A stretch of DNA of 13,674 nt, from positions 1 through 13,674 of the forward strand of contig CAZUNO010000045.1 in NCBI GenBank assembly GCA_964621445.1, written 5' to 3'. Under the pieces are notes generated by a model, which worked only from the letters and a program-made list of their open reading frames with translations, made no database searches and was not told where the DNA came from. The DNA comes from Candidatus Hadarchaeota archaeon (GTDB lineage: Archaea; CAYQAE01; CAYVLA01). A program made the position numbers and the translations under genes. Below, in pieces: positions 1-13,674 of this stretch (the stretch's first letter is position 1; every line of letters begins with the position of its first letter).

Positions 1-66
1 GGAAAAAGAGCATACGTCATAATCATCAAAGACTAACCAATTATGCAACACAGCAGTTTTTTACTC

Positions 67-74
67 TATTTAAG
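67..74 (+). promoter_or_regulatory. Putative archaeal TATA box (TATTTAAG) for the abiE operon
   Basis: TATA-like 8-mer ending about 25 nt before ATG 100, the usual spacing for a leaderless or short-leader archaeal transcript. Confidence 0.45.
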
Positions 75-83
75 ACGTATATC

Positions 84-99
84 GTTGGATGCATCTAAC
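84..99. promoter_or_regulatory. Near-perfect 16-bp palindrome, candidate AbiEi operator
   Basis: GTTGGATGCATCTAAC; reverse complement GTTAGATGCATCCAAC (one mismatched pair). It lies between the TATA-like box and ATG 100. AbiEi-family antitoxins are known to autorepress via promoter inverted repeats. Confidence 0.5.
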
Positions 100-900
100 A
101 TGGATGAAAGAGACGTAAGGGATGTTGAAGCACTTTCGCCGACTGAGCAAAAGATATACTCAAGGACATATTCAAAGAGGGTTGTAGCCACGGAAGACGT
201 CAGGGATGTCGTGGGAAGGGGGCATAAGTGTGCGGATTATATTAATAATCTGCGAGAAAAGGGCTATTTCCAGAAGATCAGGAAAGGATTGTATGCAGTA
301 GTTCCTCCCAACTTGGTGAATACGGACGAAATGAGGCCGGACAAGTTCATTGTGGCTAGTAAGATAAGGAACCAGTACTATATTTCTCATCATTCGGCCC
401 TTGAGCTTCAGGGCTTGGCCCAGTCCGTATTCAGCGTTGTTTGGATCACTAGTAAGAATCCTGGTAGGTCATTCTCCTTCCAGGACATTGATTACAGGAT
501 CATAACGACAAAGCACTTCTTCGGCTATGAAGCGATGGACTACTTAGGGGTTCCTATTAAAGTGAGCGACACGGAAAGGACGGTATTGGATTGCATCAGG
601 AATCATAAATATGCCGGAGGTTGGGAGGAGCTGATGAAAAGCCTGGAAAACCTCCCCTACCTGGATTTGGAGAAAATAATGGATTACCTGGGCAGATTCA
701 ATGAAAAGAGCTTGTATCAAAAAGCGGGATTTGTTCTTCAATCTCTAGATATCGAAATGTCGAGATATGTATTGATGAGATCTAAGGAAAAAATAGGAAA
801 ACGGACCTATTACCTAGACAAGAATAAGGATTCCTTCTATTTGAAGGAATGGAACCTGATGATACCAAAGAGGTTCAAGGAGTGGGTGACGGTTGCCTAG
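100..900 (+). CDS. abiEi: Type IV toxin-antitoxin antitoxin, AbiEi-family transcriptional regulator (266 aa from ATG 100; ORF track starts at 43)
   Basis: N-terminal wHTH-like 'LREKGYFQKIRKGLYAVVP', 'YYISHHSALELQGL' and 'KVSDTERTVLDC' motifs typical of AbiEi. Its stop overlaps the downstream toxin start by 8 nt. ATG 100 is preferred because of the TATA and operator positions. Confidence 0.88.
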   Translation: MDERDVRDVEALSPTEQKIYSRTYSKRVVATEDVRDVVGRGHKCADYINNLREKGYFQKIRKGLYAVVPPNLVNTDEMRPDKFIVASKIRNQYYISHHSALELQGLAQSVFSVVWITSKNPGRSFSFQDIDYRIITTKHFFGYEAMDYLGVPIKVSDTERTVLDCIRNHKYAGGWEELMKSLENLPYLDLEKIMDYLGRFNEKSLYQKAGFVLQSLDIEMSRYVLMRSKEKIGKRTYYLDKNKDSFYLKEWNLMIPKRFKEWVTVA

Positions 901-1615
901 ATTAGACAGACGGTTCTTTGAGGAAATGTCAGCCACTACCAAATTTCAAGTAGATATACTGGAGAAGTCCTATCGCTTGACCGAACTCTTGCGGGAAATA
1001 ACCGATACAAAACTTGGTAAGCTACTAGTTCTCAAGGGAGGTACTTCAATTAATTTTGTCTATTTCGACATCCCAAGATTGTCGGTGGATATTGATATGG
1101 ACTATATTGGGTCTGTGCAAAGGGAAACCATGTTGGACGATCGAGAGAAGATCGGCAAGGTCCTAAGGAGGATATACAAAAATCTGGGCTACGAACTTGA
1201 TGAAGACCAGAGATATGCGCTCCAACGTGATAACCTATATTACGAAAACTCCGCCCGAAACAGAGATAGGATAAAGGTTGAGACGAATTACCTCAAAAGG
1301 ACCACGATATTGAAAACCGTCAATAAGGTTTTCAGACATCCCTTTCCTTACAAATCATTTGAAATAAGGACACTAAATCCGAATGAGTTGTTCGCGCGGA
1401 AATTGGCTGCTTTGGTGATGAGAACTGCGCCCAAGGACCTTTATGATTTATACGACTTGCTACGAAGTGATATCTCCTTTGACAGGGAAATACTGAGGAA
1501 ATGTTTTATTTTCTCTTTGTGTCTTAGTGGGGACCCCAGGGAAGCGGATTTCAAGGTATTTGACCATATCACGGGCCATGACTTCTCAGATACCGGTGAT
1601 CTACACCTTAGATAG
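893..1615 (+). CDS. abiEii: Nucleotidyltransferase toxin, AbiEii/AbiGii family; C-terminus probably truncated
   Basis: 'LVLKGGTSIN', 'RLSVDIDMD', 'IKVE' and 'ELFARKLAAL...PKDLYDL' motifs. Coupled to abiEi (TTG 893 overlaps TAG 898-900). The last ~12 residues run into a HAD-like remnant. Confidence 0.88.
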   Translation: MPRLDRRFFEEMSATTKFQVDILEKSYRLTELLREITDTKLGKLLVLKGGTSINFVYFDIPRLSVDIDMDYIGSVQRETMLDDREKIGKVLRRIYKNLGYELDEDQRYALQRDNLYYENSARNRDRIKVETNYLKRTTILKTVNKVFRHPFPYKSFEIRTLNPNELFARKLAALVMRTAPKDLYDLYDLLRSDISFDREILRKCFIFSLCLSGDPREADFKVFDHITGHDFSDTGDLHLR

Positions 1616-1749
1616 CGATCGTCTGCCAAACTTCCAAGATCTTGCATACCATGCTCGCCGGTATAATTGAGCATCTGGGTATAGATGAATACATGGATGT
1701 GGTGGTTACCTCATCCCTTGTACAGGCGAAGAAGGAGGATAGGTACTGA
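1612..1749 (+). pseudogene. HAD-superfamily hydrolase internal fragment
   Basis: Frame from 1612 reads IAIVCQTSKILHTMLAGIIEHLGIDEYMDVVVTSSLVQAKKEDRY*, resembling the HAD pattern 'LAIVSN...L..LGI..YFD.VVTS..VG..KP'. No motif I (DxD) or N-terminus is present. Confidence 0.45.
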
Positions 1750-2314
1750 TCGTAGTGATCGGGAAAACGGCAGAGAAGGTTAGATTAATCCCTCCAACCT
1801 GGGGAAGCCTGGGCCGAATTTCCGCGGTTAAGGACTCCTTGGTAGATGTAACTAACGATTTCCTTGGATCGCCAACAATGGCCCTCCAGCACCCGGATCA
1901 ACTATAGGTGGTTGGGCTCCGTGATGTTCAAGTTCTAGGGGGAATCCTAAAGGATTTGGAGCCTCATGCCGAAGGTACAAGAGAGGATGAAGCTCGAGAA
2001 CTGTTACCAGACTACAATTTACACCTATTTGAGGAAGGAAACTATGAAGATAGAGCACGAGCCCAAATGTAACGCTTATGGAGGCATCGATATTAGAACT
2101 CCTTAAATTGTTAAAAAGAAGGAAAATAAGACCCTCAACTCGTGAAAAGGAAACACACACAAACTGTTATTCAAGGATAAAAATGGATAACAGAGCGGGA
2201 AAGGGCCAGGGAACAAAAGGACTCCTTCGTCCCGGTAGGAAGTGATACAACTCCCCGTGTCGGGGTTAAAACAATACTTAATAGAAGTAGCTTCAGCGAT
2301 CTGTGTGACAGGGA

Positions 2315-3503
2315 TTGCCGCGACTAATCGACATATGCGGGCTAGATGAATCTGGTAGGGTCGGAGAGGATATCATCTTTGTCCGAGCAGAGGTCGGTAT
2401 ACCTCAAGAAATAGATGTAATGGTCCGCAATTTGATCCATTTCAAGAAACTTATACCTTCGAAGAAAGATATCAAGGGTTTTGAGAAGACGAACCAACTC
2501 AAGTTTGCTCGGGAAGTACTTGATGATCCCACCACCAAGATAGTCGTCTATCGATTATGGGCCTCGACTCAATGCCGTCTCCTAAGAGAGATGATATCTA
2601 TCCAAGAGAATCAACTGTACGCAGCGAGAAAAGAACTCATAGATTACCATAAATCTCAAGACGATAGCAAACTGTGGCCGACGGTACAACTTCTAAAGCC
2701 CCTTCGGAAGGCCTGCCGTCCATATAGAGTCCCTGATCAAGAGCATCATTTTCCGGAAGATCGCAGAAGATCTCAATGATTATGCCTTAATCTTCAAAAG
2801 AGAAATACCAGAAGATTACAGACTAGTCGTTCAAGTCGATGGAGGTTACCCCTTTGTTTATTGGTGGCAGGATCTACTTGACGATAAGTCGATGTGTAAC
2901 CTGATACGCCGAAGAGTGATAGTTAATGGCATACGGTCGGGCGATGAATACTACCCTGTATTGGGATTAGCTGGGACACTAGCCAGAATACTGGGCCACA
3001 AGAAGGACAAATGGTATATGTGGCCCATGAAAACCATTCAGAGTAAGGATCTTCAAGGTGCCATGGATTCTGCGGAAAAGATCTACAATGACCACCATAG
3101 GGCATTATCATCCAATGCTTTTCAGTCCAGATGCTTGCTGGTGGGAGACATTCCACCTCATCTGAAAGGATTAATTCCATATCTCCTCCACCGCGAAGAC
3201 AGGAATATGGTGCCAGAACCGGTGAAATTATCAATGTCGCTTGAAAAATACTTGGACTATTTTGGACAGGGCTCTGACAGAGCTACAACCTTAGCGGTCT
3301 ATGGGGAGTCTCTTACCGCCCAAGATAGAAGGAACCTTCGCCTTTGCGAAGATAAGGGATTCCGTACGCAGCACTTCACGGAATTATTCGACTCTTTTGA
3401 TAAACTACTGAATGAGGTTGAAGAAACCAGCAACTTCTTGGGGAAAAACAAGAAACGTACGATCATGAGTGAGATTGGAAACCTAAGAACCATCGTTAAG
3501 TAA
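2315..3503 (+). CDS. Divergent RNase HII-fold protein (about 395 aa when rejoined), interrupted by a +1 frameshift at CCCC 2699-2702; joins track ORFs 2315..2779 and 2892..3503
   Basis: The frame of ORF 2892 is open back to 2697. Removing one C gives ...VQLLKPFGRPAVHIESLIKSIIFRKIAEDL...YRLVVQVDGGYPFVYWW... The rejoined protein has GLDESGR, PSKK, VVQVDGG and SGDEYYPVLGLAGTLAR, matching the RNase HII order GxDEAGRG / DSKK / hhhDG / KGDxxYPxhxAASILAK. Confidence 0.65.
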
Positions 3504-4355
3504 GGATAAAAGTAAGATAGATAGGTAATATCTCTGTTTGGTAGTGGCCCCGACACATACCCCCCAGGGGAGCATGCACCTACAGACCTAAAATGTATTT
3601 GGCCTTCATGCCTTAATAAGTTTATCCTTCTATCCTTCTCAGGTACTCAAATCCTACGAAAGCATTAAGGAAAACGGGACCATTCCTCGGGCGCCGGGGA
3701 CCAAAGCCGATCATCCTGACAAACACAACTCGGAGTCGGAAAGAAATGTCCGGGCCGAATTTTCCCGGGGTAGCGGGGAAGGGTCGTGAATCATAAGCAA
3801 GAATAATCTTTCCGTGAAGTGTTCTCACCAAGAGGACGCCAACTCTACTCGGCAGTCGGAGGCTGGCGCTGATTCAAAAGGCTGCACCGCCATACTTTTT
3901 TTTCTGAAACAGGATAGAAAGTAGATCATCTTCTTATCCGGGTCCGGCAAACGGCGGCGTGGATCTCCAATTTATTCCGAAAGCATGTCGCTGAAGCTCC
4001 ATCTTTCCACCAAGGAACTGCTGAGAGAGATCGCGATGTCCGCCCTTGTGAGGAACTTCGAGGGGGAAGTCGTGGACCCCTTCCACCCTCAGACGGCTGA
4101 AGGAGGCCGGGCTCCATGTTCAGTGGCCCCTCGAGGAGAGGTATCCCCCGCTGAGCCGGGAGTTATAGGCAATTGAGTTCAAATATTATTGACGGAATAA
4201 TTACGAAATCGGTGTGATGGAAGTCGGCCCAGATTCCCTTCATATATCAGTCGGAGGATTCCGGCTTCCCCCTGCCGAATCCGCCACGCTGGACCGATAA
4301 AAGGGCGAAATGGGTCCTAAGGGTTAAATAAGGAGAGATCGAATCTCTCTGTGCC

Positions 4356-5603
4356 TTGAATAGCGATTTTTGCCGGTTTGCTTACGCGGCGTTAATACTG
4401 CTACTAGTGGGCGTTGGGACGGTGCAGTGTAGAGAACTCAGAAGGGATCCCGAAACGGGCAGGATTAGAATACTGTATTTCGGTGATGCATTTGCCGGCC
4501 CCAGCCCCTATCCGATATATGAGAATGATCCTTTGACCACCGTGGTTGCCATCAAGGCCTCCGGCTTCCTCCATAACCCCTCGGTCATCAAGAGGCATAT
4601 GAGGGTGTACATGCCCAGGAGTCGGAGGAGATTGTTTGAAGGCTACGATATGATTGTGTTGAGCGACGCTAACATCCATTCCTTTAGGACCGGGTATTTC
4701 ACCTGGTTTCGGGAGGCGGTAATTGAACAGGGATTTGGTTTGGTGATGATCGGTGGACTTGAGACCTTCGGAACAAGCCCCACCTTTGCCGAGTCGTGGG
4801 GCGATACGGTGGTGGCCGACGTTTTGCCCGTCATCTGCCTGCCCGATCAATGGGAGGAGAAGGAGGGGATAATCTCCGTGGCAACTGCTGACAATCCATT
4901 CATCAACTCCCTGCCATTCGATGAAATAGGTCCTCACGGCGTTTTCCACGGATGCAACATCGTGGGGGAGAGGGAGGGGGTGAGACCCCTGGCCTATTAT
5001 GAGGTATACGGGATAGGCTCCGCAAGAAAACATCCATTGCTCTCTTACTGGGAGGTTGGAGAGGGCGCATCCTATGCCATGACGGCCGACTGGACTCCTG
5101 CCGGGGGGAGGGAGTTCCTACGTTGGGAGCATTATGCGAACTACGCACTAAACCTGGCCATGTATGTTTGCGGTGGCAACATCCCCCAGGACATCACCCT
5201 GGTCTACAAGACCAGAAGCCTTATGGAGGAGTACCGGAGCCGGAAAGCCTCTCTGGAGGAGACCATAGAATTCGTATCCAAGTTCGGAGCAAGGATGACC
5301 CCTGCAGAAAGGATATTGGCCGAGGCAGAGAACATAAGGGAGGAGGGGAACGAACACTACCTGGTTGGGGAGATGGATGATGCTTCTCAAAAGCTTGTAA
5401 ATGCACTGGACAGACTCGACGAGGCCAGCAAGGAGGCCTATGAGCTACGTGACCAGGCCCTGTTTTGGGTTTACGTATCCGAGTGGCTTGCCGTAGCATC
5501 CACAGGTATGGTTTGCGGCTTCATTCTCTGGACCTTGATGGTGAGAAGGAGGGTGTACCACGAGGTCGGCGAGACGAAGCTGAAGAGATTTGAGGGTAGC
5601 TAA
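4356..5603 (+). CDS. Membrane-anchored exported protein with class I glutamine amidotransferase-like (GATase1-like/DUF1355-type) domain
   Basis: N-terminal hydrophobic signal, 'YDMIVLSD' and 'GFGLVMIGG..TFG....SWGDT.VADVLPV' motifs, a helical Glu/Ala-rich stalk, and a C-terminal TM followed by RRR. A TATA-like GGTTAAATA lies near 4322-4330. Confidence 0.7.
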   Translation: MNSDFCRFAYAALILLLVGVGTVQCRELRRDPETGRIRILYFGDAFAGPSPYPIYENDPLTTVVAIKASGFLHNPSVIKRHMRVYMPRSRRRLFEGYDMIVLSDANIHSFRTGYFTWFREAVIEQGFGLVMIGGLETFGTSPTFAESWGDTVVADVLPVICLPDQWEEKEGIISVATADNPFINSLPFDEIGPHGVFHGCNIVGEREGVRPLAYYEVYGIGSARKHPLLSYWEVGEGASYAMTADWTPAGGREFLRWEHYANYALNLAMYVCGGNIPQDITLVYKTRSLMEEYRSRKASLEETIEFVSKFGARMTPAERILAEAENIREEGNEHYLVGEMDDASQKLVNALDRLDEASKEAYELRDQALFWVYVSEWLAVASTGMVCGFILWTLMVRRRVYHEVGETKLKRFEGS

Positions 5604-5883
5604 TTCCTTCCAGAGAAATGCAATCAAAAAGGCTTCCTCCCGATGTTGTCGCCCATGTAAAGGTTTCCGTCCGGAACTTAAGGTATTATCGGGAACATGT
5701 ATCAATCTAAGGGGTCTAGGGCTTTCTTCTCCCAATTTTGGTGAAACAAATCTTAACGATTCCTCCCCCTTCAGTATGGAATCGTGAAAATCGGTAGGAA
5801 GGGGAATTTCCCATCTGGATTCTAAAGGTGAAAACAACCCCTTTTACGGTAGATTCAAGATTATGCTGGGAAGATCGGTGTAT

Positions 5884-5905
5884 CCTTATAGAATTCTTTT
5901 TTAGG
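5884..5905 (+). promoter_or_regulatory. Candidate TATA box(es) for the tRNA gene
   Basis: CCTTATAG at 5884-5891 and TTTTTTAGG at 5897-5905. The second would put the transcription start near 5925, the first base of the leader repeat. Confidence 0.35.
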
Positions 5906-5924
5906 TAGGAATACAGAAAAAGCT

Positions 5925-6037
5925 GTGCCGGACACACAAAGCCCAGGTGACAGAGAGGCCAAATGTGTCCGGTTGAAAACCGGATAGGCTCTACGGCCTC
6001 GAGGGTTCAAATCCCTCCCTGGGCGCCTGTCCGGCAC
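5925..6037. repeat. Perfect 10-bp inverted repeat flanking the tRNA (GTGCCGGACA 5925-5934 / TGTCCGGCAC 6028-6037)
   Basis: Read directly: the two 10-mers are exact reverse complements, 6 nt before and 2 nt after the tRNA body. Confidence 0.9.
5941..6025 (+). tRNA. Class II tRNA with serine-type body and GAA (Phe) anticodon, 85 nt, CCA not fully encoded
   Basis: Acceptor GCCCAGG 5941-5947 / CCTGGGC 6018-6024; discriminator G6025; D stem ACA/TGT with AG and GG in the loop; anticodon stem TCCGG 5968-5972 / CCGGA 5980-5984; loop TTGAAAA with GAA at 5975-5977; variable arm AGGC-TCTACG-GCCT; T arm GAGGG-TTCAAAT-CCCTC. Confidence 0.93.
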
Positions 6038-6038
6038 G

Positions 6039-6048
6039 TATTTTTGTT
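6039..6048 (+). terminator. Oligo-T tract, candidate archaeal terminator of the pre-tRNA
   Basis: TATTTTTGTT immediately after the 3' arm of the inverted repeat. Confidence 0.45.
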
Positions 6049-6656
6049 GACGTTCTAACCATAAAAACGTATCGTTTGATACAGATAAGGATAGAATATG
6101 GTCACAACCAAAAAAATCCAAAAAACAAGCCATATCCGAAATTTCGGATTTGAATGCACGAGGTCAAACCAATCCTCTTTATGGTAAGGTGAAGGACTAT
6201 TTGTATCCTGGGAGACACCGATCTGCCCAGAGTATTTCTCCATCTTCTTTTTTTGAAAGTGGGCTGCCCTTAGTTTGTCTGCCTAGTTGAAAGATATCCG
6301 CATCTACGGAATTTTCTGTAGATCCCCATAGTGTTTCGAATTCCTGTAGCAGCCCAAAATACGTGGCATTCATTTTCCGAAAATCGGCTTTTTAGGTAGC
6401 CTACCCAAGGCCAACCAGCGAGGCATAGATATCGGGTCTCCCCCAAACCCCCAAGAGTCAACCATCAACCAAAAATCCCGTAAATTCCTTCTATGAACGA
6501 TAATATTCAGAAAAATAACATCATAAAAAGCACCAATATCCTCGTAATTAGGGCTTCTTGTCCCGCTATGGCTTGGACATTTCTAGCTTTTCTTCCCCCT
6601 CATTATCAAGCATTTCATCAAGGCCAGCGAAAATATTACTCAAGGCATCTTTAACA

Positions 6657-7674
6657 TGATTGAATCCGAAAATTATTTCACCCCCTTGTTTGTGGTGGTG
6701 AGGTGGTTAAGCTTACTGACTTGAGGATTAGGTGGTTGATGAGGCGGAAAGAGGGAGGGGGAGGACGCACAGGAAGATGGCCAGGGTGTATGGTATCACG
6801 CCTAGACAGCTCCAATAGCTGTGGGCTTAGTACAGGTCCACTGAAGAGATGTCCACTCTCAAGAAACCAGGTAGACCCAAGAAGCCTCCTGACCCGGTGG
6901 AAGAGGAGATGGTTCTGGGGATGTGGCACATGCACCAGGTGTGTGTGCGGTCATACTGGAACACCTGATCCAGAAGGAGCATGACAGGAGGATACCGCAT
7001 AATTGTATTCACAGGATCCTTATGAAGCATGGCTATCCGGTGCGATAGGAAGCATTCCATGTCTCTGTGGCATGGATTGGTACGAGATGAACAAGATCGA
7101 TCCACAGCTCGGAGAATGGCTGTTGACGGTGCAGGACGACTCCTCGAGGAAGATCATGAATTTCGGCGTGTTCGATAACGCTACCTCCAGGCATAGCGTG
7201 GAGGTTCTAGACAAAGCTATCCGTAGGCGCGGTGCTCCGGACGAGGTGATCACCGATAAGGGTGTACAGTTCTACGCTATGGATGGCAAGTACAAGAAGA
7301 ATGGGTACAACGAGTTCGAGAAGTACCTACAGGCCCACGGCATTCGGCACATACTGGCCAGGACCAGGCACCCCCAGACCAACGGTAAGATAGAACGCCT
7401 CTTCCAGATCATGGCCAGCCAGGTAAGCTACCACACATCTCTCAACGACATGATAGAGTAGTACAACACCAAGAGACCCCGCATGAGTCTAGGGATGGCC
7501 ACACCGGAAGAAGCCTTCTGGAACAGGATGAGCATGGAGAGAATGCTCGGACAGACCAGCCACATACTCAACCCAGAACACTTCACCCCAGACCAAACAC
7601 CGAGATGAAGACATGACCAACACCAACCAAAAAACACCAAACACAGAGGGGCGAAATAATAATGGGATAAGACA
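6657..7674 (+). mobile_element. Degenerate IS481-family insertion sequence (about 1.0 kb)
   Basis: Imperfect terminal inverted repeats: left ...ATCCGAAAATTATTTCACCCC (core 6672-6684), right GGGGCGAAATAATAATGGGATAAGACA ending in ACA at 7674 (TGT on the other strand, typical of IS481). They enclose a decayed DDE transposase. No target duplication seen; the left boundary is approximate. Confidence 0.8.
6703..7608 (+). pseudogene. IS481-family transposase pseudogene (HTH + rve integrase core)
   Basis: Pieces across frames: MVKLTDLRIRWLMRRKE / MARVYGITPRQLQ*LWA*YRST...LKKPGRPKK / IPHNCIHRILMKHG / RKHSMSLWH / DWY...VQDDSSR...ITDKGVQF...HPQTNGKIER...E*YNTKRPRMSL. Several frameshifts and in-frame TAG stops (e.g. 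7459-7461). Confidence 0.88.
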
Positions 7675-7699
7675 CCTGCAATATGTTTTGGGAAAGCAT

Positions 7700-7777
7700 T
7701 TAGGTCACGATGATGTTCCCGTCGGGAACATCGATGTACGGTCCTTCCCTGCCGTAGGCGACCTTGAACCTCGGCAA
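7700..7777 (-). pseudogene. Possible N-terminal remnant of a LarA-like (lactate racemase/DUF2088) gene
   Basis: TTG 7777 reads MPRFKVAYGREGPYIDVPDGNIIVT*, resembling the LarA N-terminal pattern 'hxhxYG....h.hPD.N'. It points into the IS right end. Confidence 0.3.
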
Positions 7778-7851
7778 AGGTTAGGAATTGGCAGGGGACC
7801 ACCAATATTTTTTTATTAGTAAGGCTCACCCGAGTTTCGGGAGACGCGTAG

Positions 7852-8718
7852 ATGCGGGAAGCTTTCGGCATGGATGCCAGCTTGATTTCCATTATTCTCA
7901 TCGTTCTCATAACCTCGGCTCTGGTGGTGTTCACCTTGGCACAGGAGGATATCGAATCCCCGGTGGAAGTCCTGAAGAACATATACCCGGAGAAGATGTA
8001 CAGTCAGGCCTCGGTGACAACCAGGGAGAAGATGGATTTCTCCTTCACGGTGGCCGCTAGGAGGGAGATGAAATCTCTTGAGATTCAATATGTTACCTTG
8101 ATCGAGACGGATCCACCGGCTACATCTTTGCAGCCGGGTTCTCCTCTGGAGCAGATAGCTGAAAATATCAGTACCATTGCCACCTTGAGCCGGGAGAGCC
8201 AGAACCCCTACCTTGAACGGGAGGTAAGGCCCCTTGACGTTCACTTTCAAAACACCAATTATCAGGGACTTTTCTATGATTTTCCGGTCGTTAGGTACTA
8301 CTCAACCTCCGACACGACCGATCAAGTGGTAACTTCATTTCTGATTCTGGATAACGGCACCAATATCCTGTACTTTGAGGGAATATCGGATTTCTATATC
8401 CACCGGTTGGGTCGCTACGCGAGCACCTCCATTCCCGCTGAGGAGAGAAACCGGAGTTCGATTGACGGCCTGAGAATTCGTAGAAATGAGAACGTCACTT
8501 ACTTCTCCTCGGCTCCGGATGTGCCCTCGGATTGGCTACCCATAACCTCGGTTCCCGAGAAGGGGAGGGTTGTTTTTCGGGATGTGGAGAAACATGACAC
8601 CTTTTCCATCGATTTCACAATAGAGATACCCAGGAGGCCCGCGGGGGTCTCGGGTCATGTTATAAGGGTTTATGCGGACGGCGAGTTGTCGGCGATGAGG
8701 CTAAACTTGGTGGAGTGA
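7852..8718 (+). CDS. Hypothetical exported or membrane-anchored protein (start may be ATG 7870)
   Basis: 288-codon ORF with one N-terminal hydrophobic helix and a beta-rich-looking body; 5 nt from the next gene, so probably one operon. No family recognised. Confidence 0.75.
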   Translation: MREAFGMDASLISIILIVLITSALVVFTLAQEDIESPVEVLKNIYPEKMYSQASVTTREKMDFSFTVAARREMKSLEIQYVTLIETDPPATSLQPGSPLEQIAENISTIATLSRESQNPYLEREVRPLDVHFQNTNYQGLFYDFPVVRYYSTSDTTDQVVTSFLILDNGTNILYFEGISDFYIHRLGRYASTSIPAEERNRSSIDGLRIRRNENVTYFSSAPDVPSDWLPITSVPEKGRVVFRDVEKHDTFSIDFTIEIPRRPAGVSGHVIRVYADGELSAMRLNLVE

Positions 8719-8723
8719 TGTAG

Positions 8724-9695
8724 TTGAGAACCGAGATGTCAATTCTTGTTGTCATTTTTCTAATCCTGGTTCCTACCGTCAGCTGTGCTGAGTTATTCGA
8801 GCCCCTGGTAGTGGTTTACGCCGGAAAAATGGATTACGGGGAGGCCCTGGTCTCCATCATCAACCAAACCGGTACCAGGGCCGTGTTGGCCGAGAGCGAC
8901 TGCGTGCTTAAGTCATTGATCAGTTTACCCCAAGTCAGGTGCGTGGTTATAGCCGCCCAGAACCCGTCCGATTTTGATTTTCTAAGGCAGTTTTCACCAA
9001 TTATGGTTCGGTATTTTCGTCAAGGTGGGTCATTGGTCGGTATCGGTCCCTGTTGCGGCTCTGATATTGAGGAACTTTCCACCACCGTCTTCCCGGTAGG
9101 CGGTAACGCCACCGGAAAGGGACGCCCCATCGATGGTTCATTCGGTTCCAAATACGTGTTGTCCAAGGTCCTGGAACCCATCACCGGATCGCTTCCCTCG
9201 AGTTTCGTGGTAACTCAGAGCGAGTTCGTATACCGAAAGGGGAAGGAGGGCGCCTTGGGCCCCTATAGCGATCTGGGAGAGACAGGGGTTCTCTACAGGG
9301 ATGAGACCACAAATGCGCCCATGGTGGTTACCCTTGAGGGCGAAGATGGGGGGAGAACCGTTTCCATGCCTGGCTGCCGGGTAGCCAATGTCGAGCGGCT
9401 GCCATTCTATTGGGAGCGTCTGGTCGATGCGGATGAATTCAAGAATCTCTTACAGGGATCGGTGACCTGGGCAATGGAGGGCTGCCGGCGCTACGGAGAG
9501 ATGGCCGAATCGGCCGAGCAGGATCTAGAGCAGGAAGGTGAAAGACTGCAGAGCGTGGTGGAAGCGGGCGATGAACTAAGGGAGAAGTCAAGGCAAAACA
9601 GAATTATGCTTCTGGCATTTTTGTGGTCGGCGGCTATAGTTTTTCAGGCGTTCCTGGTTTTCAAATATATAATTCCCGCGTTGCGAGAGACCTAG
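8724..9695 (+). CDS. Membrane-anchored exported protein with class I GATase-like domain
   Basis: Signal peptide ending VSCA, 'YFRQGGSLVGIG' and 'GEDGGRTV' motifs, 'LLQGSVTWA' helix, acidic coiled-coil stalk and C-terminal TM; same overall architecture as 4356..5603. Confidence 0.7.
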   Translation: MRTEMSILVVIFLILVPTVSCAELFEPLVVVYAGKMDYGEALVSIINQTGTRAVLAESDCVLKSLISLPQVRCVVIAAQNPSDFDFLRQFSPIMVRYFRQGGSLVGIGPCCGSDIEELSTTVFPVGGNATGKGRPIDGSFGSKYVLSKVLEPITGSLPSSFVVTQSEFVYRKGKEGALGPYSDLGETGVLYRDETTNAPMVVTLEGEDGGRTVSMPGCRVANVERLPFYWERLVDADEFKNLLQGSVTWAMEGCRRYGEMAESAEQDLEQEGERLQSVVEAGDELREKSRQNRIMLLAFLWSAAIVFQAFLVFKYIIPALRET

Positions 9696-9945
9696 CTACA
9701 ATCTCCTTTAAACGGTCGCTTCGTCCTCGATAGTGGTTCTTCCTATCCCATTAGGATTATTCCGTCCCGGGAGCGGATCACCTCGTCGTCAGGCGGGCTC
9801 GTAATACTTCGGTCCGGGTGATCGGCCTTGACAAAGATAACGAGCGTTGCCCCGGTTCCTGGCCTAGGCTGACCAAAGCCTCGGCCACGGTTTTCCCGTC
9901 AATGGGAGTTGCTTTTACCTTGGATTCCCGCAGGTCGGCACGTCG
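9692..9945 (-). pseudogene. RCK_C (TrkA-C) domain remnant
   Basis: Minus strand reads DLRESKVKATPIDGKTVAEALVSLGQE, then after a shift near 9855 GATLVIFVKADHPDRSITSPPDDEVIRSRDGIILMG*EEPLSR. This fits the RCK_C pattern 'GKTl.E..lR.etGat.v.v....P..d..i...D.l.l.G..e.l'. One frameshift and one stop (9743-9745). Confidence 0.5.
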
Positions 9946-10026
9946 TCAACCAAATTGGAGACATTTGCTCAAAACCGAGCTAGCTAGCATCCTTCCGGTC
10001 AAGGTCCCGGAGCGATCACCCTTGCT

Positions 10027-11157
10027 CTAACGGAGAAGATGTTTGTTCCCCACCCTCACCCTTTCTAGTCCCTGGTCCTGGGCGACCTCCTGGGCCCTGA
10101 ATGCCAGGTCCCTCTCGGTTGTTGGTAGATCGCTCAGTTTGTAGGCTGGGGCAAAGGCCAGCAGCGAGTAGGGGATGGAGGGATCGATCCCGCTTATGAA
10201 CCGGGCGATCCTAGCCACCTCCTCCACATCTATGTACCCGGGCACCAGGAGGGTCGAGGCCCGCAGGAAGGGCGGTTCCTCCCTTCGGGAGTGGAGCTCT
10301 CCTAAATGCCTGAAGTTGTCGTAGGTGGGCTGGTTGTCCAGGCCGGAAAGGACCCGGTTCAGGTTACCGTCCCGGGCCTTGAGGTCGAACTTGATCCCGC
10401 CCCCGCTCTCCAGTGAGATCTCGGCGATCTTCTCCAGCCAGCGAGGAGAGAAATTGCCGTTGGCCTCCAGACATATCCTGAACATCCTGTCCTCCCCCCT
10501 CGCCTTGTCCCTCAACACCCTGGACACCCTGTGGACGAAGGGCGACTGTGGCTCGGGGGTTCCCCCGAACCAGCACAGACAGGTGATGGACTCGTCGGAC
10601 AGGACCTCCTCCACCAGGTCCTCGGCGTCAAGCAAGGGACGTCCCTGTGATGCCATCCGGTGCCAGCTGGTGTTTTGGCAGTACAGGCAGTCATAGCAGC
10701 AGGTGCCTAGGAACACCGCGGCGTTGTTGTATCCCGTATCTCCCTGTGGGGTCTTGGCGTAGCTCGGGTACCCCGAGCCCGTTCCGCCCGCACAGCACCA
10801 GCCGGGGATGCAGTTGGTGGGGTGAGGGTCCCTGTACCAGGACCCCACCGCCGTCCGGGAAGTTCCAGGATCGCGCACCAATTTTCCCTCAACGTTCCGG
10901 GAGAGGTTACAGTAACCACGTTCCCCCTCGGGGATTCGACAGTTGTTGGCGCAGTGAGTACACTCCGCCCCCTCCCGATCCCTGGGAACGGCCGGGGGAA
11001 GTCCGATGGCTCTTCTGCTACGGGCGTGGACCCCGTCCGCGATCTCGAGAGCCCTATCGGGCCGGTCGCGAATGCAGTTCAGGCAAACTGATAGCACTCT
11101 GGAGATCTTGTCGCTCTCCCGGCCACAGAGCTCACATCGTCCCTGTATCCTAAACAA
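10027..11157 (-). CDS. Radical SAM protein, PflA-like/AmmeMemoRadiSam-related family
   Basis: CxxxCxxC in GTCCYDCLYCQN; 'CWFGGTPEP', 'LEANG', 'IKFDLKA', 'STLLVPGY', 'YSLLAFAPAY' and 'VRVGN' motifs; N-terminal CxxC..CxxC and CxxCxxxC...GYC Cys clusters. Confidence 0.9.
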   Translation of the reverse strand: MFRIQGRCELCGRESDKISRVLSVCLNCIRDRPDRALEIADGVHARSRRAIGLPPAVPRDREGAECTHCANNCRIPEGERGYCNLSRNVEGKLVRDPGTSRTAVGSWYRDPHPTNCIPGWCCAGGTGSGYPSYAKTPQGDTGYNNAAVFLGTCCYDCLYCQNTSWHRMASQGRPLLDAEDLVEEVLSDESITCLCWFGGTPEPQSPFVHRVSRVLRDKARGEDRMFRICLEANGNFSPRWLEKIAEISLESGGGIKFDLKARDGNLNRVLSGLDNQPTYDNFRHLGELHSRREEPPFLRASTLLVPGYIDVEEVARIARFISGIDPSIPYSLLAFAPAYKLSDLPTTERDLAFRAQEVAQDQGLERVRVGNKHLLR

Positions 11158-11622
11158 GTTCTTTCCAGTCCCTCCCCGATCTCCCCCTTCGGCCGGGGTT
11201 TATAGAATGCTGTCCTTTGGGATGCAAGTGAGAGCGTTTCCTCGATGGGGTTGTTGACTTCCCGTGTTTCGAAGTCGATCTAAACGAGATCCCAGCCAAG
11301 AATCTTGAGCCTCTGAAACCATAATCAAAGGGCGGATTATCGGGGGCACAATGACCTGAGAGCAAGGAGCAGCCTTCAAAACCGAACAATTCAGAGATGT
11401 GGACCCTCTTCAAGCTGATCTCGCCGACATCCAATAATCGGTCTAAACCTGGCCAAAACTGGGAGCGATACCAGGACTCAGGGAGACCCAAAGGGAGTAG
11501 CAACGACAATCCTTGTTCCTATGAATGGAGAGAGAATGTAAGCCTGGTGAAGGGTTATCAAACCTATCATTGGCTAAAACCCGCACATATTTTTAGTTCC
11601 TCTGTGCTAGGGCGAAGACAGA

Positions 11623-12237
11623 ATGAAGAGAAGGACGTTATTGGCCATCCTTATTCTGGTGCTCGTCCCCCTTCTAGGCACCGGGATATACTACTACACC
11701 GGGGATGGGACCGATGAGGACATCAAATCCATAGCCAGCATGTTCACCGGCGGCCGGCTGGAGATAGAGCTGTCCACACGGGATGCCCCCTTATCCTGGG
11801 AGAATTCCGCACCCGGCCAGGTTCATAACCAGAGCATCACCGTGAAAAACACCGGTAGCCTTAAGGTGGATCGTCTCTACCTCAGGGAGGCCAACTATAC
11901 CTGGAACGGCTCCGCCGATCTGTCCGAGGTGGTCCAGGTGTCGTACTTCAAGGAATATATTGATGGGGAGCCGGTGGGTTACCTTGAGGGCGGTAGGTAT
12001 GAGGAGCAGCAGGGGCTGGGGAACGGAGACGGGGTTCTTACCTTAAGCGAGCTGTTTGCCGCCTCTACGTCCGGTAACCCTGGATGGGATATATCCAGGG
12101 ATGTGGATCTGGAGCCGGGGTCATCGTACAGGCTTGAAATGGGTTTCGAGTTCCTGGAGTCGGCTGGTAACCGGTACCAGGGCTGCTCGTGTAGTTTTGA
12201 TTGGCTGGTGATGGCCGCTCAGGGAAACGAGGAGTAG
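11623..12237 (+). CDS. TasA/CalY (camelysin, peptidase M73-like) family protein
   Basis: Basic-hydrophobic N-terminus, then 'FTGGRLEIEL', 'ENSAPG', 'ITVKNTGSL', 'LEPG' and 'FEFLESAGNRYQG', the typical TasA-family motif order. Confidence 0.75.
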   Translation: MKRRTLLAILILVLVPLLGTGIYYYTGDGTDEDIKSIASMFTGGRLEIELSTRDAPLSWENSAPGQVHNQSITVKNTGSLKVDRLYLREANYTWNGSADLSEVVQVSYFKEYIDGEPVGYLEGGRYEEQQGLGNGDGVLTLSELFAASTSGNPGWDISRDVDLEPGSSYRLEMGFEFLESAGNRYQGCSCSFDWLVMAAQGNEE

Positions 12238-12256
12238 GACTAGGCCCGGTTCAGGC

Positions 12257-12601
12257 TCATTGGAGGAGCAGTATGATCCTCACGTTGGAGACCACGACCA
12301 TGAACAGCACCAGGTCGGCGAGAACCAGGAAGTACTTGAGCACCTGGCGGTGTTCCCTGATGGTGAAGAGGGCACCGATAACGATTGCCGATAGCATCAG
12401 TTTATAGGTCAGGAAGGGGGTGACCCCCAACGACAGGACGCTTCTTACTGCTGGATTTATCTCCCTGGCCTCACCGAAACCCGCGTCAGCTCCGTGGGCC
12501 ATGAGTGTGGTTCCCGTGTCCCATAGACCGAATAGGAGGATGAAGATCACCAGCAGGAAAATATTGGTCTCCTGAACCACTCTCCATATTCGGTGGGCCA
12601 T
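12257..12601 (-). CDS. DUF5658-like small membrane protein
   Basis: Three hydrophobic helices with 'WDTGTT', 'EINP', 'YKL' and terminal 'VVVSN' motifs. Confidence 0.7.
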   Translation of the reverse strand: MAHRIWRVVQETNIFLLVIFILLFGLWDTGTTLMAHGADAGFGEAREINPAVRSVLSLGVTPFLTYKLMLSAIVIGALFTIREHRQVLKYFLVLADLVLFMVVVSNVRIILLLQ

Positions 12602-12734
12602 GGAGACAGGGAGGGAAAGTTTGTTATATACTGGGCGGTTGGGATTCAGCCCTCGTCTAAAGCTTGTCGCACCTTTCCTGTAAACCTCGCAAAAGCACCA
12701 TGTCCCGGGGCGCCGAATTCACATGGAGCGCCCT

Positions 12735-13674
12735 TTACTCACCATCTTCGACCTGATAGAGGTACTTCACATCCCCGTCCAGGATGTAGTAGCTGTCCCC
12801 GCTGTGAATTATGGGTTTGAACGTCTCCTCGGCCACCGATGACAGGTCCTCGACGGACTGGACGCGGATAACCGCCCTCTCGATATCCTGAGAGGGCTCC
12901 CCTCCCTCCACTATCCTGTCCCTGACATCCGAGCTCAGGGAGTCCAAGGGGTCGCGGGGCATGGATCTCAGTTTCATGGCCGAGAATTCCGTCCCCAGGA
13001 CTAGAATCCCGGCTGCCAACAGGCTCATGATGCGGAGGGTGGAGACCTTGAGACCGAGGGACATGAAATTGACCCGTTTTGGGGATGATTCCCGGTGATC
13101 AATCACCCCTTCATCCGGAGGCGAGGAGTCCTCAAAGGTCAGCTTGTTGTCCCCCATGACCGTCTTCAGCGTTGGGGTGTATTGCCGCTGCACGGTCTTG
13201 GTTCCGGCCGAGAAGGTCACCTCGATCCGGGGCTGGACGGTATAGGTGTAGGAGGACCATCTCATGCCGGTTTCCTGCTCTATGGTGTCTATCATCTCCT
13301 GGATATCGCTCAGCGGCACCGAGTAGGTCTCGGTGAACGCCTTTCCCGCCGTCGTCTTCTCCTCGATAATCGTCATGCTTTTCTTCCATTCCCGTCCCTC
13401 CAGGGTCCCTGACACGCTGTACCTAATCTCGGGGGTCTCGATTTCGATGTCCCCCTCGCTGGTCAGCTGGTAGGACATTTCGATGTCCACTCCTTCCACC
13501 AGGGTCAGGAACGCGGTCTCCCCGGGCTCCAGGACCTCTCGGCCCCCGTACAGGGTGGAGGGTTCGACGTAAACCTTGCGGTCGAAGTCCAGGTTCTGGG
13601 AGTACCTCATGTCCACGACCCGCTGGTTTGTTTCCACCGGCCAGGTAAAGTTTAATGATACGGCGTACACCGAG
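12735..13674 (-). CDS. DUF5305-like protein, 5' end outside the window
   Basis: The ORF is open to the window edge. Extracellular beta-rich region, one TM, then cytoplasmic 'IRVQSVEDLSSVAEETFKPIIH...YYILDGDVKYLY' tail as recalled for DUF5305. Confidence 0.65.
   Translation of the reverse strand, partial: SVYAVSLNFTWPVETNQRVVDMRYSQNLDFDRKVYVEPSTLYGGREVLEPGETAFLTLVEGVDIEMSYQLTSEGDIEIETPEIRYSVSGTLEGREWKKSMTIIEEKTTAGKAFTETYSVPLSDIQEMIDTIEQETGMRWSSYTYTVQPRIEVTFSAGTKTVQRQYTPTLKTVMGDNKLTFEDSSPPDEGVIDHRESSPKRVNFMSLGLKVSTLRIMSLLAAGILVLGTEFSAMKLRSMPRDPLDSLSSDVRDRIVEGGEPSQDIERAVIRVQSVEDLSSVAEETFKPIIHSGDSYYILDGDVKYLYQVEDGE

Follow-up and report, generated by a model that had tools for sequence, protein, structure and literature searches.

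A tRNA gene that combines a body of serine type, as judged from its sequence features, with the phenylalanine anticodon GAA belongs to a small archaeal gene family in which GAA is conserved across three genera. Each member is carried in a compact cassette consisting of a T-rich promoter-like box, a leader:trailer helix (hereafter the clamp) of 9–11 bp and a conserved G73-CC. The gene lies in the window, which is the whole 13,674-bp contig C45 of an archaeal genome (G000; 3.21 Mb in 89 contigs, 96% complete). We tentatively propose, at somewhat below an even chance, that it is a maintained accessory tRNA-Ser(GAA) that would be charged with serine and could insert this residue at UUY codons. The initial annotation, made from the sequence alone, had singled out the mismatch between body and anticodon; the family, the clamp and the decayed copies were all missed.

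A serine-type body with the anticodon GAA

ARAGORN calls a single tRNA in the window (5941–6027, forward strand), with the anticodon GAA at raw position 35 of the call. The Rfam tRNA model RF00005 matches over its full length (model positions 1–71; score 55.1 bits, gathering threshold 29, E = 8.2e-10) and provides the sole gathering-level Rfam match in the window, no other Rfam family near the gene scoring better than E = 0.2. The minimum free energy of the fold is −44.1 kcal/mol, compared with −26.5 ± 3.2 kcal/mol for shuffled sequences, none of which (0 of 200) equalled it. Sequence and Rfam alignment give an acceptor stem, GCCCAGG/CCUGGGC, of seven Watson–Crick pairs including G1–C72, C2–G71 and C3–G70, followed by U8 and G9, a D stem of A10–U25, C11–G24 and A12–U23 plus G13·A22, an anticodon stem, UCCGG/CCGGA, a 16-nt variable region whose 5-bp stem (AGGCU/GGCCU) contains one U·G pair, a T arm (GAGGG-UUCAAAU-CCCUC) and the discriminator G73 at 6025. 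Broken stems and lost invariant positions, which mark a pseudogene, are not seen in the window copy: every stem is paired and U8, A14, G18–G19, U33, G53–C61 and the T loop UUCAAAU are kept.

ARAGORN, Rfam and the comparison with shuffles thus bear out the intact 85-nt cloverleaf with long variable arm, G73 and loop UUGAAAA that the initial annotation had described, and acceptor and T stems of 7 and 5 bp agree with its canonical 7/5 fold. Its statement that all stems are Watson–Crick paired holds for the acceptor, anticodon and T stems but not for the variable stem, with its U·G pair, or the D arm, with G13·A22. It had also called A10–U25 unusual, a view that we do not share because the D arms of tRNA-Ser genes of other archaea have the same pair.

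To place the gene among tRNA classes, we used a covariance model (R1) built from both copies of the family in G000 (on contigs C45 and C15) with their flanks. R1 was run over 150 archaeal genomes; in the 145 outside the phylum its best hits reached at most 75 bits, and all nine of the top loci outside the family that were fetched have a tRNA-Ser at the hit. The D arm of the family resembles those of archaeal tRNA-Ser, including A10–U25; the window gene has G73 and a paired long variable arm and is closest overall to tRNA-Ser, although its anticodon is GAA and not a serine anticodon (NGA or GCU). With tRNA-Phe it shares GAA but not the class-I body, the short variable loop or A73, and from the tRNA-Leu genes of G000, which have A73, it is set apart by G73. 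According to a review of tRNA identity, serine identity is independent of the anticodon, and in H. volcanii G73 acts as an antideterminant that blocks LeuRS. The serine-like body that had been assigned to the gene is therefore retained, with the closest outside matches and the D arm both pointing to tRNA-Ser.

An assembly error at the anticodon is unlikely, because a contig from a second sample (X2) is identical there and GAA recurs in the paralogue on C15 and in two sister genera. The X2 contig shows no differences over 5903–6343 and a single one at 6344; a contig of another run (X1), possibly from the source sample, covers the gene without difference; and a 193-nt contig from another study, which starts at 5972, has its sole listed differences at 6101 and 6107, downstream of the tRNA. 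On the agreement of the X1 and X2 contigs, the paralogue and the relatives, we rejected an error at 5975–5977 and regard the mismatch between body and anticodon, as first reported, as real.

The genome has resident tRNA genes for both amino acids. As the intron mode of ARAGORN gave many doubtful calls, the anticodons of intron-bearing tRNAs were read by eye. The resident tRNA-Phe (C19:16867–16957) has an intron, A73, a 5-nt variable loop (GUGUC) and the anticodon loop CUGAAGA, and the tRNA-Ser genes, all with introns, carry GGA (C8:70382), UGA (C6:118610) and CGA (C9:91782). Separate genes for tRNA-Ser(GGA) and class-I tRNA-Phe(GAA) are thus present, on anticodons read by eye. The resident tRNA-Ser genes and the GAA family are alike in being class II, with G73, an acceptor stem beginning GCC and a 5-bp variable stem, and the 3′ end CCCCGGCG is common to C15 and the resident tRNA-Ser genes. 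They differ in that the resident genes have introns, G10–C25, serine anticodons and no clamp, whereas introns are absent from the GAA family, which has A10–U25. An origin by G35A in a duplicate of a tRNA-Ser(GGA) gene would fit, because the loop CUGAAGA of two family members differs from the loop CUGGAGA of another archaeon's tRNA-Ser(GGA) only at position 35. We rejected a recent, isolated mutation in what would have been the sole Ser(GGA) gene, given the separate Ser(GGA) gene at C8:70382 and the occurrence of GAA across genera.

Table 1. Positions of the features of the window gene and its cassette, and scores of the six family copies under model R1
Feature	Position	Strand	Evidence or score
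T-rich TATA-like box CTTTTTTAGG, candidate archaeal promoter	5896..5905	+	29 nt before leader helix
Clamp leader strand GUGCCGGACA	5925..5934	+	pairs perfectly with 6028–6037
Unpaired leader spacer CACAAA before G1	5935..5940	+	sequence, fold
Class-II tRNA, serine-type body (by sequence), G73, 85 nt	5941..6025	+	ARAGORN, Rfam, fold, model R1 (137 bits)
Anticodon GAA in 7-nt loop UUGAAAA (loop 5973–5979)	5975..5977	+	sequence, ARAGORN, Rfam
Long variable arm: U44, 5-bp stem, loop CUAC, C48	5985..6000	+	sequence, Rfam; stem covaries among members
CC after G73, then U not A	6026..6027	+	found in 6 of 6 copies
Clamp trailer strand UGUCCGGCAC	6028..6037	+	as for leader strand
Oligo-T run, candidate terminator	6041..6045	+	sequence
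Copy on C45 (window)			R1 137 bits
Copy on C15	2241–2324		R1 126 bits
Copy G003:C198			R1 111 bits
Copy G002:C69			R1 64 bits
Copy G003:C30, decayed			R1 55 bits
Copy on C85 (G000), decayed			R1 32.5 bits

A gene family in a clamped cassette

The phylum of the window genome is represented in our collection by five species genomes (G000–G004). Running R1 over all five revealed six copies, of which four have an anticodon loop and two are decayed (Table 1). The paralogue on C15 is 80% identical to the window gene, with an identical anticodon arm. GAA is found in all four copies that have an anticodon loop, so that relatives do keep the anticodon; two loop sequences occur, UUGAAAA in the pair of G000 copies and CUGAAGA in the G002 and G003 members, and G73 is present in all four intact members. 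The two remaining copies show the broken stems or lost invariant positions of pseudogenes: in the one on C85 the anticodon arm is missing its loop and 5′ strand, and in G003:C30 the 3′ strand is gone together with the variable arm. Small defects occur also in other members: C15 has C11·A24, G003:C198 has G53·A61, and two pairs of the acceptor stem are mismatched in the G002 member. The last of these has a 10-N gap inside the tRNA gene, so its two halves may stem from different copies.

No member was found by R1 in G001, which is 99% complete and of the same genus as G003, or in G004, so the GAA tRNA gene is dispensable; in these two genomes the highest-scoring hits fall on ordinary genes for tRNA-Leu and tRNA-Ser. 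Among the genomes searched, the family is confined to one archaeal family. A scan of a metagenome collection returned six loci, either bacterial tRNA genes or places without a tRNA call, which we took to be unrelated, a scan of public genome contigs returned another six, of which the five run through ARAGORN are bacterial tRNA-Ser or gave no tRNA, and two scans of viral sequences yielded no hits; the public collection scans may omit records close to the window genome.

In a wider survey, we ran a pattern that combines the loop CUGAAGA with class-II spacing over 401 archaeal genomes. It matched 14 places: one family member (that of G002), three further class-II GAA tRNAs and ten others judged, partly by eye, to be intron-bearing tRNAs. 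The three class-II GAA tRNAs (L092, L093 and L096) belong to three unrelated families, each with a normal tRNA-Phe elsewhere in its genome, and none of these loci has a leader:trailer clamp. A control pattern with GUN matched 30 places; among the five examined with Rfam were two bacterial-type tRNA-Tyr genes in tRNA clusters and one class-II-like tRNA with the anticodon GUC (L098).

Changes among the members preserve base pairing. The alignment, which comprises only four sequences and was fitted to the family model, shows standard pairing in 96.4% of pair cells and, at 13 of 35 base pairs, substitution of both partners. No shuffle out of 500 did as well, and slid controls yielded four double-changed pairs or fewer; the pairs of the variable-arm stem (helix 5) are among those that covary. 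The copies C15 and G003:C198 are 85.5% identical over the 152-bp cassette, including about 40 nt upstream of the leader; their homology stops exactly at the end of the trailer strand, and the flanking genes are unrelated. For comparison, the SerRS genes of G000 and G003 are about 69% identical. The compensatory changes, together with the conserved upstream box, agree with the earlier suggestion that the gene is maintained rather than decaying, and, as part of the reading that we tentatively prefer, the family may have been kept under selection for an intact cloverleaf, the GAA anticodon and an expression cassette of its own.

Upstream, the T-rich box of the window gene has counterparts in the other members: C15 and its G003 orthologue share the box ACAATnCTTTTGATTTCTTGG, conserved at every position, at a distance of 28 nt from the leader helix, and the G002 member has ATTTTT 27 nt before its own. 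By position and composition the box at 5896–5905 is a putative promoter. At the other end, the oligo-T run is not conserved in other members, and a terminator scan flags 6019–6034 with its T tail, such hits being as numerous as in shuffled sequence.

The clamp is specific to the GAA family. It forms part of the minimum free energy fold of 5920–6046, and across the four members its helix is 97.5% paired, with double changes in two of ten pairs (A–U to G–C in two members). The spacer between leader strand and G1 is reduced to 3 nt in C15 and G003:C198. The leader:trailer duplex has an energy of −21.2 kcal/mol in the window and −22.6 kcal/mol in C15, compared with −14.7 kcal/mol or weaker for the 32 other G000 tRNAs with enough flank. 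The exact clamp 10-mers occur just four and five times in the genome and are paired solely at family loci, so that the motif is not a genome-wide repeat (a looser expression for the clamp gave 2,574 chance hits). A transposon with terminal repeats was likewise rejected, as no target-site duplications were seen by eye and the 10-mers are paired only at family loci.

We also considered a bulge–helix–bulge (BHB) element and a permuted or split tRNA, since in G000 and G002 the sequence of the anticodon stem's 5′ strand recurs in the trailer. The expected arrangement of two 3-nt bulges 4 bp apart is not found at the leader/trailer junction, where the fold, examined by eye, instead has two helices separated by an internal loop of 6 nt on one side and 3 nt on the other, and these origins were set aside. 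Moreover, the clamp pairs with itself rather than with the anticodon stem, because the apparent covariation between the two is broken in G003:C198 (trailer UGCCCGG, anticodon stem UCCGG). The G000 genome contains an RNase P RNA gene, so ordinary 5′ processing is possible, and the clamp may modulate maturation.

Proposed charging and decoding, and alternative readings

The reading that we tentatively favour starts from a tRNA-Ser, most simply tRNA-Ser(GGA) changed by G35A. The gene would be transcribed alone, giving an RNA of about 120 nt with paired ends, from which RNase P and a 3′ nuclease would free the tRNA, with the clamp probably slowing or gating its release. We propose that the cell's single SerRS charges the product, because what marks a tRNA as a serine acceptor is the long variable arm together with G73, whatever its anticodon. 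The charged tRNA would then compete with normal tRNA-Phe at UUU and UUC, with serine inserted at a low or conditional level. G000 has one SerRS gene (C8:50617–51873) and one PheRS alpha gene (C5:49412–50323), with a candidate gene for the beta subunit at C25:23446–23922, and searches for extra SerRS or PheRS paralogues returned one serS-level and one pheS-level match in each genome of the family; with one SerRS and one PheRS alpha, a dedicated synthetase is neither needed nor found. The genetic code is unchanged, because 432 TTY codons in 55 high-scoring segment pairs with other archaea align mainly to F (33–42%), L and Y, with S outside the top six, and reassignment of UUY was rejected on this ground. 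Several observations weigh against serine insertion. Serine at phenylalanine codons is a harsh substitution, so that the long-term retention of an active mistranslator would be surprising; the small defects in several members may mean relaxed constraint; two copies are plainly dead and two genomes of the phylum have none; and the conserved GAA, with the Phe-like loop CUGAAGA, would suit PheRS equally well.

This last point leads to charging with phenylalanine, in whole or in part, which we consider unlikely. PheRS would accept the class-II body through its GAA anticodon, making the gene an extra tRNA-Phe or a dual acceptor of serine and phenylalanine, and little or no mistranslation would result, which would account for the tolerance of the gene. 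GAA is the one feature kept in every member while stems change, and two members have the exact anticodon loop of the resident tRNA-Phe. However, A73 and G20 are identity elements for phenylalanine in yeast and human, and the family has G73 and, at position 20, C or U. Both G000 copies also differ from tRNA-Phe in having A37 and U32, and the class-II arm and D arm are serine-like, so that SerRS should still accept such a body. The identity review speaks on both sides, describing G34, A35 and A36 as critical for phenylalanine identity and a yeast tRNA-Tyr given GAA as mischarged by PheRS, but also the identity rules of archaeal PheRS as poorly known.

The clamp and the genomic setting would suit an RNA that functions without decoding, a reading that we find distinctly unlikely. 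Such a clamped tRNA mimic could serve as a decoy or sponge for tRNA-targeting toxins or nucleases, regulate PheRS or SerRS by binding to them, or be a dedicated donor of aminoacyl groups outside the ribosome. The family-specific strength of the clamp (−21 to −23 kcal/mol) and the conserved CC-U after G73 would be in keeping with it. Family copies lie in accessory regions with toxin–antitoxin genes, three members in regions rich in them, and the toxin classes there include tRNA-targeting enzymes: AbiEi/AbiEii genes are at 43–1615 of the window, C15 is closely preceded by a MazE-like gene and a PIN gene, and G003:C198 is closely followed by a gene for an MNT-type nucleotidyltransferase. However, the toxin–antitoxin types differ between loci, a comparison of neighbouring genes between the family loci found none in common, and because such genes are common in accessory regions the proximity may be chance. 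A decoy would also have no need of a perfect 7-nt loop with U33, the T loop and all tertiary-pair positions, and the 3- to 6-nt spacer and the internal loop at G73-CC look compatible with ordinary end processing.

Quite improbable, in our judgement, is a non-functional or selfish relic, in which a tRNA-Ser cassette, duplicated and then brought to a dead end by a mutation of its anticodon, drifts and decays in accessory DNA and apparent conservation reflects recent transfer between genomes: the clear decay of two of the six copies and the single defects of three others, the patchy distribution with absence from G001 and G004, the unrelated flanks of orthologous cassettes, an rve integrase fragment about 1 kb downstream of the tRNA in the window and the sporadic occurrence, in genome bins of other archaea, of class-II tRNAs whose anticodon does not match the body would fit it, but drift would break stems, whereas members only 80–85% identical keep 96% of cells paired with 13 of 35 pairs compensated, the anticodon never varies, conservation extends to the clamp and the promoter-like box, neither target-site duplications (by eye) nor a genome-wide repeat of the clamp motif is seen, and the window copy is free of defects.

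An extension of serine charging goes further and is, in our view, improbable. The cassette might be a gated device for mistranslation, in which a Ser-charged, Phe-decoding tRNA with its own promoter and controlled release would bring about Phe-to-Ser substitution only under certain conditions (for example phenylalanine starvation, stress or infection), possibly linked to toxin–antitoxin systems. If this were true, the sporadic class-II GAA tRNAs at L092, L093 and L096 would hint at a wider, unrecognised class of mismatched tRNAs in archaea.

Comparison with known mismatched tRNAs

To our knowledge, natural tRNAs in which identity and anticodon disagree are rare and comprise the allo-tRNAs and the Streptomyces tRNA-ProA of bacteria, cases in yeasts and one human allele. 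A search of titles, abstracts and some passages of the literature returned no report of such a tRNA from an archaeon; supplementary files could hold cases. The GAA family makes testable the relative weight that archaeal SerRS and PheRS give to body and anticodon, the purposeful upkeep of mistranslating tRNAs and the control of their toxicity, and it offers a ready natural scaffold for work on codon reassignment in archaea.

Allo-tRNAs combine serine identity with varied anticodons. In these natural tRNAs the identity of the body can differ from that of the anticodon (Mukai et al., NAR 2017, PMC5389517; PMC7609411). Like the GAA family, they have a natural mismatch between body and anticodon and an accessory or patchy position; they are bacterial, however, and have 8/4 or 9/3 combinations of acceptor and T stem, whereas the GAA family is archaeal, keeps the canonical 7/5 fold and, unlike allo-tRNAs, has a single conserved anticodon and the clamp.

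The human tRNA-Ser-AGA-2-3 variant G35A (anticodon AAA) inserts serine at phenylalanine codons, according to two reports (PMC12993449, PMC9956149). Formally, this is the same change as that from Ser-GGA to GAA. The human variant is a polymorphic allele of about 2% of people with A34, whereas the GAA family has G34 and is kept across genera, and the variant is without the dedicated cassette and clamp of the family.

A known case of a serine tRNA on another residue's codon is the tRNA-Ser(CAG) of CUG-clade yeasts (PMC2246281). It resembles the GAA family in being of the class-II serine type, in decoding (as the family is predicted to do) the codon of another amino acid and in being stably inherited. 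In these yeasts the meaning of the codon has shifted, whereas in G000 UUY codons stand at F, L and Y positions and a normal tRNA-Phe is present. The Streptomyces tRNA-ProA is a natural, conserved mistranslating tRNA that has a dedicated synthetase paralogue, ProRSx, whereas the genomes of the GAA family have one SerRS and one PheRS alpha each. What sets the archaeal case apart from these systems is the combination of a spread over three genera, a normal 7/5 fold, an expression cassette of its own and an end-to-end clamp.

Toxin–antitoxin and other genes beside the family members

The window tRNA lies about 4.3 kb downstream of a type IV toxin–antitoxin pair, in which the AbiEii nucleotidyltransferase toxin gene is matched at 96.6 bits and the AbiEi-like gene only weakly, below the Pfam cut-off. 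Immediately upstream of the second copy in the same genome (G000), on contig C15, are a MazE/AbrB-like antitoxin gene and a PIN toxin gene, and the copy on contig C198 of the related genome G003 is followed, 116 nt downstream, by an NTP_transf_2 (MNT-type) gene. The type of toxin–antitoxin gene therefore differs from member to member. Downstream of the window tRNA, the ORF carrying an rve integrase core domain is probably a transposase fragment. The three genes matched towards the end of the contig have no evident connection to the tRNA.

Positions of genes and tRNA features in the window, its genome, relatives and other archaea
Feature	Location	Strand	Remarks
AbiEi-like gene, then AbiEii toxin gene	window 43-1615	+	domain matches
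152-aa ORF, rve domain	window 7003-7461	+	~1 kb downstream of tRNA
Radical SAM gene	within window 10027-13670	-	gene/domain match
Camelysin-like Peptidase_M73 gene	within window 10027-13670	+	gene/domain match
DUF5305 gene	within window 10027-13670	-	gene/domain match
MazE/AbrB-like and PIN genes	G000:C15 (L031 1339-2008)		
NTP_transf_2 gene	G003:C198 (L064 1727-2248)		
Decayed family member	G000:C85:159-261 (L032)	-	acceptor stem, T arm, G73-CC, trailer retained
Decayed family member	G003:C30:3005-3111 (L074 1501-1607)		acceptor stem, T arm, G73-CC, trailer retained
10-N run in family member	G002:C69 (L038/L065 ~1544-1553)		within variable arm
tRNA-Leu(CAG)	G000:C1:98017-98099		
Class-II tRNA, anticodon GAA	L092 152-235	-	family unrelated to window's
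Class-II tRNA, anticodon GAA	L093 143-226	+	family unrelated to window's
Class-II tRNA, anticodon GAA	L096 140-229	-	family unrelated to window's
Class-II-like tRNA, anticodon GUC (Asp)	L098 74-151	+	another archaeal bin; Rfam 49.8 bits

Decayed and gapped copies

Portions of the anticodon arm are gone from both decayed copies, one in the window's own genome and one in G003. The member in a second relative, G002, is interrupted by a run of undetermined bases, and the acceptor strands flanking this run contain two mismatches. Two separate copies may each have contributed one half of the scaffolded gene.

The tRNA set of the host genome

Across the whole of G000, the majority of tRNA genes contain introns, several of which lie at non-canonical positions (the D loop, 29/30 and 30/31). 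Rfam yielded only 37 tRNA matches, among which, read by eye, no Ser(GCU), Asp, Asn, His, Gln, Cys or Trp tRNA was seen; these are either absent from the assembly or so disrupted as to lie beyond detection. After the GAA family, the genome's strongest leader:trailer complementarity (-14.7 kcal/mol) belongs to tRNA-Leu(CAG).

Class-II tRNAs with mismatched anticodons in other archaea

Scans of other archaeal genomes by anticodon pattern returned two class-II tRNA-Tyr genes of bacterial type, each lying in a tight tRNA gene cluster: L101 on a 1.5-kb contig (G267:C59) and L102 on a 9.3-kb contig (G020:C11). Both contigs sit within archaeal bins and are probably DNA of bacterial origin binned with the archaeon. 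The acceptor stem of the class-II-like tRNA with an Asp anticodon was aligned only in part by Rfam. Class-II tRNAs with anticodon GAA were found in three unrelated archaeal families (L092, L093 and L096), and none of the three is flanked by the leader:trailer clamp. One combines A73 with a Leu-like acceptor stem (GCGGGGG), the other two carry G73, and each of their genomes also holds a canonical tRNA-Phe.

What the first reader, a model, noticed from the sequence alone, without database searches (positions are those of the whole stretch)
5925..6045. Pre-tRNA leader has two mutually exclusive partners: a built-in folding switch
Seen: leader GTGCCGGACA (5925-5934) pairs perfectly with trailer TGTCCGGCAC (6028-6037). 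The overlapping leader 9-mer CCGGACACA (5928-5936) is also the exact complement of TGTGTCCGG (5964-5972), which is the 3' D-stem strand plus the 5' anticodon-stem strand. A TATA-like box could place the start near 5925 and a T tract follows the trailer. Inference: during transcription the leader first invades the D/anticodon arm and blocks the cloverleaf. Only a full-length transcript lets the trailer capture the leader, and that helix then encloses the RNase P and tRNase Z sites. This would suit a safety catch on a toxic mistranslating tRNA, reminiscent of the 5'-3' pairing that silences type I toxin mRNAs.
Basis: partly seen in the sequence, partly recalled or inferred. Interest (0 to 1): 0.78.

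Follow-up and report, generated by a model that had tools for sequence, protein, structure and literature searches.

The report
Clamped precursor of odd Ser-type tRNA
An archaeal gene for a serine-type tRNA that carries a phenylalanine anticodon is flanked by a conserved leader and trailer that pair with each other, and the leader can also pair with the tRNA's own anticodon arm, which suggests, but does not prove, a built-in control over how this risky tRNA folds and matures.

Summary
Observation confirmed; interpretation partly supported. Both complementarities are exact at the stated coordinates. Chance rates are about 0.09% (leader-trailer 10-mer) and 0.24% (leader-body 9-mer) in 200,000 leader shuffles.

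The tRNA (5941-6025) is class II and serine-like: long variable arm, G73, and a tRNA-Ser-like acceptor stem. Its anticodon is GAA, which reads Phe codons. A normal intron-bearing tRNA-Phe lies elsewhere in the genome.

The gene belongs to a small family seen only in Hadarchaeota-type genomes:
- four intact copies in 3 of 5 genomes searched;
- two decayed copies.

All four intact copies keep the 10-11 bp leader-trailer helix. Two of its pairs changed on both sides and others changed to G.U wobbles. None of 31 other predicted tRNAs of this genome has such a stem.

The leader's second partner (D-stem 3' strand plus anticodon-stem 5' strand) is also kept in 4 of 4 copies, with three pairs changed on both sides.

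Folding models make this alternative helix dominant in the nascent RNA. They release it once the tRNA body is complete, before the trailer exists. So "only the trailer frees the leader" is not supported. No RNA data exist, and gating of a mistranslating tRNA remains inference.

The parts
5886..5903 (+). AT-rich promoter-like boxes (TTATAGAA at 5886-5893, T-rich box at 5893-5903). They lie further upstream than in the host's ordinary tRNA genes.
   Evidence: Reading. The alignment with the C15 and G003 copies shows a conserved T-rich box. Clear host tRNA TATA boxes centre about 30 nt before the mature 5' end. Here the boxes centre 45-51 nt before it, so a start about 26 nt downstream falls at roughly 5916-5927. 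This is inference; there is no RNA data.
5925..5934 (+). Leader strand of the leader-trailer clamp helix (GTGCCGGACA)
   Evidence: Exact reverse complement of 6028-6037. Present in the MFE and centroid structures. Part of the RNAalifold consensus. Conserved, with changes on both sides of pairs.
5928..5936 (+). Leader segment (CCGGACACA) that can instead pair with the D/anticodon arm. It overlaps the clamp strand, so the two pairings exclude each other.
   Evidence: Exact reverse complement of 5964-5972. Kept in 4 of 4 homologues, 92.5% of cells paired.
5935..5940 (+). Unpaired leader linker (CACAAA). It forms the 5' side of the internal loop that holds the RNase P site (5940/5941).
   Evidence: Structures. 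The linker is 3 nt in the other three copies.
5941..6025 (+). Class II, serine-type tRNA with anticodon GAA (5975-5977). It has a 7/5 acceptor/T stem, a long variable arm and discriminator G73 (6025).
   Evidence: ARAGORN. Rfam tRNA 55.1 bits against a gathering score of 29. 13 of 35 pairs changed on both sides across 4 copies. The best non-family matches are archaeal tRNA-Ser genes.
5964..5972 (+). Internal partner of the leader: D-stem 3' strand (5964-5966), G26 (5967) and anticodon-stem 5' strand (5968-5972)
5980..5989 (+). Anticodon-stem 3' strand plus the start of the variable arm. It can pair with 6025-6034 as a second alternative helix (10 bp with one G.U in this copy).
   Evidence: Alt-forced fold. 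The 7 counted pairs are 89.3% paired across copies. The pairing is broken in G003 by the very change that keeps the clamp.
6026..6027 (+). CC after the discriminator. G73-C-C forms the 3' side of the internal loop that holds the tRNase Z site.
   Evidence: GCC is conserved in 3 of 4 copies.
6028..6037 (+). Trailer strand of the clamp (TGTCCGGCAC). Its first 7 bases repeat tRNA positions 25-31 (TGTCCGG).
6041..6045 (+). T5 tract, a possible archaeal terminator signal. It is not conserved in the homologues.
   Evidence: flanks

Best explanation
Window 5886-6045 is a self-contained transcription unit for a lineage-specific serine-type (class II, G73) tRNA that carries the phenylalanine anticodon GAA.

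Its promoter sits 10-20 nt further upstream than in ordinary tRNA genes of this archaeon. As a result the primary transcript begins at or just before a 10-11 nt leader strand.

In the finished transcript this leader pairs with the 3' trailer. The resulting clamp helix stacks under the acceptor stem across a small internal loop (6x3 nt here, 3x3 nt in the other copies). That loop contains both the RNase P and the tRNase Z cleavage sites.

While the RNA is being made, the same leader first pairs with the D-stem 3' strand and anticodon-stem 5' strand. It is displaced as the anticodon 3' strand, T arm and acceptor 3' strand emerge, and is finally taken up by the trailer.

Shown: both complementarities, their conservation and covariation, and their absence from other tRNA genes.

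Inferred: the transcription start, the order of folding, and any effect on maturation. The most likely effects are that the clamp insulates and defines the precursor ends, and that it slows or conditions 5'/3' processing of a tRNA that would insert Ser at Phe codons.
For: - **Exact complementarities:**
- **The clamp folds as predicted:** it is in the MFE and centroid structures, z = -7.85, and 0 of 200 shuffles fold as well. It is also in the RNAalifold consensus as 11 pairs.
- **Family of 4 intact copies**: G000 C45 and C15, G003:C198, G002:C69. All four have anticodon GAA and all four have the clamp.
- **The tRNA body is under structural selection:** it diverges with 13 of 35 pairs changed on both sides, 96.4% of cells paired. 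So the copies look functional.
- **Clamp covariation:** 10 pairs, 7 invariant, A-U to G-C at one pair (2 copies each), and C-G/A-U to U.G/G.U in C15. The wobbles pair only on the sense RNA strand.
- **Alternative helix:** 10 pairs, 37 of 40 cells paired. Three pairs changed on both sides. One of them, columns 21-50 (A-U in 2 copies, U-A in 2), lies outside the clamp region.
- **Uniqueness in the genome:** clamp duplexes of -22.7 and -22.6 kcal/mol against -14.7 or weaker for 31 other tRNA predictions.
- **Not a general tRNA-Ser feature:** 7 of 7 best non-family hits in 150 other archaeal genomes are ordinary tRNA-Ser genes without the helix.
- **Nascent folding:** the alternative helix has probability at least 0.8 from emergence of the anticodon 5' strand to length about 74 (C45), 68 (C15) and 106 (G003).
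- **Processing enzymes are encoded:** RNase P RNA at 203 bits and RNase Z at 352 bits.
- **Serine type:** the acceptor stem matches host tRNA-Ser genes, with G73 and a long variable arm. Serine identity rests on the variable arm and G73, not the anticodon (PMC9976931, passages read).
Against: - There is no RNA evidence: no start, ends, processing intermediates or aminoacylation.
- Only 4 sequences from 3 genomes are available, and two of them (C15, G003:C198) are orthologues. The covariation therefore rests on few events. For the alternative helices, 13 of 500 column shuffles reach the observed covariation score and 67 of 500 reach the number of pairs changed on both sides.
- Much of the alternative pairing follows automatically from the clamp, for two reasons. 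The trailer repeats TGTCCGG of the anticodon arm, and the core CCGG is a palindrome.
- The leader-body duplex energy of the window copy (-22.0) is barely above unrelated tRNAs (-21.3, -20.9).
- In C15 the alternative helix is only 5 Watson-Crick plus 2 G.U pairs.
- Nearest-neighbour folding does not give the cloverleaf as the MFE for these RNAs (cloverleaf -54.1 against MFE -63.6). Model energies for D and variable arms are therefore unreliable.
- The G002 copy has an irregular acceptor region and a masked variable arm.
- The T tract is present only in the window copy.
Confidence: 0.55

Rival explanations
1. The clamp is a real, selected precursor structure, but the leader's match to the D/anticodon arm is a by-product without function. 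It would arise because both helices are built on the palindrome CCGG and the trailer happens to repeat TGTCCGG. At most it forms a harmless transient hairpin.
For: - The four-base core pairs with itself by definition.
- 7 of the 9 alternative pairs follow once the trailer equals positions 25-31.
- Equilibrium models dissolve the helix before the trailer exists.
- Leader-body duplex energies of unrelated tRNAs come close.
- C15 weakens the helix to 5 Watson-Crick plus 2 G.U pairs with a mismatch.
- The G003 trailer change keeps the clamp but breaks the second alternative helix.
Against: - The alternative helix extends beyond the clamp-determined part in 4 of 4 copies.
- There the leader tracks the D-stem: columns 21-50 are A-U in 2 copies and U-A in 2, and columns 19-52 are A-U, G-C or G.U.
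- In G002 the anticodon stem, leader and trailer all changed A-U to G-C together.
- A 9-nt or longer match arises in only 0.24% of leader shuffles.
Confidence: 0.3
2. The RNA is not matured into a translating tRNA. The clamp would persist and keep the acceptor end closed, so the product would be a tRNA-like RNA with another role. One example is a decoy or partner for the tRNA-targeting toxin-antitoxin enzymes encoded nearby.
For: - C15 lies 233 nt downstream of a MazE-like/PIN pair.
- G003:C198 lies about 110 nt upstream of a minimal nucleotidyltransferase gene.
- The window holds AbiEi/AbiEii at 43-1615.
- Allo-tRNAs are reported to lie near toxin-antitoxin systems, and some are thought not to be used in translation (PMC5389517, passages read).
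- Two decayed copies have lost the anticodon arm but keep acceptor and T arms.
Against: - The anticodon GAA and the whole anticodon stem-loop are the most conserved part in 4 of 4 copies. All cloverleaf helices covary, as expected of a decoding tRNA.
- The internal loop leaves both cleavage sites unpaired.
- The genome has 18 PIN matches, so one adjacency is weak evidence.
- No toxin-antitoxin gene was found in the 1.9 kb held around the G002 copy, and the AbiE pair is 4.3 kb from the window copy.
Confidence: 0.1
3. The 10-bp inverted repeat acts at the DNA level, as a recombination site, cassette boundary or protein-binding site, rather than as RNA.
For: - The unit of conservation between C15 and G003:C198 is only about 250 bp in otherwise different surroundings.
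- The window copy sits between a 16/18 inverted repeat (5868-5885 and 6211-6228) and near an integrase-core fragment (7003-7461).
Against: - The C15 differences (leader TG opposite trailer TG) pair as U.G and G.U only in the sense transcript. In DNA or antisense RNA they would be mismatches.
- The motif is not enriched in the genome: 9 occurrences of the 10-mer on both strands, about 6 expected by my estimate.
- The flanks are unique in the genome.
- The repeat lies inside the predicted transcript, directly against the acceptor stem.
Confidence: 0.05

Closest known systems
Leader-trailer interaction around the tRNA-like mascRNA of MALAT1 (PMC8457004; abstract read)
   Same: A 5' flank and a 3' trailer pair next to the acceptor stem of a tRNA-shaped RNA. 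The pairing affects RNase P processing.
   Different: That case is human. It is a short extension of the acceptor stem with one bulged A, and it promotes cleavage. The element is a lncRNA 3'-end module, not a decoding tRNA. Here the helix is 10-11 bp, set off by an internal loop, and its effect is unknown.
Designed RNase P riboswitches on tRNA precursors (PMC8925977; abstract read)
   Same: The 5' leader of a pre-tRNA is either sequestered in a helix or left free. This controls maturation.
   Different: Those are synthetic and ligand-driven, and the leader pairs within an added aptamer. Here the element is natural, no ligand is known, and the leader's partners are the tRNA's own arm and its trailer.
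Serine tRNAs with non-serine anticodons: allo-tRNAs (PMC5389517; passages read) and the human tRNA-Ser G35A variant that reads Phe codons (PMC12993449; search listing only)
   Same: Both have a serine-type body with an anticodon for another amino acid. Allo-tRNAs often lie near toxin-antitoxin genes. The human variant puts Ser at Phe codons.
   Different: Allo-tRNAs are bacterial and are defined by 8/4 or 9/3 acceptor/T stems, whereas this tRNA is 7/5. No leader-trailer clamp is mentioned: the word 'leader' occurs 0 times in the allo-tRNA paper.
Leader-trailer processing stems of rRNA operons (PMC10250234 bacterial and PMC10515664 archaeal; search listings only)
   Same: Sequences flanking a stable RNA pair over a long distance, and the helix carries the processing sites.
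   Different: These flank 16S/23S rRNA. In archaea they carry a bulge-helix-bulge motif cut by the splicing endonuclease (recalled). No such motif is present here.
5'-3' long-range pairing in type I toxin mRNAs such as hok
   Same: The ends of a full-length transcript pair and hold a harmful product inactive. Alternative nascent hairpins are involved.
   Different: Those are mRNAs with a ribosome-binding site, a toxin reading frame and an antisense RNA. None of these is present here.

Membership tests
tRNA (Rfam RF00005) | Cloverleaf covariance-model score above the gathering threshold | tested here: met
   55.1 bits against 29, E = 8.2e-10, at 5941-6025. ARAGORN agrees.
tRNA (Rfam RF00005) | Helices maintained by compensatory change among homologues | tested here: met
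   13 of 35 pairs changed on both sides and 96.4% of cells paired, across 4 sequences.
Class II serine-type tRNA | Long variable arm, discriminator G73, and an acceptor stem like the organism's tRNA-Ser | tested here: met
   Structure. Host tRNA-Ser genes have GCCGGGG/GCTGGGG acceptors with G73. The best non-family model hits are archaeal tRNA-Ser. Identity rules are from PMC9976931.
Class II serine-type tRNA | A serine anticodon (NGA or GCU) | tested here: not met
   The anticodon is GAA (Phe) in 4 of 4 intact copies.
Class II serine-type tRNA | Charged with serine by SerRS | not testable with these tools
   Needs an aminoacylation assay.
allo-tRNA (Mukai et al., PMC5389517) | 12-bp acceptor branch split 8/4 or 9/3 | tested here: not met
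   7-bp acceptor stem and 5-bp T stem.
Archaeal bulge-helix-bulge processing stem | Two 3-nt bulges on opposite strands separated by a 4-bp helix (definition recalled) | tested here: not met
   Between clamp and acceptor stem there is one internal loop of 6x3 nt (window) or 3x3 nt (other copies). No such bulge pair is present in the clamp region.
Type I toxin mRNA with 5'-3' fold-back | A toxin reading frame with a ribosome-binding site occluded by the fold, plus an antisense RNA (recalled) | tested here: not met
   The unit is a tRNA. The ORFs across it (5716-5937 and 5861-6133, minus strand) are mechanical, and nothing marks them as genes. They were not tested further.
Mutually exclusive-helix RNA switch (attenuator/riboswitch logic) | One strand with two exclusive partners, both conserved | tested here: met
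   Leader 5925-5936 against 6028-6037 or 5964-5972, kept in 4 of 4 copies.
Mutually exclusive-helix RNA switch (attenuator/riboswitch logic) | The choice of helix is set by a signal and changes the output | not testable with these tools
   No RNA or processing data. The folding models are equivocal.

The most novel reading that the evidence does not exclude
Hadarchaeota keep a deliberately mistranslating Ser-tRNA(GAA) under a natural, self-contained folding and processing lock. The leader would first mask the D/anticodon arm of the nascent RNA. It would then be handed to the trailer to form a clamp over both cleavage sites. Mature tRNA would then appear only when a cellular factor or condition opens the clamp. 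This would be a tRNA counterpart of the fold-back control of type I toxin mRNAs.
Probability: 0.15. Interest if true: 0.85.

Novelty: new variant of a known kind. Interest (0 to 1): 0.6.

Why it matters
Serine tRNAs with foreign anticodons mistranslate, because seryl-tRNA synthetase ignores the anticodon. How cells that keep such genes tolerate them is largely unknown.

Here such a gene has persisted in several species and as two diverged copies in one genome. It carries a precursor architecture that none of 31 other predicted tRNAs of the genome has.

If the clamp or the leader hand-over limits maturation, it would be a natural example of controlling a tRNA at the level of precursor folding. 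So far that principle has been shown only with designed riboswitch-tRNA fusions.

It would also give a compact, testable model (about 120 nt) for co-transcriptional folding of a tRNA. If the clamp only defines the transcript ends, the finding is a modest addition to archaeal tRNA processing.

Tried and rejected
**Searches for more homologues**
- Exact-pattern scans for the anticodon arm plus T loop found 0 loci in genome contigs.
- A D-arm pattern found 0 loci in metagenome contigs.
- A looser anticodon-arm pattern found 12 genome loci. Only two, both titled Hadarchaeota (G002:C69 and G003:C198), are family members. Seven are ordinary intron-bearing archaeal tRNA-Phe genes, two or three are non-tRNA, and one is a Sphingomonas class II GAA tRNA-like gene.
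- A leader/T-loop/trailer pattern found 57 metagenome loci. Of these, 15 model matches and 10 inspected loci were ordinary tRNAs or non-tRNA, and none was a family member.
- Two viral scans gave 0 loci and 1 chance locus.
- BLAST over 60 relatives and the model over 150 relatives found no member outside the phylum's 5 genomes.

**RNA evidence**
- No RNA holder was listed for the locus.
- The laid runs were DNA contigs only. They showed a near-identical copy and one more homologue in a second study. The tool reports differences only in the middle of a piece, so that homologue's D/anticodon arm could not be read.

**Readings considered and dropped**
- Bulge-helix-bulge reading: no such motif.
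- Multi-copy MITE reading: the flanks and the 18-nt inverted repeat are unique in the genome.
- Relic of a split or permuted tRNA: the leader and trailer copy only 5-7 nt of the anticodon stem, with no other half-gene remnant.

**Kinetic modelling**
- My walk allows jumps only to the global MFE and is not monotonic in its threshold. I give it no weight beyond showing that the answer depends on parameters.
- The first constrained-fold script mislocated the trailer in two sequences. It was redone.

- Supplementary files of papers were not consulted. The allo-tRNA paper's supplementary sequence sets might hold related 7/5 tRNAs that I could not see.
Full report
**What is in the sequence**

Reading 5700-6300 confirms both statements of the finding:
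- GTGCCGGACA (5925-5934) is the exact reverse complement of TGTCCGGCAC (6028-6037).
- CCGGACACA (5928-5936) is the exact reverse complement of TGTGTCCGG (5964-5972).

ARAGORN finds one tRNA in the window, at 5941-6027, with anticodon GAA. Rfam's tRNA model matches 5941-6025 at 55.1 bits against a gathering score of 29, and nothing else in the window matches any family at E up to 1.

In the cloverleaf, 5964-5966 is the 3' strand of a 3-bp D stem, 5967 is G26, and 5968-5972 is the 5' strand of the anticodon stem. The tRNA has a long variable arm and discriminator G73, followed by CC. A TTTTT run lies at 6041-6045.

Folding 5925-6045 gives -63.6 kcal/mol (z = -7.85; 0 of 200 shuffles fold as well). 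The leader-trailer helix is in both the MFE and the centroid structure.

**Is it more than chance?**

In 200,000 shuffles of the 25-nt leader:
- 184 (0.09%) had a 10-nt or longer perfect match to the trailer;
- 472 (0.24%) had a 9-nt or longer perfect match to the tRNA body.

The window is the whole of contig C45 of a 3.2-Mb, 89-contig genome. ARAGORN with introns predicts 42 tRNAs there. I dropped 6 that span more than 200 nt and 3 at contig ends, leaving 33.

Leader-trailer duplex among those 33:

| tRNA predictions | Duplex energy (kcal/mol) | Longest perfect run |
|---|---|---|
| Two class II GAA tRNAs (C45, C15) | -22.7, -22.6 | 10 nt |
| Next best | -14.7 | 6 nt |

The leader-body match is less exceptional. 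The window copy has the longest perfect run (9; next 8). Its duplex energy of -22.0 is close to that of unrelated tRNAs (-21.3 and -20.9).

**What the gene is**

The organism is an archaeon with many intron-bearing tRNA genes. It shares a family with two assemblies whose records are titled Candidatus Hadarchaeota.

A canonical, intron-containing tRNA-Phe(GAA) lies on contig C19. So the window's tRNA is an extra one.

Several features point to a serine-type body:
- Its acceptor stem, U8-G9, D-loop pattern, G73 and long variable arm resemble the host's tRNA-Ser genes.
- The best non-family hits of a model built from it, over 150 other archaeal genomes, are ordinary tRNA-Ser genes at 68-77 bits. 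Hadarchaeotal tRNA-Leu scored about 58 bits.

It is therefore most likely a Ser-accepting tRNA that reads UUY. That is inference, not shown.

It is not an allo-tRNA. Those are defined by 8/4 or 9/3 stems (PMC5389517; abstract in the listing, passages), whereas this tRNA is 7/5.

**Homologues**

| Copy | State | Model score (bits) |
|---|---|---|
| G000 C45 (window) | intact | 149.1 |
| G000 C15:2241-2326 | intact, second diverged copy in the same genome | 137.1 |
| G003:C198 | intact | 115.1 |
| G002:C69 | intact, but irregular acceptor region and masked variable arm | 62.3 |
| G000 C85 | decayed | 31.0 |
| G003:C30 | decayed | 50.2 |

- Nothing was found in G001 (99% complete) or G004 (98% complete).
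- G003:C198 is the orthologue of C15: about 250 bp, including a T-rich promoter box, align, while the neighbouring genes differ.
- All four intact copies have anticodon GAA.
- Collection-wide pattern scans and relatives searches found no member outside this phylum.
- DNA contigs of a second study hold a near-identical copy and a further homologue with leader GGTGCCGGGTTCATTT.

**Conservation of the two pairings**

On the four-sequence alignment:
- The cloverleaf-plus-clamp structure has 96.4% of cells paired, and 13 of 35 pairs changed on both sides. The copies are therefore under selection as tRNAs.
- The clamp has 10 pairs, of which 7 are invariant.
- One clamp pair is A-U in two copies and G-C in two.
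- In C15 the last two clamp pairs became U.G and G.U. These pair only in the sense RNA, which argues for an RNA-level rather than a DNA-level role.

RNAalifold independently returns the cloverleaf plus an 11-pair clamp.

The alternative helix (leader against D 3' strand, G26 and anticodon 5' strand) is paired in 37 of 40 cells. Helix length by copy:

| Copy | Alternative helix |
|---|---|
| Window (C45) | 9 Watson-Crick pairs |
| G003:C198 | 10 pairs including one G.U |
| G002:C69 | 9 pairs including one G.U |
| C15 | 5 Watson-Crick + 2 G.U, then a mismatch, then 2 more pairs |

Three of its pairs changed on both sides. One of them (A-U in 2 copies, U-A in 2) involves a leader position that is not part of the clamp and that tracks the D-stem.

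The counter-evidence is as follows:
- There are four sequences, and two are orthologues.
- 13 of 500 shuffles reach the covariation score, and 67 of 500 reach the number of covarying pairs.
- Seven of the nine pairs follow automatically, because the trailer repeats TGTCCGG of the tRNA and the core CCGG is a palindrome.
- A second alternative helix (anticodon 3' strand against trailer) is weaker (89.3% of cells). In G003 it is broken by the change that preserves the clamp.

**Folding models**

Equilibrium probabilities for every transcript length show that the alternative helix dominates once the anticodon 5' strand has emerged. It then loses to the anticodon stem:
- from about length 75-100 in the window copy;
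- from about 73 in C15;
- only at 108, when the acceptor 3' strand is complete, in G003.

In all three the anticodon stem has probability at least 0.96 when the body is complete and before any trailer base exists. The trailer is therefore not needed thermodynamically to free the leader.

The kinetic estimates do not settle the matter:
- Direct-path barrier estimates from the alternative fold to the MFE are 8.6-17.4 kcal/mol (upper bounds). The trailer does not lower them.
- A crude kinetic walk kept the alternative helix until the trailer emerged, or to the end, in 3 of 9 runs (3 sequences by 3 thresholds). It behaved non-monotonically.
- The nearest-neighbour model does not even rank the cloverleaf as the MFE.

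These models show only that a transient leader:arm hairpin is plausible.

**Transcript ends and processing (inference)**

Clear TATA-like boxes of ordinary tRNA genes centre about 30 nt before the mature 5' end. This implies leaders of a few nucleotides.

In the family the boxes lie 36-51 nt upstream. With the usual spacing of about 26 nt (recalled), the start then falls at or a few bases before the leader strand, roughly 5916-5927 in the window. In all four copies a T precedes the first G of the strand.

The clamp is separated from the acceptor stem by an internal loop. Its 5' side is CACAAA in the window and 3 nt in the other copies. Its 3' side is G73-C-C. Both cleavage sites are therefore unpaired but bracketed.

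The genome encodes an archaeal RNase P RNA (203 bits) and RNase Z (352 bits). There is no bulge-helix-bulge motif.

**Comparison with what is known**

- Leader-trailer pairing next to a tRNA-shaped RNA is known for mascRNA/MALAT1, where it promotes RNase P cleavage (PMC8457004; abstract).
- Sequestering a pre-tRNA leader to control RNase P has been engineered (PMC8925977; abstract).
- Serine tRNAs with foreign anticodons are known: allo-tRNAs, and the human Ser-to-Phe-codon variant (listing).
- Six full-text searches found no paper describing a class II tRNA(GAA) in Hadarchaeota, or a conserved 10-bp leader-trailer clamp on a natural tRNA gene. Absence from that library is not proof.

**Verdict**

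- The clamp is very likely a selected RNA structure (my estimate about 0.8).
- That the second pairing is itself selected is uncertain (about 0.35-0.4).
- That the pair works as a safety catch on a toxic tRNA is possible but untested (about 0.15).
- This is a new variant of known principles, attached to an unusual tRNA.

Noticed in passing
window 5941-6025; L001 (G000:C15) 2241-2326; L129 (G003:C198) 4236-4321; L128 (G002:C69) 43-132 (-): The tRNA is notable in itself. It is a serine-type class II tRNA with Phe anticodon GAA. It is kept in 3 of 5 genomes of the phylum and as two diverged copies in this genome, alongside a normal intron-bearing tRNA-Phe at G000:C19:16867-16958.
   Followed up: partly
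G000:C85:171-250 (-) (L005); L015 (G003:C30) about 1480-1590: Two decayed relatives keep the acceptor, D and T arms and a degraded leader and trailer. They have lost a proper anticodon arm. ARAGORN calls one of them 'Pro(AGG)' and misses the other.
   Followed up: partly
window 43-1615; L001 1339-2008; L129 4448-4969: Toxin-antitoxin-type genes lie near the copies. An AbiEi-like (weak) and AbiEii pair is 4.3 kb upstream in the window. A MazE-like/PIN pair ends 233 nt before the C15 copy. A minimal nucleotidyltransferase (NTP_transf_2) lies just after the G003 copy. The genome has 18 PIN matches, so chance is not excluded.
   Followed up: partly
window 5806-5890 and 6150-6290 (+): On either side of the tRNA unit, short open stretches encode similar peptides (…G.NNPFYGRFK… and …GQTNPLYGKVK…). 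They weakly resemble the NUMOD3 motif of homing endonucleases (E = 0.05 and 0.14, below Pfam's cut-off). They may be remnants of a broken gene into which the tRNA unit came to lie.
   Followed up: partly
window 5868-5885 and 6211-6228: A 16/18 inverted repeat brackets the whole tRNA unit (about 360 bp). Neither the repeat nor the flanks occur elsewhere in the genome.
   Followed up: yes
window 6146-6163 (-) against 5997-6014 (+): An 18-nt stretch 83% complementary to the T arm lies downstream in inverted orientation. It may be chance or a scrap of another tRNA copy.
   Followed up: no
window 7003-7461 (+): A 152-aa reading frame matches only the integrase core (rve) domain. It looks like a transposase fragment. 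The surrounding 5600-7000 region has no convincing genes.
   Followed up: no
L130 2390-2477 (Sphingomonas sp. Leaf208 contig, title as given by the tool): A bacterial class II tRNA-like gene with anticodon GAA turned up in the pattern scan. ARAGORN calls it tRNA-Phe. Its acceptor stem looks imperfect by eye.
   Followed up: no
window 5955-5962 with 5993-5999; matching places in C15: The D loop is complementary to the variable arm (GAGGCC/GGCCUC here, CUGAGC/GCUCAG in C15). Energy models therefore prefer a non-cloverleaf fold by 9-15 kcal/mol. It is unclear whether this is meaningful or chance.
   Followed up: no
G000 genome-wide: Without intron search ARAGORN finds only 23 tRNAs, so most tRNA genes carry introns, some at non-canonical positions. 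Ordinary tRNA genes have a TATA-like box centred about 30 nt before the mature 5' end, which implies very short leaders.
   Followed up: partly
coded run X5, pieces on window 5919-6102: DNA contigs of a second study hold three things. One is a copy identical over 5942-6102 except for one missing T. Another is a close variant of the leader region. The third is a more distant homologue with a different leader (GGTGCCGGGTTCATTT).
   Followed up: partly
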